Shown: one piece after another, positions 1 through 64,000 of the stretch
How the letters are laid out: each line of letters begins with the position of its first letter
Position numbering within the stretch: the stretch's first letter is position 1
Assembly: GCA_015069165.1 (NCBI GenBank)
Contig: SVJD01000001.1
Location: forward strand, 57,485-121,484
DNA from: Oscillospiraceae bacterium
GTDB lineage: Bacteria; Bacillota; Clostridia; UBA1212; UBA1255
Length of the DNA: 64,000 nt
Direction: 5' to 3'
Translations under genes and position numbers: made by a program
The notes under the pieces: model-generated
Told to the model about the DNA's origin: nothing
Seen by the model: only the letters and a program-made list of their open reading frames with translations
Database searches by the model: none

Positions 1-62
1 TTTTCCTCCCGGATATCTTAACGGAGAATAATTCATTTCTAAAACTCCCTTTTTCATCTTCA

Positions 63-977
63 TCATTCCCACAAAACTGTATCAACCACAAAACTTGTTT
101 TATATTCAGTATTGCATGCATCATAAAGAACTACTTCAACCTTCAGTTCCTGGTGCATGTTCGTTCTCTCCCGGATCACTTCACAAAAGCTATCACTTAC
201 CTTGAGGAAGAGTGTTTTTTCGGCCTGACTTTTAGCTGGCAACATAAACGGCGACTTTTCAATCAAAGTAGGAGCTTGTCTGAATTGCGTTTTGTTATCA
301 TCAATATACAGAACGGAGCTTCCTATTTTGCTATCTGAATACATCCATTTAACTGTGACCTTACTAAATACAAAAGAGTTGTCCGTATTATTCACGAAAC
401 TGATAGGAATACGTGCAAACACCTGCTTCACTCGGGATATGTCCACAATACCAATTTCAATTTTATTATTCAAAGACAAGATATCCACATAGAATCTCGT
501 TTTGTAAATTTCCTCGATATCACTTCTAAGTGCACGGAAATTATTCGCGCTCTTTCTAATGTATATATCACCTGCATGAAGACATATTTTATCTTTAAAA
601 GAATAATCTTTTGCTACAACGTATGGCTTTTGAATATTCGAACTTTTTACAATCGCCGCACCGACTCTTTTAGTTTCAATATCAAATTGCTCAATATCTA
701 TTTCGATAAACGGATCGCAATAGGTGCGAATTAATTGGTTGAGGTCTGAAATATCCGGAATGTCTTTTTCTGTTATACCAACAATCTCACGAGTGACATC
801 ACTTACTCCAAAAATAATATACTTGTCTTCCCGCGATGAGGCATTAGCAAAACTAATGATGTCTTTTATAAATTCACTTTTTTTGGCTTCGTGGTAATAC
901 TGCTGCTTAAAATCAACGGTATCGCTCTCAATACCATTTTCAATAAGCTTCGCAATTCTTTTCTGTCTTTGATTCAT
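63..977 (-). CDS. AlbA_2 / Schlafen-core (divergent AAA) domain protein
   Basis: The N-terminus reads ESDTVDFKQQ...FIKDIISFANASSREDKYIIFGVSD, which fits the PF04326 AlbA_2 pattern (E..EFK...IaAFAN..GG.L.iGV.D). It is the last gene of a 4-gene co-directional operon, and its first 12 codons overlap the upstream NUDIX gene. Confidence 0.55.
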   Translation of the reverse strand: MNQRQKRIAKLIENGIESDTVDFKQQYYHEAKKSEFIKDIISFANASSREDKYIIFGVSDVTREIVGITEKDIPDISDLNQLIRTYCDPFIEIDIEQFDIETKRVGAAIVKSSNIQKPYVVAKDYSFKDKICLHAGDIYIRKSANNFRALRSDIEEIYKTRFYVDILSLNNKIEIGIVDISRVKQVFARIPISFVNNTDNSFVFSKVTVKWMYSDSKIGSSVLYIDDNKTQFRQAPTLIEKSPFMLPAKSQAEKTLFLKVSDSFCEVIRERTNMHQELKVEVVLYDACNTEYKTSFVVDTVLWE

Positions 978-1368
978 TAGTTTCTATATCTCCTAATAGT
1001 ACTTTTAAGATTTCCTCATCTGCTGGGCAGAACTCATAGTTCGGTATCTCTCTTGGTGTGATCCATTGAATATCGTTATGTTCCGACATCTGCGGTTCGT
1101 CTTCGACAATGGTGGCATTAAACAATGTTAGATGCACCGTCAAGTCGGGATATTCGTGGACGACGTCCATAAACACGCCGCCGACAGATAGCGTCACGGC
1201 AAGTTCTTCTTGACACTCACGAATAAGCGCCTGTTCTTTTGTTTCTCCCTGCTCAACTTTGCCACCAACAAACTCCCACAGGAGCCCGCGCGCCTTGTGC
1301 GCCGGGCGTTGACAGATCATGAATTTATTGCTCTGCCAAATAAGGGCTGCTACTACTTCGGTTATCAT
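940..1368 (-). CDS. NUDIX hydrolase (MutT-like)
   Basis: A Nudix box is present: GGKVEQGETKEQALIRECQEELAV, matching GX5EX7REUXEEXGU. Its start codon overlaps the stop of the upstream helicase gene by 4 nt (ATGA-type coupling). Confidence 0.75.
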   Translation of the reverse strand: MITEVVAALIWQSNKFMICQRPAHKARGLLWEFVGGKVEQGETKEQALIRECQEELAVTLSVGGVFMDVVHEYPDLTVHLTLFNATIVEDEPQMSEHNDIQWITPREIPNYEFCPADEEILKVLLGDIETNESKTEKNCEAY

Positions 1369-3494
1369 ATTTCCTCAATGCCAATCTTCTTCAAGTATTC
1401 ATAAGTTCCATCGTAGAATTTAGGCAAGCGAGTGCTATCCTCCCAAAATCCACTTGGATTCTTATTGGGATTACCAGCAGGAACACAAATCACCATACCA
1501 GCCCTTGCTCTTGTGAGAAGAACTCGATAAGCATTGAGCATATATTTGATCTGCTCTTGTTTATTCTCAGTATCGGGTATTTTTTCATTCCACGCAGTTT
1601 TACCGTTAAATGTATAATAACGCCATTTTTCGTTATCACATCTCATATCGGCATCCCACAGCACGCAGGTATAATCAAGCTCCAAACCCTGCACCTGAAT
1701 TTCCGTTGCGGCATCTTCAAGATAGTTAGAGGCTCTTGTATCAATTTTGTCTTCAAGGAACCAGTGAACTGCATTCTCATCACCAGAGGGGAGAATGTGT
1801 ATTCCCAACGGTTTGAATCGTGCAGCTTCCTTGGTTACGAGTACGCCTGTACGTTCTGTTCCTCTGACTTTACCATGAAGCCATCTTTTTGCAGTTACCA
1901 TATCTCGTGTTAAGACAATGGGATACCTGTCCTTTATTTCATTGTACAATTCTGCTGCATCAGGATTGAAGGTGAGCAGTGAATGAACAAATGCAGAGAG
2001 TTTTTCGGCTCTGAAGGAGCGTAGAGAAACACCAAGGTGTAAATTTTCCGAATACGTAACGTTTTCGTTTTTCGCCAGCAGTTCGTTAACCTTACCTTCG
2101 GCATATTCCGGCTCTGTAAGCTTTGGAGAAATATATACTTTCCAATGTGGAAATTTGTCATTCAGTGCATTTATCCACTCTGAAATTCCCGCTTCACCGG
2201 TATTGATCTCCTGTCCACCACCTACAAGGCAGACAATAGTTGCCCAGTCCTCTCTCTGATCGAGAGACCATATCAAGAAAGCCGCCTCGGATAATGGAAA
2301 ATTGGGAACCTTCAATTTATTTCCGTATGTACCACCACGTTTTAGATAATCTGCAAGCCTTTTGTGGGTCCACGAGCGCTGCGCCTCGTCAAAAATGGCA
2401 ACGTGCTCCACTTCTCCGTAACCAGATTCTGCGAGTTTCACCGCTTTTTCGGGATCAATTTCCAAAACCCCATTTTCAACAGGATTTTTGATTTTAGCGA
2501 GCATATTATCACGATAGCGGTGGATGATTTGAATAAATTTACCTACCTCTCTGCGAGAATCGGACAGATTTTTCTTTTCGTTTCTATCACGGCATTTTTG
2601 ATGATTATCTTTTGCAAGAGCTTCGGTAAGTACCGCAACCAAAGGACCATTTCCCGAAAGATATACTGCGCCTTCGTCTTCAACAGGAGCGTCATTTCCC
2701 TGATAGGTTTGCTTTACAGCAACATCGAGCCCGACAAGCGTTTTCCCTGCACCGGGGACACCAGTAACGAAGCAAATGCTTTTTTCTCCGTTTGTCTTGC
2801 TTCTTTGTATTACGTCAAGTATGTATTTAATTGTTGTATCAGTTGAAACCTTATCCGCTTCGTGCCTCGTGATATTCTCAACTGAATGACTCTCGTATAA
2901 CGTTTTTGCAGCCTCAACAATAGTCGGCGTGGGTGCATAAGGACTGATAATCCAATCGTTATGAACCGGGAGTTCGCTCGGAAACTTATTCAACACATTT
3001 TCGATCAAAACAGATATCCCTGCTTTTCCGGTAACCAACGGATTTATTACCATGTCGTCATACACCGACATTTGAATAGAGGTGCTGCGATTAGAATAAT
3101 TTGTAGCAACCAAAATGGGAGCGATAACTTTGTCCTCGCTAAATTTGTGGAAGTTTTTCAGATCCAAAGCATAATCCAAAACTTGGTCAATATTAGATTC
3201 GAGAATTTTTGACTCGCCAACCTTAAATTCAAGGCAAAACACAATGCCGCAATAAAGGAGAACAACGTCAATTCTTTTACCGAGTCTCGGTATATCATAT
3301 TCAAAAACTATTTGGCCATTGGCATCACAAAGACTCGAAACCACGTTCTTCATGATTTCAATTTCAGCCTTCCACGCATCTCTTGTCGTGGTTAAAGCTT
3401 CACCGTGATAATTGTCGTCCAATATTCTGTATATAGAATCCGAGTCTGTATCTAAAAATGTTGCGAAATCGCTATTATACAAGCAGCGTGCCAT
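1365..3494 (-). CDS. Mrr-like PD-(D/E)xK nuclease fused to DUF2075 SF1 helicase
   Basis: The N-terminal nuclease motif is ...IDVVLL...CLEFKVG (D-x-n-E-x-K). The central region has Walker A GVPGAGKT and Walker B/DEAQ (IFDEAQ), as in the DUF2075/AAA_30 Schlafen-type helicase. An AAGGAG ribosome-binding site lies 9 nt upstream of the ATG. Confidence 0.65.
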   Translation of the reverse strand: MARCLYNSDFATFLDTDSDSIYRILDDNYHGEALTTTRDAWKAEIEIMKNVVSSLCDANGQIVFEYDIPRLGKRIDVVLLYCGIVFCLEFKVGESKILESNIDQVLDYALDLKNFHKFSEDKVIAPILVATNYSNRSTSIQMSVYDDMVINPLVTGKAGISVLIENVLNKFPSELPVHNDWIISPYAPTPTIVEAAKTLYESHSVENITRHEADKVSTDTTIKYILDVIQRSKTNGEKSICFVTGVPGAGKTLVGLDVAVKQTYQGNDAPVEDEGAVYLSGNGPLVAVLTEALAKDNHQKCRDRNEKKNLSDSRREVGKFIQIIHRYRDNMLAKIKNPVENGVLEIDPEKAVKLAESGYGEVEHVAIFDEAQRSWTHKRLADYLKRGGTYGNKLKVPNFPLSEAAFLIWSLDQREDWATIVCLVGGGQEINTGEAGISEWINALNDKFPHWKVYISPKLTEPEYAEGKVNELLAKNENVTYSENLHLGVSLRSFRAEKLSAFVHSLLTFNPDAAELYNEIKDRYPIVLTRDMVTAKRWLHGKVRGTERTGVLVTKEAARFKPLGIHILPSGDENAVHWFLEDKIDTRASNYLEDAATEIQVQGLELDYTCVLWDADMRCDNEKWRYYTFNGKTAWNEKIPDTENKQEQIKYMLNAYRVLLTRARAGMVICVPAGNPNKNPSGFWEDSTRLPKFYDGTYEYLKKIGIEEI

Positions 3495-3508
3495 AATTTT
3501 TTGCTCCT

Positions 3509-3724
3509 TTACTGATCCTTTTGAGGAACTATTTCAACGATGTCGTCCATAGTACATCCAAGAGCCGAGTAGATCTTCACGAGCACATCGCTTGACACAA
3601 CGGCGCCATCTTTGCCCATCTTGGTGATGGTGGCGATGCTGATGTCGGCTTTTTCGGCGAGTTCTTTCTTTTTCATATCGCGGTCGATCAGAAGTTTAAA
3701 CAATTTCTTATAGCTTGCAGCCAT
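3509..3724 (-). CDS. XRE-family helix-turn-helix transcriptional regulator (72 aa)
   Basis: The HTH_3 domain is MAASYKKLFKLLIDRDMKKKELAEKADISIATITKMGKDG. The six-frame ORF was trimmed to the internal Met, which has a GAGGTG ribosome-binding site 8 nt upstream. A 14-nt gap separates it from the downstream nuclease-helicase gene. Confidence 0.7.
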   Translation of the reverse strand: MAASYKKLFKLLIDRDMKKKELAEKADISIATITKMGKDGAVVSSDVLVKIYSALGCTMDDIVEIVPQKDQ

Positions 3725-3776
3725 TGTATTACACCTCATAAATAGTTTTAGTAAGTATGCTATTTCACCATTTGCC

Positions 3777-3800
3777 ATTATACCACACTCCTCGTCAAAC
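3777..3800 (-). promoter_or_regulatory. Putative extended -10 promoter (TGgTATAAT) for the XRE-nuclease/helicase-NUDIX-AlbA operon
   Basis: The minus strand reads TTTGACGAGGAGTGTGGTATAATGG. It has a TGnTATAAT extended -10 and a short spacer to a TTGACG -35-like hexamer, about 50 nt upstream of the XRE start. Confidence 0.35.
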
Positions 3801-4004
3801 AGCAACAGTTTCCGGCAGAGAAATACTGCGTTTTCAGCATTTGTCGGTTTTTCACCACAAACTGCAGGTGTGCGCATTGCAGAACGCTTTTTCTTTGTTT
3901 ACTGCTGGGCAATTGTTGACTTGAGTGCAGATTTGGCGGGGTGTTTGAATATCTATCTCCGGATTGGCAAAAATAACGTATATCAAACAAGTGGAGGTAG
4001 TGAA

Positions 4005-4666
4005 ATGTTCAAACACGAAAAGATGCTTTTCATCCAGTAGAGGTGGAGAGACCCAACCCGCAGTTTGCGGCGCTTTTGCAGGAACAGTTTGGCGGCGGCA
4101 ACGGCGAGCTGAAGGCGGCGATGCAGTATATGTCCCAGAGCTTTCGAATCAAAGACCCCGAGATCAAGGATCTGTTCCTTGATATTGCGGCGGAGGAGCT
4201 TGGTCACATGGAGATGGTGGCGCAGACCATCAATCTCTTAAACGGTCACGACGTGGACGCAACAACAGTCCCTTGCGGTGAGATCCAATCCCACGTAATT
4301 CTCGGTCTGAATCCGGGACTTATCAACGCTTCGGGTTATTCCTGGACGGCTGATTACGTGACGGTTACGGGTGATCTGTGCGCCGACCTGCTCAGCAACA
4401 TCGCATCCGAACAGCGCGCGAAGGTGGTATATGAATATCTTTACCGCCAGATCGACGACAATAAGGTGCGCGAGACCATTGATTTTCTCTTAAACCGCGA
4501 GGAAGCGCACAATCAAATGTTCCGCGATGCCTTTAACAAGGTGCAGAACTCCAGCTCCAACCGTGATTTCGGTACGACCAAAGCCGCGAAAATGTATTTC
4601 TCCATGTCCGACCCCGGTCCCAACGCATTCGCGACAGGTGATACAAAACCCGTATCTTTCGAATAA
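4005..4666 (+). pseudogene. cotJC: Manganese catalase / CotJC family, interrupted by a 1-nt frameshift near the 5' end
   Basis: ATG 4005, preceded by a GGAGGT ribosome-binding site, encodes MFKHEKMLFIQ*, matching the CotJC N-terminus (MWVYEKKLQYPV). The frame then shifts by -1 in a T4 run (4027-4030). The long ORF from 4043 continues as PVEVERPNPQFAALLQEQFGGGNGELKAAMQYM...EELGHMEMV, with the di-Mn ligand motif. GC is about 60% against a genome average near 40%. Confidence 0.6.
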
Positions 4667-4670
4667 TAGC

Positions 4671-4710
4671 AAAAAGCCGATGAGGATTTTTTCTCATCGG
4701 CTTTTTATCT
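4671..4710. terminator. Bidirectional rho-independent terminator
   Basis: A 14-bp stem AAAAAGCCGATGAG / CTCATCGGCTTTTT with a 9-nt loop is flanked by an A-run and a T-run. It sits between the convergent genes ending at 4666 (+) and 4820 (-). Confidence 0.7.
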
Positions 4711-4819
4711 ATGTATGTCAATTAAGCAACATGGTGTTGCTATTTATTCAGCAGAATTATCACTTCAACGCTATTCGTTTTATAGCAACTATTATAACTA
4801 AATGATAAAATCACATTTA

Positions 4820-5863
4820 TCAATGCGAAATCATCCAATTAACTTGTGTTGGCAATCCCATATGTCTTATATGGTTTTCAAATATTGCTCCTACAGCTTT
4901 TGCCTGATCCAAAAAGGTGTCGCAACTGATTGCTTGACTAGCTAAAAGAGCGCTGATCTGCGTAGGTTCACTTCCATACTGAACCACTTTTGAAGAAGGA
5001 TCTTCACCTTTTTCTACCAAACGATCCAACATACGCTTTCCAGCTTCATTCACCATATCGCTTTTAAGCATATCTTCCAACTGTTTTCGCAGTTCTTCAA
5101 GAGCCATCCATCGCTTGCAAACACTCCAAGCATCTGATTTAACGATTTTTTCCAAATGCCGTTTCATTACACCAACCTTGTGATTTGCATTAAGGTATTG
5201 AACATTATCCGAAAGAGTCAACAGCTCTTGAAATAGTCCATAAAGCTTTGCCCTTTTCCCGTACCACGAAACAACATCTGGTTTGAGAACATTTTCCTTT
5301 GGAATATATATTGTAATACTATCCTGCTCCCGATAATCGTTTGCTCGGTACAACAAAACATTATGCACATAATCATTTAAACATGCATAATAAGCTACTT
5401 GTTCTTTGATATCTACAACAACAAGCAACACCGGTATCGCACTTCCCATACGTTCTACAAGCTTTAGCAGAGGAACGTCCACCACAAATTTTAAAACGGG
5501 AAGTTTCTTTTCTTCTAATTCCTTTTTGGTGTACAACTGTTCTCCAATAGGTTTTATTGTTGCAAATTCAGGATATTCCGTCCCCTTCACCTGAAAGAAA
5601 ACATGTTCTCCCAAAGTAACACAAACCCCATCTTCATGCTCAAACAACTCAAGGTCAATATCTATTCCGTAGTCCGGTTCCATCTTACGTTGTACCCATT
5701 CAATAGGAAGGACCGACTGCAAAAAGAGCAAAGACTTTGCTTCAACAATATGATTGGTATCTCTTATTTTTCCCTCTGCCAAAAAATTACCTGCTTTTCT
5801 AACATGAATCCCAATTCGCTGTTTACACTTTAATATTATATCACAATTTTGCCGAATTTTCAA
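4820..5863 (-). CDS. Hypothetical protein with PD-(D/E)xK-like nuclease motif (DUF4365-like)
   Basis: The motif EPDYGIDIDLELFE...EHVFFQVKG has a D..D..E.K restriction-endonuclease-like core. There is no other recognisable domain. Confidence 0.4.
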   Translation of the reverse strand: MKIRQNCDIILKCKQRIGIHVRKAGNFLAEGKIRDTNHIVEAKSLLFLQSVLPIEWVQRKMEPDYGIDIDLELFEHEDGVCVTLGEHVFFQVKGTEYPEFATIKPIGEQLYTKKELEEKKLPVLKFVVDVPLLKLVERMGSAIPVLLVVVDIKEQVAYYACLNDYVHNVLLYRANDYREQDSITIYIPKENVLKPDVVSWYGKRAKLYGLFQELLTLSDNVQYLNANHKVGVMKRHLEKIVKSDAWSVCKRWMALEELRKQLEDMLKSDMVNEAGKRMLDRLVEKGEDPSSKVVQYGSEPTQISALLASQAISCDTFLDQAKAVGAIFENHIRHMGLPTQVNWMISH

Positions 5864-6000
5864 CTTGAGTTCGCGTGTACAATATTTTCTCGTGTGTACA
5901 ATAGTCTTTTCTCAATCCCTTTTTCTTTGTCTACTGCGGGGCAAAATTTGTTTCGCGAAAGGCCTTGGCTTTTGGTGCGGGCAGAGTTACCATACAGACG

Positions 6001-6046
6001 ACAAAAAACACCTCGGATGCAGCTGCATTCGGGGTGTTTTGTTTGA
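6001..6046. terminator. Orphan bidirectional rho-independent terminator
   Basis: The arms AACACCTCGGATGCAG and CTGCATTCGGGGTGTT form a 14-16-bp stem with two G-U pairs, followed by TTTTGTTTG and preceded by AAAAAA. No annotated CDS ends nearby. Confidence 0.55.
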
Positions 6047-6195
6047 CCACAGTTTATCCCACATCCACGCACGGAGTACACGGAAACAGTGGAGATAAGA
6101 GCGCCGGAAAGGATGTGTTTCCGAGCAGAAAGGGGCGGAAACGGCTAAAAACGAACGGAAACAGGTACTCCGGATTTCTTTGGGAGCAGGATGCC

Positions 6196-6223
6196 GCAGG
6201 TTCAAATCCTGTCATCCCGACCA
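6196..6223 (+). other. tRNA 3'-end fragment: T-arm plus acceptor 3' strand plus CCA, with no matching 5' half
   Basis: The sequence GCAGG-TTCAAAT-CCTGT-CATCCCG-A-CCA mirrors the T-arm and 3' end of the complete tRNA-Leu at 32401-32483 (3 mismatches in 26). No acceptor 5' strand (CGGGATG) or cloverleaf is found upstream. Confidence 0.55.
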
Positions 6224-6376
6224 TATCGAGTGTTCATAACGGATTTGAGTTATGGACACTCGATTTTATTTTATTACGATGAATTGTCGAACAAAAAGTA
6301 ACATTTAATTAGAAAGACATGTTCTTTTCGGTGTGTTATGGATTTTACTGTCAAAATCCGAAGCTCGCTACACTAT

Positions 6377-6405
6377 TTGACTTTAAAAATGATTTTTAAT
6401 ATAAT
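6377..6405 (+). promoter_or_regulatory. Consensus sigma-A promoter: TTGACT, 17-nt spacer, TATAAT
   Basis: TTGACT lies at 6377-6382 and TATAAT at 6400-6405, with an exact 17-nt spacer. A GGGGGA ribosome-binding site sits 8 nt before the ATG at 6446. Confidence 0.6.
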
Positions 6406-6445
6406 GACTCTATTGATCTCACTTCAATAATTTGGGGGATATAAG

Positions 6446-7336
6446 ATGATAACAAATATAGATGTTTTCAATGAAACAATAAAAATTATTAATACAAATG
6501 AATGTTTAAATGTAGAAACAAAAAAAGCAATAAATAATACAGTTATATATGATGAAGGATTTCAATCTATCAAACAACCTGACTGTCAATCTAATGTACG
6601 ATTTGAAGAAAATCTGACACTACTCGCCGCAGAACCGATGGCATTAAATAAAAAAGTTGCCGTTTTAAACTTTGCAAATCCTGTTGAACCTGGTGGAGGG
6701 GTGTTGCGTGGAGCTAACTCACAAGAAGAATATTTATGTCGAGCAAGTAACCTATATCCATGCTTAACTTCAACACAAGCAAAACCATATTACGAACTAC
6801 ATAACAATCTCCTAAAACAAAATAATACCCCCTACTTTCTTTCGACTGATCGTATTATTTATTCAACAAATATTACTGTTATTCGAAAAGATGTAGGATT
6901 TTTTGTAGACAGACCTGATTGTAGAAGCATACAAAGATTTTCAAATAACTGGTACCAAATTGATGTTATTACATGTGCAGCTCCCTATTTTTATAATAAT
7001 ATACCAATATCTGAGGCATTATTGAAAGAACTTCTCAAAAAGCGAATAAAAAACATATTTGAAGTTGCCATTGAAAATGAAATACAAGTTCTTATTCTTG
7101 GCGCCTTTGGATGCGGGGCATTTCATAACCCGCCAATGCTTGTAGCAACCGCGTTTTCTGATGTTTTGCTTGAGAGCCGATATACTAATGCTTTTGAGGA
7201 AGTTATATTTGCAGTAAAAAGAACAGGATTTTTTTGCGAAAATATTGAAGCATTTGAAATCACCTTTTCTGTATTTCCGCCAACAGGCGAATACGTTCTT
7301 AGTGCCGAACGCAACAAGCGTCGCTTTTTTGAGTAA
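6446..7336 (+). CDS. Bacterial-type poly(ADP-ribose) glycohydrolase-like macrodomain protein (DUF2263/TIGR02452)
   Basis: The PARG signature GGG-x6-QEE appears as LNFANPVEPGGGVLRGANSQEEYLCRASNLY. The gene is very AT-rich (about 25% GC). Confidence 0.65.
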   Translation: MITNIDVFNETIKIINTNECLNVETKKAINNTVIYDEGFQSIKQPDCQSNVRFEENLTLLAAEPMALNKKVAVLNFANPVEPGGGVLRGANSQEEYLCRASNLYPCLTSTQAKPYYELHNNLLKQNNTPYFLSTDRIIYSTNITVIRKDVGFFVDRPDCRSIQRFSNNWYQIDVITCAAPYFYNNIPISEALLKELLKKRIKNIFEVAIENEIQVLILGAFGCGAFHNPPMLVATAFSDVLLESRYTNAFEEVIFAVKRTGFFCENIEAFEITFSVFPPTGEYVLSAERNKRRFFE

Positions 7337-7388
7337 TGTTATAGGATTCATTATAATTATAGAATCCGTTATGAACACCCGACCATAA

Positions 7389-7432
7389 AAAATCGGCATG
7401 CCTCTTATGAAGTATGCCGATTTTATTTTTTA
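7389..7432. terminator. Bidirectional terminator between convergent genes
   Basis: A stem AAAATCGGCAT / ATGCCGATTTT is followed by a TTTTATTTTTT run. It lies between the genes ending at 7336 (+) and 7441 (-). Confidence 0.55.
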
Positions 7433-7440
7433 CTTTTAAT

Positions 7441-10116
7441 TTACTGCTTAAGCAGAGGCATTACATCTTCTTCTCTGAGCCGCCATGTATTAATAAAGTC
7501 AAACTCTGCAAATGTCGATTTGTCCTTCATTTGTTCAGAAGATACAGCATTTGCGCCTGAATATTTAGTTCCTGTTGCAGTTGCCGGAGTGCCGTTATCG
7601 AGATAATAACAACCCTTTATACTATCTTCTGCGTTTTGAATTTCACCAGCTATAGAGCCGGAGCTTGTAGCACCCGAAACAGTACCTGTGTTATAGCAAT
7701 TAATAATAGGTGTTTTAGAGAAATCTTTACCAACAATACCGCCGGCAAATTGAACACCGGTTACACTTCCTAAATTGAAACAATCAGATATTTCGTCGTT
7801 GTCATCAAGTGTAGATCTGCCGATAATACCGCCCATATACATTTCGCCTGAAATATTGCCGCTATTCCAACACTTCTGTATATGAAGATTATAGCCCGAC
7901 AAACCTACTATACCGCCGGAACAGTAATACGGCTGAAGAACCCCGCCGTAATCTTCTGTTGTATCATAATCCTCTGCCCAATCATTAGTTACATTTCCAA
8001 GGTTATAGCAATTTTTAATATATGAGTTTGAAACTGAGCCGTAGTTATATCCGAGAATACCGCCTGAAGATACTGAGCAGCCTAAGCCGGACTGTGCGGA
8101 AATATTTCCTGTGTTATAGCAATTCTCAATAGTATCTGCATAATTGTAGCCTTTTATGCCGCCTACATATACAGTAATACTGTATACGTTAAAGGTATTT
8201 TCACAAGATGCATACATTTTCAGATTACCCGTGTTATAGCAGTTGCTTATTTTTCCGTCCTCACCTGCAATGCCGCCTAAAGCGCCGCTTTGTCTTGTTT
8301 TGATATTGATATCGGCTTCGTTATAGCAATTGGTGATAGTTGCACCGTCTGCATTTCCCATTAAACCTCCGAAATCTCCGGAACGCGCAGTAATATCAAT
8401 ACTACCCTTTACAAAGCAGTTATCAATTATACACCCATTTTTGTTATTCCAGCCCATAGTGCTGTTGGATATAGCTCCGCCTGCTGACTCTTTATCCTCT
8501 GTATCTGCAGTATGATTTATTTCCATACCGAGATTCTTAATAGTAGCATTTCCAATATAACCGAAGAGCTGTTTTGACATATTCTTCATTGTATATCCGT
8601 TGCCGTCAAGAACACCGTAGAATACTGCCGGAATATCATATTCCGCAGGGAAAGTGATATCATTCATCAATATGTATTTTGCAGTGTTAATCTCGTTTGC
8701 GTGTACTCTGATAGATGTAAGGAGTGTTGTTTCTCTGGGACAACTGTCTGTAATTTTCTTAAAGTCTTCATAAGAATATATACCTGAATAACCCTCGGGT
8801 ACTTCAGTTTTTTTCTCGACTTCAACAATAAATCCGTCGTGGAGCTCAAAACCGTTGTGAACAACATATTTTTGTTTCATAAGACGAACAAATATGTTAT
8901 TAATCATATTATAATATTCTTCACAGTAATCTGTCTGTGTGTTATACCATTTTTTGATGGTGTCCTCTTCATTTTTAAAGCCGTCAAGCATCTTAGATAT
9001 AACCGAAAGCACTCCTGCATCTTCTTGATTGAGGCTGTATATGAGATACTCTCCGCGAAGATGTGTGGCAATGAGCATTTTATAAAGCTCAGCCTTTGCA
9101 CGAATGTTACTGTAAGTAGCCTGAGCACTGTCGCTCTTAGATACTGTTATTTTGTTGTTTGCCGCAATGAGTGCCTCTGCAATATCTGTCATTGCAACCA
9201 TTTCGTTGTGGCGTCTGAATGTGTTTGTTGTGCCAAAAAGTATATCTCCGCCCATCATTACTGTCTTAAATACAGCTTTACCGGTAGATACGAGAGAATC
9301 AAGGGATTTAAAAGCCTTTTCACCGTAATCTACATAATCTTTTACGACAGTATCAGTTTTATATGCATCAACTTTTTTCAGAAGTCCGAAGCCCAACTTT
9401 CCGAGAAAATTGTCAACGGAAAATACTGCAATCTCTTCTGATGCGGAGGAAACAAAATTCATTCTTTCCTTATACAGAAGCTGATTTGCAGAACGAAGCT
9501 CCCCTGCCGCTTCCTTCATATCCGCATTATCCGTGTTGTCGTAAATTGCTTTAAGGAAAGTTTCTGCGTTCATATAGTTACGAACGCAAAGCTCGTAATA
9601 TTTAAGTTCATTTGTTGTATTTACAGCTAACTCAATTCCTGTCGAAGCAAGCTTGAGTCCGTCGGCAATTTTTTCCGCCGTACCGTCAATTCCCGCAACC
9701 GTTGCAGCAATATCAAAAACATCAAAAGCGTACTCTTTGACATTCTTCATATTGTCATACTGACCTTGCGTTTCAATCTGTTGAGCCAAATCACATTCAA
9801 TAACAGCGATCATGTTTGTAAGCACCTGAGCGTAGTATTTCTTGTCAGGTGTCTCACCTATAACTTTGTTTGCAATGCTTATAAACTTTGATGCTGTCTT
9901 TCTCTCTGCCATCGAATCTACATAAGTCCAATAAGCAAGACCGTCTTTTTTAAAGAACATAGTTTCAACCATGGCTTGAATATTTTCGTAATCGTAGTAA
10001 AGTTCCTCTATATCCGCATCAGTGTACAAAAAGCCGGGATCCTCAGCGCTAACCGTAAATGTAAGAGAAGTTACGCAGATAATAAGAGCAAGTAATATTG
10101 CTGATATTCTTTTCAT
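7441..10116 (-). CDS. Secreted GLUG-motif repeat protein (891 aa)
   Basis: There is an N-terminal signal peptide. The C-terminal half carries about 9 repeats of ..NCYNTGN(I/V)sg...GGI(V/A)G.. (GLUG motif). Confidence 0.5.
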   Translation of the reverse strand: MKRISAILLALIICVTSLTFTVSAEDPGFLYTDADIEELYYDYENIQAMVETMFFKKDGLAYWTYVDSMAERKTASKFISIANKVIGETPDKKYYAQVLTNMIAVIECDLAQQIETQGQYDNMKNVKEYAFDVFDIAATVAGIDGTAEKIADGLKLASTGIELAVNTTNELKYYELCVRNYMNAETFLKAIYDNTDNADMKEAAGELRSANQLLYKERMNFVSSASEEIAVFSVDNFLGKLGFGLLKKVDAYKTDTVVKDYVDYGEKAFKSLDSLVSTGKAVFKTVMMGGDILFGTTNTFRRHNEMVAMTDIAEALIAANNKITVSKSDSAQATYSNIRAKAELYKMLIATHLRGEYLIYSLNQEDAGVLSVISKMLDGFKNEEDTIKKWYNTQTDYCEEYYNMINNIFVRLMKQKYVVHNGFELHDGFIVEVEKKTEVPEGYSGIYSYEDFKKITDSCPRETTLLTSIRVHANEINTAKYILMNDITFPAEYDIPAVFYGVLDGNGYTMKNMSKQLFGYIGNATIKNLGMEINHTADTEDKESAGGAISNSTMGWNNKNGCIIDNCFVKGSIDITARSGDFGGLMGNADGATITNCYNEADINIKTRQSGALGGIAGEDGKISNCYNTGNLKMYASCENTFNVYSITVYVGGIKGYNYADTIENCYNTGNISAQSGLGCSVSSGGILGYNYGSVSNSYIKNCYNLGNVTNDWAEDYDTTEDYGGVLQPYYCSGGIVGLSGYNLHIQKCWNSGNISGEMYMGGIIGRSTLDDNDEISDCFNLGSVTGVQFAGGIVGKDFSKTPIINCYNTGTVSGATSSGSIAGEIQNAEDSIKGCYYLDNGTPATATGTKYSGANAVSSEQMKDKSTFAEFDFINTWRLREEDVMPLLKQ

Positions 10117-10589
10117 TTCTGTGCCGCCTCCTTTTCAAGAACAGCGTTAATAGCCTTTACAAGCTCTTCTTCCATAAAGCTCTTAATAAGCTCATCGCTT
10201 TTTACAACTTCGCTTCCGGTATTATAATCAGTTTCTACAGTAGCATATCCGCTGTATTCAACAGTAGTGTACTCTTTCTGATTTACAGCCTTGGCAACAG
10301 CCTTTTCAATATCTTCTTCACCCATAGCCGCAATAAATAGTTCTGTATAATTCGGAATTTGTGCTACAACGCGAACACGCGTTTCAAGTCTTAACTGCTC
10401 AGGTTCACCCGTGGTAAATTTGATTCCGTCAAGACTGATTTCATTAATTAATTGGTCTATTATTTCTTGCTGTTTATTGTCCTTATTTTCTTCGGAATCA
10501 TTTTTCTCCGAAGACGTACTGCTATTGCCGCACGCAACCAAGAAAACGGTTGCAAGAACAAGCAAAAAACACAACAATCTTTTTTTCAT
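10113..10589 (-). CDS. Lipoprotein (signal peptide with LVAC lipobox), co-transcribed with GLUG protein
   Basis: The ORF was trimmed to the internal start MKKRLLCFLLVLATVFLVACGN, which has an AAGGAGA ribosome-binding site. Its stop overlaps the start of the downstream gene. Confidence 0.5.
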   Translation of the reverse strand: MKKRLLCFLLVLATVFLVACGNSSTSSEKNDSEENKDNKQQEIIDQLINEISLDGIKFTTGEPEQLRLETRVRVVAQIPNYTELFIAAMGEEDIEKAVAKAVNQKEYTTVEYSGYATVETDYNTGSEVVKSDELIKSFMEEELVKAINAVLEKEAAQK

Positions 10590-10722
10590 ATTCTGTCTCC
10601 TTTTAAAGTGTTTCACTGCATTATACACAATTATATTCTAAATAACAATTATATAAATTTGCATTTTTGAATAATTTTTTCTCCCTTTGCAAACTATACT
10701 CTCAAAACTTCGGAGGTAAACT

Positions 10723-10821
10723 ATGAGTAACAGATTAGCAAAAGAAACAAGCCCGTATTTGCTCCGGCATAAAGATAATCCGGTTGATTGGTATACGTGG
10801 TGTGATGAAAGCACTTGCTAA
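10723..10821 (+). pseudogene. Truncated remnant (32 codons) of a DUF255/YyaL thioredoxin-domain protein
   Basis: A GGAGGT ribosome-binding site precedes [32 protein letters not shown]. This matches the conserved N-terminus (M..LA.E.SPYLLQHA.NPVDW.PW) of roughly 680-aa DUF255 proteins and then stops. Confidence 0.55.
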
Positions 10822-10908
10822 ACTACAACTTGATTTCATTTCAAAACGAGCTGCTGTATACCCCGCCGGTCACGCAATGTATTTATTGGCTTTATTGGAA
10901 TACAACAA

Positions 10909-12450
10909 TTAAATCTTTTTCCAAGTTCTTTTACTGAAAAGAATAATCACGGGCAATATTTCAAGTCTTCCCAGCATCATAGTGAGCGTAAGAATAATTT
11001 TAGAAAAACCACAGTATGCAGCATAAGAAACATATGGTCCTACTGCTTCAAAACCCGGTCCTATATTCGAAATACATGCAAGAGTGGCAGAAAAATTAGT
11101 CGTAAATCCATGAGTTACTTCGTATGAACCGGCATCAGAAACAACTTGCACTGTTTGCCCGTTTGCAGGGTCAAAAGCTAAAAGAAAAATAACCATAAAC
11201 AATATAAAAATATACAATGTAATAAATGCAAATACATCGTTTATTGTTTTTTGTTCTAATGTCTTACCTTCAAATTTAGCTTTTGGTACATATCTTGGAT
11301 TAATTAACTTTCTAATGTTTATATAAAGACCTTTTCCTGCCATTACAAGTCTTGAAAGTTTAATACCGCCGGCAGTTGAACCTGCCATGGCACCTGTAAA
11401 CATAAGAAGATAAAGCACAGTAGTTGCAATCACCGGCCACGCGTTATAATCTGTTGTGGTGTATCCGGTAGTTGTCATTATAGACGAAACTTGGAATAAA
11501 GAATGTCTGAATGCTTCTTCGGTTGTATAATTTTGAGGAAAATTCCGGATTTGTACAATTAAACTAACAAAAATTAAAGCAACGGCTCCGATAATTATAC
11601 CTAAATATGCTTTGAGTTCTTCACTTCTGAAAACATCTTTGATTTTGCCGATAAGAATTAAATAATAAAGACTGAAATTACAACCGAACAGTATTAAAAA
11701 TATCGCCATAACATATTGCGAAAAAGGATTAAATAACTCAATACTTCCCGGAAGAACACCAAATCCTCCTGTACCTGCACAACCGAATGTTGTAACTACG
11801 CTTATAAAAAATTGATCGCTTTCATATCCGGGTATAGGTTTATCCATCATTAAAATGATAACTTCAAGAACAGTCATTCCGCAATAAATCAGATAGAGAA
11901 TTCTTGTAGTTACTTTCATTTTTGACGCAATTTTACCTACTTGAGGTCCGGGGCTTTCTGCACGAAGCAAATGCATAGATGAACCGTCGTTGCTCTCGGG
12001 TATAAAAATAAGCACGAAAACGAGAATACCCATTCCGCCTATCCAGTGAGAAAAACTTCTCCAAAACAGCGAGGAATGTTCAAGTTTTGTTATGTCGGTA
12101 ATAATACTTGCTCCTGTAGTCGTAAATCCTGACATTATTTCAAAACAAGCGTCGATATAATTCGGTATATCACCGTTTAGTACAAAAGGCAATGCACCAA
12201 ATAAAGTCATAATTATCCACACCAAACCTGTGAGTGCAAAGCCTTCCTTTTGATAAAGATTGTTTCTTGTTGGTTTTGGTATTTGGAGTAAAAAACCGAT
12301 AATTGTCAATAATAAAATCGGAATCAGAAAAGATAATTTATATTTAAAAGTTTCATTATAGATAAAACTGACAACCAAAGGAGCAATCATTAGAATTGCC
12401 TCTAAAATCATAATTTTACCTAAAATTTTACCTAATTTCCTGTAGTTCAT
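10909..12450 (-). CDS. trkH: Trk/Ktr potassium uptake protein, TrkH family membrane subunit
   Basis: The 513-aa protein is polytopic and has a TrkH-like repeat architecture. It lies immediately downstream of trkA. Confidence 0.8.
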   Translation of the reverse strand: MNYRKLGKILGKIMILEAILMIAPLVVSFIYNETFKYKLSFLIPILLLTIIGFLLQIPKPTRNNLYQKEGFALTGLVWIIMTLFGALPFVLNGDIPNYIDACFEIMSGFTTTGASIITDITKLEHSSLFWRSFSHWIGGMGILVFVLIFIPESNDGSSMHLLRAESPGPQVGKIASKMKVTTRILYLIYCGMTVLEVIILMMDKPIPGYESDQFFISVVTTFGCAGTGGFGVLPGSIELFNPFSQYVMAIFLILFGCNFSLYYLILIGKIKDVFRSEELKAYLGIIIGAVALIFVSLIVQIRNFPQNYTTEEAFRHSLFQVSSIMTTTGYTTTDYNAWPVIATTVLYLLMFTGAMAGSTAGGIKLSRLVMAGKGLYINIRKLINPRYVPKAKFEGKTLEQKTINDVFAFITLYIFILFMVIFLLAFDPANGQTVQVVSDAGSYEVTHGFTTNFSATLACISNIGPGFEAVGPYVSYAAYCGFSKIILTLTMMLGRLEILPVIILFSKRTWKKI

Positions 12451-12459
12451 AACATCACC

Positions 12460-13815
12460 TTACTCGAATACATCATTAAGATCGTCGAAGTTTTTATGCG
12501 TAGTTACAACCACAACATTATCACCAAGTTTAATCTCTGAATTACCGTTGGGAATTATAATTTCATTCTTGCGGATAATGCAGGCAATCAAACAATTCTT
12601 TTTAATATTCAAATCACGCAGAGGCTTGTTATAAAAGTATTCTTCTCTTTTTGCAGCAAACTCTAAAGCTTCTACTTGGTCATTTACAAGTTGATACATT
12701 GTCAAAACGTTACTGCCTACAGAATTTGCCAATGCACGGATATAACTAATTATTCTGCCGGCAACTATGTGTTTCGGCGAAACATTATTTATAATACCAA
12801 GCTCATCAAGCATTCCGTAAAGGTCATCGCTTTTTATCTGAGTAATGGATTTTTTTACTTTTTTCTTATTTGCAAACATTGAAACAATCATATTTTCTTC
12901 GTCAATGTCAGTAAGCGCAACAAAAGCATCCATTGTTTCAATACCTTCTTCTATGAGAAGGTCGTGCTGCGTTCCGTTTCCGGCAATTACGGTAACACGA
13001 GGCAAAAGCTCGGCAAGTTCCTCTGCTTTTACAGTATCGTGCTCTATAAGTTTTACTTTATATTTTTTATTCGAAAGAGAATCCGCAAGATAATATCCGA
13101 TTCTTCCTCCGCCTACAATCATAATATTTTTTAAAGGCGATTTTACGAGATTTACCTCTGCAAGAAAATCACCCAGTGATCTTGCAGCAGATGTAAAGTG
13201 AATCTTGTCCCCTGCTTCGATTTTAAAAGTACCTGACGGAATTATTACATTGTCGCCGCGTTGTACAGCACAAATCAAAACTTTAGATTGCAATTTTTTA
13301 CCAAGCGAAATAAGCGTTTCTCCTACGAGCGGGCATCCGGCTTCAACAACAATTTCAACAAGAGTAACTTTTCCCTTGGCAAAATGCTCGATTTGAGCAA
13401 CTGAGGGAAGGTTTATAATATTAAAAATCTCATTTGCCATTTCTCTTTCGGGATTTACAATCATGGCAATACCGAGGTCATCTTTCATATTGATAATCTG
13501 TTTTCTGTAATCGGGATTACGAACACGGGCAATTGTATTTTTTACACCTATTTTCTTTGCAACTAAACAAGCAAACACATTTAATTCATCGCTGTTTGTG
13601 AGTACTATGGCCAAATCGGCATCTTCCATTCCGGCTTCTTTTTGTATATCAAGACAAGCACCGTTTCCCACAAGACCGTATACATCATATCTTTCAATGA
13701 GATTTTCAATAGTTGTTTTATCTTCATCAATGATGGTAATTGTATGATCTTCACCCGAAAGATTTTTTAATATCGTCTCACCGATTGTTCCGAGACCTAT
13801 AATAACTATCTTCAT
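12460..13815 (-). CDS. trkA: Trk system potassium uptake protein TrkA (two NAD-binding RCK domains)
   Basis: The N-terminus is MKIVIIGLGTIGETIL, and a second Rossmann motif IMIVGGGRIGYYLA follows. Confidence 0.85.
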   Translation of the reverse strand: MKIVIIGLGTIGETILKNLSGEDHTITIIDEDKTTIENLIERYDVYGLVGNGACLDIQKEAGMEDADLAIVLTNSDELNVFACLVAKKIGVKNTIARVRNPDYRKQIINMKDDLGIAMIVNPEREMANEIFNIINLPSVAQIEHFAKGKVTLVEIVVEAGCPLVGETLISLGKKLQSKVLICAVQRGDNVIIPSGTFKIEAGDKIHFTSAARSLGDFLAEVNLVKSPLKNIMIVGGGRIGYYLADSLSNKKYKVKLIEHDTVKAEELAELLPRVTVIAGNGTQHDLLIEEGIETMDAFVALTDIDEENMIVSMFANKKKVKKSITQIKSDDLYGMLDELGIINNVSPKHIVAGRIISYIRALANSVGSNVLTMYQLVNDQVEALEFAAKREEYFYNKPLRDLNIKKNCLIACIIRKNEIIIPNGNSEIKLGDNVVVVTTHKNFDDLNDVFE

Positions 13816-13947
13816 ATAAAAACCGCCTCAACCCTTAGATTCATGAGCATAGAAACTTTACTATAGATGTATCAGTTTTGTCAATACAGGAATATTCTGT
13901 ATTATTGTGCATAAAATTTAGTTATTCAATACAATAGGCGGTATTTT

Positions 13948-14472
13948 ATGAAAAAAGATTTGACACTTTGGCAAATTATAGGTTTTGGTTTCACATCTTT
14001 AGGTGGAACACTTTTACATTTTCTGTATGAATTTACTAATGAAAGTTTTTGGAGTGCTCCGTTTTCAGCCGTAAATGAATCAACATGGGAGCACATGAAA
14101 TTGCTCTTTTTTCCCCTATTCATTTACGCACTGATACAAAGCAGATATTTTAAAGAATATAAAAACTTTTGGTGTATAAAACTTGCCGGAATTACAACAG
14201 GGCTTGTCATAATTCCGGCTTTGTTTTACACATATAACGGAGCATTCGGGAAATCTCCCGACTGGCTGAATATTACAATTTTTTTCATAGGTGCCTTTAT
14301 AGCTTTTCTTCTGGAAACTTGGCTTTTTAAGAACAATATTATCAAATGCCGAAAACCGCTTCCGGCTTTTATATTACTTGTTCTGATATGTATACTTTTT
14401 GTTTTTTTTACATTCACAACACCCAAATTACCGATTTTTCGAGATCCGATCACAGGCACATACGGTATTTAA
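13948..14472 (+). CDS. Small integral membrane protein (hypothetical)
   Basis: The 174-aa protein has 5 predicted transmembrane segments and no recognisable catalytic motif. Confidence 0.35.
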   Translation: MKKDLTLWQIIGFGFTSLGGTLLHFLYEFTNESFWSAPFSAVNESTWEHMKLLFFPLFIYALIQSRYFKEYKNFWCIKLAGITTGLVIIPALFYTYNGAFGKSPDWLNITIFFIGAFIAFLLETWLFKNNIIKCRKPLPAFILLVLICILFVFFTFTTPKLPIFRDPITGTYGI

Positions 14473-16026
14473 TTAAATTAAATTGATACGTTTTAAAGCT
14501 CTTTCTGCTCTGAGAACGGGGATGTTTTTTGCAAAGATACTTTCCTCATCACGATAATACTCAAAATTAAAAGCGGCATTGTGCAGTTTTTGGTGCAATT
14601 CTTGATATGTTTCATCTTCTGAACCGCATTCTTCCGTGGAAATATCTGTGCCGTACTTGTTATCAAGATGCTCCGAAAGACGAACGAGTTCAGGAATAGC
14701 AGCGTCACCCAAATCATCCATTGCACGCATATCAACGGTTTTTAACGAACCGTCAATATATCTGTTTACGTTGTAACTTGCTATAAGACCATCAATGTTA
14801 ATAACTGACAAAACAGTAAGTAAAACTACACAAACAGAAAAAGATACTGCAACAGCCTTAATGCGTTTTGTAAATTGACATATAAAAATAACTATGAATA
14901 TTGAAGCAATTACTATCATAAACCAGGTGGAATATACTCTTTTGGGTGTAAGACCGTAACTGTCAATGTACATAAGCATTTTTGCAATTGCCGTACTTAT
15001 AAGAACAAACGTACAAATCGCAAATACAATTGATATAATTTTTAGTGTAATTGAACGCTCTGCTACATTTCTTCTCATAAAGAGAACTACTGCAAATATA
15101 ACAAGAAGATTTATCAGAGAAACAATACAAAGTTGGAAAAAGCCCTCCCTTGCAAATTCCGCATAGCTGAATTCATCAGGCAGTGAACCAACAAAACCTG
15201 ATATATAATAATCCCACTGGGAAACAAAAAATATGACATATATAAACACAAGCGGAACTACGGCTGTTATAACGGTTAATTTCGGTGCGATTTTCAAAGA
15301 CTGATATGCCTTTGAACAATCTTCTGCTTTTATGGTTTCTTTGCCTTTGTTTTCAACAGAAGAAGCATACAAGCCGAAAAGATACATTCCTATCGGAATA
15401 GCAAAACCTAAGCTGCCTATGTGTGAAATAATAGTTTTTAAGTCAAAATCTATTATTTTTGCAAGTAAATCCAAGAAATTTGAATCATAAGACAATAAAC
15501 GGATAACAACAATTGTTGGTATTAATGTTAAACCAACGCCGATAAAAATTTTACCTATCATTTTACCGCTGGATTTTGCTTTGCCGGTAAACATTGCCAA
15601 AAACAGTTTCGAGATAGAAGCAAACGGTAAAACTATTATTGCCTTGAAGAAATCGAACAACATAAAATCAGAAAAATCATTTTTTATGTTGTTTCCCAAT
15701 ACTGAATATACAAAGTAGCAATATGCCGCCATTGCATAAGAGAATGTCCAAAAATACAAAAAAGTATTTGTAGAGACTAAAAGTGATACAGAAATGGCAA
15801 TTGCCGAAGCGGCCACAATTGTAGGCCAAGTTCTGAATTTATGTTTTTGTATTTTTAAAAATATTGCCGTAAAAGTAAAAACAGCTACAATAAACAAAAA
15901 ACCGCCTAACGGAAATTCCATAACGGGAAACGCCCTGCAAAAGGCATATCCGGCAAAATAACACAGCCAAGCGAATACAGATTCCGTCAACGAAAATGTT
16001 CTTTTTTCGATTAATTCGTTATTCAT
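14473..16026 (-). CDS. Polytopic membrane protein (hypothetical, DUF4153-like)
   Basis: The 517-aa protein has more than 10 hydrophobic helices. Confidence 0.35.
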   Translation of the reverse strand: MNNELIEKRTFSLTESVFAWLCYFAGYAFCRAFPVMEFPLGGFLFIVAVFTFTAIFLKIQKHKFRTWPTIVAASAIAISVSLLVSTNTFLYFWTFSYAMAAYCYFVYSVLGNNIKNDFSDFMLFDFFKAIIVLPFASISKLFLAMFTGKAKSSGKMIGKIFIGVGLTLIPTIVVIRLLSYDSNFLDLLAKIIDFDLKTIISHIGSLGFAIPIGMYLFGLYASSVENKGKETIKAEDCSKAYQSLKIAPKLTVITAVVPLVFIYVIFFVSQWDYYISGFVGSLPDEFSYAEFAREGFFQLCIVSLINLLVIFAVVLFMRRNVAERSITLKIISIVFAICTFVLISTAIAKMLMYIDSYGLTPKRVYSTWFMIVIASIFIVIFICQFTKRIKAVAVSFSVCVVLLTVLSVINIDGLIASYNVNRYIDGSLKTVDMRAMDDLGDAAIPELVRLSEHLDNKYGTDISTEECGSEDETYQELHQKLHNAAFNFEYYRDEESIFAKNIPVLRAERALKRINLI

Positions 16027-16140
16027 TATTCATTCCTCCTCGCTCAAATCTATTTACAATTTATATCAATTTTCAAACAAAGTCAATGTATTTATAAACA
16101 TTTTACATTTTGTATATAATAGCTTTATAAATAATTTATA

Positions 16141-17424
16141 TTGAAAGAAGGTTTTCACTTGAAAACGAATACATTAATTATCGGCGGCGGAATAACCGGG
16201 ATTCTGACTGCATACTTTTTACAGCAAAAAAATGTTCCGTATACTCTTGCGGAGAAGGACAAACTCCTTAGCGGTGTTACCAGACGAACAACGGCCAAAA
16301 TCACTTACCAACACAATTTGATATATTCTAAAATAGCTAAAATGTATGATGTTGAAACATCGCAAAAATATTTATGCGCAAACAAAGCGGCTTTCAACAA
16401 ATATAGCGAACTTTGTGCTGATATTGATTGTGATTACGAAATAAAAAACAATTATGTATATTCTTTAAATGACAGAAGTGTTCTTGAGCAGGAAGCGGAA
16501 ATTCTTGACAAAATCGGTTACCATGCCGATTTTGTCGAAAATCTTAAAATCCCCATTAAAACGGTCGGTGCGCTTTGTTTTAAATCACAAGCGCAATTCA
16601 ATGCATTGAAATTTTTAAAAGCAATTTCTCAAAATTTAAATATTTTAGAAGATACTTTTATTCACGACATCGACGGAAATACAGCGCACGCCGGCAATTT
16701 GGATATTAAAGCAGAAAAAATTATAGTTGCAACACACTTCCCTTTTATTAACAAGCATGGAAATTATTTCTTAAAATTATATCAAGACCGCTCTTATGTT
16801 ATTGCTTTGGAAAACGAAAAAAATCCGCAAGAATTATTTGTAGACGGTATGTATATTGATGAAAGCGGTAAGGGATTGTCTTACCGTAATTATGAAAATT
16901 ATTTATTTATCGGAGGCGGTAATCATCGAACGGGCAAAAAAGGCGGAAATTACGGTGTTTTAAGGGATTTTGCAGCAAAAACATATCCGAATGCAATCGA
17001 GAAGTATCACTGGGCTACACAAGACTGTATGAGCTTAGACGGTATTCCGTATATCGGAAATTACTCTGCAAACACACCGAATCTATATACGGCAACAGGG
17101 TTTAACAAATGGGGTATGACTTCTTCAATGGTTGCGGCAATGATACTTTGTGATATGGTTACGGGAGAAAAAAACACAGAAGAATTTGCCGACATTTTTA
17201 ATCCGTCCAGAAGTATATTAAAGCCGCAACTTATCGTTAACGGCTTTGAATCTGTTAAAAATCTGTTAACCTTTTCCTCAAAAAGATGTCCTCATTTAGG
17301 ATGTGCTCTTAAATGGAATCCTGCAGAACACACATGGGACTGCCCTTGCCATGGTTCAAGATTTACTCAAGAAGGCAAAGTTATTAACAATCCCGCAAAA
17401 AAAGATATTAAAAGCAAAAAATAA
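16141..17424 (+). CDS. FAD-dependent oxidoreductase with C-terminal Rieske [2Fe-2S] domain (YhfW-like)
   Basis: A GGGITG dinucleotide-binding motif is present. The C-terminus reads CPHLGCALKWN...CPCHGSRF (CxH...CxxH). Confidence 0.65.
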   Translation: MKEGFHLKTNTLIIGGGITGILTAYFLQQKNVPYTLAEKDKLLSGVTRRTTAKITYQHNLIYSKIAKMYDVETSQKYLCANKAAFNKYSELCADIDCDYEIKNNYVYSLNDRSVLEQEAEILDKIGYHADFVENLKIPIKTVGALCFKSQAQFNALKFLKAISQNLNILEDTFIHDIDGNTAHAGNLDIKAEKIIVATHFPFINKHGNYFLKLYQDRSYVIALENEKNPQELFVDGMYIDESGKGLSYRNYENYLFIGGGNHRTGKKGGNYGVLRDFAAKTYPNAIEKYHWATQDCMSLDGIPYIGNYSANTPNLYTATGFNKWGMTSSMVAAMILCDMVTGEKNTEEFADIFNPSRSILKPQLIVNGFESVKNLLTFSSKRCPHLGCALKWNPAEHTWDCPCHGSRFTQEGKVINNPAKKDIKSKK

Positions 17425-17430
17425 TTGTGC

Positions 17431-18603
17431 TTAGTTAAATATTGCAGGATCAAAATTAATAACGGTGTAATAAGTTTTTTCATTGAGCTCGGCAAGTTTG
17501 CTGTCAATTAATGTCTTAATTTCTTTATCTTTCTTACTCAAATCAAAAGGTAATTCTATATCAAAAATCAGATTTGTATGTCCGCTGCCGCAAACCATTC
17601 TGAAATCGTGTAAAGACAGTCTTTTGTCGAACTCTTTTATAGTGTTTAAAACTATTCCTTTGATTCTTTCAAGCTCGGAATCGCCTGTGGAAACAGGGTC
17701 ATAATGAATAACCGTGTGAACATTATAACTTTGAAAAATTTCACGTTCCAAATCATCAATCATATCATGGCAATCCATGGGATCCTCTTTTGCATCCATT
17801 TCTATGTGTAAACTTGCAAAACGCTGACCTGGACCGTAATCATGTACCATTAAATCATGATATCCCAAGACTTTGGGATTTGATTTAATTAGTTCTGCAA
17901 TAAGTTCTCGAAGTTCGGGACTTCCTGCTTCGCCGAGCAAAGGACTTATTGTTTCTTTTCCGAGCATTGCACCGCTGTAAAGAATGAAAACTGCCACCAA
18001 AAGACCGATTATTCCGTCGACGTGCCAACCGAAGAAAAATTGAAGTACAGATGCAATCAAAACGGCAAGTGTTGAAATAACATCATTACGGCTGTCAGAA
18101 GACGCCGCTTGTAATGTAGCTGAGTTTATCATTTTACTTAATTTACCATTAAATACCGATAACCAAAGCTTAACAAGTATGGATAATATCAATACAACTG
18201 CAACGGGAACAGAAAACAGAACCTCTGTAGGATTGATAATTTTCTCTATTGAAGTTTTTGCCAATTCAAAGCCGATTATAATTATTATCGCCGCAACGAA
18301 CAGTGCCGATAAATATTCAAAACGCGCATGACCGTACGGATGGTCTTCATCAGCAGGTTTTTCTGCAAGCTTGAAACCCAAAAATGTAATAACAGAACTC
18401 GAAGCATCGGATAAGTTGTTCATAGCATCTGCCGTTATGGATACAGAGCCGGAAAGCAGACCTATCGTGATTTTTCCTGCGAAAAGCAATAGATTGCACA
18501 ATATTCCCACAACGCCGGAAAGACGCCCGATTTGCGAGCGTACTTTCAGCGAAGAAAGGTTATTCTTTTCTTTAACAAATAAATTTAAAAGTAATTTTGT
18601 CAT
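17431..18603 (-). CDS. Cation diffusion facilitator family metal transporter
   Basis: The transmembrane domain carries the HxxxD-type motif DHPYGHARFEY, followed by a C-terminal cytoplasmic domain. Confidence 0.75.
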   Translation of the reverse strand: MTKLLLNLFVKEKNNLSSLKVRSQIGRLSGVVGILCNLLLFAGKITIGLLSGSVSITADAMNNLSDASSSVITFLGFKLAEKPADEDHPYGHARFEYLSALFVAAIIIIIGFELAKTSIEKIINPTEVLFSVPVAVVLILSILVKLWLSVFNGKLSKMINSATLQAASSDSRNDVISTLAVLIASVLQFFFGWHVDGIIGLLVAVFILYSGAMLGKETISPLLGEAGSPELRELIAELIKSNPKVLGYHDLMVHDYGPGQRFASLHIEMDAKEDPMDCHDMIDDLEREIFQSYNVHTVIHYDPVSTGDSELERIKGIVLNTIKEFDKRLSLHDFRMVCGSGHTNLIFDIELPFDLSKKDKEIKTLIDSKLAELNEKTYYTVINFDPAIFN

Positions 18604-18604
18604 A

Positions 18605-20458
18605 TTATTTATTATATTTAAATATTACACAACTGTACTTCTCAGGAAGAACAATTTTAAAATCAGCACCGTTTTCAAAAGTTTCCTTCGTGTCAAAATT
18701 GGTGAATTTGTATGTTCCTTCAAGCTCTTTGAGTGTAATTGATGCAGAATCATTCGGAGAGTCTTTTCTGCGGAATGCCATTACTATTCCTACGTCGTTT
18801 TTATTGTCATGATACTGCCAAATTACCCAAGCAGATTGGTCGAATTTGTCAGAACCGAAATTATGAAAATGGCAAAGGAAGTATTTACGAATTGATTTAT
18901 ACTCTTCTATAACGTTTGCAAGCCATTTAATTTCGTCGTCCGTAATGGTTTGAATTACAGTACCGAAAGCACTGAATCCCCAGCTTGCAGAATAAGTACT
19001 TCTTGCCGCATAAATATCCATTTTCTTCTTTGTTGAGCAGCCTGTTACAGGAAGGAATTTGGAAATATTAGTTTGGTGCGTATTAGTAACGTCCGGCTCG
19101 GGATTAAATATACACTGATAATCTGTACGGTAAAGATGCAAAGACCTCTTAACCATTTCAAAATCAAGACGTCTGCCGCCGCTTGCGCAGTTATCTATAT
19201 ACAAGTGAGGAAATTCTGCGAGCAATGCGTCGTACAACCTGTAAAGACCTGCAACGTGGTAAATTTCAGTAATTCCGCGTCTGCCCTCTTCGTCTTTAAT
19301 TTTCCAATCTACATCACAAGGCATATTAAAGTCTTGTCTGTAGCATGAAATATTGAATTCTCTGATTCTTGCACAAAGCAAATCAAACGCATACTGCCAA
19401 GCTTCTTCGTTTCCTAAATCAAGGAGCATATGTTTGTTACCGTTTTGTATGAAGTATTCGGGATGTTCTTTAAATATGGGAGTTACAGGTGTTGCGTGTT
19501 CTATTTCAAACCAAAGCAAGAAACCTGCACCTGCATCGTTAGCCGCTTTTACAACGTCACGGAATCTGTCGGGATGTATATCTTCTTTTACTTCCCAATC
19601 ACCAATTTCATCTGCCCAAGTTGTATCGAAATTATTCTGACTTGCGGCAAATTTTCCGTTCCAAGCTGCATCTACCCAATATTCTTCGAATTTTGCACCG
19701 TTTGCTTGATATCTTTTGATTCTGTTAACCATTTCCTCAGATGGCAAACTTCCCCACAAAAGCGTAGGCAAAAGTCCGGGATGGTCTTTTCCCTGAACCT
19801 TCGGGGTGTAATATTTAACCATTATGTCACGGAATTTATTATATTGGTCTTCCCCTGCTTCGTATTTCATTATAAGTATAGATGCAGTTCTAACCTTTTC
19901 ACCGGGTTTTAAGTAAAATTCCGCATTTCTGAGACCAGCTTTAAATCGAACACCCTCACCTTCACGAATAAATTCCGCCAACCAGCTACCTGTCCAGCCG
20001 ATTGCAACAATGTAGCCTGCCCCTTTGCAAGCAACTTCGAAATACGGCATGATTTCGTCGGAACTTCTGCCTTCGTTGTTGAAGTAGTGTTTCTTCATAC
20101 CGATATCAAAAAGATAATCAATATGTGTCGAAAATTCTTGAGCAGAGCGTTCATCGTCAAACGAATACCTTTCACCTTCCAAAAGTCCCTGCATCCACAT
20201 AATTTTCGGAGCTTCTTCTGTGATTCTGAGTGTTGGAGACTCTCTGTGATACTCCGGAAGCTCTAAAAGCATATCGCAGTCTTTGATTTCAGAAAGAATT
20301 TCACTGTTGGAGTAACCTGTATTTTCATACGTAATACTCCATTCTATTGCATCAAATTCTGAATACTCTTTCTTTGAAACTTCTGTTTTTATGGGGTTAT
20401 TTTTTACTTTGTTAAAATCTTCTCCGCCGTAAAGATACGAAAAAACCGGTTTAATCAT
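18605..20458 (-). CDS. GH36 alpha-galactosidase
   Basis: The active-site region reads YIDNCASGGRRLD, and the protein resembles GH36 along its length. The ORF was trimmed to the ATG that has an AGGAG ribosome-binding site. Confidence 0.65.
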   Translation of the reverse strand: MIKPVFSYLYGGEDFNKVKNNPIKTEVSKKEYSEFDAIEWSITYENTGYSNSEILSEIKDCDMLLELPEYHRESPTLRITEEAPKIMWMQGLLEGERYSFDDERSAQEFSTHIDYLFDIGMKKHYFNNEGRSSDEIMPYFEVACKGAGYIVAIGWTGSWLAEFIREGEGVRFKAGLRNAEFYLKPGEKVRTASILIMKYEAGEDQYNKFRDIMVKYYTPKVQGKDHPGLLPTLLWGSLPSEEMVNRIKRYQANGAKFEEYWVDAAWNGKFAASQNNFDTTWADEIGDWEVKEDIHPDRFRDVVKAANDAGAGFLLWFEIEHATPVTPIFKEHPEYFIQNGNKHMLLDLGNEEAWQYAFDLLCARIREFNISCYRQDFNMPCDVDWKIKDEEGRRGITEIYHVAGLYRLYDALLAEFPHLYIDNCASGGRRLDFEMVKRSLHLYRTDYQCIFNPEPDVTNTHQTNISKFLPVTGCSTKKKMDIYAARSTYSASWGFSAFGTVIQTITDDEIKWLANVIEEYKSIRKYFLCHFHNFGSDKFDQSAWVIWQYHDNKNDVGIVMAFRRKDSPNDSASITLKELEGTYKFTNFDTKETFENGADFKIVLPEKYSCVIFKYNK

Positions 20459-20476
20459 AAAAGTCACTCCTAAATT

Positions 20477-21385
20477 TTATTTTATTAATCCTGTAAATAC
20501 ATTACCAACCATCATAATTGAGAGCATACCCAATATGAATCCAATAAGCTGAGAAATCTTAAATTTTTCTTTGAACAATACCCATCCTACAAGACCTGAA
20601 AGGAATATTGCTCCGCCGTTAACTATCGGGAAGAAAATTGGTGCCGGCAAAGTACCGGAAAGGTTAAGATTAATTATATGCATAGTAACTGTAAAACATC
20701 CCGTTATGCAAGCTAATCCTATTTTCTTAAATCCCCAATCTGTAAATGATTGTTTAAACTCACCTTTTTTATGTTTGTTTAAAATAAGTTTACCTAAAAT
20801 GAGAATTGCAGATGTAAAGAATGCTATGCACAAAAATGCATAATTTTCATCAGGATATGCGGAATTTCTCTGTTCTTTTTGTGCTACACCTATGAGCCCT
20901 GCCAAAATAAATATTACAATACAGCAAATTACCCATTTACCCGTAATTTTGCCTTCTGAACCGCTTTTAGATAAAACCAGATAAATAGAAACTATCATAA
21001 TGGCAATTCCTATCCACTGGAGAGTGTGAATTTTATCATTTTCCGGCCATCTTATAGCACTGTAAACTGTAGGAATGAGCATTCCGCAACTGGAAATAAG
21101 TACCGTAAATGACATAGGACCTGTTTGAAAAGCTGTTGTCTTTACTAAAAATGTTGCACTGTTAATTACACCGAATATAATACCGAGAATAATTGTATAC
21201 AAGGACACGCTGTCTAATGTAAAAATACAAAACGGAACCAACACCAAGGCACAGCTTATAGACAAAAATAAATTAAAAATGTAATTGTCCGATGGTCCTA
21301 CAAGCTGCTTTTTAGCAAATTTGTTATTAAAAGAGCTGGCTGCCACATTAACAAAAACGGAAATGAGCATTAAAACATAATCCAT
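20477..21385 (-). CDS. DMT/EamA-like membrane permease
   Basis: The 302-aa protein has 10 transmembrane segments with a duplicated five-helix pattern. Confidence 0.45.
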   Translation of the reverse strand: MDYVLMLISVFVNVAASSFNNKFAKKQLVGPSDNYIFNLFLSISCALVLVPFCIFTLDSVSLYTIILGIIFGVINSATFLVKTTAFQTGPMSFTVLISSCGMLIPTVYSAIRWPENDKIHTLQWIGIAIMIVSIYLVLSKSGSEGKITGKWVICCIVIFILAGLIGVAQKEQRNSAYPDENYAFLCIAFFTSAILILGKLILNKHKKGEFKQSFTDWGFKKIGLACITGCFTVTMHIINLNLSGTLPAPIFFPIVNGGAIFLSGLVGWVLFKEKFKISQLIGFILGMLSIMMVGNVFTGLIK

Positions 21386-21549
21386 AAAAAAACATTACCA
21401 CTTTTCATAAATTAAATATTTTTTACACGTTTTTTCATTAAAAACAGACTGATATTATTACAATATATTCCTTTTGTCAAGAGTATAAAATGAATATATT
21501 GCAGGACTTTCGGACATACTGATTTTATTAATTTTTAGGAGGGAATTCT

Positions 21550-22584
21550 ATGAATTCAGAAAAAATTCGTGCAGTACAGTACGGTTGCGGCAAAATGAGT
21601 AAATACATTTTGCGTTACCTTTATGAAAAAGGTGTTGAAATTGTTGGTGCAATTGATATCAATCCCGATATTGTGGGAATGGATGTGGGCGAATATGCAG
21701 GGCTTGGTTTTAATTTAGGCGTAAAAATCAAAAGCGATGCCGATGAAGTTCTGGATTCATGCGATGCAGATATTGCGATTTTAACATTGTTTAGTTATAT
21801 GGAAGATATGTATCCGCATCTTGAAAAATGTGTTTCACGAGGAATTAATGTAATTACAACGTGTGAAGAGGCAATTTATCCGTGGACAACGGCTTCCGGA
21901 ATTACTAACAAAATTGACAGAATTGCCAAAGAAACAGGTTGCACAGTTGTAGGCTCCGGAATGCAAGATATATACTGGATTAATATGATTTCACTTGTTG
22001 CAGGCGGAGTTCAATCAATAAAAAAAATAGAAGGTGCAGTGAGTTATAATGTAGAAGATTATGGTTTAGCTCTTGCTCAAGCACACGGTGTAGGATTGAC
22101 ACCTGCTGAATTTGAAGAAAAAATTGCACACCCTGTTGTCCTTGAACCCAGTTATGTTTGGAATTCTAACGAATCATTATGTAATAAAATGGGCTGGACA
22201 ATTAAATCACAAACACAAAAATGTGTACCCTATTTTTATGACAAAGAATTATATTCTAAAACGTGTGGTTTTACCATAAAAAAAGGAGATTGCATAGGTA
22301 TGAGCGCCGTTGTTACAACACAAACGTATCAAGGTCCTGTAATTGAAACACAGTGTATAGGTAAAGTATACGGTCCCGATGACGGAGATATGTGTGAATG
22401 GAAAATAACAGGCGAACCAAATACTGAATTTTATGTTAAAAAGCCTGCTACCGTGGAACACACTTGTGCAACTATTGTAAACAGAATTCCCGATGTATTA
22501 ACTGCGCCAGCAGGTTTTATAACTGTTGATAAACTAAGCGAGGTACACCATCTTACGTACCCAATGCATTTTTACGTTGAATAA
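21550..22584 (+). CDS. DapB-N-like NAD(P)-binding dehydrogenase (2,4-diaminopentanoate dehydrogenase family-like)
   Basis: The N-terminal Rossmann motif is [12 protein letters not shown]...GAIDIN. An AGGAGGG ribosome-binding site is present. Confidence 0.4.
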
Positions 22585-22587
22585 ATT

Positions 22588-22615
22588 AAAGAGCGGCTCA
22601 TGACCGCTCTTTACT
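22588..22615. terminator. Bidirectional terminator
   Basis: The sequence AAAGAGCGG-ctcatga-CCGCTCTTT forms a 9-bp stem between convergent genes. Confidence 0.6.
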
Positions 22616-22633
22616 ACTTAACTTCTAAATTTT

Positions 22634-24613
22634 TTAATAAGTATCGCAAACATCATGTATTTCCTTTAAAAAATATCCATTTGCTCCACTTCTTTGGCTC
22701 ATCCACTGCTTCATAGACTCGTTAACCGTAGATTGTGCCCAATAAGAATAATATGTTTCGTATATATTTTTACCCCACCTGTTAAAATGATATTGCATTT
22801 CTATCTCTATTAAAGCTTTTCTTTCAAGAAGCAAAGCATTAAGATGCTCCGGTGTCCAAAGCTGTGTTGCCAATTTTTCGCAGTAAGCAACAAACTTTTC
22901 TCTGAAACCATCATTTTTCAGACAGAAATTCAATAAACTTTGTGTATACAACGGGTCGTTATAAGTTCCCGCGTCAACATAAGGCAATCCGTTAGGATTA
23001 TAAAGTTTCGTCTTTTGTTCCTCAGTCAAGCAAGGCCACAAAAGATATCGTAAATTCTTTGCATCTGCTTTCGTGTAAAGCTCAGAAGGTGAATTCCAAG
23101 CTTCAGCGGCAACAGTGTAACGCGCCATACCTAAATCGGCATCACGAAGCATAAATTTGTATTTACCGTCGGAATACTTCCAAACTCTTACATTGTTGTG
23201 AGGCCAGTCGGTATTACATACAAAAACATTTATAGCACAATATTCAAGGAAATTATCCATATCAATATACTTTGAAGCTTGTTCAAATGTATATTTGCCT
23301 TCTTTAATTTCACTCAAAAGCTGAATGAATTTTTCAAGTTCGCCTTCCGGACCGCTATCTTGTTTGTAATAAAACCAAGAGCCGTTATATCTGTCATCAT
23401 CCTCTTGGGAATTAACCTCCGAAGAAATAACAGTGATGTTTTCTTTATCTTCAATACCGTAAACATTTGATATATAGTTATCATTTTCATGCTCACGCAT
23501 ATTCAAAATGCCGTAATATTCTCCGTTTAATATTACAATAACAGGTCTGTATTCCATATAATCCACATTTTTACTTGCACTGCCCGTAATTAAAGCTACC
23601 AAACCATCTCTTAACATGGAAGTTCTTATATTCTGTGTCGCTGTATGAAGTAACGAATCATTACCGCCGTTTCTGAGCACAAAGCTGTCATACTGAGAAA
23701 GCTCTGTACCGTCAGCTTTTAATCTTCCGGGAAATAATGCATATTTGAATTTACCAGCACCGTCATATCTGTTTACATTAAAATAAGATGATTTTCTTGC
23801 TGTGATTCTGAATGATTTTTGAAGCAAAGATCTGCTGCTGCCGCCAAAAATTCTGATACCTGCATCTTGTGATAATACACTTGTATCTTTTTCAATAAAT
23901 TCAAGGTGTACAGGTCTTTCCCAATATGAACCTCTTGCATTATAATTCGTAATAATCCCCTTATATTCATCATAAAGATTACTTGAATTAGTTATCAAAG
24001 ACACAACAGGAAGTGAAACATTTTCGCTGCGTTGAGATTTAATATAAGTAGCGGTTTCGATTTTTCCGATTAAATTATTATCGGAATCATAAACAGCCGC
24101 ACGTAAAATCGAAGTTGTAAATCGAGAATTAGAATCGTAAACGCTTGATGTAAAAGGAAGTTTAAGTTCTTTTTCATAACTTTGGCTATTAGAGGAAGGT
24201 TCTTCTTGATTAAATGATAATTTTATTGAATAATCAGTAATACCGCAAGTTTCCAATTTTTCTATATCACTTGCAGACAGAAAAACAGAAACAGACGGAT
24301 TTCCGATATAAAATCCGCCTTGTAATGAAAATATTGGTTTCACGTCTTTTAACAATTCAATATTTGACTCAGTGATTTGGGCAGCAGGAATTGATACTCC
24401 TAAGTTTTGTGGATTTTCGTCTTTATGAGACGGAAATTTATTATCACCATACTCGCCGTCATAATCAAAGTCTTCACTATTGTACTCTCCTGCAGGTTTT
24501 TCAGAAGATTTTGGAGGAAAATACTCAGAAAAATCACAGCCTGCAGAAAAACACAAGCACAACACTGAAATGATTATTAATATAAAAACACAACAATGTT
24601 TTATTAATTTCAT
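22634..24613 (-). CDS. CotH kinase-family lipoprotein
   Basis: A signal peptide is followed by a Cys. The CotH core motifs are IRIFGGSSRSLLQKSFRI and FVLRNGGND. Confidence 0.55.
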   Translation of the reverse strand: MKLIKHCCVFILIIISVLCLCFSAGCDFSEYFPPKSSEKPAGEYNSEDFDYDGEYGDNKFPSHKDENPQNLGVSIPAAQITESNIELLKDVKPIFSLQGGFYIGNPSVSVFLSASDIEKLETCGITDYSIKLSFNQEEPSSNSQSYEKELKLPFTSSVYDSNSRFTTSILRAAVYDSDNNLIGKIETATYIKSQRSENVSLPVVSLITNSSNLYDEYKGIITNYNARGSYWERPVHLEFIEKDTSVLSQDAGIRIFGGSSRSLLQKSFRITARKSSYFNVNRYDGAGKFKYALFPGRLKADGTELSQYDSFVLRNGGNDSLLHTATQNIRTSMLRDGLVALITGSASKNVDYMEYRPVIVILNGEYYGILNMREHENDNYISNVYGIEDKENITVISSEVNSQEDDDRYNGSWFYYKQDSGPEGELEKFIQLLSEIKEGKYTFEQASKYIDMDNFLEYCAINVFVCNTDWPHNNVRVWKYSDGKYKFMLRDADLGMARYTVAAEAWNSPSELYTKADAKNLRYLLWPCLTEEQKTKLYNPNGLPYVDAGTYNDPLYTQSLLNFCLKNDGFREKFVAYCEKLATQLWTPEHLNALLLERKALIEIEMQYHFNRWGKNIYETYYSYWAQSTVNESMKQWMSQRSGANGYFLKEIHDVCDTY

Positions 24614-24615
24614 TT

Positions 24616-26088
24616 TTACTCCTTTGTATCAAGGAAAAAAGCTTTTATATGCTCATAACCTTTGTGATATCTGTCAAATTTCTTATTGTAGAACTCAACA
24701 GCTGTCGGATTTGGCTTAAGCACTTTGCTGTAATGAACAAGTTTCTCACAAGCTTCGGAATAATTTGAAAAATATCCGTAACCTGTCGCTGCAAGTATTG
24801 CGGCACCGATACAACATGTATCTTTTTCAGCAGGAATATGAAGCTCGCAACCTGTCGCATCACAAGTAATTTGGCTCCACAAATCACTTTTTGCGGCACC
24901 GCCCACCATTTTAAGCTTTTTGATATCTGAACCGTGTGCGGCAAATTCATTTAATGTTTCACGTGTTTCAAAAGCAATACCTTCCATCAAAGCTCTCGCA
25001 AGATCATACTTGTCATGCATAAGCTCAAGACCCATGCAACAAGCTTTTACTGCGGGAATATGATGCGGGAATCCGGAACCTGCAAAATAAGGATAAAACA
25101 TAATGTTTTCTGCTGAATCCATACGGTCTGCAGCACCGTCATCAAGGATATTGTAATCTTCACCTGTTATATTCTTGTAGAATTTCAATGCAGAACCTGC
25201 ACTGTTTAATGAAGCTATATTTCCGTACAAACCTTCAACCGGATGTACACCGGGAGCTATATGGCTCTTAGTAAACAAGGGTGCTTCTGAAATACCTAAT
25301 ATTACCCAAGTTGTACCTGTCGAAAGAAGCATATCTCCGGGATTTACTGCTCCGCAACCGAGCGAAGCGCAATATTGGTCATGTGCGCCGTTGTAAACTT
25401 TAACGGTTTTGGGAAGCGAAAGCTCTGCCGCCGCTTCTTTTGTTAAAGTGCCTACAAACGCGCCTGTAGGTAAACACTCGGGAAGTCTGTCTCTTGTAAG
25501 ACCTGCTGCTTCAAGAAGAACATCGTTCCAATCTTTTGTTTCTACACTTATAAGCTGTCTCATTGCAGCGTTTGAAGGATCTGTAACATTTCTACCTGTA
25601 AGTTTGTAGTTTACGTATTCAACAGTAGACACAAAATTTGCCGCTTTGTTGAATATCTCAGGCTCATTTTCTGCCATCCAACGCATTTTCGGAGGGTCAA
25701 AACTCGGATCGCATCTCCAACCGGAAATATGGTAGATATCTTCACCGTATTTTTGACGTATTTCATCGTTTTCTTTGGTAGCTCTGCTGTCCATCCATGT
25801 ATATGCATCTGACAACGGTGTAAAGTTTTCATCAACGGGAAGTGTTGTACCTCCTTGAGTGGAAAGTGACATCGCAACGATATTTTTCTTATCAGGAATA
25901 GTTTTAACTGCTTCTTTTACGGAATAAACAACTGCTTTCCACCAATCATTAGCATCTTGCTCTACTTTACCGCCTTTGCCTGCTTTAAGCTCATATTCCA
26001 TATAGCCTTTACCGCAAAGTTTACCATTTTCATCCATTATTATTGTTTTTGTGCCGGTTGTGCCGACATCTGTTCCGACAAAATACAT
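24616..26088 (-). CDS. FGGY-family carbohydrate kinase (xylulokinase/gluconokinase-like)
   Basis: The start MYFVGTDVGTTGTK has a GGAGGG ribosome-binding site. FGGY N- and C-terminal domains are both present. Confidence 0.75.
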   Translation of the reverse strand: MYFVGTDVGTTGTKTIIMDENGKLCGKGYMEYELKAGKGGKVEQDANDWWKAVVYSVKEAVKTIPDKKNIVAMSLSTQGGTTLPVDENFTPLSDAYTWMDSRATKENDEIRQKYGEDIYHISGWRCDPSFDPPKMRWMAENEPEIFNKAANFVSTVEYVNYKLTGRNVTDPSNAAMRQLISVETKDWNDVLLEAAGLTRDRLPECLPTGAFVGTLTKEAAAELSLPKTVKVYNGAHDQYCASLGCGAVNPGDMLLSTGTTWVILGISEAPLFTKSHIAPGVHPVEGLYGNIASLNSAGSALKFYKNITGEDYNILDDGAADRMDSAENIMFYPYFAGSGFPHHIPAVKACCMGLELMHDKYDLARALMEGIAFETRETLNEFAAHGSDIKKLKMVGGAAKSDLWSQITCDATGCELHIPAEKDTCCIGAAILAATGYGYFSNYSEACEKLVHYSKVLKPNPTAVEFYNKKFDRYHKGYEHIKAFFLDTKE

Positions 26089-26117
26089 TTGACCCTCCAA
26101 ATAGCGTAAAATTTTAA

Positions 26118-27506
26118 TTAGATTTTATAAACTTTCATATTCAAAAGTTTACCGAAATGCATCATCTGCTCAGGTGTAACATCATAAACAAGCATACTGT
26201 GGTGTGTTGCACCGAATTCACTCAATTTTCTAAGGAAATCCTTAACAGGAACAGAAGGTTTCATCCAACCTCTGATTGTTCTCTTATATTGGTCGTAATC
26301 GTCCATATCGAGCATTTCAACATCGGATGCAACGAGGCAGAAACCTTCAGCATCACGGAAAATGTTGATATAAACTGCTTTTCCTGCTTTATATCTTGAG
26401 TAACCTGCCATAGGAAGTACAGAATCAACGTAGTTTGAACCTCTGAGACGTACTTCAGGTCTGTAAGCTGCAACACGATAGTTCATTTCACCCATATGGC
26501 TGAGGAAGAGAATGTTGTTCTTCCAGTCAGGACAGAAAATTTCTACGAATGATGCATCACCGAAAGCACGAATAAGAGCACCTGTAAATACAGCATCAAG
26601 AGCATCGCCCTCACCTGCATAACCGATACCTCTTGACATAGCTTTACAAGCTTCGATGAAAGGCATTGAGTCAATACCGTATGCAGGGCAAGCTTTCAAG
26701 AAGTTAACTGAGAACGCATCAAGATGCTCTTTTTCGATCCATTTACGAATTGAAAGACAAGCTCTTGTATTCATACGATAAACTTCATCGGAAATATCAA
26801 TCGGGAAATCGAAAATTTCTTTATCTGCTTCTATTTCTGCGTCAATTTCTTCGTCTGTGATTGACTGAGTAATCTGACGAGCCTCATCGTTGTTAGATAC
26901 GATAAATTCAACATCGAAGTTTTCTTTCATTTCCTCGGGAGTCACAATAAAGTCACCCATTCCGCTGAAGCTGCCGCCGAATACGCCGACTTTTGTGCCT
27001 TTTACGGAATTTGCAGCAACAGATGCTTTTACATAGTTAACTGTTTCTTTAACAACATCAGACTCTTTGTAGTGTCCGCAAGTAATAGCATATGTTTTTT
27101 TACCTCTGATAAGAAGATTGCAGAAATCCATTACGCCGTGGATACCGTGATTGTAGTCAATCTCATCGTTGATTGTTGTAGGAGCAAACTCGTAAGTCAT
27201 TGTTGTGTCCATTACAACGATAGGAAGCTTTGTGTTTATAAGAACATCTGCAGACTCAAGTGAAGGTGAGTATGCCATGTGAAGTGTTACAATACAATCA
27301 GCATTTTCTTTTTCGTAATTTTCAACTGCAGCCTTGAACTCTGACTCTAAACGACAGAAAGGTGTGCGCATTACTTCTAAACCTTCGTTTTCGAGAATTG
27401 TTGCCATTTCATCATAAAATGCTTCGAGTCTCGGACGAAGCTCACCGCAACTGTCATCATAAAGCTTGATGTAAAGCGGTAAAAAACCAATTTTTATCTT
27501 TTTCAT
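26118..27506 (-). CDS. L-arabinose/L-fucose isomerase family protein
   Basis: The N-terminus MKKIKIGFLPLYIKLYDD is characteristic of the AraA-like family. Confidence 0.5.
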   Translation of the reverse strand: MKKIKIGFLPLYIKLYDDSCGELRPRLEAFYDEMATILENEGLEVMRTPFCRLESEFKAAVENYEKENADCIVTLHMAYSPSLESADVLINTKLPIVVMDTTMTYEFAPTTINDEIDYNHGIHGVMDFCNLLIRGKKTYAITCGHYKESDVVKETVNYVKASVAANSVKGTKVGVFGGSFSGMGDFIVTPEEMKENFDVEFIVSNNDEARQITQSITDEEIDAEIEADKEIFDFPIDISDEVYRMNTRACLSIRKWIEKEHLDAFSVNFLKACPAYGIDSMPFIEACKAMSRGIGYAGEGDALDAVFTGALIRAFGDASFVEIFCPDWKNNILFLSHMGEMNYRVAAYRPEVRLRGSNYVDSVLPMAGYSRYKAGKAVYINIFRDAEGFCLVASDVEMLDMDDYDQYKRTIRGWMKPSVPVKDFLRKLSEFGATHHSMLVYDVTPEQMMHFGKLLNMKVYKI

Positions 27507-27525
27507 AAATTAACCTCCGTTGATA

Positions 27526-28548
27526 TTAAAAGCTTATATTAAAAAGTTTTGCGGCATTGTTGCACATAATATCTTCAACATCTTGTTTTGATAATTTAAG
27601 TGCTTCTGCTGCTCTCTTGAAGGCCAAGAGTTCCTCATACATGAAGCATGTAATGTCTTCTCTGTCAGTTTCACGCATGTGTACATCGCCGGAAACATCA
27701 CCGTAAAGACCTCTGGGAACATTGTTATAATAAACGCCGTTTTCGAAAGTACGGAACATTTTCATCTTTAATATCGGCAAATCAGAACCGAACATAAAGC
27801 GCTTTGGTCCTACTGTTTCGAGACATTTAATCATAGCATAGTCGTAGGTATTTGCAGTAAAGTCAAACATCATATTCTTTGTATTTTTCAATACTTCAAA
27901 TGCATTACCCAAATCCTCAGGTGTATACGCTCTGCCAACGTGTGCAACTATAAGCTTTACATTAGGATATTTCTCTTCTATTTCCAAAAGCTGTGCAAGA
28001 TTCAAAGGATCGCGAAGTCTTGCAGGTCTTGAAATATGAAGCATAACGATCCACCCCTTGCGATTAGCAAGCTCCAAATGTTCCGGTGTTAAAAAGTCGA
28101 ATATACGAATTTCACCTGCCGGAATATAGTCGGGTGAATTATTCTGATATGGTTTTAATCCGCAAAAACCGCCCTGCTCTACTTCTTTTTCAAGAAATTC
28201 CGCAGTCATAGAGTGATGTGTGCAATAGAAAGCAGGAAGATTATATTTCTTTGCAGCTTCACTTGTATATTTGTTGTTTTGTGCAAGGTCACACTGAGGC
28301 TCGCCCATCAAAACTGCTTTTACGGTTTTTCCCGGAAACATATCTTTATATGTTTGGAAAAGATCCTCAACAGTATTGTATTCTGCAACCATACTGGTCC
28401 AAGAAACACAAGCTTTTGCATCGCTCTTTTTAATACATTCTTTGGGCCATATATGTATATGACAGTCAATCATTTTCTCAGGTAAAAAATCCTTGAGTTG
28501 TTCCTCATAAATTTTCTTGTCATAAGCTGACATTTCATATCCGAACAT
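27526..28548 (-). CDS. Amidohydrolase-2 family metal-dependent hydrolase (TIM barrel)
   Basis: The metal-binding signature is IDCHIHIW. Confidence 0.6.
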   Translation of the reverse strand: MFGYEMSAYDKKIYEEQLKDFLPEKMIDCHIHIWPKECIKKSDAKACVSWTSMVAEYNTVEDLFQTYKDMFPGKTVKAVLMGEPQCDLAQNNKYTSEAAKKYNLPAFYCTHHSMTAEFLEKEVEQGGFCGLKPYQNNSPDYIPAGEIRIFDFLTPEHLELANRKGWIVMLHISRPARLRDPLNLAQLLEIEEKYPNVKLIVAHVGRAYTPEDLGNAFEVLKNTKNMMFDFTANTYDYAMIKCLETVGPKRFMFGSDLPILKMKMFRTFENGVYYNNVPRGLYGDVSGDVHMRETDREDITCFMYEELLAFKRAAEALKLSKQDVEDIMCNNAAKLFNISF

Positions 28549-28560
28549 TTTAATTCTCCT

Positions 28561-29055
28561 TTATTCGCCGATAATCATAACTTGAACAGTACGCTGTCTT
28601 GCTCTTGTCTGGTCAAAATCAATAAAATGAATGTGTCCGAATTCACCAAGATCAAGCTCTCCGTCAATAAGAACGATTGTTTCGCTTCTGCCGATAATAG
28701 ATGAACGCAAGTGAGCATCAGTATTGTGGCAACCTCTCGCATCTTCATCATGTTCTTCTGCAAATTTCAATGCCTTCGGTCCGGGATGCAAATAGATACC
28801 TTCATGTTTGCAAACAGGAATAATATCATCCATAATGTTTACCAAATCTTGTTGAAGTGTTTCCAAACCTGTTATTGATTCATCAAAAGCACACTCTTGT
28901 GTAATTACACAGCAAGTTGTGTGGTGTGAATATACAACAACGATACCGTTCTTAATGCCTGAACGCTCTACAACTTCTCTTGTGCCTGCTGTAACATCAT
29001 GGAAAGAACACATCTTATCATTTGACTGAACTTTGAACGCTTCTCTGTATACCAT
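28561..29055 (-). CDS. YjbQ/UPF0047 family protein
   Basis: The motif HHTTCCVITQE is conserved, and a paralogue lies at 29813. Confidence 0.65.
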   Translation of the reverse strand: MVYREAFKVQSNDKMCSFHDVTAGTREVVERSGIKNGIVVVYSHHTTCCVITQECAFDESITGLETLQQDLVNIMDDIIPVCKHEGIYLHPGPKALKFAEEHDEDARGCHNTDAHLRSSIIGRSETIVLIDGELDLGEFGHIHFIDFDQTRARQRTVQVMIIGE

Positions 29056-29070
29056 ATCAAAATTACTCCT

Positions 29071-29781
29071 TTATTTTTTCATTTTTTCAAGATCGTCTGC
29101 AGCCTGTCTTACAGCAGCAATCATTTCGTCTATCATAGCAATAGGATCTTCGGCATTCATAATACCCGATGCTGCACCTGCAGCTTCTGAACCTGCCATA
29201 ATAAAATCATATACTTGTTTGCCGTTTGTGATACCTGCAGCTTGTTCAACAAGGATATTAGGGTCAATCTCTCTGATTGCCTGCATAACCTCTTTAACAT
29301 AACTCATATCACTTACTCCGCCGCCTGAACCGCCGATAAGCTCTGTGGGCTCGGGGTTGATAATATCGGGGTGAAGCTGAGCAATTGCTTTTGCCTCTGC
29401 AACAGTATCAGCACAAGCGAAAACAAGGAAATCTATCTCGTTTGCTCTGTCGATTGTTGCTTTAATTTGTGGTAAGGACATAGGTTTTTCACAGTGGTTT
29501 ACAACAACACCAACCGCACCTGCTGCTTTTAATGCCTCAGGAAGTACGTCTGCCATACCTCTGCCCGGACGAAGTGTATCCATATACGGAGCGAGTACTA
29601 TAAGATTCTTTGTGTTTTGAACAACATTTCTGATTTCAACTGCGGGGCAAATAAAAAGTACATCGATGTCATACTTTTCTGCTGCAGCATCAGCAGCTTT
29701 TGCATATTCCAACACTTTATCGCCGTATATGTAGTTTTTTGTACCGATTTCGAAATACGGTGTTCTTATTTTTCTTTTCAT
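29071..29781 (-). CDS. Triosephosphate isomerase-family protein
   Basis: The 236-aa protein has a TIM-like fold and sits between two YjbQ genes inside the sugar-catabolism cluster. Confidence 0.45.
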   Translation of the reverse strand: MKRKIRTPYFEIGTKNYIYGDKVLEYAKAADAAAEKYDIDVLFICPAVEIRNVVQNTKNLIVLAPYMDTLRPGRGMADVLPEALKAAGAVGVVVNHCEKPMSLPQIKATIDRANEIDFLVFACADTVAEAKAIAQLHPDIINPEPTELIGGSGGGVSDMSYVKEVMQAIREIDPNILVEQAAGITNGKQVYDFIMAGSEAAGAASGIMNAEDPIAMIDEMIAAVRQAADDLEKMKK

Positions 29782-29812
29782 AATAATTAATCCACCTTAA
29801 ATATTTAGTAAA

Positions 29813-30433
29813 TTATCTCTTAAGCTGAAGATCATAGTGAGGATCATATGCTTTTTCTTCTGCTGTGTATTTACGGAGTGTGTTTACAACTTCGCCGTTG
29901 TTGAACTTTCTGTCTTCTACATCCTCAGTTGTTCCCATGATAGTAACGTTGAGCTGTCTTCTGCGAGCACGAACGTGATCCCAGTCTACGAAATAGATGT
30001 GAGCGAATTCGCCGCCATCAAGCTCGCCGTCTTTGATTGTCATAACTTCGCTTCTGCCAAAGAATACACTTCTGAGGTGTCCGTCTGTATTCATACTTGT
30101 GAAGTCACCGGGCTCATCAACGTAACGGCCAAACTGTGTATGAATCGGTCCGGGGTGACGATATTGATGCTCTTCTGCAAAGTCAGGAGCAATTTTTCTC
30201 ATGATGTCGAGAAGGTCATGTTGCAAATATTCGATATCGAAAGAATCGATGTCATGTGAACATTCCTGAATCATTACGCAGCATGTTGTGTGGTGTGATG
30301 CAAGATTACATGTACCGTTTTTAATACCTGAAGCTTTTACTATTTCAATTACCTCTTTGGATACATCGTGAAATGTAGGGATCCAACCTCTTGATTGCAA
30401 TTCGATTTCTTTTTGATAAACTTTAAATTCCAT
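29813..30433 (-). CDS. YjbQ/UPF0047 family protein (long form)
   Basis: The motif HHTTCCVMIQE is present. Confidence 0.65.
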   Translation of the reverse strand: MEFKVYQKEIELQSRGWIPTFHDVSKEVIEIVKASGIKNGTCNLASHHTTCCVMIQECSHDIDSFDIEYLQHDLLDIMRKIAPDFAEEHQYRHPGPIHTQFGRYVDEPGDFTSMNTDGHLRSVFFGRSEVMTIKDGELDGGEFAHIYFVDWDHVRARRRQLNVTIMGTTEDVEDRKFNNGEVVNTLRKYTAEEKAYDPHYDLQLKR

Positions 30434-30552
30434 AATAATTTCCTCCGTTTATTTTTTAGTAAATATTAAATTTTCACAGGAAAAGACATAATTTCCCATG
30501 CTTTTGTCAGCATAACACTTTTCTTGTTAGTAGTCAATCAAATTATATCTAA

Positions 30553-31551
30553 TTAACGCAGATGCGGCGGGTTCCAACGCACTGCATCCTCCATCGTTTT
30601 GAAAAAGCCAAAATATTCAATATGCAAATACGGAGTAGCTTCACTCATTTCTAACTCGTGCTGATAAATGCTCAATCCATCAAGTCTGATACCGGAAATA
30701 GGATTTCGTGCTGCAAGAAAACTAGGACCTTTTTGTTGGCCGATATCATAGACATAGTTTTTAAAAGTCTTGTCTTCTCCTGAAATAAAAAATGAAATGC
30801 GATCCCCGTAAGTTGCTCCGTTTGTAATCATAAGGTGCGTCTCAAACGTTGTGGAAACTGTTTCGTTTTTGAGTCTGATTTTAAATACAGGATATTCACT
30901 GAGATTAAACGTCTTACCGTCTTCCCCACCTTTAATAGCAAAATAAGGATCCACCGTATGAATTTGAATTACGAGTGCACGTTCTACCGGATCACAAAAA
31001 TAAGTACACGCAGGTCCGGTTGCTGTCATACCAACCCCTGTTGCTTTTGAATCTATAAAAGTATCAGATTTCCACATATAATTATCAGGAGCGTAAAATC
31101 TGTAAAGTATAGCATCTACCTCTTCCTCATCTTTAACGGGAGTTTGCGTCGGTACTGCTGTTGGTGTAGGTGTGGGCGCTTGTGTCGGCGGTGTTGTAGG
31201 AGCTTTCGTAGGAGCTTGCGTAGGAACAGTCGGAATAATCGTCGGCTTTTTTGTTGGTGCTGTTGTCGGAGCTATGGTTGGAATTACAGTTGGTGTTGAT
31301 TCTTGTGTCGGCTCCGGTGTTTCTGTAGGCTCGGGCGTTGTCTCAACCGTTGGCGTAGGAGTCTGTATTTCAAGTGTTGAAGTCGGTTCCGGTGTTTCTG
31401 TTTCTTCCGGAATAGACGTACTTTCAGATCCTATTGTAGGTTTCACGGAAGCAGTAGTAACAATCGGGTTATCGGAATTTTCCGTGCAGCCTGTTAATAA
31501 AACCGTGAAAATAATTGTTAATACAATAATTGTCAAAATTGCTTTTTTCAT
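30553..31551 (-). CDS. Lipoprotein with ~120-aa Pro/Thr-rich linker and C-terminal globular domain
   Basis: The signal peptide is LTGCTEN. PT repeats (TPEPTETPEPTQ...) run through the middle of the protein. Confidence 0.45.
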   Translation of the reverse strand: MKKAILTIIVLTIIFTVLLTGCTENSDNPIVTTASVKPTIGSESTSIPEETETPEPTSTLEIQTPTPTVETTPEPTETPEPTQESTPTVIPTIAPTTAPTKKPTIIPTVPTQAPTKAPTTPPTQAPTPTPTAVPTQTPVKDEEEVDAILYRFYAPDNYMWKSDTFIDSKATGVGMTATGPACTYFCDPVERALVIQIHTVDPYFAIKGGEDGKTFNLSEYPVFKIRLKNETVSTTFETHLMITNGATYGDRISFFISGEDKTFKNYVYDIGQQKGPSFLAARNPISGIRLDGLSIYQHELEMSEATPYLHIEYFGFFKTMEDAVRWNPPHLR

Positions 31552-31732
31552 TATTAAATTACCCTCTTTCTCAATGATTTTGATTACAAGAATTGTATAT
31601 TAAACAACTACATTTGTAAATATGCTCTTTCAGTTCAAAACGATTTATTGCATTATCTTCAATAAAATATTATAATCAACTTGTATTTTAAAAATATAAA
31701 TTCTACTACTTAAAGAACGGAGTTGTCATACT

Positions 31733-32329
31733 TTGAAAAACGAATCATTAACACAAGCTATGAACGCTTTTGCAATCGAGAGCGAATGTATTTCCGAATT
31801 TGCAAATTACATAGACAAAGAGCAATTTTCCAAGGCTGTTGAACTTTTGGCAAATGCTGAAAGAATCGGTACTTGCGGTTGCGGTCACTCAGGTATTGCG
31901 TGCCAACATTTTTCTCACCTTTTGTGCTGTATCGAGCGTCCTTCACGCTTCATTTCTCCTGCCGAAGCTCCCCACGGTGCTACAGGCTTTTTGCAAAAAG
32001 GCGACGTAATGGTATTTGCTTCACGCGGTGGTAAAACTTCTGAATTACTTCCAATTATGGAAATTTGCCGCAAAAAAGAAATTAATATTATTACTATCAC
32101 TGAAAATCTCGAATCCCCCCTTGCAAAAGGCGCAACAGTCGTATTAAAACAATATGTAAACCGTGAAACAGATAAATACAACGCACAAGGAACAACTTCA
32201 ACAACTTCACTTTGCGTACTTTTCCACGCTTTGCAAGCAGCTCTAATAGAAGAAACAGATTACCTCAACGAGCAATTTGCTTTGATTCATCCCCACGGTG
32301 CTGTAGGCGAAAGACTTAATAAAAAATAA
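31733..32329 (+). CDS. SIS (sugar isomerase) domain protein
   Basis: A KpsF/GutQ-like SIS motif GTCGCGHSG is present. The gene probably uses a TTG start. Confidence 0.55.
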   Translation: MKNESLTQAMNAFAIESECISEFANYIDKEQFSKAVELLANAERIGTCGCGHSGIACQHFSHLLCCIERPSRFISPAEAPHGATGFLQKGDVMVFASRGGKTSELLPIMEICRKKEINIITITENLESPLAKGATVVLKQYVNRETDKYNAQGTTSTTSLCVLFHALQAALIEETDYLNEQFALIHPHGAVGERLNKK

Positions 32330-32400
32330 ATCGTAAAATACCAATTTCATCTTGTTATTTGAGTTAAAATTTGTTATTATATCGTATGTAAAACACGAAC

Positions 32401-32483
32401 GCGGATGTGGTGAAATTGGCAGACACGATGGATTTAGGTTCCATTGCGAGAGCGTGCGGGTTCAAGTCCTGTCATCCGCACCA
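32401..32483 (+). tRNA. tRNA-Leu, anticodon UAG (type II, long variable arm)
   Basis: The acceptor stem GCGGATG/CATCCGC is perfect. The anticodon arm is ATGGA-TTTAGGT-TCCAT, there is a long variable arm, the T-loop is GGTTCAAGTCC, and CCA is encoded. Confidence 0.85.
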
Positions 32484-32573
32484 AATTTTAATAGCTTGAA
32501 CCTCTTTATTTCTTGTAAGATGTTCGAGCTATTATTGTATAAAGAGCTATATTAACAGAAATGAGGTATATGT

Positions 32574-33542
32574 ATGAAATTAGAAAATACAACTTTTAAA
32601 ACTCCCATTCACGAAATTACTTCTCTTTACAGCACAGATAATCAAATTTTCTTTAAAAGAGACGACTTGCAGCCCTTCTCTTTCGGCGGTAACAAAGTAA
32701 GAATCGCACGAAAAATTATTGAACACATGTACGCAACAGGTTGTGACACACTCATTACATACGGTAATAAACGTTCTAACCTTTGCCGTGTTACAACAAA
32801 TATGTGTGCTGCATTGGGAATTAAATGCTACATGATTTCAATTACCGATGATGACCACGGCTTAAAGAAAGCATTTAACGGAGAAATGGCTCACCTTTTC
32901 GGAGCACAGGTAATTCAGTGTGAAAAATCCGAAGTTGATGCTACAGTTGCAAAAGTTAAAGAAAAAATTGTTAAGGAAGGCGGCGTTCCCTACTATATCA
33001 ACGAAGGCGACGCAGTAATCAATCAAGCTTCCACATACGTTGACGTTTATAACGAAATCATGGAACAAAGCAAAGAGTTCGGCGGCTTCGATTACATTTT
33101 CTGTGCTTCCGGTTCAGGCACGACACAAGCAGGCTTAACTATCGGCAAACTTTTGAATTCCGATACAGCAGAAGCGCCAAAAGTTGTTGGCATTTCAATT
33201 GCCCGTGTAAAAGAGCGCGGACTTCTTAAACTTAACGAACATATAAACGGTTATTTCGCCAAAAACAATATCACGAACATTCCGGCAGAACGTATTTCCG
33301 AGGAAATCAATCTTGCTACGGAATACTTGTGCGGCGGTTATTCTTTACATACTGACGAAATCAGAAACGCTTGCACTCAAATGCTTGCCGTAAACGGAAT
33401 TGAATTAGACACAACATATACAGGAAAAGCCTATGTCGGCTGTGAAAAATACTTAAAAGATAACAACATCAAGGGTAAAAAGGTTTTGTTTGTTCACACC
33501 GGCGGACTCCCCTTGTTCTTCGATCTTATGAACGAATTTTAA
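32574..33542 (+). CDS. PLP-dependent D-cysteine desulfhydrase / ACC deaminase family protein
   Basis: The Lys region reads GGNKVRIARKI, and the protein is of the fold-type II PLP family. Confidence 0.65.
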   Translation: MKLENTTFKTPIHEITSLYSTDNQIFFKRDDLQPFSFGGNKVRIARKIIEHMYATGCDTLITYGNKRSNLCRVTTNMCAALGIKCYMISITDDDHGLKKAFNGEMAHLFGAQVIQCEKSEVDATVAKVKEKIVKEGGVPYYINEGDAVINQASTYVDVYNEIMEQSKEFGGFDYIFCASGSGTTQAGLTIGKLLNSDTAEAPKVVGISIARVKERGLLKLNEHINGYFAKNNITNIPAERISEEINLATEYLCGGYSLHTDEIRNACTQMLAVNGIELDTTYTGKAYVGCEKYLKDNNIKGKKVLFVHTGGLPLFFDLMNEF

Positions 33543-33571
33543 TTATATATAAATTGAAGGAGGTCTTTAAA

Positions 33572-35347
33572 ATGGATAATAAGTACATTGACTTATACCA
33601 AGACACTTGGGCGGCAGCTGACAATTTAAAACGTGAGCTTCCCTTAGATGTAAAAGGTTTACAAAAAGACGGAAAAGTTGGTATTTTCTACTTTATGTGG
33701 CATTGCGGCAGAGGTCCGCTTATGGACCACACAGTAGCTTACGCTATGGGCGGAGCTGATGAATTTGAAAAAATGTTAGCAAGCGGTCCTTTAGGTTTTG
33801 CACATTATTGGGCAGAGCCATATTTTGGCTACTACCGTTCCGATGACGAATGGGTAATCCGTAAGCATATTTATCAACTTATGAATGCTGGAATTGATTT
33901 TATTTTCTTTGATGTAACAAACGGCTTAATTTATGCCCCTGTTCTCGAAGTAATTTTGAAAGTTTGGAACGAAGTTCGCGCTGAAGGTTACAAAACACCT
34001 GATGTTATTTTCAACTGCGGCGATAGCTTTGACAATTCAAGCAGATCTTTCGGCGCACTTTTAGAAAAATTTTACAGCGACAAACAGTATGACAATTTGT
34101 GGTTTAATTGGGAAAACAAACCGCTCGTTCTCGCACCGAGAAGTTTGGCAGAATCTCTCCCTGCAGATGTTCGCGACAGATTTACATTCCGTAAATGCTG
34201 GGCTATGACAAACGACGAGTGGTATACTTCTACCGATGGTAAAGGCGCTTGGGCGTGGGCTGATATGTATCCTCAAATGCCCGGCAAATCAGAAACAGGA
34301 GAAGTTGAGCAAGTTATCGTTATGTGCGGTTTCTGGGTAAACGGAAGTTACGGTACTAATGCCGGAAGAAGTTTTCATGACGGCAAGCAACCTCCCAACA
34401 AAAAAGAAAGAGATTACGGTTTTTCACTTGTTGATGATACTACACCGCACGGATATGCTTTCCAAGAGCAATTTGAGCGTGCAAAAGAAATCAATCCTCC
34501 TATAGTGATGATTACAGGTTGGAATGAATGGTGGGCAGGTCGTTGGGATAACTATCTCCCCGGCGGTGTAAATCCTGCCAAAGGTCAGTTAATTGCAAAC
34601 ACATACATTGTTGACCCCGAAGATCCTATGAAGCGTAATTATTACGTAGATTGCTTAAACGGAGAATATTCTCGTGATATTGAGCCTGTAAAAGGTCTAT
34701 TTAACGATAACTATTATTATCAAATGGTTTCAAATATCAGAGAATACAAAGGTTCTCGCCCTATCCCCTGTGCTGACGGACAGAAAACAATTGATATAAA
34801 CGGCTGTCCTTGCCAATGGAATGATGTTGGTCCTGAATATCTTGACTATAAAGGTGATACTGTTAAACGTGATGCCGTTTCACATGTTGGCGAAATTCAT
34901 TATGTGAATGATTCCGGCAGAAACGACTTTGTTACAATGAAAGTGTCTTCTGATGATGAATTTATTTATTTCTATGCTGAATGTGCAGATAGCATTACTG
35001 CTCCCGAAGGTACAAATTGGATGAACCTCTTTATTAACGCTGACCGTTCATATAATACCGGTTGGTACGGTTACAATTTTGTATTGAACAGATTCCAAAA
35101 CGGTAACGAAATTTCCGTAGAAGCCTTCAAAGATTCCGAATGGGCTATGGAAAAAGTCGGTACTGCGGAGTATTGTGTAAAAGGAAATATAATTCAAATC
35201 AAAGTTTCAAAAGCACTTTTGGGCATTAAAGATTCTTTTGAATTCAAATGGGCCGACAACTCTGTTTCAGACGGCGATATTATGAAATTCATTGACATGG
35301 GCGATGTTGCTCCTAACGACAGATTTAATTACATTTTCAAAAAATAG
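33572..35347 (+). CDS. Putative glycoside-hydrolase-like protein (uncharacterised family)
   Basis: The N-terminal stretch (FYFMWH...GWNEWW) and the length are what a TIM-barrel with a beta-sandwich C-terminus would give, but this is a judgement from primary sequence only. The ORF was trimmed to the ATG that has a GGAGG ribosome-binding site. Confidence 0.3.
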   Translation: MDNKYIDLYQDTWAAADNLKRELPLDVKGLQKDGKVGIFYFMWHCGRGPLMDHTVAYAMGGADEFEKMLASGPLGFAHYWAEPYFGYYRSDDEWVIRKHIYQLMNAGIDFIFFDVTNGLIYAPVLEVILKVWNEVRAEGYKTPDVIFNCGDSFDNSSRSFGALLEKFYSDKQYDNLWFNWENKPLVLAPRSLAESLPADVRDRFTFRKCWAMTNDEWYTSTDGKGAWAWADMYPQMPGKSETGEVEQVIVMCGFWVNGSYGTNAGRSFHDGKQPPNKKERDYGFSLVDDTTPHGYAFQEQFERAKEINPPIVMITGWNEWWAGRWDNYLPGGVNPAKGQLIANTYIVDPEDPMKRNYYVDCLNGEYSRDIEPVKGLFNDNYYYQMVSNIREYKGSRPIPCADGQKTIDINGCPCQWNDVGPEYLDYKGDTVKRDAVSHVGEIHYVNDSGRNDFVTMKVSSDDEFIYFYAECADSITAPEGTNWMNLFINADRSYNTGWYGYNFVLNRFQNGNEISVEAFKDSEWAMEKVGTAEYCVKGNIIQIKVSKALLGIKDSFEFKWADNSVSDGDIMKFIDMGDVAPNDRFNYIFKK

Positions 35348-35354
35348 TAAATTT

Positions 35355-36791
35355 TTATGAATTGACAGAATATTCTTTTTTAAAACCATGGGCGCCGAAG
35401 ATTTGCCATTTGCCAATGCCGAGGCGCCCGATAATTGCTTTTCTTTCCTCAGAACAAAGTTTTGGATTTGTATCAACGGAAGTCATCAAAATAGGTGCAT
35501 ATTGATTGTACTCGGCTTGTTCAGGTGTAAGTCCGTGAGTATTTATATAAATATCCCCTGTTAAAGCAATATGATGAGTATAATCAATCAACACAATTTC
35601 TCCCGGCAAATGACCGCCCTTACCTTCATATACTTCAAAATGAAGCTCCTCGAAATCAAAAAAACCGATTTGAGTAAGAGGTTGTGACAAATTATCAACA
35701 ATGTTCCACAAAGCTTTAATTTTATCAGGATTCACAGCCTTATAGGAAGTTAACAATTTACAAATATTGATATATGGCTTGTGAAGAGGGTTCTTTTCTC
35801 TGAATCCGTCGTTTCCAACAAATTCACTTTTTAAGCAAAAAGCCGTTTTTGTACTTGTAATTATTTCATCAAACAAAGGAAGTAAGCCGCAGTGATCAAC
35901 ATCCGCGTGAGTAACTATAATAGTTTTCTTCATTTTATCAAAATCGGGAATAATTTTTTTAAAAATTTTCTGCATCTCAATACTGTAACATGCGTATCCG
36001 CTATCAACAAACAAAAACTTATTATTACTTTTTATAATAATTGTGTTACTGCCGCAAGGAGGTTCTATTAATATTATTTCGGTATTGTCTGTTATTCTGT
36101 GATTACTGATTCGGGGCATAAAATTTCTTTCTTTTGATGCACCGAGTAAATCCGCAAACTTACTTATACTATCAAAAGTTCTGTACGGAGATAATCCTTG
36201 TTCGTCAAGAGTTTGCATAGCAAGATTGACGTGGACCAAAAGTTCACGTCTAATCTCGTCAGAAAGCCCCATTGTTTTGGAGAGACCCATAACATAAGTA
36301 TTATAAAAAATACTATTATCATATACCTTTTCAGAACTGTTATAATTTATGACTCGAACCTTGCAAATTTTTTCAGCCTCTTTTAAAAATTCAGAAATTT
36401 TATCAATATCTTCAACGTACAAACCCATTTTAAAATATTGATATGCAGTTCCGTTTTCCTGAGAACTTATATACGAAATGTTAAAATTAAAATCAGATAT
36501 TAATTCAAGCACATTCACAACACTGCCCGGAATATCTTCAAGACAAAATTCAATCAAAACAACACTTGATTTATTCGTATTACTTTGCAAATAACCGATT
36601 TTTTCAAGTTCTGTATCAGCTTTCTTTAACTGTTCTTCCGTACCTTCTGCATCTATAAAGAGTGTATGCGAATCAACAGCTTTGTTATAACTTACACGAG
36701 TTATATTTATCCCTAAAGCAGAAAAACACTTACTTGCTTTTAAAAAAGCACCGATATGATTAGGCATTGATGTCACGTAAGTCTTTTTCAT
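35355..36791 (-). CDS. Tandem ACT-domain protein fused to MBL-fold metallo-hydrolase
   Basis: Two N-terminal ACT-like units precede an MBL motif THADVDHCGL. It is the last gene of the T-box operon. Confidence 0.55.
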   Translation of the reverse strand: MKKTYVTSMPNHIGAFLKASKCFSALGINITRVSYNKAVDSHTLFIDAEGTEEQLKKADTELEKIGYLQSNTNKSSVVLIEFCLEDIPGSVVNVLELISDFNFNISYISSQENGTAYQYFKMGLYVEDIDKISEFLKEAEKICKVRVINYNSSEKVYDNSIFYNTYVMGLSKTMGLSDEIRRELLVHVNLAMQTLDEQGLSPYRTFDSISKFADLLGASKERNFMPRISNHRITDNTEIILIEPPCGSNTIIIKSNNKFLFVDSGYACYSIEMQKIFKKIIPDFDKMKKTIIVTHADVDHCGLLPLFDEIITSTKTAFCLKSEFVGNDGFREKNPLHKPYINICKLLTSYKAVNPDKIKALWNIVDNLSQPLTQIGFFDFEELHFEVYEGKGGHLPGEIVLIDYTHHIALTGDIYINTHGLTPEQAEYNQYAPILMTSVDTNPKLCSEERKAIIGRLGIGKWQIFGAHGFKKEYSVNS

Positions 36792-37230
36792 AATTTACCA
36801 CCTGATTTTTGCATTTTACAATAGCTTCAGTGACATCTGTTAAGACAAGTTCACCGTTTTGATTATATGCATCAATTCTAATTTCTACCAATCCGTTTTT
36901 GGAGTTTCTTTTTTCGAGTTTTGTAATAATTGCCTTTCCTATCAAAACATCATCAGCAAATACAGGTTTTAACCACTCTATTTTAGTGGACTTCCCTGCC
37001 AATAATTCATTGCCGAAAAAATCAACTTCGAGATATTTTGCCCATACAGACATAAAAGACATTACCCCCGGAGCAATAAGCTTACCAAAAGGTGTAGTTT
37101 TTGCATATTCCTCATCGGTATGAAGAGGAATATTGTCATAATCTCGAGCAAAATCTATCATTTTTTCTTTTTTTATAACGGCGGCAGATATTTCCACCGC
37201 CATACCAATTTCCAAATCGTCAAAATACAT
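36760..37230 (-). CDS. MaoC-like (R)-hydratase/dehydratase, hot-dog fold
   Basis: The 156-aa protein is MaoC-like. Confidence 0.65.
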   Translation of the reverse strand: MYFDDLEIGMAVEISAAVIKKEKMIDFARDYDNIPLHTDEEYAKTTPFGKLIAPGVMSFMSVWAKYLEVDFFGNELLAGKSTKIEWLKPVFADDVLIGKAIITKLEKRNSKNGLVEIRIDAYNQNGELVLTDVTEAIVKCKNQVVNYEKDLRDINA

Positions 37231-37231
37231 A

Positions 37232-39685
37232 TTACAATCCTAACATTTCAACCGACATATCACGCATTTTGTATTTTAATATTTTACCTGCGGCATTCAT
37301 CGGAAATTCATCTACGAAAACAAAGTATTTAGGTACTTTATGTCTTGCAATGGAGGCATTTCCGTATTCTTTCATTTCGGCTTCATCAGAAGTTTCACCT
37401 TTATGAAGAATAATCCAAGCGCAACATTCTTCGCCGTATTTTTCATCCGGAACACCAACTACTTGAACATCGCGAACTTTAGGATTTGTTAAATAAAACT
37501 CTTCAATTTCACGAGGATAAAGGTTTTCACCACCGCGAATAATCATATCTTTCAAACGACCCGTAACTTTATAGTAACCATCGGGTGTTCTCATACAAAT
37601 ATCTCCGGAATGGAGCCATCCGTCAGCATCAATTGCTTGAGCCGTAGCCTCAGGCATTTTATAATAACCCTTCATAATGTTAAATCCGCGTGCAACAAAT
37701 TCTCCGCTTTCTCCATCAGGAAGTTCATTTCCTGTTTCGGGGTCGATAATCTTACATTCAACACCGGGGAAAGCACTGCCAACAGTTTCTACACGGTGGT
37801 CAAGATCCTCGTTTACCTCACCCATTGTACAACCGGGAGATGCTTCTGTCTGACCGTAAACCGAAATAATTTCACGCATATTCATTTCAACGGAAGCACG
37901 GCGCATCAAATCTGCCGGGCAGTTTGCACCGGCCATGATACCTGTTCGCATATATGAAAAATCAGTCTTTGCAAAATCAGGATGATTGAACATAGCGATA
38001 AACATCGTGGGAACACCATTAAAGCAAGTGATACGTTCATCGTTTACACACGCAAGAGAAGACTTTGGTGAGAAATATGGAATAGGGCAAAGTGTACCGC
38101 CGTGTGTCATCATAGATGTCATAGAAAGTACCATTCCGAAGCAATGGAACATAGGCACCTGAATCATCATTCGATCAGCAGTAGACAAATCCATTCTGTC
38201 ACCAATAGTTTTTCCGTTGTTTACGATATTGCGGTGAGTAAGCATAACTCCTTTGGGGAAACCTGTTGTACCGGAAGTATATTGCATATTACATACATCG
38301 TCGGGTTTAACGAGAGAAGCACGTCTTCTGACCTCTTCACGAGGAACAAGCGAAGAACGCGAAAGCATTTGCTCCCAAGTAAGACAACCTTCCATATCAA
38401 AACCAACTGTTACGACATTACGAAGGAACGGCAAATTCTTGGAATACAGAGGTTTTCCCGGTTCAAGTGTCTTGAGTTCGGGGCAAAGTTCTTCGATAAT
38501 CTCTTTATAATTTATATCTTTGCAATACTCAATCATAACGAGCGTATGAGTATCGGATTGTTTGAGCAAATATTCGATTTCGTGAATCTTATACGCAGTG
38601 TTAACTGTAACCAAAACAGCACCGATTTTAGTCGTTGCCCAGAATGTAATAAACCATTGAGGAACGTTTGTTGCCCAAATAGCAACGTGATCTCCGGCTT
38701 TTACACCCAAAGAGATAAGTGCTGCTGCACATTCGTCTACATCACGACGGAATTGCTCGTAAGTTCTTGTATAGTCCAATGTGGGATACTTAAAAGCAAA
38801 TTGATCGGGATATGTTTCTGCCATTGTGTCAAGTACTTCTGAAAATGTAGCATCAATAACATCATACTTTTTCCATACGAAAGTACCTGTTTTTGAACGA
38901 TTATAATAAGCATGATCAAATGTTTTCTTTTCACGGTTAAGTGCAGAAATATAATTCGTGAAATGTGTCAAAACAATATCAGCATCACTGATTTCTTCAT
39001 TCCAAGCAGCACAGATGAAGCCCTCATAATTTAAAGAAGAGAGCGCATTCAGTACCTTACTTACATCTAAATCTCCCTCACCTATCAAAACTGTTTTGCC
39101 GTCTTTCATATCGCCGAGACGAACATACTTGATATATGCTCCTAAATTTTTAATTGTCGTTTCTGCTGATTCGCCCGCATCAAAATAAGTTCTTCTTACA
39201 TTCCAAGAAACACCGATATTAGCAAAAGCGAAATGATTAATAATACCTATTACATTTTCTGTATGTGCAAGGCTTCCTACAGTTTCGAACAAAATCATAA
39301 CATCTGAAGCTTCCGCACGCTTAATGGCAACAGATAATTTTGCATCTAACACATCAAAAGGTACATTATTTTCTGCTCTGACAATTACATTTTCAATACT
39401 GGCGGAAGCTGCCATATCAACGTATTTTTCAATAAGTTCAGCAGTAATTTCTTCATTTTCAACAGAACCGGGCACACGCAAAGCAGAAACAGACAAAGTT
39501 CTGTTAACCAGTTTTCTTTTTGCATCAGCAACACGATCACGCCTTAAGATACTGTCGTGATGTGCGTTTCTTTCTTTAATTGCATCATATATTTCAAAAC
39601 CCTCAAAACCGTAGTCGTAGGCATATCTGCATATATCAAGAAAAGATGCGCGACTAACATTTTTAGTTGAAAAAACAATTTTCAT
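37232..39685 (-). CDS. Fusion: xylose-isomerase-like TIM-barrel domain plus AMP-dependent acyl-CoA synthetase/ligase
   Basis: The N-terminal ~270 aa form a sugar-phosphate isomerase/epimerase-like barrel. The C-terminal part carries the AMP-binding motif YTSGTTGFPKGV and has the acyl-CoA synthetase fold. The start was trimmed to MKIVFSTKN and is translationally coupled to the upstream gene. Confidence 0.6.
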   Translation of the reverse strand: MKIVFSTKNVSRASFLDICRYAYDYGFEGFEIYDAIKERNAHHDSILRRDRVADAKRKLVNRTLSVSALRVPGSVENEEITAELIEKYVDMAASASIENVIVRAENNVPFDVLDAKLSVAIKRAEASDVMILFETVGSLAHTENVIGIINHFAFANIGVSWNVRRTYFDAGESAETTIKNLGAYIKYVRLGDMKDGKTVLIGEGDLDVSKVLNALSSLNYEGFICAAWNEEISDADIVLTHFTNYISALNREKKTFDHAYYNRSKTGTFVWKKYDVIDATFSEVLDTMAETYPDQFAFKYPTLDYTRTYEQFRRDVDECAAALISLGVKAGDHVAIWATNVPQWFITFWATTKIGAVLVTVNTAYKIHEIEYLLKQSDTHTLVMIEYCKDINYKEIIEELCPELKTLEPGKPLYSKNLPFLRNVVTVGFDMEGCLTWEQMLSRSSLVPREEVRRRASLVKPDDVCNMQYTSGTTGFPKGVMLTHRNIVNNGKTIGDRMDLSTADRMMIQVPMFHCFGMVLSMTSMMTHGGTLCPIPYFSPKSSLACVNDERITCFNGVPTMFIAMFNHPDFAKTDFSYMRTGIMAGANCPADLMRRASVEMNMREIISVYGQTEASPGCTMGEVNEDLDHRVETVGSAFPGVECKIIDPETGNELPDGESGEFVARGFNIMKGYYKMPEATAQAIDADGWLHSGDICMRTPDGYYKVTGRLKDMIIRGGENLYPREIEEFYLTNPKVRDVQVVGVPDEKYGEECCAWIILHKGETSDEAEMKEYGNASIARHKVPKYFVFVDEFPMNAAGKILKYKMRDMSVEMLGL

Positions 39686-39686
39686 T

Positions 39687-41075
39687 TTATGCCTCCTCGA
39701 AAACGATTTTGTTAAGTGCATTCAAATATGCTCTTATACTTGCAGCAATGATATCCGTAGAAGTACCATTACCAGAATAAAGCTTACCGTTATTGCGGAG
39801 TCTTACAAGAGCAGAACCTAAAGCGTCCTTTCCTTCTGTTACAGACTGTACCTGGAAATCATCAAGTTCATAATGATGACCGATGCACTGTTCGATTGCA
39901 CGAAAAGCAGAGTCAACAGGACCTTCACCGTTACTTACACCGCAAATAATTTCACCGTTACATTTTAAAATTACTTGCGACATAGAACTTGATACATTGC
40001 TGCTCGTAGTTGTATATGACTCCAAATGATACGTAGAAGGAGCCTGCATAGCATAACTTGCAATAAGTGCTTCAAATTCTCTTGAACCTATTGCGCCCTT
40101 TTTGTCACACAAATGCTTGAGAGCCTTAAATACATTTCCAACGTCTGAATCAGAAAGTTCATAACCCAATACTTCCGCAGCTTGAGTAACCTGCGCCAAA
40201 GTAGAATCTGAATCAAGTAATATTTTTTTCTTTTCACTTATTTCATTATCGTTTTCATATGCTTCATGGTTAATACGCAAAAGCATATCATCAATACTTG
40301 AATGAATTTTCGTATTGTTTAACTTAATTTCAGCATTAATTTGTCCGCCGCAAGCATTTATTGCATCAGAAATCTCTCCTGTTAAAAGCACATCTTTTCC
40401 AACCATTGCGCATTTAATTCCGTCTGCACCTTTTGAAATTGCAGAAAAAGCAGAAGCAACTGCCATATTTATACGGTCAGAAAGTTTAACGTAAACGGGA
40501 ATGCTTACGGTTGCCTTTACCTTTGCAACTAAAGCAGCAATATCGTCAGGTGTTGAAACCCCTGCTTCGTCACATATTGTAATTGTTTTAGCACCGTTGT
40601 TTTCAGCTTCTTTAACAGCTGAAATAAGAAAATCTTCATCTGCTCTTGTAGCATCAAGTGCAGAAAATTCAACATCATCACAAAGTGTTTTTGCTGCTTT
40701 TGTAAGTTCTGCAATTTTCTCAAGCATTTTCGACTGCTTTATATGATATGTGTATTCCATTTGAATTGTCGAAACGGGCAATTCAACTTGAAGTCCGGGC
40801 TTTTTTGCATCTTTTACACATCCCCACGCAGATGTAACATCTTCTGTATTATATCCTACCGGTATTGTTAAAGCCGCATTTTGTATATTTTGAGCAATTG
40901 TTTTATAAATAATAGTATCTTCTCGAAGTGATTTTACCGCCGGAAGTTCGATGGCATCAACACCAATTGTATCTGCACAGTTAGCGATAGCGGATTTTTC
41001 ACGGAATAGCAAATTAAGTGCACGCTCCTCTGCGAGCTTTTTAAGCGTAATGTCCGTAACAATGATTCTTTTCAT
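39687..41075 (-). CDS. LeuA/HMGL-family homologue with degenerate catalytic motifs and intact LeuA C-terminal regulatory domain
   Basis: DTTLRDGEQ is replaced by DITLKKLAEE. The HxH(N)D metal site is replaced by KLSDRINMAVASAF. The C-terminus GEGPVDSAFRAIEQ...GKDALGSALV...GTSTDIIAASIRAYLNALNKI aligns with the allosteric domain of LeuA. It is the first gene after T-box leader 1. Confidence 0.6.
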   Translation of the reverse strand: MKRIIVTDITLKKLAEERALNLLFREKSAIANCADTIGVDAIELPAVKSLREDTIIYKTIAQNIQNAALTIPVGYNTEDVTSAWGCVKDAKKPGLQVELPVSTIQMEYTYHIKQSKMLEKIAELTKAAKTLCDDVEFSALDATRADEDFLISAVKEAENNGAKTITICDEAGVSTPDDIAALVAKVKATVSIPVYVKLSDRINMAVASAFSAISKGADGIKCAMVGKDVLLTGEISDAINACGGQINAEIKLNNTKIHSSIDDMLLRINHEAYENDNEISEKKKILLDSDSTLAQVTQAAEVLGYELSDSDVGNVFKALKHLCDKKGAIGSREFEALIASYAMQAPSTYHLESYTTTSSNVSSSMSQVILKCNGEIICGVSNGEGPVDSAFRAIEQCIGHHYELDDFQVQSVTEGKDALGSALVRLRNNGKLYSGNGTSTDIIAASIRAYLNALNKIVFEEA

Positions 41076-41398
41076 TTTTGAAAACCCCTTTCAAATTGTG
41101 TAAATATAATAAATTTTTGTAACAAAAAAACGTTTCCATCTCGTTGTTACTACAAAGAGACGAAAACGTTAAAAAAAACTAAATTTCCGCGGTACCACTC
41201 TTCTTCATCCAAAACAGGATGCACCTTAGATGCTATCACATCTTAACTCTGTTACGGGAGTTCCCGTCTGCCACTACTTAAACTTTCATGTCAGCCGCTC
41301 CGCGGTGAGTTCAGCAAAATTCTCACAGTGTCTTGCACCATCCGACACCTCTCTGTTAGTAAAGCATATTGCATACTACTCCGCATCTTCGCGTTTAC
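41076..41398 (-). promoter_or_regulatory. T-box riboswitch leader (with promoter TTGACA at 41429-41434 and intrinsic terminator about 41121-41170)
   Basis: On the minus strand the AGAGAGG GA-motif is followed by the T-box sequence AGAGTGGTACCGCGG (plus-strand CCGCGGTACCACT at 41187-41199). After that comes a 14-bp terminator helix AACGTTTTCGTCTC/GAGATGGAAACGTT plus U7, and then an AAAGGGG ribosome-binding site. Confidence 0.7.
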
Positions 41399-41441
41399 TT
41401 GACACAGAATATCATTTTTTATTTGTATTGTCAATAAAAAA

Positions 41442-41873
41442 TTACAATTTACATACATCAGCTTCCGTTACAATTTTAAAACCTGCATTCGAAAGAACGT
41501 TTTCTGCGGCTTTGTTATCTTCTACACGGACAACAACGTAAGCGTGTTTTTCAGTACGGGTCATAAAAGCGTACAAATATTCCATATTGATTTTGTTTTC
41601 ATCAAGAACTTTCAATGCCTCAGAAAGTTTGCCGGGTTCATCACTGATTTTTACACCGACAACATCGGTTATCTTTATAAGATATCCTGCTTCATTAAGA
41701 ATTCTTTCGGCCATTGTCTCATTGTCAACAATCAAACGCAAAATACCAAACTCCTGAGTTTCTGCAATTGAAAGTGCTCTGAGATTAATATTGTGTTTTG
41801 AAAGAGTTTCTGTAATTGAAACTATTGATCCTTGTTTGTTTTCAACAAATACAGTTAATTGCTTAATTGCCAT
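41442..41873 (-). CDS. ACT-domain protein (pairs with PaaK-like ligase)
   Basis: The 143-aa protein has two ACT-like halves. Confidence 0.55.
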   Translation of the reverse strand: MAIKQLTVFVENKQGSIVSITETLSKHNINLRALSIAETQEFGILRLIVDNETMAERILNEAGYLIKITDVVGVKISDEPGKLSEALKVLDENKINMEYLYAFMTRTEKHAYVVVRVEDNKAAENVLSNAGFKIVTEADVCKL

Positions 41874-41894
41874 AATAAATTCCCCTTTCTGATA

Positions 41895-43202
41895 TTACAC
41901 AAGTTTTCTCTTATCAATAACGCGGACAGCTTTACCTTCACTTCTTGCAATGCTTTTCGGTGCTACAAGATGAACAGCAGGATTGATGCCGAGCATGGCT
42001 TTCATTGCATTTGCAAGAGCTTTTTCCATAGAAAGAATTTCGCTGAGTTTATCGGTGAACTTTTCAGGTGTCATTTCAACGTTAACTTCAAATGTATCGG
42101 TATTTTTAACACGGTCTACAACAATCTGATAGTTTGGCTGATAACCTTCACTTAAAAGAACTGTTTCTATTTGACTCGGGAATACATTAACTCCGCGAAT
42201 AATAAGCATGTCATCTGTTCTTCCCATAGGTTTTGCCATTTTCACAAGAGTTCTGCCACAAGAACACTTTTTACGTGAAAGAACACAAATATCACGTGTG
42301 CGGTAACGCAAAAGCGGAAACGCTTCCTTATCGAGTGAAGTGAACACAAGCTCACCTTTACTTCCTTCGGGAAGTACTTCACCTGTATCAGGATCGATAA
42401 TCTCGGCATAGAAGTGGTCTTCATTTATATGCATGCCTGTTTGCTCGCTACACTCAAATGCAACTCCCGGACCGGTTGTTTCCGTCAGACCGTATATATC
42501 GTAAGCTTTAATTCCGAGTGTTTCTTCAATACTGCGGCGCATTTCCTCTGTCCAAGGCTCTGCACCGAAAATTCCAGCTTTTAGCGGAATATCTTCAGGT
42601 TTATATCCTTGCTCTTTCAATGTTTCACCGATATAAGCGGCATAAGATGGTGTACAGCAAATAATTGATGCACTAAGATCCATCATGAACTGGATTTGTC
42701 TTTCTGTATTACCTGATGACATAGGAAGTGTCAAACAACCAACCTTATGTGAGCCACCGTTAAGACCGGGACCTCCTGTGAATAAGCCGTAACCGTATGC
42801 AACCTGACAAACATCTTTTTTAGTTCCGCCTGCTGCAGTAATTGCACGTGCGCAACAATCTTCCCAAAGGTCAATATCGTGTTGTGTGTAAAAAGCAACA
42901 ACACGTCTGCCTGTTGTACCTGATGTTGACTGAATACGAACACAATCCTCAAGGGGTTTTGCTAAAAGTCCATATGGATATGCATCTCTCAAATCGGCTT
43001 TTGAGATAAACGGAAGTTTGTGCAAGTCATCAATACCTTTGATATCTTCAGGTTTTACACCTTTCTCGTCCATAAGATTACGGTAATACGGTACATTTTC
43101 ATATACGTGTTTTACCTGCTTAACGAGTTTTTCTGATTGAAGTTTTTTCATATCTTCAATCGGCATTGTTTCAATTTCTTTTTGATAATAGTTTTGTGCC
43201 AT
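41895..43202 (-). CDS. Phenylacetate-CoA ligase family (PaaK-like aryl-CoA ligase)
   Basis: The protein is PaaK-like throughout (QSTSGTTGRRVV, YGLTE). The start was trimmed to MAQNYYQKEIETM, which has an AGGGTGG ribosome-binding site. Confidence 0.7.
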   Translation of the reverse strand: MAQNYYQKEIETMPIEDMKKLQSEKLVKQVKHVYENVPYYRNLMDEKGVKPEDIKGIDDLHKLPFISKADLRDAYPYGLLAKPLEDCVRIQSTSGTTGRRVVAFYTQHDIDLWEDCCARAITAAGGTKKDVCQVAYGYGLFTGGPGLNGGSHKVGCLTLPMSSGNTERQIQFMMDLSASIICCTPSYAAYIGETLKEQGYKPEDIPLKAGIFGAEPWTEEMRRSIEETLGIKAYDIYGLTETTGPGVAFECSEQTGMHINEDHFYAEIIDPDTGEVLPEGSKGELVFTSLDKEAFPLLRYRTRDICVLSRKKCSCGRTLVKMAKPMGRTDDMLIIRGVNVFPSQIETVLLSEGYQPNYQIVVDRVKNTDTFEVNVEMTPEKFTDKLSEILSMEKALANAMKAMLGINPAVHLVAPKSIARSEGKAVRVIDKRKLV

Positions 43203-43565
43203 TTTGACCACCCTTTCTTTTTGCTTACGGAGTGAGAAAAGCAATAAAAAACGCCCTCCGCATTCCGATAAAGAATACAGAGGACGAGAAAATCAATAAT
43301 CCCGTGGTACCACCTCAGTTCGCTGTCATCTCACAACAACAGCCTTGTCAGGTACTATCATACCTTAGTTCTATAACGGGAACACCCGTTGCATCCTACT
43401 TAAGAAAAAAACTTGTTCAGCGCACTGCTAACAGAATGAATTCGAGAAGGACGTAAACTTTGCCTCGCACCAACCGGCAACTCTCTCCAGAATCGTTCCG
43501 ACCTACTGGTTTCTGATCATCGCATTTAGTTTCAATTACACACAAAAGTTAAACACAACTTTCAT
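43203..43565 (-). promoter_or_regulatory. T-box riboswitch leader 2 (promoter TTGACT...TATATAAT at about 43571-43610 on the minus strand)
   Basis: On the minus strand a short Stem I (AGAGAG, UUGCC, loop, GGCAA, AGUUUACGU) is followed by the T-box GAGGTGGTACCACGGG (plus-strand CCCGTGGTACCACCTC at 43301-43316). Then comes a terminator CGTCCTCTG...CGGAGGGCG plus U6, about 35 nt before the start codon. Confidence 0.65.
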
Positions 43566-43611
43566 GTGTTGACATTATATATCACTCAAATAAAAAAAGT
43601 CAATATATTTT

Positions 43612-44364
43612 TTAAAACTTACCGCTTCTGCCGCCGTGAGACCTTCCCGACGAAGAAGTATGGGAACTTGAATTATTTTTCGGTTTCGCAGTTCGGGTTA
43701 CATGACTGTATAAATATACATCACGGCTTTCTGCAACCGCAAAGCTGTTCTCTTTCATATAGGCTCCCGAATATATCTGTTTTCGAACACTTTTAAGTTT
43801 ACTTTTCATAACAGATACAACAATAAGCGATATAACAAAGCCCACAACAACGGAAAAGAACAGATTTGAAATAAACGGAAATGTGTTATAATCAACTATG
43901 TATTCTTCTGTGATGTTTATAAATGACGTAAACGCAGAATAATAATCACCTGCAGACAAGTAAGGAATACATATTTCTTCGATCTCATCTAACGCAATAT
44001 CATCGATTATGTTTTCGCCGCTGCCGCAAGTTGAAACAGTCCATTCACTATCAGCCATATTCACAACAAATATTACACCGTCAAAATCGTTTCCGTAGCC
44101 GTAACCGTTATCATCATAAAAATCATCTGCGAAGCTTTCAATTGAGCTGTAATCCGCATAATCTACGGTTAAAATAGCTATATCAAACTCATTTTCTTCA
44201 CTTTTCGAATCCAAAATTGAAATAATCTCTTTTTCTTGTGAATCCGTAAGCAAATCAGCATCATCTATAAGCCTTGGCATTTTAGCGGCAAGTGATGTAA
44301 ATGATGAAAAAAGTACAAGTAAAAAAGTAATTAAACAAGCAGTAAAAATCTTATATTTTCGCAT
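43612..44364 (-). CDS. TPM-domain (TLP18.3/Psb32-like phosphatase) membrane protein, YdjH-like
   Basis: A signal peptide, a TPM core, a C-terminal transmembrane segment and a Gly/Ser/Arg tail are present. Confidence 0.5.
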   Translation of the reverse strand: MRKYKIFTACLITFLLVLFSSFTSLAAKMPRLIDDADLLTDSQEKEIISILDSKSEENEFDIAILTVDYADYSSIESFADDFYDDNGYGYGNDFDGVIFVVNMADSEWTVSTCGSGENIIDDIALDEIEEICIPYLSAGDYYSAFTSFINITEEYIVDYNTFPFISNLFFSVVVGFVISLIVVSVMKSKLKSVRKQIYSGAYMKENSFAVAESRDVYLYSHVTRTAKPKNNSSSHTSSSGRSHGGRSGKF

Positions 44365-44377
44365 TTACAACACCTCC

Positions 44378-45463
44378 TCACAAAAGCCACAACAAGAATG
44401 AAAGAACAAACGCAGCAGCAGAAAAAATCCCTGCTAATCCGAAAAGATATTTTCGGTAAGCCTTTTTATCCACAGGCAAATCCCCAACAAATTTTCCGGT
44501 TTGACCATTCATTGCAAAAACATATTTTTGTCCGTTCCAGGAAGTATTCAAAAGCCATACAGGATAAAGCGCGTATTTCGCCTTACCGTTTTTTAATTTG
44601 ATGTTTGAATATTCCGGCAAAACCGTATTATATCCGTGTACGGTTTCTGCAAAACTCTGTTCTGTGCTGTTTTTTATACGCTGATTTGCACGCTCAACAC
44701 TCGTTTGGGCATCAACATCATATTTATCGGCAAAAAATCCCGAAAGATATGCTGTCTTAAAATCAACAGCTTCACTGAAATCATAAGGTTCTATTGATTC
44801 CATAAGATTGTCTTCCATTTTTGTTGAGCCATCAACAGGCACACGAGAAAAACCTATAGAACCGCTTCTGAAAATCGAAAAATAACTGGTTTTAGTGTAA
44901 TTATAATTCGAATCACTCCACATATGTATTTTTGTACCGCGATATCTGATTGAAGCGTCAGCATCAGCATCAAAAAGCCAAAACGGAACGTAAACACCTT
45001 TAATTTCATCGATATGGTTTTCGTCTTTGAAAACTTTAGGAAGTAAACGCTTACCTTTTGTGTGCTCAATCATAGCCTTTTTAGCATCTTCTTTACTCTT
45101 TTTGAAAGGTATAACATAATCAGGCTTTAACATTCCCGAAAGCTTTCCCACCATTACAACAGGATTATCGCAATAGGGACAGAATGTCGCTGCAACATTT
45201 TCGTCACCCACAATTTCGCCGCCGCAAGATTTACACACGTAAGTTACAAGTCCGTCTGTCTCGGATGATTCCCATTCGCCGCCGGCTTCTGTTTCCCAAT
45301 TCATTTCATCAGGTGTATCGTTTTTAAGTTCTTCTTCGTATCCTTTTATTGCCTCTACATCAAACTCAGTATCACAGTAAGGGCACTGCATTTTCTGTAA
45401 TTCTGAATTGAACTCAATGGAACCTCCGCAACAAGGACATTTAAACTCTTGTAATTCAGCCAT
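44378..45463 (-). CDS. Zinc-ribbon protein with C-terminal TM anchor, YdjG-like
   Basis: Three CxxC...CxxC ribbons (CPCCGG, CPYCDT, CKSCGG...CPYCDN) and a C-terminal transmembrane segment are present. Confidence 0.45.
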   Translation of the reverse strand: MAELQEFKCPCCGGSIEFNSELQKMQCPYCDTEFDVEAIKGYEEELKNDTPDEMNWETEAGGEWESSETDGLVTYVCKSCGGEIVGDENVAATFCPYCDNPVVMVGKLSGMLKPDYVIPFKKSKEDAKKAMIEHTKGKRLLPKVFKDENHIDEIKGVYVPFWLFDADADASIRYRGTKIHMWSDSNYNYTKTSYFSIFRSGSIGFSRVPVDGSTKMEDNLMESIEPYDFSEAVDFKTAYLSGFFADKYDVDAQTSVERANQRIKNSTEQSFAETVHGYNTVLPEYSNIKLKNGKAKYALYPVWLLNTSWNGQKYVFAMNGQTGKFVGDLPVDKKAYRKYLFGLAGIFSAAAFVLSFLLWLL

Positions 45464-45465
45464 AA

Positions 45466-46782
45466 TTATTTGATATCTCCATTGTCAAAAACATCTCCGC
45501 ATTCAGGGCAGAATTTCGGAGGCTTTGTAGGGTCTGCAGGCTCCCAACCGCATTTGTCACATTTGTATTGAGGTATTCCCGCAGGTTTCTTTGCTCCGCA
45601 ATTTTCACAGAATTTACCTTTATTGGCAAAACCGCAAGTACAAGTCCATGAATTATCAGGCTTTTTAGCTCCGCATTCCGGACAGAAATTGCCGGATGCT
45701 TCATATCCGCACGCACATTTCCAAGTATTTGAGCTTTCATTTGCCTTATGTGATTCTTTTTCAGCCTGCTTTTGTTGCTGACCCATTGTAAATAAATTTT
45801 GTGTATTTGTACCGCCGGCATTCATAGCCATTCCCATTCCCATAAAACCGGTCATTGCGCCTGCACTGTTACCTGCAGCTGTCTTCATAGCATCAGCTTG
45901 TGCACCAACAAGTGTGGCAGCTGCCATTGTGGGATCTTTATACATTGCAGCTTTTTGTGCTTGTTTAATAAGCTCTGCTTCATCTTCCGGAAGTGTTATA
46001 GGATTAAGGGCAACTGAAACAACAGTTAAACCTCTTAATTCTTTCCACTTTTTAGAAAGAATTTCATTCATTGCAAGCTCAATATCAGCATTATGGTTTG
46101 ATATCTGATTGGGTCTGATTTCCATTTCTGAAAGTTTACCCATTGCAGGTGCAAGTGCGCTTATAAATTCAGTCTTTAATTGTTTATCAATTTCTTCGCG
46201 AGTATAATCATCTTCAATATTACCGCATACATTTGTATAGAATAAGAGCGGGTCTGTAATTCTGTACGAATACAATCCTGAACATCTTACGGAAACATCA
46301 ATGTCGAGTCCGATTTTGCTATCAACAACTCTGAACGGAATCGGATTAGGTGTACCGAATTTATTGTCAAGAAGTTCTTTTGTGTTGAAATAATAAACTC
46401 TCTGGTCTTTTCCTGTATCGCCGCCGTAAGTAAAACGCTTACCGATTGTTTTAAATGTTTCTATAATCGAGGTACCCAAACTACCGGCAAAAATGCTTGG
46501 TTCAGTAGAACTGTTATAAGTAAATTCTCCCGGTTCTGCACAAACTTCAACTACTTTGCCTTGCTCTACAATTATCATACATTGCCCGTCAGCAACGGCT
46601 ATGCCCGAACCGTTTGAAATTACATTGTCGCTTCCTTTCGTGTTGGAAGAACGTCCTGAAATCCTTTTTTGTCCTTTTGTTGCGAGTACATTTGCATCTA
46701 ATGAATCACAATAGAAAAATTCTTTCCATTGGTCTGCGAGTGTACTGCCTAATGCTCCGATTCCTGCTTTAATTAAACCCAT
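45466..46782 (-). CDS. SPFH (band-7/virion-core-like) domain protein with C-terminal zinc ribbons, YdjI-like
   Basis: The N-terminus MGLIKAGIGALGSTLADQWKEFFYCD and the following region are SPFH-like. The C-terminus has four CxxC pairs (CACGYE..CPECG, CTCGF..CENCG, CDKCG..CPECG). Confidence 0.5.
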   Translation of the reverse strand: MGLIKAGIGALGSTLADQWKEFFYCDSLDANVLATKGQKRISGRSSNTKGSDNVISNGSGIAVADGQCMIIVEQGKVVEVCAEPGEFTYNSSTEPSIFAGSLGTSIIETFKTIGKRFTYGGDTGKDQRVYYFNTKELLDNKFGTPNPIPFRVVDSKIGLDIDVSVRCSGLYSYRITDPLLFYTNVCGNIEDDYTREEIDKQLKTEFISALAPAMGKLSEMEIRPNQISNHNADIELAMNEILSKKWKELRGLTVVSVALNPITLPEDEAELIKQAQKAAMYKDPTMAAATLVGAQADAMKTAAGNSAGAMTGFMGMGMAMNAGGTNTQNLFTMGQQQKQAEKESHKANESSNTWKCACGYEASGNFCPECGAKKPDNSWTCTCGFANKGKFCENCGAKKPAGIPQYKCDKCGWEPADPTKPPKFCPECGDVFDNGDIK

Positions 46783-46813
46783 AACAAATTATCTCCTTTA
46801 ATTTTATAATGTA

Positions 46814-47539
46814 TCAAAGTACTTTTGATAAAAAGTCTTTCGTTCTTTCGTGTTGAGGATTATCAAAAATAGCTTCAGGTGATCCTTGTTCTATTATTTT
46901 TCCCTCATCAATAAACAATACTCTGTTTGCTACTTCTTTTGCAAATCCCATTTCATGCGTAACAACCACCATCGTCATTCCTTCATCGGCAAGCTCATGC
47001 ATAAGAGAAAGAACTTCACCTACCATTTCAGGGTCGAGAGCACTCGTTGGTTCGTCAAAAAGCATAACTTCAGGATTCATCGCAAGAGCTCTTACAATTG
47101 CAACTCTTTGTTTCTGACCGCCGGAAATCATTCCGGGATATGCATTTACTTTATCTGCCAAACCAATTCTTTTTAACAGTCTGTTGGCGTTTTCTTGCGC
47201 TTCTTCTTTTGATTGAAGCTTTAATTTTATAGGTGCAAAAGAAATGTTGTCAAGAATTGTCATGTGAGGAAACAAATTGAAATGTTGAAAAACCATTCCC
47301 ATATTTGTTCTCACTCTGTTAATATCAATTTTAGATGAAGTTATTTCTTCATCCTTAAAAAATATCTTTCCGCTTGTAGGTGTTTCAAGAAGATTCAAAC
47401 AACGAAGAAATGTACTTTTTCCGGAGCCGGAAGGTCCGATTATTACCACTTTTTCCTTTTTATTTATATTTTCTGTAATGCCGTTTAATACTAACTTTTT
47501 ACCATCAAAAGATTTTACAAGATTTTCAGTTCTTATCAC
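46814..47539 (-). CDS. Polar amino-acid ABC transporter ATP-binding protein
   Basis: Walker A is GPSGSGKST, the signature motif is [15 protein letters not shown], and the Walker B region is [10 protein letters not shown]. Confidence 0.85.
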
Positions 47540-49604
47540 TCTTACTCAACCTCTTTTCAAAATATTTAAACAATGCAGACAATCCGAATACCAATACAAA
47601 GTAAACAGCAGCAACAAATATCAATGTAAAAAATGCATCAGCTGTTCGGCTTCTTATAAGTTCTCCGGCACGAGTAAGATCTACAACACCAAGATATCCG
47701 ATAACGGAAGTTTCTTTAAGCAGTGCAATAAACTCATTTCCCAAAGCAGGCAGAATATTCTTTAACGCCTGCGGTAAAACGATACTCTTCATTGTTGTAA
47801 ATTGCGACAATCCCAATGAGCGTCCTGCTTCTGTCTGTCCCTTATCTACTGAATTAATTCCGGCTCTTATGATCTCTGATATGTAAGCACCTGAATTTAT
47901 ACTGAAAGCAAAAATTCCTATCATTACCGCTTCGTCAGAGAAAACAAATATTACGTTATATGTAATCAACAACTGAACTACCACAGGTGTTCCTCGTATA
48001 ATTGCGGTGTAAGCTTCTGCAATGAAATTAAAGAAACTTAAAATCAAATTTCTTTTCTTTGAAAGAACACTTTGATGATGTACAACCTTTATTACCGCAA
48101 TAATAATTCCGATAAACACGCCGAATAATGTAGCAGCAGCGGCAACCAAAAGTGTATTTCCGAGACCGGTTAAAAAGAGTTGGTAACGATTATCTTTTAT
48201 GAATGTTTTTGTAATCATCTCTTTAAAATAATCAATTGTTCCGGCAATGAAACCTTTGTCCTCGTCTTTTTTTACATCTGTATTTTCCGGTGTTTGCGAA
48301 GTTTTAAAGAGATTTTGCAACCTGATCTTGCTGATTCCCGTAAGTTCCGGAGCCTTATTGAAAAGACCATCCTCAGCACTGTACACAACAGGAATAATAC
48401 AGCTGTCTTGTGAAGCATTTTTAAGTTCCGTTGCTTTTGTTATAAAATCGACATCTGCTTTCCAAAGGGCTTCTTGTGAGTTTTTCCATGCTTCGTCATT
48501 ATTTTTATCAACAAGCAATATACCTTCTTCAAGTGCTGCTTCTGCCCAAATTTCAGGAAGCTGACCATCTCTGAATGTTATAACATTCCAGTTGAATTCC
48601 TTAAAATATTTAAACAATGAAGTTATCCATTCTTTATTCCAAGTATATCCTATATTCTTTTCGTTTGCGAAGAATTCAGAAACAACTATATCCATTCCGT
48701 ATTTGTAACCATCAGTATTAAACAGTCCTTCCTGCATCATAGCAAAAGGTATTTCGACGGAATCTCCGGATACTGTTATGCTTGCAGTATAGACATACGG
48801 TTTATTTGCCGACCAAGCAGTCTTTTCAGAAAAGTCTTCTATTGTTATACCTGTTACTGTAGCAGTTGTATTGCAATTTTCAAGGACATCGACATCTTTA
48901 AGCTCATAAGTTCCCTTTATGTTTGCATCGGCATCGTAGATTTTCACAAATACATCTGTTTTCAGTGCACTGTTTCGGGCATTATAAAGACTGATTTCGA
49001 AGGAAACAGAAGATTCTGTGATATTTGTTGAAATTTCAGCAGAAGTAATAACAGGTGCATTTGAAAAAACAAGTTTTATTTTATCAACGAAATGATATTT
49101 ATTAGGCTTTTCAGGTAAAATTTCTTTAACAAGAACGACAGTATTCTCGCCGATTTTAAAGAATGACGAAAGGTTGTCTGTGTCAACTTTCATATCGTTT
49201 ACATAGACAGCTTTAACGCTTTCTCCTACCCCAAAATCCAATATAACAGATTCTTGCGGTTTATTTGCAAGTGAAAACTTCTTTGCATACCATATAAGTG
49301 AGCCTTCACCCTTTGTTAGGTCTTCTGAAAGCGCAGTATACGAAGGAATCATCAGCTCTTTGTCAAAAGTTATGTCTTTCGGCAAAGTATCAGGTAATTC
49401 TCCTTCAAAAAGTGCGGTCGACGTCCAATTCCATGTTCCGTCTAAATCCAAAGTTTCACGGTTGTTTCCGATGAAATATTCGGAAGACGCAGTTTCTTGT
49501 GATGCGCAAACGCAAGTAAATACATTACATAAAACTAAAATTACGCACAGAAACAGTAGTAATAATTTGCGGCATTTAATGCGTTGTTCAGTAGTTCTTT
49601 TCAT
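47526..49604 (-). CDS. Fusion: large extracellular GH2-like/sugar-binding-like domain plus polar amino-acid ABC permease
   Basis: After the signal peptide there are about 450 aa with jelly-roll/Ig-like features (LDGTWNW..., repeated beta-rich segments). The C-terminal ~220 aa form a His/Gln-type permease carrying the EAA-like motif [22 protein letters not shown]. The start was trimmed to MKRTTEQ, which has a GAGGA ribosome-binding site. Confidence 0.55.
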
Positions 49605-49626
49605 CAATAATCCTCGAATCTGTAAT

Positions 49627-50535
49627 TTATTCAAATAATGCTTTAACATAATCTTCCGGCACAAAAGGCTGCAAATCTTCAATGCCTTCACCTACACCCA
49701 CAAGTCTTACGGGAATTTTCAATTCATTACAAATAGAAACAATAATTCCGCCCTTTGAAGAACCGTCTAACTTTGTGAGAATAATACCTGTAATATTAGC
49801 AACTTCAGAAAAAGCTCTTGCTTGATTTACTGCATTTTGACCTGTAGTCGAGTCAAGTACAAGGAAAGTTTCATGCTTAACATCAGGAAGTTCCTTCTCA
49901 ACTACACGAGCCATTTTCGCAAGCTCATTCATAAGATTTTTCTTGTTGTGAAGTCTTCCGGCAGTATCGCAAATCAAAACATCAGTTTCTCTTGCTTTTG
50001 CTGCTCTGCAAGCATCAAATAATACAGCCGCAGGATCAGCGCCTTCATTTTGACGAATCATATCAACTCCGCAACGTTTTGCCCAAATATCAAGTTGGTC
50101 AATAGCAGCAGCTCTGAATGTGTCACCAGCCGCAAGTAAAACCTTTTTACCTGAACTTTTATATAAATGAGCAATTTTACCAATTGAAGTTGTCTTTCCT
50201 ACACCGTTTACACCGATTACCGTAATCAGAACGGGAACTTCTTGCAAATCAAGTCCTTTTTCACCCAATTCAAGAAACTCAGCTATGATTTTTTGAAGCT
50301 CTGTTCTTATTTGACTTGCATCAGTCAACTTGTTCTCCTTAACGGACACTCTCAATTTTTCAAGAATTTCTTCGGTAGTCTGTACACCAAAATCAGAAGT
50401 GATTAAAATTTCTTCCAATTCATCAAATAATTCTTCATCTATTTTACCGAAACTTGCGAGAATTGTATCAACTTTACCTAAAAAACTCTCTTTGGTTTTT
50501 TTCAGACCGTTTTTTAATTTTTCAAAAAAAGCCAT
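49627..50535 (-). CDS. ftsY: Signal recognition particle receptor FtsY
   Basis: The SRP-GTPase motifs are [15 protein letters not shown] and TKLDG. Confidence 0.9.
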
Positions 50536-50547
50536 TTAAATAACTCC

Positions 50548-53500
50548 TCACTGATTCATTTTTAAAGATATAACCTTTGAAATACCTTTTTCTTCCATTG
50601 TTACACCGTAAAGCGAACAAGCATTTTCCATTGTTCCCTTTCTGTGTGTAATCATTATAAACTGTATATCGTCCTTAATTTTCTTTAAATAATCAGAAAG
50701 ACGATAAACATTGGCATCATCAAGCGCCGCTTCGATTTCGTCGAGCAAACAAAACGGCGAAGGATGCATTTTAAGTATTCCGAACAGCAATGCGATAGCC
50801 GTAAGCGCTCGCTCACCGCCGGACAAGAGCATCATATTTTGAAGCTTCTTTCCGGGTGGCTGAACTTGAATTTCAATACCGCATTCAAGCACATCTTGAG
50901 TTTCATCAAGTACAATATCAGCTTTACCGCCTCCGAAAAGTTCTGTAAACACTTCTTTAAAGTTTTCTCTTATAAGCTTAAATTGCTGCATAAATTGCTC
51001 TCTCATTACAGCGTTTAATTCGGATATAACTTTTTGAAGTTTAGCTTTTGCTTCGTCCATATCTTGCTTTTGTGCAGACATAAACGTATACCTTTCCATT
51101 GTGGACTCATATTCTTCAACAGCGTTTACATTTACCGGTCCCAGGGCTTTTATCTGTGCTTTGAATTCTTTAATCTTTTTGGCAGCTTCGGGGTAATTTT
51201 CTACTCGTTTACCACCCATAAGCTCTTTAGCCGCAGAGAAAACGAGCTCGTATTCTTCCCAAAGTCTGTTTTTATTCGAGTTAATTTCACTCTCTTCGCG
51301 TACTTTTTTTATTTCCGCTTTGTTAAGTCCGTCGGAATACAGCGTGATTTTTTCGTTAATTTCCGTAATTTTGTCAAGCATACCGCCCAAATCCTTGTCA
51401 AGTCCCGATTTCATTTCCTCGTACTTAGCAAGCTGATTCGCATTTTCTTCTTTTAACTCAGAAACTTTTATAATTTCTTCCTCTAAAGAACTATTAGCAG
51501 CTTCAATGGCCTTTACGGAATCTTCGCAATCTTTAATCTGAACATCGTAATATTCAAGATGTTCCGCGCCTTCTGAAAGTGCCTCCGTATATCTCGTTTT
51601 ATCTTCTTCAAGTTTAACAAGCGTAACTTTCAAATCTGCATCTTTGACTTTTTGTCGAATGAGATTTTGATTAGCTTCTTCAAGTAATTTCTCCGAATGT
51701 TCGCGCTTAATATCGTGCATTTTGAGATTTTCTTCAGCTTCGGCAAGCTCTTTTTCAAGAATCTTTTCTAATTCTTGAGCTTCTTCAATACCTGTTCTGG
51801 CAGAAAGCATACTGTTAACCTGAACTTTTAATTCCTCAACCAGTTTACCTCTGCGTGCCGTTTCACCTGCCTGTTTTTCACGCATAGCCATACATTTTGC
51901 AGACCATTGTGAATAATTAACTTCCAGTGTACGTACATCACCCGACAGATTTTCACGGTCTTTTTCAAGAGTTTTTACAGAATTTCTGTATTCTTCTATG
52001 CTGATGTTTACTTCTTCCAAAAGTTTTTTGTTGGAGCTTACAGATTTTTCCAATGCAGGAATTTCCCTCGTTCTGGAAAGCGTACCTGCGGAAGATTTAC
52101 CCTTTTCCGCACTACCGCCTGTAATAGCACCTGAAGTTCTTAAAATATCGCCTTCCAACGTAACGCACATAAAAGCATATTTATTACGGCTTGCACATCT
52201 TAATGCATTGTCGAGATTATCAAAAACAGCAACTCTGCCGAGCAAACTGTCAACTGCTTTTTGGTACTTATCTTCAAAATCCACAAGGTCAGAGGCAATA
52301 CCTAAATATCCCACGGCACCTTCAAGAATTTTTACTGTATCATATTCAAATCTCCTGCCGTTTACTGCTGTTAACGGTAAAAACGTAGCTCTGCCATATC
52401 TGCCTTTTTTCAAATATTCAATTGCTTTTTTTGCATCTTCTTCTGTTTCGGTAACAATGTTCTGATATGCCTGCGCAAGTGCTACTTCGATTGCAATTTC
52501 GTATTCCGCAGAAACATTTATAATCTGTGCAATTGCACCGCAAATACCTTTGCCGAAATCGGGATTTGCTTTACAAAGTGATAAAACCTTTTTAACGCTG
52601 AAAGCATAACCTTCGTAGTCATCTTCCATTTCTTTTATAAGTTTCAATCTGGCAGAATCACTTTGCAACTTGGCCGAAATCTTTGCCGCTTCTTCTGTTG
52701 ATTTTGCTTCATTTTGTTTTGCGGTTTCCAAAGCTTCTGTTTTATTCTTAAAAAGCTGCTTTGTATCTTCCAATTTAGCTTCAACTGCAGAACGCTCTTT
52801 CTCTGCTGCCTCAATTTCGCCGCTTGCTATCTCCGAACTCGATTCAAGTACTTCCAATTCATTGTCAATACTTACTTTACGGTCAGTTATAAGCTCAATT
52901 TGCTTGTTAAACGATTCAATTGAACTTTGCGCTTTTCCTTTTTTCAATTTAAGTTCAAGTATAACATCGGAAGCTTTTGAAACTTCTTGCTTTTTATTTT
53001 CATTTTCTTTTAAAAGCTCATTGTATTCATTTTGAAGCCTTTCGGTTTCTTTTTGGTGTTCCTCAAGTGTGCTTTTAAGTACAGCAATTTCCTCAATCAT
53101 TTCGTTTATCTTTATATCATAAACACTGCTTTTTTGTTTTTGCTGTTCTTTTTCAAGAACCAAACGTTGCTTGTTATCCTCAGCCGCTTTGATTTTTTCT
53201 TTGTTTATTTCTATTTCACTTTTAAGCCTTTCAATTTTTTTCTCGTCAGAATATATGCTCTCTCTTGCAGATTGCAACATATCAGACAATATTTTCGCCT
53301 TTTCTGTCTTGTCTGTATTTTCTCTTTTGATATCTTCAAGCATATTTTCTGCATTTTGCTTATCTGCAGTTAAAATATCAATATCATTTATTATTTTTTC
53401 CAATCTTTCTTGTGCAAAATCAATGCCGTCAACAAGAACATTAACCTCAATATCACGAAGAGCATACTTAAAGTCCAAATATTTTTTAGCTGTTTCTGCC

Positions 53501-54138
53501 TGCTTTTCCAATGGTTTGATTTGATGTGCAAGTTCATTTACAATATCATTAACTCTGAGAAGATTTTGTTCTGTAAGATTAAGCTTTCTTTCGCTTTCTG
53601 CTTTACGCATCCTGTATTTCATAATACCGGATGCATCTTCGAAAATATTTCGTCTTTCATCGGATTTGCTGTTTAAAATTTCATCAACACGTCCTTGTCC
53701 TATGAGAGAATAACCATCTTTACCTATACCTGTGTCTGCAAAAAGCAAATGAATGTCTTTCATTCTGCATTGCGAATTATTAATAAGATATTCACTATCT
53801 CCGGAACGATACAGACGTCTTGTAATCTTCACTTCACTGAAATCTATGTTGAGAACTCTGTCTTCGTTGTCCATAATGAGGGAAACTTCTGCCATGCCGA
53901 CAGGTCTTCTGCTCTCGGTTCCTGCAAAAATCACGTCTTCCATGCGGCTGCCTCTTAATGTTTTGGGACTTTGCTCTCCCAAAACCCATTTAACGGCATC
54001 GGAAATATTACTTTTACCGCTGCCGTTAGGACCTACAACAGCCGTGATTCCTTCGTTAAAATCTAATATGGTCTTATCAACAAAAGACTTAAAGCCTTGC
54101 ATTTCCAATCGTTTTAAATACAACTCTTTCTCCTCCAT
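50548..54138 (-). CDS. smc: Chromosome segregation protein SMC
   Basis: The N-terminus LYLKRLEMQGFKSF...GPNGSGKSN, long coiled coils, a hinge, and the C-terminal LSGGERALTAIALLF with DEIEAALD are all present. The start was trimmed to MEEKELYLKR. Confidence 0.9.
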   Translation of the reverse strand: MEEKELYLKRLEMQGFKSFVDKTILDFNEGITAVVGPNGSGKSNISDAVKWVLGEQSPKTLRGSRMEDVIFAGTESRRPVGMAEVSLIMDNEDRVLNIDFSEVKITRRLYRSGDSEYLINNSQCRMKDIHLLFADTGIGKDGYSLIGQGRVDEILNSKSDERRNIFEDASGIMKYRMRKAESERKLNLTEQNLLRVNDIVNELAHQIKPLEKQAETAKKYLDFKYALRDIEVNVLVDGIDFAQERLEKIINDIDILTADKQNAENMLEDIKRENTDKTEKAKILSDMLQSARESIYSDEKKIERLKSEIEINKEKIKAAEDNKQRLVLEKEQQKQKSSVYDIKINEMIEEIAVLKSTLEEHQKETERLQNEYNELLKENENKKQEVSKASDVILELKLKKGKAQSSIESFNKQIELITDRKVSIDNELEVLESSSEIASGEIEAAEKERSAVEAKLEDTKQLFKNKTEALETAKQNEAKSTEEAAKISAKLQSDSARLKLIKEMEDDYEGYAFSVKKVLSLCKANPDFGKGICGAIAQIINVSAEYEIAIEVALAQAYQNIVTETEEDAKKAIEYLKKGRYGRATFLPLTAVNGRRFEYDTVKILEGAVGYLGIASDLVDFEDKYQKAVDSLLGRVAVFDNLDNALRCASRNKYAFMCVTLEGDILRTSGAITGGSAEKGKSSAGTLSRTREIPALEKSVSSNKKLLEEVNISIEEYRNSVKTLEKDRENLSGDVRTLEVNYSQWSAKCMAMREKQAGETARRGKLVEELKVQVNSMLSARTGIEEAQELEKILEKELAEAEENLKMHDIKREHSEKLLEEANQNLIRQKVKDADLKVTLVKLEEDKTRYTEALSEGAEHLEYYDVQIKDCEDSVKAIEAANSSLEEEIIKVSELKEENANQLAKYEEMKSGLDKDLGGMLDKITEINEKITLYSDGLNKAEIKKVREESEINSNKNRLWEEYELVFSAAKELMGGKRVENYPEAAKKIKEFKAQIKALGPVNVNAVEEYESTMERYTFMSAQKQDMDEAKAKLQKVISELNAVMREQFMQQFKLIRENFKEVFTELFGGGKADIVLDETQDVLECGIEIQVQPPGKKLQNMMLLSGGERALTAIALLFGILKMHPSPFCLLDEIEAALDDANVYRLSDYLKKIKDDIQFIMITHRKGTMENACSLYGVTMEEKGISKVISLKMNQ

Positions 54139-54227
54139 CTTCTTTAACTTGTACATTATCGCAAAATTTATTTTTGATGTCAACTAAGCAAAGAAGATAT
54201 TTATTCAGTTTTGTCAAATGTTGTTTC

Positions 54228-54267
54228 AAAAAAAGCCGTGCTTTTCACAAGCACAGCTTTTTAAGAC
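54228..54267 (-). terminator. Rho-independent terminator downstream of dfx
   Basis: The stem GCTGTGCTT/AAGCACGGC (one mismatch) with a 5-nt loop is flanked by T/A runs. Confidence 0.5.
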
Positions 54268-54290
54268 ATTTAATTAACTTTAACAAAATT

Positions 54291-54917
54291 TCATTTAATT
54301 TTGCCGCTCATTATATCTGACAAAATAGTAATTACCTTATTGTAGCAACCGCCGCAGCCTGTTGAGCAGTGTGTTGTATTCTTAACATTATCAAAAACTG
54401 CAAGTAAGCTGTCTATATTTGCGTTATCGCGAGCTGCATCAAGTATGTCAAAATAGCTTACACTGTTACATTTACATACAGTATAATTCTCGTTTGTATC
54501 TGTATCAACAGGTTTAAGGTCGCAAACAGGTTTAACTTCGTTTTCAGCTACCCACAAACCATGCAAATTACAATATGCATAAACTGCTTCAACTTCATCA
54601 TTATCGCAAATCGAAAAGCAAACGGCCGGTTTTTCGCCGGGTTCAAGACATTTTCTCTGGTTGCCGAATTTTGTCTGAATTGAAATCCACTCAATGTAGT
54701 GTTCGTCTGCCATGGGATGCTCAACATCACCTACTATAACATATACTTTTCCGCCATCAATAGTAAAAACCGGCAAATGCTTTTCGACAGAAGCTTCAAT
54801 GCTGCCGGGGATAATTTCGTTCATTTTTTTACCGCAACACATTACAGGAACCCCGCAATCTTTTACCAAAGCGTATATATTGCCACAGTGTTCACACTTA
54901 AAAAATCTTTGTTTCAT
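54291..54917 (-). CDS. dfx: Desulfoferrodoxin (superoxide reductase) fused to C-terminal BFD-like [2Fe-2S] domain
   Basis: Centre I is CEHCGN...CCG. Centre II ligands are HLPV...EHYIEWI...CNLHG. The C-terminal motif is CKCNSV...CSTGCGGC, which is BFD-like. Confidence 0.6.
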   Translation of the reverse strand: MKQRFFKCEHCGNIYALVKDCGVPVMCCGKKMNEIIPGSIEASVEKHLPVFTIDGGKVYVIVGDVEHPMADEHYIEWISIQTKFGNQRKCLEPGEKPAVCFSICDNDEVEAVYAYCNLHGLWVAENEVKPVCDLKPVDTDTNENYTVCKCNSVSYFDILDAARDNANIDSLLAVFDNVKNTTHCSTGCGGCYNKVITILSDIMSGKIK

Positions 54918-55035
54918 ATATTAATCCTCCGTTTATGTAAAATTTGTTTTTTTATTATTTTATATATTCAAAAACGTATGTCAAGAAAAATATTGTATGG
55001 TATAATACAAACATAAAATATTTAGAGGTAATTTT

Positions 55036-56409
55036 ATGAATTTTGACACATTTATTAACAACGAAATGCACAATATGATTGACTCATTAGACCGTTTAGT
55101 AAGTATTCCGAGTGTCGGAGGAATTCATGATAGTGAAGCACCTTTCGGCAAAGAAGCACTTTCAGCTCTTAAGGAAGTTGAAAAAATAGCCACTGAAATG
55201 GGACTGTGCGCTCACATCTACCATAACAGAGTTGCCGTGATTGATTTATACCCTGCTCCTTTTCCGACCGTCGGTATTTTAACTCATGCCGATGTTGTTC
55301 CTGCCGGCAACGGCTGGACATACGAGCCTTTTAAAGTTACAAAAAACGGTGAAAATCTATACGGCAGAGGCGTAATTGACAATAAAGGTCCTATTGTTTC
55401 CACACTTTATGCAATGAAATATGCCAAGGAATACCTAAGTTTAAATAACAATTTCAGACTTATCGTAGGCAGCGATGAAGAACGTGGTTCTTCAGATTTA
55501 TCATACTACATGGCAAACCAAAAACTTCCGGAGTATGTATTCACCCCTGATGCCAATTACCCGGTTATAAACACAGAAAAAGGCAGAGCTACGGGTAATT
55601 TTACAAAAAAAATCACGTACACAACCGATAAGAAAGTTTTAAGTGCAACCGGCGGCACTGTTATAAATGCTGTACCGGATCGTGCTTATGCAACGGTTTG
55701 CGGTTACGAATTGCATGAACTTTATATGGCCTCAGACGCTTGTTCGGCACCTGTAAAGTATGAGTTCATTGAAAAAGCCGATAATATTACAGAAATTACA
55801 GTATATGGTACAAGTGCACACGCTTCACTTCCCGAGAACGGCGAAAACGCCTTAACTGCACTTTGTGAACTTTTTTCAAAACTCGACTATCGATGGGAAA
55901 ATATTTACAATGCATGTCCTCATAATGATGTATACGCAAAAGCCATTAAAGCAGATTGCGAAGACGAAATTTCCGGCAAATTGACATTTTCATTTGATCT
56001 GTTGGAATTTGACGGAGAAAATTTCAAAGGTACATTTGATGTACGTTTTCCCGTTTGCCTTACTGTTCAAGAACTTAGGCAAAAACTTACTGACGGACTT
56101 AACAGATTCGGACTCAATTTAGAAGATTATTCCGCAGTACCTCCGCACCATACAAATTCCGACTCTCTTTTGGTAAAGGCACTTCTCGAAGCATACGAAG
56201 CCGTAACCGGAAAACCGGGCAAACCTTTAGCTGTCGGCGGCGGCACATACGCTCACGGAATACCGGGAGCCGTTGCATTCGGACCTGAGTTCAACGAAAT
56301 TGACAATAAGATTCACGGAGCAGACGAATTTATTTCTTTGGAACATTTTAAAATCAACACAAGCATGATTTATAACGCAATGTTAAAACTTGATGAACAA
56401 ATTGTTTAG
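55036..56409 (+). CDS. M20-family dipeptidase (PepV/Sapep-like)
   Basis: Metal-binding motifs HADVVP and GRGVIDNKG are present, and the protein has the M20 dimerisation-domain architecture. Confidence 0.7.
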   Translation: MNFDTFINNEMHNMIDSLDRLVSIPSVGGIHDSEAPFGKEALSALKEVEKIATEMGLCAHIYHNRVAVIDLYPAPFPTVGILTHADVVPAGNGWTYEPFKVTKNGENLYGRGVIDNKGPIVSTLYAMKYAKEYLSLNNNFRLIVGSDEERGSSDLSYYMANQKLPEYVFTPDANYPVINTEKGRATGNFTKKITYTTDKKVLSATGGTVINAVPDRAYATVCGYELHELYMASDACSAPVKYEFIEKADNITEITVYGTSAHASLPENGENALTALCELFSKLDYRWENIYNACPHNDVYAKAIKADCEDEISGKLTFSFDLLEFDGENFKGTFDVRFPVCLTVQELRQKLTDGLNRFGLNLEDYSAVPPHHTNSDSLLVKALLEAYEAVTGKPGKPLAVGGGTYAHGIPGAVAFGPEFNEIDNKIHGADEFISLEHFKINTSMIYNAMLKLDEQIV

Positions 56410-56472
56410 ATGCTTTACTTTGAATTTAAACTATGTTATTTTTATACTGATTATGATTAGGAGTTGACTAAA

Positions 56473-57795
56473 ATGAAAAAAGGTCTGAAAACTGTTATTT
56501 TGTTTTTACTTACAGCAGTTCTTTTACTTTCTGCTTTTGGGTGCAAAAACTATTTAAGTCCCGAAGAAAAAGCTCAAAGAGATGCACAACTCGTTGAAAC
56601 ATTGATGAAAGAAGCTCAACTCATTACTGATTTTATGAGAGATCAAAAATTCATATATGGTGACGCAAAAATAAACCCGGGTATCAACTGGGAACACCTT
56701 GATCCGGCAAAAGCCATAGACCCTTACGAAAAAGTTGTAAGTTGTGACAGACTCGTAGATTGGATTTTGTACAGAGCAGGTTTTACCGATCAAGTTTACG
56801 ACCAAGGCACAACTGTTTGGTATATGGGTGCTTGGTGCGAAGAACAAAACTTCGAAAGAATTGATAATGTTGAAGAATTAAAAGCAGGAGACATTGTTTT
56901 TGTAAATCCCGATTCACAAGGTCGCCCCGCTCACGTTTTTATGTGTGCAAGTACCATGGATGAATACGGAATGTACTTAAGATACGATGCCGGAAGTAAC
57001 GAGCGTATTCAGTGCAAAAAAGGTACGGAGGCAACTCCCGGTCAACAGCCTTTCCGTGAGCCTATTGCAGGATTTATGTATGCCTACAGACCAAATGCAA
57101 GCGCTATAGACGAAGATTATGTTGCAAGTGACGGTAACAGCAAACCGGTTGAGAAAATATCTTTCGAAATCCCCTACGGCACTGCGACAATCGATGGCAA
57201 AATCGATAAAGACGAATATAAGGCACATTACACAATGGACAAAGACTCTTGCATGGCATGGATGGGTTCTGTTAAAAATGCCAAAACAGAAATTTACTTT
57301 GCATGGGATGAAGAAGGTCTGTATTATGCCGGACAAATTTCAGATAATACTCCTGCATATTCTAACACTGACAATGAGTGGAATGGTGCTGATTGCATAC
57401 AACTTGCCGTTAACCCGGGTAATCTTATAGAAGCATCATCAGGAATATTCTTCACGTTCGGAGCGACAAGCGACAATAATGTTGTTGCATACAGGAGCAA
57501 CTACTCAGAATTAAATGTTACCGATAAGATTCAAAGTGCTGCCTGCGGTCATACGGTCGGAAGTGACAGTTATGTTATAGAGGTTAAAATTCCGTGGAAT
57601 TTAATGAAACTTAAAGTTACAAGCGGCAATATAATAGATTTAACTTCATTCGAACCAAAAAAAGGTGCCGAACTCGGTCTTTTACCTTGTGTGATTGACT
57701 GCGATAATGCAAGTTCAACTATAAAGGCTGCTTACAGACATAATAATACAAACTTTAATACCAATTACTTTGTATCCGCAATACTTACAAAATAA
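56473..57795 (+). CDS. Lipoprotein: papain-like Cys/His hydrolase-like domain plus CBM9/DOMON-like C-terminal domain (paralogue A)
   Basis: The lipobox is LSAFGC. A conserved Cys (VSCDRLVDWIL) is followed about 60 aa later by a His (PAHVFM). The C-terminus has IDGKIDKDEY...EIYFAWDEEGLYYAG. Confidence 0.4.
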   Translation: MKKGLKTVILFLLTAVLLLSAFGCKNYLSPEEKAQRDAQLVETLMKEAQLITDFMRDQKFIYGDAKINPGINWEHLDPAKAIDPYEKVVSCDRLVDWILYRAGFTDQVYDQGTTVWYMGAWCEEQNFERIDNVEELKAGDIVFVNPDSQGRPAHVFMCASTMDEYGMYLRYDAGSNERIQCKKGTEATPGQQPFREPIAGFMYAYRPNASAIDEDYVASDGNSKPVEKISFEIPYGTATIDGKIDKDEYKAHYTMDKDSCMAWMGSVKNAKTEIYFAWDEEGLYYAGQISDNTPAYSNTDNEWNGADCIQLAVNPGNLIEASSGIFFTFGATSDNNVVAYRSNYSELNVTDKIQSAACGHTVGSDSYVIEVKIPWNLMKLKVTSGNIIDLTSFEPKKGAELGLLPCVIDCDNASSTIKAAYRHNNTNFNTNYFVSAILTK

Positions 57796-57816
57796 ATTTA
57801 AGAATGGAGTAGAAAA

Positions 57817-59172
57817 ATGAACAAATTTATCAAACGCACAATTTTAATCATGCTTGTTGTTGTGTCCGTATTTTCAGTAATCGGATGTACAACAAATCCG
57901 GGTAGCTCGTCAACAAACGAATCAGCCGCACCTGCTGACGGTTCGGCAAGTGCGACAGCAAGACCCGTTGCAAAAGAAACTCTTGCTGATGTACTTATGA
58001 GAGAAGCTCAGATAGTTACAGATTTCATCAGAGATAATGACTTTTTTTACGGTGATGCATCTATCAATCCTGCAATCAACTGGGCAGAGCTTGATCCTGC
58101 AAAAGCAATCAAGAAAAACGAAAGAATTGTAAGCTGCGACAGACTTGTAGGCTGGATTTTGTACAGAGCTGGTTTTGTTAATCAGTCATACACACAAGGA
58201 GAGACTTGTTATGTTTTCACTAAATGGTGCGAAGACAACAAATTTATCAAAATTACCGACAAAACAAAATTACAACCCGGTGATGTCTTGTTTGTTAACC
58301 CAAACAGTGAAGGTCAACCGATGCATATGTTTATGACTGCAAGTACAATGGATTCAAACGGCAAATACTTAAGATACGATGCAGGAAGTGATGCTCGTAT
58401 TCAATGTAAAAAAGGTACGGAAGCAAAACGCGGACAACAGCCTTTCATCGAACCTATCGATAACTTTATGTATGCATACCGTCCTACTGATGCTATGCTT
58501 GATATTGATTATCCTGACAGCGATGCGGAACGTTATGTATTCCCTACTGTAGATACAAGCTTTGAAGTTGCTTACGGCAAACCAACAATTGACGGTAAAA
58601 TCAACGACGGCGAATACAAGTCACATTACACAATGGATAAAACAACTTGTGATGCATGGCAAGGCGACATTGATAAGGCAAAAGCTGAAATCTATTTTGC
58701 TTGGGACGAAGAAGGTTTATACTATGCAGGAGAAATTTCTGACAGCACACCTAAATTCGGCAAAGATAGAGAATCTTGGAGTTCTTCTGACTGTCTCCAA
58801 CTTGGTATAGATCCCGGCAGATTACTCACAACATCTTCCGGCGTATTCTTTACTTTCGGTGCAACAGACGAAAATAATGTTATTGCTCACAGAGCTAATT
58901 TCAACGGAAGAGTATGTTCTAAAAAAGTTACTTCGGCAGCAAGCGGTCATGTTAAAGGCAGTGAATCATACATTATAGAAGTCATGATTCCTTGGTCAGA
59001 AATCGAAACTGCTCTTTCAAAAGAGTTTAAAGCTGAATCAGGCGCATCAATCGGACTTCTTCCCTGCGTACTTGATTATAAAATCGGCGGTTCATCACTC
59101 AATGCTGCTTATCGCTTTAAAACCACAGATTTCAACCCCAGAACATACGTTCCTGCAACACTTACAAAATAA
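57817..59172 (+). CDS. Lipoprotein paralogue B, same architecture
   Basis: It is about 55-60% identical to paralogue A across its length (VSCDRLVGWILYRAGF...HMFM; IDGKINDGEY...EIYFAWDEEGLYYAG). Confidence 0.4.
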   Translation: MNKFIKRTILIMLVVVSVFSVIGCTTNPGSSSTNESAAPADGSASATARPVAKETLADVLMREAQIVTDFIRDNDFFYGDASINPAINWAELDPAKAIKKNERIVSCDRLVGWILYRAGFVNQSYTQGETCYVFTKWCEDNKFIKITDKTKLQPGDVLFVNPNSEGQPMHMFMTASTMDSNGKYLRYDAGSDARIQCKKGTEAKRGQQPFIEPIDNFMYAYRPTDAMLDIDYPDSDAERYVFPTVDTSFEVAYGKPTIDGKINDGEYKSHYTMDKTTCDAWQGDIDKAKAEIYFAWDEEGLYYAGEISDSTPKFGKDRESWSSSDCLQLGIDPGRLLTTSSGVFFTFGATDENNVIAHRANFNGRVCSKKVTSAASGHVKGSESYIIEVMIPWSEIETALSKEFKAESGASIGLLPCVLDYKIGGSSLNAAYRFKTTDFNPRTYVPATLTK

Positions 59173-59217
59173 TCCTAAAAACATACAAAATTATATAATA
59201 TAAACAACAAAATAATG

Positions 59218-59279
59218 TTGACTATAACCTCCTGAAGTGTTAAAATATAACATATGAATGTTCAAAATTAACATTCATA
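59218..59279 (+). promoter_or_regulatory. Sigma-A promoter (TTGACT, 17-nt spacer, TAAAAT) with overlapping perfect 10-bp inverted-repeat operator
   Basis: The -35 hexamer is at 59218-59223 and the -10 at 59241-59246. The palindrome TATGAATGTT-n7-AACATTCATA lies at 59253-59279, at about +1 to +27. Confidence 0.5.
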
Positions 59280-59321
59280 CGTATTAAATTTAGTTTATTA
59301 TAACACCAAGGAGGTTTTTCA

Positions 59322-61058
59322 ATGGCAACGCCAATTATTATGCCCCGTCAGGGCCAATCAGTTGAAAGCTGTATTATTTCTAATTGGGCCAAGAAAGTTG
59401 GAGACAAAGTTGCAGTAGGCGACACATTATTCACTTATGAAACCGACAAAGCTACGTTCGACGAAGAAGCAAAAGTTGAAGGTACTATGTTGGTTCATTT
59501 TTTTGATGAAGGTGACGATGTTCCTTGTCTTACAAACGTTTGCGTTATCGGTAACGACGGCGAAGACTTTTCTGCATTTTCTCCCAACGGTGCTGTAGCT
59601 GCTCCCGCTGCAGTAGAAGCACCTGCTGCCCCCGCTGCACCTGCAGCTCCTGTTGCTGCCGCACCTGCTCCTGCAGCTCCGGTAGGATCCAAATCAAATG
59701 CAAATCCTGTTATTATGCCCCGTCAGGGACAATCAGTTGAAAGCTGCATTATTTCAAAGTGGAATGTTAAAGTAGGCGATCAAGTTAAAGTCGGCGACAA
59801 TCTTTTCACTTATGAAACAGACAAAGCTACATTTGATGAAGAATCAAAATTCGAAGGAACAGTTCTTGCAATCTTCTTCGCTGAAGGCGATGACGTTCCT
59901 TGCCTTACAAATGTTTGCGTTATCGGTGCTCCCAATGACACTTTTGCAGAGTTCGATCCTAACGCATCAGCAGCACCTGTTGAAGCTGCTCCCGCTACTG
60001 CAGAAGCGCCCGTAGCTCAAGCTCCGGTTGCACAAGCAGCTGCTCCCGCTCCCGTAGTAAACAACGAGGGCAAAATATTTATTTCACCCAGAGCTAAAAA
60101 TTGTGCTGAAAGAGCCGGCGTTAATCCCGCATTCATCGCAGGTACAGGCCCTTACGGCAGAATTATTGAAAGCGACGTTAAAAACTTCATCGCAGCCGGC
60201 GGTAATACTACATACGCAGCAAGCGGTGTTGCACAAGCTGACATGAACGCTACAGGTTTCGCAGGAAAAATTTCCGTTGCAGACCTTAACGCTCCTAAAG
60301 CTCCCGCAGAAGCTGCTCCTTCAGTTGCTCCTGTTGCAGAAGCTCCTAAGAGCGATGCTGATTTCGAAGATGTTAAGATTCCGAATATCCGTAAAGTTAT
60401 TTCCAAATCAATGCATGCTTCCCTTTCAACAATGGCTCAGCTCACACTCAACGCTTCTTTCGATGCAACAAATATCCTTGCATTCAGAAAACAGCTTAAA
60501 GAGAACAAAGACAAGCTCGGTCTTAACAACATCACAATCAACGACATTATCATCTACGCTGTATCAAGAACAATTCTTGCTCACAAAGATCTTAATGCAA
60601 ACTTCATTAACGATGGTACAACAATGCGTTACTTCAAAAACGCACACATCGGTGTTGCTGTTGATACTCCCAGAGGTCTTATGGTTCCCACAGTGATGGA
60701 TGCTAACCTTAAATCACTCAATGATATTTCCGCAGAGGCTAAAAAGCTCGCAACAGATGCTCAGGCAGGAACAATCAACCCTGACCTTCTCAAAGGCGGC
60801 ACATTTACAATTACAAACCTCGGTACAATGGGAATTGAGTCATTTACACCTGTTATCAATCCTCCTCAAACAGGAATTCTCGGTGTTAATACTCTTGAAA
60901 CACGCGTTAAAAATGTTAACGGTGAGATGAAAATGTATCAAGCAATGACACTTTCTCTTACATTCGACCACAGAGCATTGGACGGCGCTCCGGCTGCCAG
61001 ATTCCTCCAAGACCTCTGCAAGAATCTTGAGAATTTCACAATGCTTTTGATTAAATAA
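59322..61058 (+). CDS. 2-oxo acid dehydrogenase E2 (dihydrolipoamide acetyltransferase) with two lipoyl domains
   Basis: Two xETDKA lipoyl-lysine motifs are present, joined by Ala/Pro-rich linkers. A peripheral subunit-binding domain follows, and the catalytic DHRxxDG motif appears as TFDHRALDGA. Confidence 0.85.
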   Translation: MATPIIMPRQGQSVESCIISNWAKKVGDKVAVGDTLFTYETDKATFDEEAKVEGTMLVHFFDEGDDVPCLTNVCVIGNDGEDFSAFSPNGAVAAPAAVEAPAAPAAPAAPVAAAPAPAAPVGSKSNANPVIMPRQGQSVESCIISKWNVKVGDQVKVGDNLFTYETDKATFDEESKFEGTVLAIFFAEGDDVPCLTNVCVIGAPNDTFAEFDPNASAAPVEAAPATAEAPVAQAPVAQAAAPAPVVNNEGKIFISPRAKNCAERAGVNPAFIAGTGPYGRIIESDVKNFIAAGGNTTYAASGVAQADMNATGFAGKISVADLNAPKAPAEAAPSVAPVAEAPKSDADFEDVKIPNIRKVISKSMHASLSTMAQLTLNASFDATNILAFRKQLKENKDKLGLNNITINDIIIYAVSRTILAHKDLNANFINDGTTMRYFKNAHIGVAVDTPRGLMVPTVMDANLKSLNDISAEAKKLATDAQAGTINPDLLKGGTFTITNLGTMGIESFTPVINPPQTGILGVNTLETRVKNVNGEMKMYQAMTLSLTFDHRALDGAPAARFLQDLCKNLENFTMLLIK

Positions 61059-61075
61059 GAAAGAGGTGCATTTAC

Positions 61076-62446
61076 ATGGTATATGATTTAATCGTTATCG
61101 GTGGCGGACCGGCCGGATATCTTGCAGCAGAGCGCGCAGGACATGCAGGCCTCAACACACTCCTTATCGAGAAAAGATTTATCGGCGGTGTTTGCCTTAA
61201 TGAAGGTTGTATTCCTTCAAAAGCTCTTCTCTACTCCGCTAAAATCTTTGACGGTGCTGCTCACGGCGAGAAATACGGTGTTTCCGTAAAAGACATTAAA
61301 CTCGACCACAATTTCGTAGTTGAGCGTAAAAACAAAGTTGTTAACACTCTCGTTAGCGGTATCAAATCAAAACTCAAAAAGAACAAAGTTACTGTTGTTA
61401 TGGCAGAAGGTAAAATTGCAGGCAGAACAGCTGAAGGTTTCAATGTTACTGCAGGCGACCAGACATACACAGGCGCTAAACTCTTAATAGCTACAGGTTC
61501 AGTACCTGTAACTCCTCCGATTCCCGGTGTTAAAGAAGGACTTGAGTCAGGTTTCGTAGTAACAAACCGCGAAATCCTTGACCTCAAAGAAGTTCCTGAG
61601 AAATTCACAATTATCGGCGGCGGCGTTATCGGTCTCGAAATGGCATCATACTTCAATACAGCAGGTTCAAAAGTTACTGTTATTGAAATGATGGACAAAA
61701 TCGCAGGACCTACTGACAGAGAAATCTCTGAAATACTCCTCAAAAACTACCAGAAAAAAGGTATTACTTTCAATCTCGGTTGTAAAGTTGTTGGGGTTGA
61801 GCCCGGTAAAGTTCTCTATGAGCTCGAAGGCAAAACATACGAAGTTCCCTCTGATAAAGTTCTTCTCAGTATCGGCAGACGTGCTTTCACAGAAGGTCTC
61901 GGACTCGAAACAATCGGTGTTGAAACTGAAAGAGGAAAAATCAAAACTGATAACAAAGGACGCACAAACATTGCCGGTGTTTATGCTACAGGTGACGTTA
62001 ACGGTTATTCAATGCTTGCACACACAGCATACCGTGAAACAGAAGTAGCTATTAACGATATTCTCGGCATTAAGGATACAATGCGTTACAATGCTATCCC
62101 TTCTGTAATTTACACTAACCCTGAAGTTGCAGGTGTTGGCGAAACAGAAGAAACAGCAAAAGCTAAAGGTATTGATTATGAGGTAGCTAAACTTTCAATG
62201 ATGTACTCAGGCAGATACGTTGCTGAAAATGAAGGCGGAGATGGTATCATCAAAGTTCTCATTAACAAGAAATACAGAAACGTTATCGGCGTACACATGA
62301 TTGGTAACTATTCTTCAGAGATTATATACGGTGCAGGTATCATGATTGAAACAGAAATGCCTGTTAAAGATATCAAAAAGCTCGTATTCCCTCACCCTTC
62401 AGTATGCGAAGTAATTCGTGAAGGTATTTTCGAATTTAACGACTAA
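61076..62446 (+). CDS. lpd: Dihydrolipoyl dehydrogenase (E3)
   Basis: The FAD site is GGGPAGY, the redox disulfide is GGVCLNEGCIPSK, and the C-terminal HPS motif is HPSVCE. Confidence 0.9.
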   Translation: MVYDLIVIGGGPAGYLAAERAGHAGLNTLLIEKRFIGGVCLNEGCIPSKALLYSAKIFDGAAHGEKYGVSVKDIKLDHNFVVERKNKVVNTLVSGIKSKLKKNKVTVVMAEGKIAGRTAEGFNVTAGDQTYTGAKLLIATGSVPVTPPIPGVKEGLESGFVVTNREILDLKEVPEKFTIIGGGVIGLEMASYFNTAGSKVTVIEMMDKIAGPTDREISEILLKNYQKKGITFNLGCKVVGVEPGKVLYELEGKTYEVPSDKVLLSIGRRAFTEGLGLETIGVETERGKIKTDNKGRTNIAGVYATGDVNGYSMLAHTAYRETEVAINDILGIKDTMRYNAIPSVIYTNPEVAGVGETEETAKAKGIDYEVAKLSMMYSGRYVAENEGGDGIIKVLINKKYRNVIGVHMIGNYSSEIIYGAGIMIETEMPVKDIKKLVFPHPSVCEVIREGIFEFND

Positions 62447-62475
62447 GATTATATAAAAGAAAGAGGTAAGATTTT

Positions 62476-64000
62476 ATGCCAAAATCACAATTTATTGATC
62501 AAAAGACAGTAAGAAAAAGCGGCTGGATAAAATATCAGGATACTCCTGTTAACCAGTATAAGAAAACTATCGAAGAAGAGAAAGCTAACTACACTAAAGA
62601 AGAATTTCTCCGTATTTACAGAGATATGTTTATCATCCGTGAATTCGAAATGATGCTCAACAGCATTAAAACAACAAGTGAATACAATGGTATTCAGTAC
62701 AGCCACCCCGGACCGGCTCACCTTTCAATCGGTCAGGAAGCTTCTGCAGTAGGTCAGGCTTACTTGTTGGATACAAACGACTGGATTTTCGGTTCACACA
62801 GAAGCCACGGCGAAATCCTCGCTAAAGGTCTTTCTGCAATTGAGAAACTCAGCGACAAAGAGCTCATGAAAATCATGGAAGACTATTTTGACGGCTCAAT
62901 TCTCAAAATCGTTCAAAAAGACCAAACAACAGTTAAAGAACTCGCTATCGACTTCTTGATGTATGGTACACTTGCAGAAATTTTCGCAAGAGAGACAGGT
63001 TTCCACAAAGGTCTCGGCGGATCAATGCACGCATTCTTCTGCCCCTTCGGTATCTATCCTAACAACGCTATCGTTGGTGGTAGTGCAACAATCGCTACAG
63101 GTTCTGCTTTGTTTAAGAAAGTTAACAGAAAACCCGGTATCGTAATCGCTAACATCGGTGACGGTTCAATGGGCCGCGGTCCTGTTTGGGAAGCTATGGC
63201 ATTTGCTACAATGGATCAGTACAAGAAACTTTGGGAAGGCGATATGCAAGGAGGACTCCCCCTCATATTTAACTTCTACAACAACCAATACGCAATGGGC
63301 GGACAAACAAACGGAGAAACAATGGGTTACGAAATCCTCGCAAGAATGGGCGCAGGCGTTAACCCTGAGCAAATGCATTCAGAGCGCGTTGACGGTTACA
63401 ATCCGTTGGCAGTTATCGATGCTATCCGCAGAAAGAAAGAAATTCTCGCTCAGAAGAAAGGTCCTGTACTTCTCGATACTCTTACATACAGAACAACAGG
63501 TCACTCACCTTCAGATGCTTCAAGCTACAGAACAAAAGAAGAGATCGACATGTGGTTTGAGGGCAACTCAGTTAATGAGTACAAAAACAAACTCATCAAA
63601 GCTAAAGTTGCTACTGCAAAAGAATTCGACGCTATCGACAAGAGCTGCATAGAACTCATCACAAAGATTTGCGCTATGTCTGTTGATACAACAATTTCAC
63701 CTCGTATGGACTTCATCAAGAATCCTCGTCAATTGGAAGACCTTATGTTCTCTAACCAGAAGATTGCTAAAATGGAAGACCGCGAGCCCGACGTTCTTAT
63801 GCCTAAAGAAGAGAACCCGAGAGTTCAGCAGATTGCTAAGAAAGAAAGATATGCTTTCGATGCAAACGGCAAACCTTTCTCAAAACTTAAAACATACAAC
63901 TACAGAGATGCTATCTTTGAGCCTATCATGGATAAATTCTATGAAGATCCTACATTAATTGCATACGGTGAAGAAAACAGAGACTGGGGCGGCGCTTTCG
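62476..64000 (+). CDS. TPP-dependent E1 component, fused alpha-beta type (3' partial, continues past window)
   Basis: An AAGAGGT ribosome-binding site precedes the start. TPP motifs are SIGQEA...GDGSMGRG. After about 460 aa the sequence continues into a beta-subunit-like N-terminus (LIAYGEENRDWGGAF) in the same frame with no stop. It is absent from the ORF track because there is no stop within the window. Confidence 0.7.
   Translation, partial: MPKSQFIDQKTVRKSGWIKYQDTPVNQYKKTIEEEKANYTKEEFLRIYRDMFIIREFEMMLNSIKTTSEYNGIQYSHPGPAHLSIGQEASAVGQAYLLDTNDWIFGSHRSHGEILAKGLSAIEKLSDKELMKIMEDYFDGSILKIVQKDQTTVKELAIDFLMYGTLAEIFARETGFHKGLGGSMHAFFCPFGIYPNNAIVGGSATIATGSALFKKVNRKPGIVIANIGDGSMGRGPVWEAMAFATMDQYKKLWEGDMQGGLPLIFNFYNNQYAMGGQTNGETMGYEILARMGAGVNPEQMHSERVDGYNPLAVIDAIRRKKEILAQKKGPVLLDTLTYRTTGHSPSDASSYRTKEEIDMWFEGNSVNEYKNKLIKAKVATAKEFDAIDKSCIELITKICAMSVDTTISPRMDFIKNPRQLEDLMFSNQKIAKMEDREPDVLMPKEENPRVQQIAKKERYAFDANGKPFSKLKTYNYRDAIFEPIMDKFYEDPTLIAYGEENRDWGGAF

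Follow-up and report, generated by a model that had tools for sequence, protein, structure and literature searches.

The gene at 39687–41075 on the minus strand of the window (the whole 64-kb stretch of DNA analysed here) encodes a LeuA-like protein that, judged by its sequence, is a pseudoenzyme descended from 2-isopropylmalate synthase (LeuA), with the TIM-barrel fold and the C-terminal allosteric domain kept. The reading that we favor, by a modest degree of belief, is that this protein acts as a leucine-sensing pseudoenzyme subunit controlling an isovalerate-CoA ligase, the entry point to the rumen-type route by which isovalerate is carboxylated on the way to leucine. A broader proposal is put forward more tentatively: the LeuA-derived pseudoenzyme may be a dedicated leucine-sensing allosteric subunit of that ligase, and the module may mark the long-missing isovalerate-carboxylation genes. 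It would then belong, with counterparts for Ile, Val, and Phe, to a set of ligases in gut and rumen Clostridia that are each gated by a T-box and equipped with a sensor. A full-text literature search found no published description of the LeuA-like protein family and turned up only background on the rumen pathway.

The LeuA-like protein has 462 residues (the gene coordinates include the stop codon; a ribosome-binding site, AAAGGGG, lies upstream) and consists of three parts, all encoded on the minus strand: an HMGL-like (DRE-TIM) barrel (residues 1–226; 40398–41075), a shortened linker and subdomain region (residues 227–342; 40050–40397) in which residues 270–282 are predicted to be disordered, and a LeuA_dimer allosteric domain (residues 343–462; 39690–40049). 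Pfam HMGL-like (PF00682) matches residues 24–226 far beyond chance (E = 1e-30), and LeuA_dimer (PF08502) matches residues 331–457 (E = 3.5e-32), covering model positions 4–130 of 131. Identity to E. coli K-12 LeuA (b0074) is 27% in a MAFFT alignment. AlphaFold2 predicts the fold with confidence (pLDDT 89.5), and its model matches the barrel of the Listeria isopropylmalate synthase (IPMS; 3ewb) on superposition, with an rmsd of 1.7 Å and a TM score of 0.92. The NCBIfam equivalog cut-offs for LeuA are missed by a wide margin, at 252.5 bits versus 532 for the best model and 190–227 versus 598–748 for the others.

A sequence-only reading of this DNA had claimed that the catalytic motifs are lost, and every string that it quoted is reproduced in the MAFFT alignment with E. 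coli LeuA: DTTLRDGEQ of LeuA corresponds to DITLKKLAEE in the LeuA-like protein, HTHDDLGLAVGNSLAAV to KLSDRINMAVASAFSAI, and GNGPVDAVYQAINRI to GEGPVDSAFRAIEQCI, while the GKDALG... segment of LeuA aligns with GKDALG...GTSTDIIAASIRAYLNALNKI. Among the metal ligands, the Asp of R-D-G-E-Q is replaced by Lys (RD to KK) and the His-x-His after β7 by Lys-x-Ser (HxH to KxS); the substrate Arg is replaced by Lys, at a position that is variable across the family; D8, T10, E136, D141, R144, and D169 are retained. The earlier list of losses was right about the metal-ligand substitutions and overlooked three other changes: a 10-residue deletion that eliminates the GERAGN loop, a second deletion, of about 26 residues, that takes out AFAHSSGIHQDG, the HxSGIHQD subdomain bearing the catalytic His, and the replacement of Glu226 (E. 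coli numbering) by Lys. An independent phmmer comparison with PDB entries, in which residues 2–226 match solved IPMS barrels, shows the same substitutions.

These losses extend throughout the family. Asp14, His202, and His204 (E. coli numbering) are kept in none of 106 family representatives, the positions being variable or Ser, and the deletions of the GERAGN loop and of the HxSGIHQD subdomain are universal among them. A compensating conserved His, Asp, or Glu was sought across the same 106 representatives, and none was found; because no alternative residues are conserved at the ligand positions, the provision of catalytic residues from a shifted position, which the sequence-only reading had itself raised, is unlikely. 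As far as the alignment can tell, every element needed for Claisen condensation is lost from the LeuA-like protein, in line with the earlier view that it does not work as a LeuA-type Claisen condensase; condensation of acetyl-CoA with 2-oxoisovalerate is not expected of it.

The LeuA-like family comprises more than 100 clusters (50% identity clustering) with 29–49% identity, and its members share the same losses in intact, full-length ORFs; the loci lie in metagenome-assembled genomes (MAGs) of ruminant and gut Clostridia. Purifying selection is strongest on the regulatory domain (dN/dS 0.025), against dN/dS ratios of 0.11 in the barrel and 0.10 in the linker; given losses common to more than 100 clusters together with low dN/dS, the gene is not a one-off product of decay. 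Mean pairwise identity within the family is 35% for the barrel, 28% for the linker, and 58% for the regulatory domain, versus 48% for the barrel and 35% for the regulatory domain among four true LeuAs. The pattern of conservation is inverted relative to true LeuA: the regulatory domain is the most conserved part of the protein.

This domain aligns with that of true LeuA without gaps, and the GxGP[IV]D loop, L404, F407, A418, G420, and D441 are conserved. A phmmer search of the PDB with the regulatory domain alone returned nothing relevant, and a profile built with true LeuAs was required for the alignment, in which G531-N-G-P-L535-A536, V551, Y554, A558, and A565 of M. tuberculosis LeuA align with G383-E-G-P-V387-D388, L404, F407, S411, and A418 of the LeuA-like protein. 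The ligand-contacting residues are taken to be those assigned in M. tuberculosis LeuA and Leptospira citramalate synthase. The presumed pocket columns are 93–100% conserved in the family and hold the same residues as leucine-inhibited E. coli LeuA, which bears out the earlier claim of a conserved regulatory domain. LeuA_dimer domains fused to other N-termini (P0240–P0268) were considered as new architectures and rejected; what precedes the domain in them is a miscellany of unrelated pieces (MFS, TGT, response regulator, MBOAT), and these proteins were therefore treated as chimeric assemblies. A surface with HYELDDFQ and TDII[GA]AS is specific to the LeuA-like family. Outside the regulatory domain, F24, P100, and K113 are invariant only in this family; these residues, with the purifying selection on barrel and linker (dN/dS about 0.1), mean that the N-terminal part must do something outside the sensor model.

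The partner gene (37232–39685, minus strand) encodes a fusion of a xylose-isomerase-like TIM domain and an ANL acyl-CoA ligase (Pfam AP_endonuc_2, AMP-binding, and AMP-binding_C; PF00501, E = 1.4e-95; PF13193, E = 6.9e-16), referred to here as the TIM-ligase. Translation probably begins at M13 of the listed ORF, which lies 1 nt past the stop codon of the LeuA-like gene. Homologs are 817–823 residues long; identity is 90–97% across the 80 loci and falls to about 70% in distant members. Counting the loci in which the contig extends far enough (one further distant contig is without flanks), the TIM-ligase gene directly follows the LeuA-like gene in all those examined, 80 close and 8 distant, and the pairing holds in distant members at 49, 43, 42, 39, 37, 33, and 29% identity. 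In 63 of 82 cases a single nucleotide separates the LeuA-like stop codon from the TIM-ligase ATG, and in 80 of 82 the gap is at most 11 nt. The two genes have the organization of a fixed, translationally coupled two-gene module, and the downstream ligase partner named in the sequence-only reading has thus proved invariable in all loci examined. The N-terminal TIM domain of the ligase is itself degenerate in the clade of the window, with its metal motifs lost, a point that the sequence-only reading overlooked; xylose-isomerase-type metal motifs are kept in most distant clades (L087 and L089, for example), where they could serve a Leu-branch-specific enzymatic step. Against the PDB, phmmer gives this domain only a weak match, to MJ1311.

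Two further genes are co-transcribed with the module in the window, encoding a MaoC-like hydratase (36760–37230, minus strand) and a protein with an ACT domain and a metallo-β-lactamase fold (ACT-MBL; 35355–36791, minus strand), the last gene of the operon; both were assigned by Pfam. The hydratase had also been named as a partner, a suggestion that synteny does not sustain: it is found near the module in one of 80 related loci (L014), and there not directly after the ligase gene. The ACT-MBL protein is a sporadic neighbor elsewhere (L024, L039, L041, and L062). Synteny rules out both as core partners, and the hydratase is a window-specific passenger. An Amidohydro_2 gene is a frequent neighbor of the module.

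The LeuA-like gene is, as the earlier reading stated, the first gene after a T-box. This leader, a tRNA-sensing transcription attenuator (41153–41398, minus strand), matches the full Rfam model RF00230 (1–219) at 125.4 bits versus a gathering threshold of 93, and contains the T-box sequence UGGUACCGCG. Immediately 5′ of it lies a σ70-type promoter-like site (41406–41434, minus strand; TTGACA-17-TATTCT with TG before the −10 element), which at 10 of 12 matched positions is a consensus match only. The specifier codon, located from the cmscan alignment and the sequence, is CUC (Leu; 41307–41309, minus strand), set within the GAA-CUC-A stretch of the specifier loop (41306–41312). Downstream, an intrinsic terminator (41123–41169, minus strand) is predicted by RNA folding to form a hairpin at 41130–41169, with a 13-bp stem and a 4-bp apical stem, followed by UUUUUUU; according to the cmscan alignment, the 5′ side of this hairpin shares sequence with the 3′ side of the T-box antiterminator. 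A Leu specifier is present in 68 of the 69 readable leaders upstream of LeuA-like genes (CUC in 67, CUG in 1), and four distant lineages of the family likewise use CUC.

What the sequence-only reading missed was the wider context in related loci. In about 25 of these, the pair adjoins genes for a δ-α-β-γ 2-oxoacid:ferredoxin oxidoreductase, a branched-chain aminotransferase (Aminotran_4), and two HTH-cupin-ligase paralogs; clustering with the oxidoreductase and aminotransferase also occurs in distant members (L082 and L089). The leaders of one HTH-cupin-ligase paralog, in the lower-identity bin, specify AUC (Ile) in 28 of 29 cases, the lone GUA leader belonging to a truncated hit of the other paralog; those of the second paralog specify GUA (Val) in 15 of 15. 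No oxidoreductase or aminotransferase gene is found within the 64-kb window, in which the ligase module stands alone. The window also has a parallel arrangement for Phe (41442–43529), in which genes for a PaaK ligase and, separately, an ACT-pair protein that binds amino acids follow a Phe T-box. The oxidoreductase, the aminotransferase, and the ligases under Ile, Val, and Leu T-boxes point to leucine made from isovalerate, and from this gene context the substrate of the TIM-ligase is probably isovalerate; isocaproate and 2-hydroxyisocaproate were considered as substrates and find no support in the gene content. The carboxylation of isovalerate by rumen bacteria is long-established physiology, according to the passage of PMC7356843 that cites Allison (1962, 1966). 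The RegPrecise riboswitch-regulon paper makes no mention of these genes, and a full-text search found no description of the ligase genes.

In the mechanism proposed here, the module would be turned on by the T-box sensing uncharged tRNA-Leu. The ligase would convert isovalerate to isovaleryl-CoA, which the 2-oxoacid:ferredoxin oxidoreductase would reductively carboxylate to 2-oxoisocaproate, and the branched-chain aminotransferase would convert this to leucine. Leucine would be bound in the conserved pocket of the regulatory domain of the LeuA-like protein which, docked on the ligase, would throttle isovalerate activation when leucine is plentiful, so that rapid feedback inhibition would supplement the slower response of the T-box. 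Of these steps, we infer leucine binding by the LeuA-like protein, its physical complex with the ligase, and the direction of regulation.

Among the alternatives, an unlikely one that nevertheless deserves the most weight is that the protein serves as a structural adaptor or channeling scaffold: a dead LeuA dimer would link the ligase to the oxidoreductase or aminotransferase and pass on isovaleryl-CoA or 2-oxoisocaproate, with the regulatory domain mainly for dimerization and leucine binding irrelevant. Purifying selection on barrel and linker would be explained in this way, as would the family-only invariance of F24, P100, and K113, which are surface-loop residues, and the tight coupling to the ligase gene; LeuA_dimer is also, as its Pfam name says, the dimerization domain of LeuA. 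However, conservation peaks in the presumed amino-acid pocket (GxGP[IV]D, L404, F407, A418, and G420) and not only at an interface; in many genomes, as in the window, the genes for the oxidoreductase and aminotransferase lie apart from the module, the ligase alone being constant; and the Ile and Val branches share the same oxidoreductase without such a scaffold.

Slightly less probable is a neo-enzyme or substrate-binding subunit, in which the remodeled barrel, possibly with the TIM domain of the ligase and the Amidohydro_2 protein, would catalyze or assist a Leu-branch-specific reaction without a LeuA-type metal site. Its appeal lies in the catalytic face, where E136, D141, R144, D169, and S102 are retained and K113, E107, and Y108 are invariant, in the metal-binding motifs kept in distant TIM-ligase domains, in the recurrence of Amidohydro_2 beside the module, and in the restriction of the extra parts to the Leu branch. 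Yet E107 and Y108 occur in the true IPMS of Listeria and Neisseria too, the former metal-ligand and substrate-Arg positions vary across the family and have acquired no new set of conserved polar residues, and the window clade lacks the TIM-domain metal motifs while its module is intact and under selection. The established route from isovaleryl-CoA through 2-oxoisocaproate to leucine, moreover, requires no further enzyme.

Rather improbable too is a sensor of leucine (or 2-oxoisocaproate) whose target would be not the neighboring ligase but, for instance, the oxidoreductase, the aminotransferase, or a transporter. The conserved regulatory domain would suit such a sensor, the ligase being a putative partner, but the TIM-ligase is the only invariant neighbor across 29–100% identity, and a spacing of 1 nt is typical of co-translated subunits. 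A working isopropylmalate, citramalate, or homocitrate synthase drawing its catalytic residues from other positions is highly improbable: the overall LeuA fold and domain order are kept and one member (P0115) is annotated as 2-isopropylmalate synthase by JGI, but none of the three metal ligands remains, deletions have taken away both the GERAGN loop and the His-bearing subdomain, nothing among the conserved His, Asp, and Glu of the 106 representatives compensates, and the NCBIfam equivalog scores are less than half of the cut-offs. Least credible of all, a decaying, functionless leuA relic would account for the lost catalytic motifs and is already refuted by the conservation data, namely more than 100 clusters (50% identity) of intact full-length ORFs, dN/dS of 0.03–0.11, a confidently predicted fold, and conserved synteny and T-box control.

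If the leucine-sensing subunit is real, it provides a plain example of an enzyme that lives on as a sensor: the allosteric domain of a Claisen condensase, with its dead barrel, would have been transplanted and now govern an adenylate-forming enzyme unrelated to it. New enzymes are known to have arisen in the LeuA family by loss of the regulatory domain; the LeuA-like family did the reverse. The module would also give a sequence handle on isovalerate carboxylation, a pathway known physiologically since the 1960s and relevant to rumen nutrition, in which branched-chain volatile fatty acids are growth factors. Because the T-box specifiers label the ligases, each Leu, Ile, Val, and Phe ligase assignment is directly testable, and the arrangement suggests a general design for salvage ligases, consisting of an RNA switch and a dedicated amino-acid-binding protein or domain. 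For annotation, LeuA-like proteins receive the name 2-isopropylmalate synthase under Pfam- or KEGG-style schemes (the JGI entry for P0115 is an example), which would wrongly credit thousands of gut and rumen MAGs with the first step of de novo leucine synthesis; the NCBI equivalog cut-offs escape this error but leave the proteins "hypothetical."

The closest known system is LeuA itself, a Claisen-condensing DRE-TIM metallolyase (EC 2.3.3.13; E. coli b0074; M. tuberculosis, PDB 1sr9/3fig), which has the same order of HMGL-like barrel, linker, and LeuA_dimer. The regulatory domains of the two align without gaps and have the GxGP[IV]D loop and hydrophobic pocket residues in common, and both proteins are tied to leucine supply and leucine-responsive control. 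The LeuA-like protein differs in being without the metal ligands, the substrate Arg, the GERAGN loop, and HxSGIHQD, is about 50 residues shorter through deletion of that loop and subdomain, and has as its genomic partner an acyl-CoA ligase instead of leuBCD. Modular loss within LeuA is also seen in methylthioalkylmalate synthase (6e1j) and the truncated citramalate and homocitrate synthases, members of the same superfamily and the top structural matches; these have kept catalysis and dropped the sensor, the opposite of the LeuA-like protein.

The functional parallel is HisZ, a catalytically dead HisRS paralog that is the histidine-sensing regulatory subunit of the short-form ATP phosphoribosyltransferase; the HisZ-HisG complex and its allostery are established experimentally. 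Its fold and family are unrelated to those of the LeuA-like protein, for which the complex and the leucine effect are what we infer. The logic proposed is the same: a paralog of an enzyme that handles the same amino acid has lost catalysis, has probably kept the amino-acid site, and would exert end-product feedback on the first committed enzyme. One HisZ-type feature is found directly, in that catalytic residues are lost yet the protein is under purifying selection (dN/dS 0.03–0.11). The small subunit of AHAS, IlvN, and ACT-domain proteins likewise place a separate amino-acid-binding polypeptide beside a carbon-committing enzyme, as in the Phe layout of the window; the LeuA-like sensor, in contrast, would be a LeuA_dimer domain with a dead TIM barrel instead of an ACT domain, and is encoded upstream of the ligase and not downstream.

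Finally, classical rumen work describes the carboxylation of isovalerate alongside the isobutyrate-to-Val, 2-methylbutyrate-to-Ile, and phenylacetate-to-Phe routes. That work is physiological and, as far as the literature search shows, leaves the ligase genes and the LeuA-like accessory protein unassigned. The related loci encode ligase, oxidoreductase, and aminotransferase, their hosts are ruminant-gut Clostridia, and the four classical salvage routes are matched by T-box specifiers for Leu, Ile, Val, and Phe.

The 462-residue product of ORF 39687..41075 (minus strand) is a clear homologue of 2-isopropylmalate synthase (IPMS, LeuA), with Pfam matches to HMGL-like at residues 24-226 (E=1e-30) and LeuA_dimer at residues 331-457 (E=3.5e-32), and 27% identity to E. 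coli K-12 LeuA in a pairwise alignment. All strings quoted in the sequence-only reading are recovered in that alignment, and the losses it claimed are borne out: DTTLRDGEQ becomes DITLKKLAEE, with Lys in place of both the substrate Arg and the metal-ligand Asp, and HTH becomes KLS, both His metal ligands being gone. It had overlooked a 10-residue deletion that takes out the GERAGN loop, a second deletion, of about 26 residues, that removes the subdomain with the catalytic His (AFAHSSGIHQDG), and the replacement of the Glu of VEG/C by Lys. The same losses are seen against solved IPMS barrels (phmmer, PDB), and the protein scores just 190-252 bits with NCBIfam LeuA equivalog models, whose cut-offs are 532-748. 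An AlphaFold2 model built from a 61-sequence family alignment (pLDDT 89.5, disorder confined to residues 270-282) has a barrel that superposes on Listeria IPMS 3ewb (rmsd 1.7 A, TM 0.92); its best full-length structural matches are MAM synthase and M. tuberculosis LeuA. Fold and regulatory domain place the protein in the LeuA superfamily; it lacks the defining catalytic features of LeuA, and it is therefore wrong to file it under isopropylmalate synthase, the label given by one JGI annotation (NCBI labels these proteins hypothetical). The pseudoenzyme call is solid.

These losses define a family. Searched exhaustively with HMMER, 1.84 billion cluster representatives yield more than 100 clusters of full-length relatives (455-480 aa, 29-49% identity), and true LeuAs (at least 500 aa, matched in two stretches) enter the list only at about 200 bits and lower. 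Among 106 family representatives, none has the Asp/His/His metal-ligand set, and GERAGN and the His subdomain are missing throughout; the positions of the metal ligands either vary or hold Ser, and the substrate Arg position holds R, K, C or another residue. Residues kept in the family barrel (D8, T10, S102, E136, D141, R144, D169, and P176) are all common to LeuA, while F24, P100, and K113 are invariant in the family exclusively. Three LeuA relatives of about 500 aa (P0243, P0254, and P0258) keep GERAGN and most metal ligands, with a degenerate HxSGIHQD region and some further substitutions; they may be intermediates or another divergent subfamily. Short proteins among P0240-P0268 that join a family-type LeuA_dimer C-terminus to unrelated N-terminal fragments (MFS, MBOAT, TGT, response regulator, Laminin_G_3) were set aside, chimeric metagenome assembly being the likeliest explanation for them.

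Despite the catalytic losses, LeuA-like proteins are under selection: across 70 close pairs, the barrel and linker have dN/dS of 0.11 and 0.10, and the C-terminal regulatory domain has 0.025. The pattern of constraint is the inverse of that in real LeuA, mean pairwise identity being 35% in the family versus 48% in four intact LeuAs for the barrel, 28% versus 38% for the linker, and 58% versus 35% for the regulatory domain. No gaps are needed to align the regulatory domain with true LeuAs; a profile of this alignment matches the regulatory domain of Leptospira citramalate synthase (3f6g, E=4e-10) and also M. tuberculosis LeuA. We take the leucine site of M. tuberculosis LeuA to be lined by G531-N-G-P-L535-A536, V551, Y554, A558, and A565, and counterparts of these residues presumably line the isoleucine site of citramalate synthase; in the profile match they correspond, in the same order, to G383-E-G-P-V387-D388, L404, F407, S411, and A418 of the LeuA-like protein. 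The presumed pocket columns (G, G, P, I/V, D, L, F, A/S, A, G) are 93-100% conserved in the family, with the same residues in leucine-inhibited E. coli LeuA. Peculiar to the family are an HYELDDFQ strand and a Gly or Ala replacing the Glu of TDI[IV]E[AS]S, which could mark a new interface.

The gene lies in a minus-strand operon that, read 5' to 3', comprises a promoter-like TTGACA-17-TATTCT (41406-41434, by sequence match), a T-box leader (41153-41398, 125.4 bits) with specifier GAA-CUC-A (CUC at 41307-41309), a terminator hairpin (41130-41169) with its 5' arm overlapping the antiterminator and a U tract after it, the LeuA-like gene, and genes for a TIM-ligase of about 817 aa (a xylose-isomerase-like TIM domain, 38870-39685, fused to an ANL acyl-CoA ligase), a MaoC-like hydratase, and an ACT plus metallo-beta-lactamase-fold protein (ACT-MBL). 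The mechanical ORF for the TIM-ligase begins 12 codons early (39686-39721); homologues are 817-823 aa with MKI or MKL at the N-terminus, and the true start at 39685 falls 1 nt past the LeuA-like stop codon, so there is no 35-nt overlap of the two genes. A tRNA-Leu gene at 32401-32483 (plus strand) has anticodon TAG, which would not read CUC by standard pairing, and is thus probably unconnected with the T-box.

Eighty close loci, drawn from species-representative genomes that are without exception MAGs of ruminant or gut Clostridia, have LeuA-like proteins at 64-81% identity, and the TIM-ligase lies directly 3' wherever the contig is sufficiently long; MaoC is near the pair in one locus and ACT-MBL in four. 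The ATG follows the stop codon at a distance of 1 nt in 63 of 82 cases and of at most 11 nt in 80. The same pair occurs in distant members at 49, 43, 42, 39, 37, 33, and 29% identity; one further distant representative (P0189) lies on a 1.6-kb contig without flanking genes. Identity across the close loci is 90-97% for the ligase part and 64-81% for the LeuA-like protein; in the four distant loci with complete genes, identity to the window is about 70% for the ligase, 31-35% for its TIM domain, and 33-42% for the LeuA-like protein. This marks the ligase as the conserved catalytic core, with the two TIM-barrel parts evolving like accessory modules. In a comparison that includes L082 and L086-L089, most distant clades still have metal motifs of the xylose-isomerase type (ET, WDxxH, HxHxKD, EW) in the ligase TIM domain. 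L084 and the window clade have lost them (WNVRR, YVRLGD, AAWN), so the window-clade module has two degenerate TIM barrels. This leaves two readings: the metal site can be dispensed with, or the window clade has given up an ancestral Leu-branch activity. A frequent immediate neighbour on the TIM-ligase side is an Amidohydro_2 gene (PF04909, about 265 aa) of no obvious role (L010, L018, L021, L015, L005, L069, L089, and others); the window operon has MaoC and ACT-MBL in its place, and an Amidohydro_2 gene at 27526-28548 (minus strand) lies in an unrelated context.

In the distant locus L082, the pair ends an operon that also holds two HTH-cupin-ligase genes, CbiA-like, Aminotran_4 transaminase, and Amidohydro_2 genes, and a four-subunit 2-oxoacid:ferredoxin oxidoreductase. 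L089 has the same gene set, and tblastn with proteins of this set finds the cluster inside 9 kb in about 25 of the 80 close loci. Three T-box-gated ligases occur together in L005 (5615-8918) and likewise in L009, L010, L015, L018, L020, L021, L025, and others: two paralogous ligases with N-terminal HTH_19 and Cupin_2 domains have AUC (Ile) and GUA (Val) leaders, and the LeuA-like/TIM-ligase pair has a CUC (Leu) leader. When 127 leaders from all loci were aligned and the specifier codon read, the 69 readable LeuA-like leaders gave CTC (67), CTG (1), and CCC (1). HTH-cupin ligases with less than 61% identity to the L082 ligase have ATC in 28 of 29 leaders and those with at least 61% have GTA in all 15; specifier and paralogue thus match in 43 of 44, the lone exception (GTA) being a truncated hit. 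PaaK leaders gave TTC (Phe) in eight of nine and TGC in one. Alignments by cmscan upheld AUC, GUA, and CUC for the three L005 leaders and CUC in four distant lineages; the L082 leader has GUA. A second T-box in the window (43277-43529, minus strand, 101.7 bits, specifier UUC for Phe) precedes genes for a PaaK-type phenylacetate-CoA ligase (41895-43244) and a separate ACT-pair protein (41442-41873); 41442-43529 looks like a phenylacetate-to-phenylalanine salvage system with its own amino-acid-binding partner.

Cluster content and the Leu, Ile, Val, and Phe specifiers match the classical rumen routes cited in PMC7356843, by which Leu is made from isovalerate, Ile from 2-methylbutyrate, Val from isobutyrate, and Phe from phenylacetate. 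In every route the acid is converted to its acyl-CoA, which a ferredoxin-dependent 2-oxoacid oxidoreductase carboxylates reductively before a transamination step. Comparative genomics supports this metabolic assignment well. By tblastn, the oxidoreductase and aminotransferase are absent from the 64-kb window; they must be encoded elsewhere in the genome. A 2-oxoacid dehydrogenase complex is represented at the window's edge (59322-62446, plus strand) by genes for a lipoyl-E2 acyltransferase, which has two lipoyl domains, and, after it, dihydrolipoyl dehydrogenase (E3); they are unexpected next to a ferredoxin-based anaerobic salvage system. We found no paper describing the LeuA-like family or naming isovalerate-pathway ligase genes; literature coverage is incomplete and an earlier description is possible.

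The LeuA-like protein most likely acts as a pseudoenzyme regulatory subunit. Uncharged tRNA-Leu would cause T-box read-through, so that ligase and LeuA-like protein are produced together; the ligase would activate isovalerate, and shared oxidoreductase and transaminase would complete leucine. As leucine recovers, the LeuA-like protein, probably dimeric through its regulatory domains like LeuA, would bind leucine and, in complex with the ligase, restrain it. This sensor model gives no reason for the continued constraint on barrel and linker (dN/dS of about 0.1); a guess is that the dead barrel docks onto the ligase TIM domain. That constraint, the metal motifs in the TIM domain of most distant clades, and the recurrent Amidohydro_2 neighbour lend a scaffold or neo-enzyme role a modest probability. 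Supply of catalytic residues from a shifted position, the alternative allowed for by the sequence-only reading, is disfavoured because no substitute set of conserved polar residues occurs at the old site in the 106 representatives.

For the regulatory subunit favoured here, the closest functional analogy is HisZ, a dead HisRS paralogue that confers histidine sensitivity on ATP phosphoribosyltransferase. An internal parallel is the Phe T-box of the window, with its PaaK ligase and separate ACT-pair protein. The Ile and Val ligases carry fused HTH-cupin domains, and these may correspond, in the Ile and Val branches, to the LeuA-like sensor.

Follow-up and report, generated by a model that had tools for sequence, protein, structure and literature searches.

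A predicted phenylalanine T-box riboswitch precedes the genes for a PaaK-family arylacetate-CoA ligase and an ACT-domain protein in an Oscillospiraceae bacterium

Clusters of iorAB and paaK are very common in gut and rumen anaerobes, and the direction in which they run is debated. In the degradation view, phenylalanine is converted to phenylacetate, a precursor of host phenylacetylglutamine. In the synthesis view, phenylalanine is made from phenylacetate, a view that goes back to physiological demonstration in rumen bacteria in the 1960s. Allison is said to have described this reductive carboxylation in that decade, and Methanococcus maripaludis reportedly follows an aryl-acid route to aromatic amino acids through indolepyruvate:ferredoxin oxidoreductase (IOR). 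The route we propose for the locus described here, part of a 64-kb stretch of Oscillospiraceae DNA (the window), uses the same chemistry: arylacetate to aryl-acetyl-CoA, then to arylpyruvate with reduced ferredoxin and CO2, then to the amino acid. The rumen and methanogen pathways were worked out physiologically and genetically and are not known to be under tRNA-sensing control, whereas the case for the window is regulatory and syntenic. Phenylalanine synthesis from phenylacetate in the rumen is cited in PMC7356843, and biosynthetic (reverse) running of 2-oxoacid oxidoreductases in methanogens in PMC13285125.

Bacteroides species carry related genes as iorA-iorB-arylacetate-CoA ligase clusters, in which an assayed ligase adjoins IOR (PMC13285125). 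The same source makes the case that biosynthesis is the direction favoured by AMP-forming ligases; which way the Bacteroides pathway runs is still under debate. The window shares with these clusters both the ligase family (structure 4R1L, 407 bits at full length) and the ACT-pair family (2F06, 88 bits, E 3.5e-24), and most of the Clostridia relatives retrieved have the same iorAB-ligase-ACT arrangement. No T-box control is described for the Bacteroides clusters. The window differs from them in that its ligase-ACT genes stand apart from iorAB, behind a promoter and Phe T-box of their own.

The ligase also belongs to the family of PaaK enzymes from the aerobic phenylacetate catabolon (E. coli; B. 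cenocepacia PaaK1 and PaaK2; structures 2Y27, 2Y4N and 2Y4O), with full-length matches of 416-420 bits. Catabolon PaaK enzymes start phenylacetate degradation, and their genes lie in paa operons under protein repressors that sense phenylacetyl-CoA. The window, in contrast, has no paa ring-oxidation genes nearby, and control by phenylalanine starvation is predicted.

On the regulatory side, the window leader shares its parts with the T-box family (RF00230), examples of which precede pheS-pheT (Phe, UUC) and B. subtilis tyrS. Both have a K-turn and a Specifier Loop that contains an AGUA/GAA S-turn and carries the specifier at the 3' end. Beyond these they share an AG bulge with a distal loop, Stems II, IIA/B and III, and a UGGN antiterminator bulge with a competing intrinsic terminator. 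The targets differ: here the gene of an arylacetate-CoA ligase with that of an ACT protein, as against aminoacyl-tRNA synthetases, classical biosynthetic operons or transporters. Neither full-text literature searches nor T-box surveys with their supplements connected T-boxes with PaaK, IOR, F390 synthetase or CoA ligases. The suggestion in an earlier note on this DNA that T-box control of the arylacetate route is unreported therefore holds within the limits of the searchable literature, and the locus couples a canonical riboswitch to a target that appears to be unreported.

Judged by its match to the family model, the leader is a complete, canonical transcription-attenuating T-box riboswitch. 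A cmscan search against RF00230 returned 101.7 bits (E 2.7e-21), above the gathering score of 93, in an alignment that spans model positions 1-219 and is not truncated. The T-box sequence quoted in the earlier note, GAGGTGGTACCACGGG, lies at 43316..43301, within the antiterminator. Downstream, the terminator hairpin (43286..43252) folds at -28.3 kcal/mol (z = -3.1), and none of 200 shuffles folds equally well. Its 5' strand, 43286..43280, doubles as the 3' strand of the antiterminator, so the two structures are mutually exclusive. In orthologous leaders the position equivalent to the window promoter holds a TG-extended -10 box.

Table 1. Features of the T-box leader and the genes that follow it, in window coordinates.
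Feature	Position	Strand	Basis or detail
Sigma-70-type promoter TTGACT, 18-nt spacer, TATAAT	43574..43603	-	11/12 consensus matches
T-box leader, full length	43277..43529	-	Rfam RF00230 covariance model
Stem I	43427..43523	-	cmscan alignment and covariation in the leader alignment (A1)
K-turn of Stem I, GCGAUGA / UUAGC	within 43427..43523	-	
Stem I basal helix, CAGAA / UUCUG	43515..43511 / 43436..43432	-	
AG bulge, AGAGAG	43486..43481	-	
Distal stem UUGCC/GGCAA with 11-nt loop GGUUGGUGCGA	43480..43460	-	
Specifier Loop 3' strand, GAA-UUC-A	43437..43443	-	cmscan alignment and conservation in A1
Antiterminator (T-box sequence)	43280..43316	-	GAGG, bulge UGGUACC (43312..43306), ACGGG, loop, CUCGU, CCUC
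Intrinsic terminator, 15 bp and loop of 5, then T6	43246..43286	-	fold and conservation
paaK-family arylacetate (phenylacetate)-CoA ligase, 435 aa, RBS GAAAGGGUGG upstream	41895..43202	-	domains and homology
ACT-domain pair protein, 143 aa, own RBS	41442..41873	-	PF19571

The T-box anatomy is intact in the window and conserved among its relatives. We aligned the window leader with 34 orthologous leaders (35 sequences in all; alignment A1). RNAalifold over the whole alignment overlooked the lower end of Stem I and proposed a spurious helix between distant parts, so we tested the named T-box structure instead. This structure is 98.8% paired across the alignment; sliding the partners lowers pairing to 35-61%, and none of 500 shuffles equals it. 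Every cell of the basal helix is paired (100%), with compensatory changes in three of its five pairs. The distal stem is 95% paired with four compensatory pairs, and the antiterminator helices (helices 4 and 5 of the tested structure) are 100% paired with two. The terminator helix is likewise kept in the orthologous leaders, with compensatory pairs.

This conservation makes it very unlikely that the leader is a decaying or non-functional remnant above a paaK-ACT unit that is constitutive or otherwise controlled. Such a remnant would fit an Rfam score just 9 bits over threshold, the non-canonical pairs in upper Stem I and a K-turn whose 3' strand reads UUAGC where the consensus is GAGC. Folded alone, moreover, Stem I has a minimum free energy no better than that of shuffled sequence (z = +1.3). 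We regard this last test as uninformative, because non-Watson-Crick motifs abound in T-box Stem I and a poor fold is expected. Against decay, all functional elements are kept in the window and in 34 orthologous leaders of different species, and compensatory changes occur in Stems I, II and III as well as in the antiterminator and the terminator.

The specifier reads UUC, a phenylalanine codon. The cmscan alignment places it at 43440..43438, followed by a purine, A, at 43437, in a Specifier Loop whose strands (ACCAGUA / GAAUUCA) are 7 nt each; this alignment and the covariation of the basal helix below the loop fix the register. Across the 35 leaders, the G, A, A, U and C of the specifier-loop strand are invariant and the middle U of UUC is present in 34, so that 34 of 35 leaders carry UUC; the exception, L006, has UGC. 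The UGGU bulge, found in all 35, is predicted to pair with a tRNA 3' end ACCA with discriminator A73. Because nearly all leaders carry UUC and all carry a UGGU that fits an A73 tRNA, the signal is phenylalanine. On these features the window leader is predicted to be specific for tRNA-Phe; Tyr and Trp are not supported.

These assignments revise the anatomy drawn in the earlier note, which had called Stem I unusually short. Stem I is full length, complete with K-turn, basal helix and Specifier Loop, and the elements listed there (AGAGAG, UUGCC, loop, GGCAA) are merely the AG bulge and distal stem-loop. The specifiers it proposed, UAC(G) for Tyr or UUU(A) for Phe, fall in AGUUUACGU (43459..43451), on the 3' strand of distal Stem I. 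Orthologous leaders read, for example, AGAGGGAGU or AGCGGGCGU at the equivalent position; because AGUUUACGU sits in the distal stem and is unconserved in the 34 orthologues, neither triplet is the specifier. The broader expectation of an aromatic signal was nonetheless correct: fixing the specifier by covariance model gave an aromatic codon, not a non-aromatic one.

Shifting the register by one base would give UCA or UCC and an operon that answers serine starvation, and one feature of the alignment might seem to invite this. The base after UUC alternates between A (20 leaders) and C (15 leaders), which is wobble-like; the purine rule is thus kept in the window and not clade-wide, and in this respect the Phe leaders differ from the T-box family. 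Further, the loop-closing A-U pair (43511/43436) does not vary and so is unproven by covariation. However, cmscan sets UUC-A into the specifier slot, and UUC-A gives the 7/7 geometry seen in a neighbouring Leu T-box (loop GAA-CUC-A) and in the Tyr T-boxes of related loci L007, L017 and L152. In the shifted register the base after UCA or UCC would be U, never a purine. The UGGU of every leader fits an A73 tRNA such as tRNA-Phe and is at odds with bacterial tRNA-Ser, which has G73, and the regulated gene encodes an arylacetate ligase. We consider the serine register so improbable that we set it aside on loop geometry, purine absence and the UGGU/A73 match.

The genes below the Phe T-box encode a PaaK-type ligase and an ACT-pair protein. 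The ligase has the PaaK architecture of PF00501 (AMP-binding) and PF14535 (AMP-binding_C_2) and aligns at full length with solved PaaK structures (2Y27, B. cenocepacia PaaK1, 420 bits; 2Y4O, 416 bits). TIGR02155, the PaaK equivalog, is its best-scoring family at 533.9 bits, below the cutoff of 646.3; the alignment runs end to end (residues 12-433 against model 1-422, with a query that had one extra N-terminal residue). NCBI names close relatives phenylacetate--CoA ligase. By domains and homology the protein belongs to the PaaK family, with phenylacetate as its putative substrate. The exact protein is recorded in four JGI metagenomes.

The ACT gene starts 21 nt past the paaK stop codon, and its product matches PF19571 (ACT_8) with 94.8 bits against a threshold of 23.5, over model positions 1-139 of 141. 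The ACT gene comes after paaK in 152 of the 160 related loci, and from this constant co-occurrence alone we consider it probable that the protein senses a small molecule (an amino acid) as a partner of the ligase or of the oxidoreductase. With the RF00230 match, the terminator fold and these domain matches, the earlier description of a T-box and terminator driving a PaaK-type ligase and an ACT protein is confirmed.

Family membership suggests how the leader would act. When tRNA-Phe(GAA) is mostly uncharged, its anticodon would pair with the UUC specifier in the Specifier Loop of Stem I, and its free 3' ACCA with UGGU in the T-box bulge. These contacts would stabilise the antiterminator (43316..43280) over the overlapping terminator (43286..43252 and T6), and RNA polymerase would continue into paaK-ACT. 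Such tRNA-dependent read-through is predicted for the window leader by analogy with other T-boxes. From homology to solved PaaK enzymes, the ligase would then convert phenylacetate, ATP and CoA to phenylacetyl-CoA. An indolepyruvate/arylpyruvate:ferredoxin oxidoreductase would carboxylate this reductively to phenylpyruvate, and transamination would yield phenylalanine; we infer these two steps from synteny, T-box logic and the known rumen and methanogen pathway.

Synteny ties the ligase to that oxidoreductase in many relatives. The paaK-ACT pair lies directly downstream of iorA-iorB in 85 of 151 related loci, while in the other 66 paaK does not adjoin iorB. At one locus, L032, both subunits pass their NCBIfam equivalog cutoffs (IorA 728.7 against 650.9; IorB 276.7 against 230). 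A Phe T-box occupies the iorB-paaK gap in eight of the 85 linked loci. A promoter-like TTGAC(T/A)-spacer-TAAAAT seems, by eye from the alignment, to precede several of these eight. Loci in which iorB abuts paaK had no further riboswitches or T-boxes at the Rfam gathering score, and most slightly more distant paaK orthologues are without any T-box; the regulation is therefore clade-specific.

Tyrosine T-boxes accompany the same genes. At the metagenome locus L152, a Tyr (UAC) T-box with loop GAA-UAC-C stands ahead of a whole ligase-iorA-iorB-paaK-ACT operon. In L007 and L017, the gene of a sodium:solute symporter that lies immediately before the Phe-T-box-paaK unit is under a Tyr T-box (GAA-UAC-A).

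The combination of a Phe T-box with PaaK-ACT suggests genes that are switched on at phenylalanine shortage to rebuild phenylalanine from phenylacetate. In every experimentally verified case surveyed by Wels et al. 2008 (PMC2494555), the specifier fitted the function of the regulated gene. A ligase turned on specifically by uncharged tRNA-Phe favours the biosynthetic direction, and the T-box is regulatory evidence for an anabolic direction in this clade. The reductive-carboxylation route that the earlier note raised, from arylacetates to aromatic amino acids, has indirect support. The iorAB synteny (85 of 151) and the Tyr T-boxes of L152, L007 and L017 speak for it. For this genome itself the route stays a proposal: in the 64-kb window and 10 kb past each end, no IOR, other 2-oxoacid:ferredoxin oxidoreductase or aminotransferase was found. 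The oxidoreductase that the route calls for, encoded beside paaK in most relatives, is not seen in the window.

A genuine Phe T-box could also govern a ligase that does not serve phenylalanine synthesis, which we judge unlikely though worth real weight. The enzyme might act on another aromatic or an aliphatic acid, or the phenylacetyl-CoA it makes might go elsewhere, for instance into detoxification, a secondary metabolite or a CoA-transfer cycle of phenylalanine fermentation. The sub-cutoff TIGR02155 score, the lack of IOR within about 82 kb and the separation of paaK from iorB in 66 of 151 loci all fit this alternative, as does the reported part of B. thetaiotaomicron IOR in conversion of phenylalanine to phenylacetate (PMC13285125). 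However, induction by uncharged tRNA-Phe suits raising the phenylalanine supply, not degrading it, in line with the general pattern of T-box regulons (PMC2494555), and AMP-forming ligases favour thioester formation (PMC13285125). Frequent close linkage to iorAB, with the separate Tyr T-box on the whole L152 operon, also points to aromatic amino-acid supply. We hold it probable that the Phe T-box, induction of PaaK and the route from phenylacetate to phenylalanine, taken as a whole, best explain the locus.

T-box specifiers can serve to identify the substrates of acyl-CoA ligases with no assigned function, and a wider pattern can be sketched tentatively, although we lean slightly against it. 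Oscillospirales of the ruminant gut may have a T-box network in which tRNA charging switches on AMP-forming acid-CoA ligases that would recycle fermentation acids, by reductive carboxylation, into the amino acids that correspond to them. If so, specifier codons would be a key to the acid substrates of otherwise unassignable ligases, and the classical observation that rumen bacteria need phenylacetate and branched-chain volatile fatty acids would gain a gene-level basis. Equally tentative is the membership: PaaK-ACT for Phe; the L152 ligase-IorAB-PaaK-ACT operon and the L007/L017 symporter for Tyr; the neighbouring window operon of a LeuA-like gene and a TIM-barrel-ligase fusion for Leu; and an HTH-cupin-ligase fusion for Ile. 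This last fusion occurs at loci L009 and L012.

A T-box leader with a predicted phenylalanine specifier precedes the PaaK-type ligase gene and its ACT-pair partner. An Rfam scan of the whole window returned two T-box leaders, both on the minus strand, and the match ahead of paaK covers model positions 1–219 without truncation (cmscan). A promoter lies upstream, none of 200 shuffled sequences folds as well as the terminator, and a ribosome-binding site and two genes follow. The earlier note's T-box with terminator ahead of a PaaK-type ligase and an ACT protein is thus confirmed.

Features of the T-box–paaK–ACT unit and the neighbouring T-box (window coordinates)
Feature	Position	Strand	Details
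Promoter	43603..43574	-	TTGACT-18-TATAAT, upstream of leader
T-box leader, paaK-ACT	43529..43277	-	Rfam 101.7 bits, gathering score 93, E 2.7e-21
Stem I basal helix	43515..43511 with 43436..43432	-	CAGAA with UUCUG (cmscan alignment)
Stem I K-turn			GCGAUGA ... UUAGC, outside AG bulge and distal stem-loop (cmscan alignment)
Specifier Loop, 5' strand		-	ACCAGUA (cmscan alignment)
Specifier Loop, 3' strand	43443..43437	-	GAA-UUC-A (cmscan alignment)
Motif pointed out in the earlier note	43316..43301	-	GAGGTGGTACCACGGG
Terminator hairpin	43286..43252	-	15 bp, then T6; -28.3 kcal/mol
PaaK-family ligase	43202..41895	-	435 aa; AMP-binding + AMP-binding_C_2 domains
ACT-pair protein	41873..41442	-	143 aa; ACT_8 domain pair, 94.8 bits
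Neighbouring T-box (Leu)	41398..41153	-	Rfam 125 bits

The covariance-model alignment that the note proposed places UUC in the 3' strand of the Specifier Loop. The AGAGAG-UUGCC-loop-GGCAA elements, from which an unusually short Stem I had been read, are its AG bulge and distal stem-loop. K-turn, basal helix and Specifier Loop all lie outside them, so Stem I is about 97 nt long and not short. The loop has 7/7 geometry, matching the adjacent Leu T-box (AGUAGUA / GAA-CUC-A). The proposed specifiers UAC(G) and UUU(A) fall in AGUUUACGU, a stretch that varies freely across 35 aligned leaders. The aromatic signal survives as Phe at UUC, not at the UAC (Tyr) or UUU positions; T-box, ligase and ACT protein stand, while Stem I length and specifier position had to be revised. 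Overall, the note's observation holds in part, and its interpretation has partial support.

Orthologous leaders support this anatomy. We fetched 80 genome loci with ligases 80–94% identical to the window's, all from metagenome-assembled genomes that carry the label Acutalibacteraceae, Oscillospiraceae, Ruminococcus sp. or Clostridia; most come from the guts of ruminants. A T-box core lies 80–150 nt upstream of paaK in 34 of the 80, and Rfam supports a T-box in every leader scanned (about eleven: L006, L007, L008, L009, L010, L017, L019, L021, L023, L047, L054, L075). In the alignment of the window with these 34 leaders, 98.8% of cells in the named structure are paired, against 35–61% when partners are slid by 1–3 columns, and 500 shuffles produced no alignment with as much pairing or covariation. 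Pairing is complete (100%) in the antiterminator helices; Stems II, IIA/B and III and the terminator are also backed by RNAalifold, with compensatory changes. The basal helix beneath the Specifier Loop is likewise 100% paired, and in three of its five pairs both partners have changed (A-U to G-C, G-C to A-U), which fixes the specifier register.

Within that register, only the second U of GAAUUC varies: G, A, A, U and C are the same in every leader, and 34 of 35 carry UUC. The next column (window 43437), where T-boxes normally conserve a purine, has A in 20 leaders and C in the other 15. The sole alternative, a shifted register, would read UCA or UCC for Ser. That reading is unlikely: the bulge in each of the 35 leaders reads UGGU, the complement of a tRNA ACCA end with discriminator A73, which tRNA-Phe has, whereas bacterial tRNA-Ser, like tRNA-Trp, has G73. 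We therefore take the specifier to be UUC, for Phe. The one deviant leader (L006:4655-4905) reads GAA-UGC-C, a Cys codon, and keeps UGGU; an error in sequencing or assembly, decay of the switch or a shift in specificity may explain it.

The T-box ahead of paaK is a trait of one clade. Where PaaK identity to the window's protein reaches 88% or more, 25 of 27 loci have it; where identity is 85% or lower, just 2 of 107 do. The product of the ACT-pair gene has a solved homologue (PDB 2F06), and in 152 of 160 related loci this gene comes after paaK.

The ligase is a predicted PaaK-family arylacetate-CoA ligase. Its alignment with TIGR02155 PaaK runs the full length at 533.9 bits, under the equivalog cutoff of 646.3, and it scores 420, 416 and 407 bits against Burkholderia cenocepacia PaaK1, PaaK2 (solved) and the phenylacetate-CoA ligase of PDB 4R1L. 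Together with its domains and the NCBI name of close relatives, phenylacetate--CoA ligase, this places it in the family. The exact protein is on record in four JGI metagenomes, once on a 166,784-nt contig.

Because the leader's parts are standard, the standard T-box mechanism is the most plausible account. The UUC specifier and the UGGU bulge would both be bound by tRNA-Phe when it is uncharged; the antiterminator would then form in place of the overlapping terminator, and paaK-ACT would be transcribed. In every experimentally verified case, the specifier matched the regulated gene's function (Wels et al., PMC2494555). Induction by Phe starvation is what one would expect of an AMP-forming ligase that helps to supply Phe, not to degrade it: phenylacetate would be converted to phenylacetyl-CoA, reductively carboxylated to phenylpyruvate by indolepyruvate:ferredoxin oxidoreductase (IOR) and transaminated to Phe, a route cited for the rumen (PMC7356843). 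The ligase adjoining a Bacteroides IOR was assayed as an arylacetate-CoA ligase, and the direction of that homologous cluster is under discussion (PMC13285125).

Related loci link paaK to IOR genes. Neither the 64-kb window nor the 10 kb of source contig past each end contains an IOR, another 2-oxoacid:ferredoxin oxidoreductase or an aminotransferase. iorB lies directly upstream of paaK in 85 of 151 loci with sufficient upstream sequence, and IorA and IorB of L032 exceed NCBIfam equivalog cutoffs. Some loci, like the window, carry a stand-alone T-box(Phe)-paaK-ACT unit; in others acyl-CoA ligase-iorA-iorB abuts paaK-ACT without a T-box. In eight, a gap of about 400 nt containing the same Phe T-box separates the two gene groups; in several of these a promoter-like TTGAC(T/A)-spacer-TAAAAT precedes the leader (alignment read by eye). 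In these eight loci, placement of the T-box ahead of paaK only suggests that paaK may be the Phe-specific step and iorAB common to several substrates. In the metagenome loci L094, L103 and L110 (about 1140-2620 each), a second PaaK paralogue (45–46% identical) upstream of iorA replaces the 546-aa AMP-binding ligase, suggesting two arylacetate ligases of differing specificity per operon.

Nothing sets the riboswitch itself apart within its very well-known family; what appears to be new is its target, a phenylacetate-CoA ligase-type gene plus ACT. As the earlier note supposed, the full-text literature searched never joined a T-box to phenylacetate-CoA ligase, indolepyruvate, F390 synthetase, ACT domain or CoA ligase. 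The genome-wide T-box surveys and supplements searched list no paaK target; it may be catalogued uncommented in Vitreschak et al. 2008, TBDB or RegPrecise.

Other T-boxes at these loci suggest a possible wider T-box-controlled acid-salvage network, with Leu, Ile, Phe and Tyr specifiers at ligase loci. A metagenome scan seeded with L075, the most distant T-box-bearing orthologue, yielded one more case, contig L152 (548-6726), where a separate 118-bit Tyr T-box (GAA-UAC-C, again with C after the specifier) with its own promoter and terminator stands ahead of a complete acyl-CoA ligase-iorA-iorB-paaK-ACT operon. In L007 (2669-4543) and L017 (2687-4565), a 518-aa SSF-family sodium:solute symporter headed by a Tyr T-box (GAA-UAC-A) is encoded just ahead of the Phe-T-box-paaK-ACT unit. 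It is a candidate importer of Tyr or arylacetate, and many ior-paaK operons likewise have SSF genes beside them.

Leu and Ile T-boxes precede AMP-forming acyl-CoA ligases adjoining paaK-ACT. The window's Leu T-box heads an unusual operon (41398..35355, minus strand) encoding a 462-aa LeuA-like protein (HMGL-like + LeuA_dimer, scoring far under the equivalog cutoffs for LeuA), an 829-aa fusion protein that joins a xylose-isomerase-like TIM barrel to an acyl-CoA ligase (PRK12583-like), a MaoC dehydratase and an ACT + metallo-beta-lactamase protein; it could serve Leu-related acid salvage or an alternative route. The LeuA-like gene and fusion also adjoin paaK-ACT in L006, L008 and L047, each with a T-box of 124–128 bits, the specifier being read in L008 only (CUG, Leu). 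In L009 (1-2546) and L012 (5121-2497, minus strand), the neighbour of paaK-ACT is a gene headed by a T-box whose specifier is AUC (Ile). It encodes a 766–771-aa fusion of HTH_3, Cupin_2 and AMP-binding acyl-CoA ligase, a candidate Ile-controlled 2-methylbutyrate-activating enzyme. L008 also carries a glycine riboswitch (57 bits, 2825-2916), some 2 kb ahead of its paaK T-box.

Elsewhere, the window's left end (63..3494, and L165) holds a cluster resembling a defence island, with SLFN/AlbA_2, Schlafen-group-3-like helicase, NUDIX, D12 methyltransferase, DUF87 and DUF4365 genes. At 59322..62446 and beyond (L168:8247-13872) lies a 2-oxoacid dehydrogenase complex, comprising an E2 with lipoyl domains, an E3 and a fused 823-aa E1, notable in a host that looks like a strictly anaerobic gut Clostridium.
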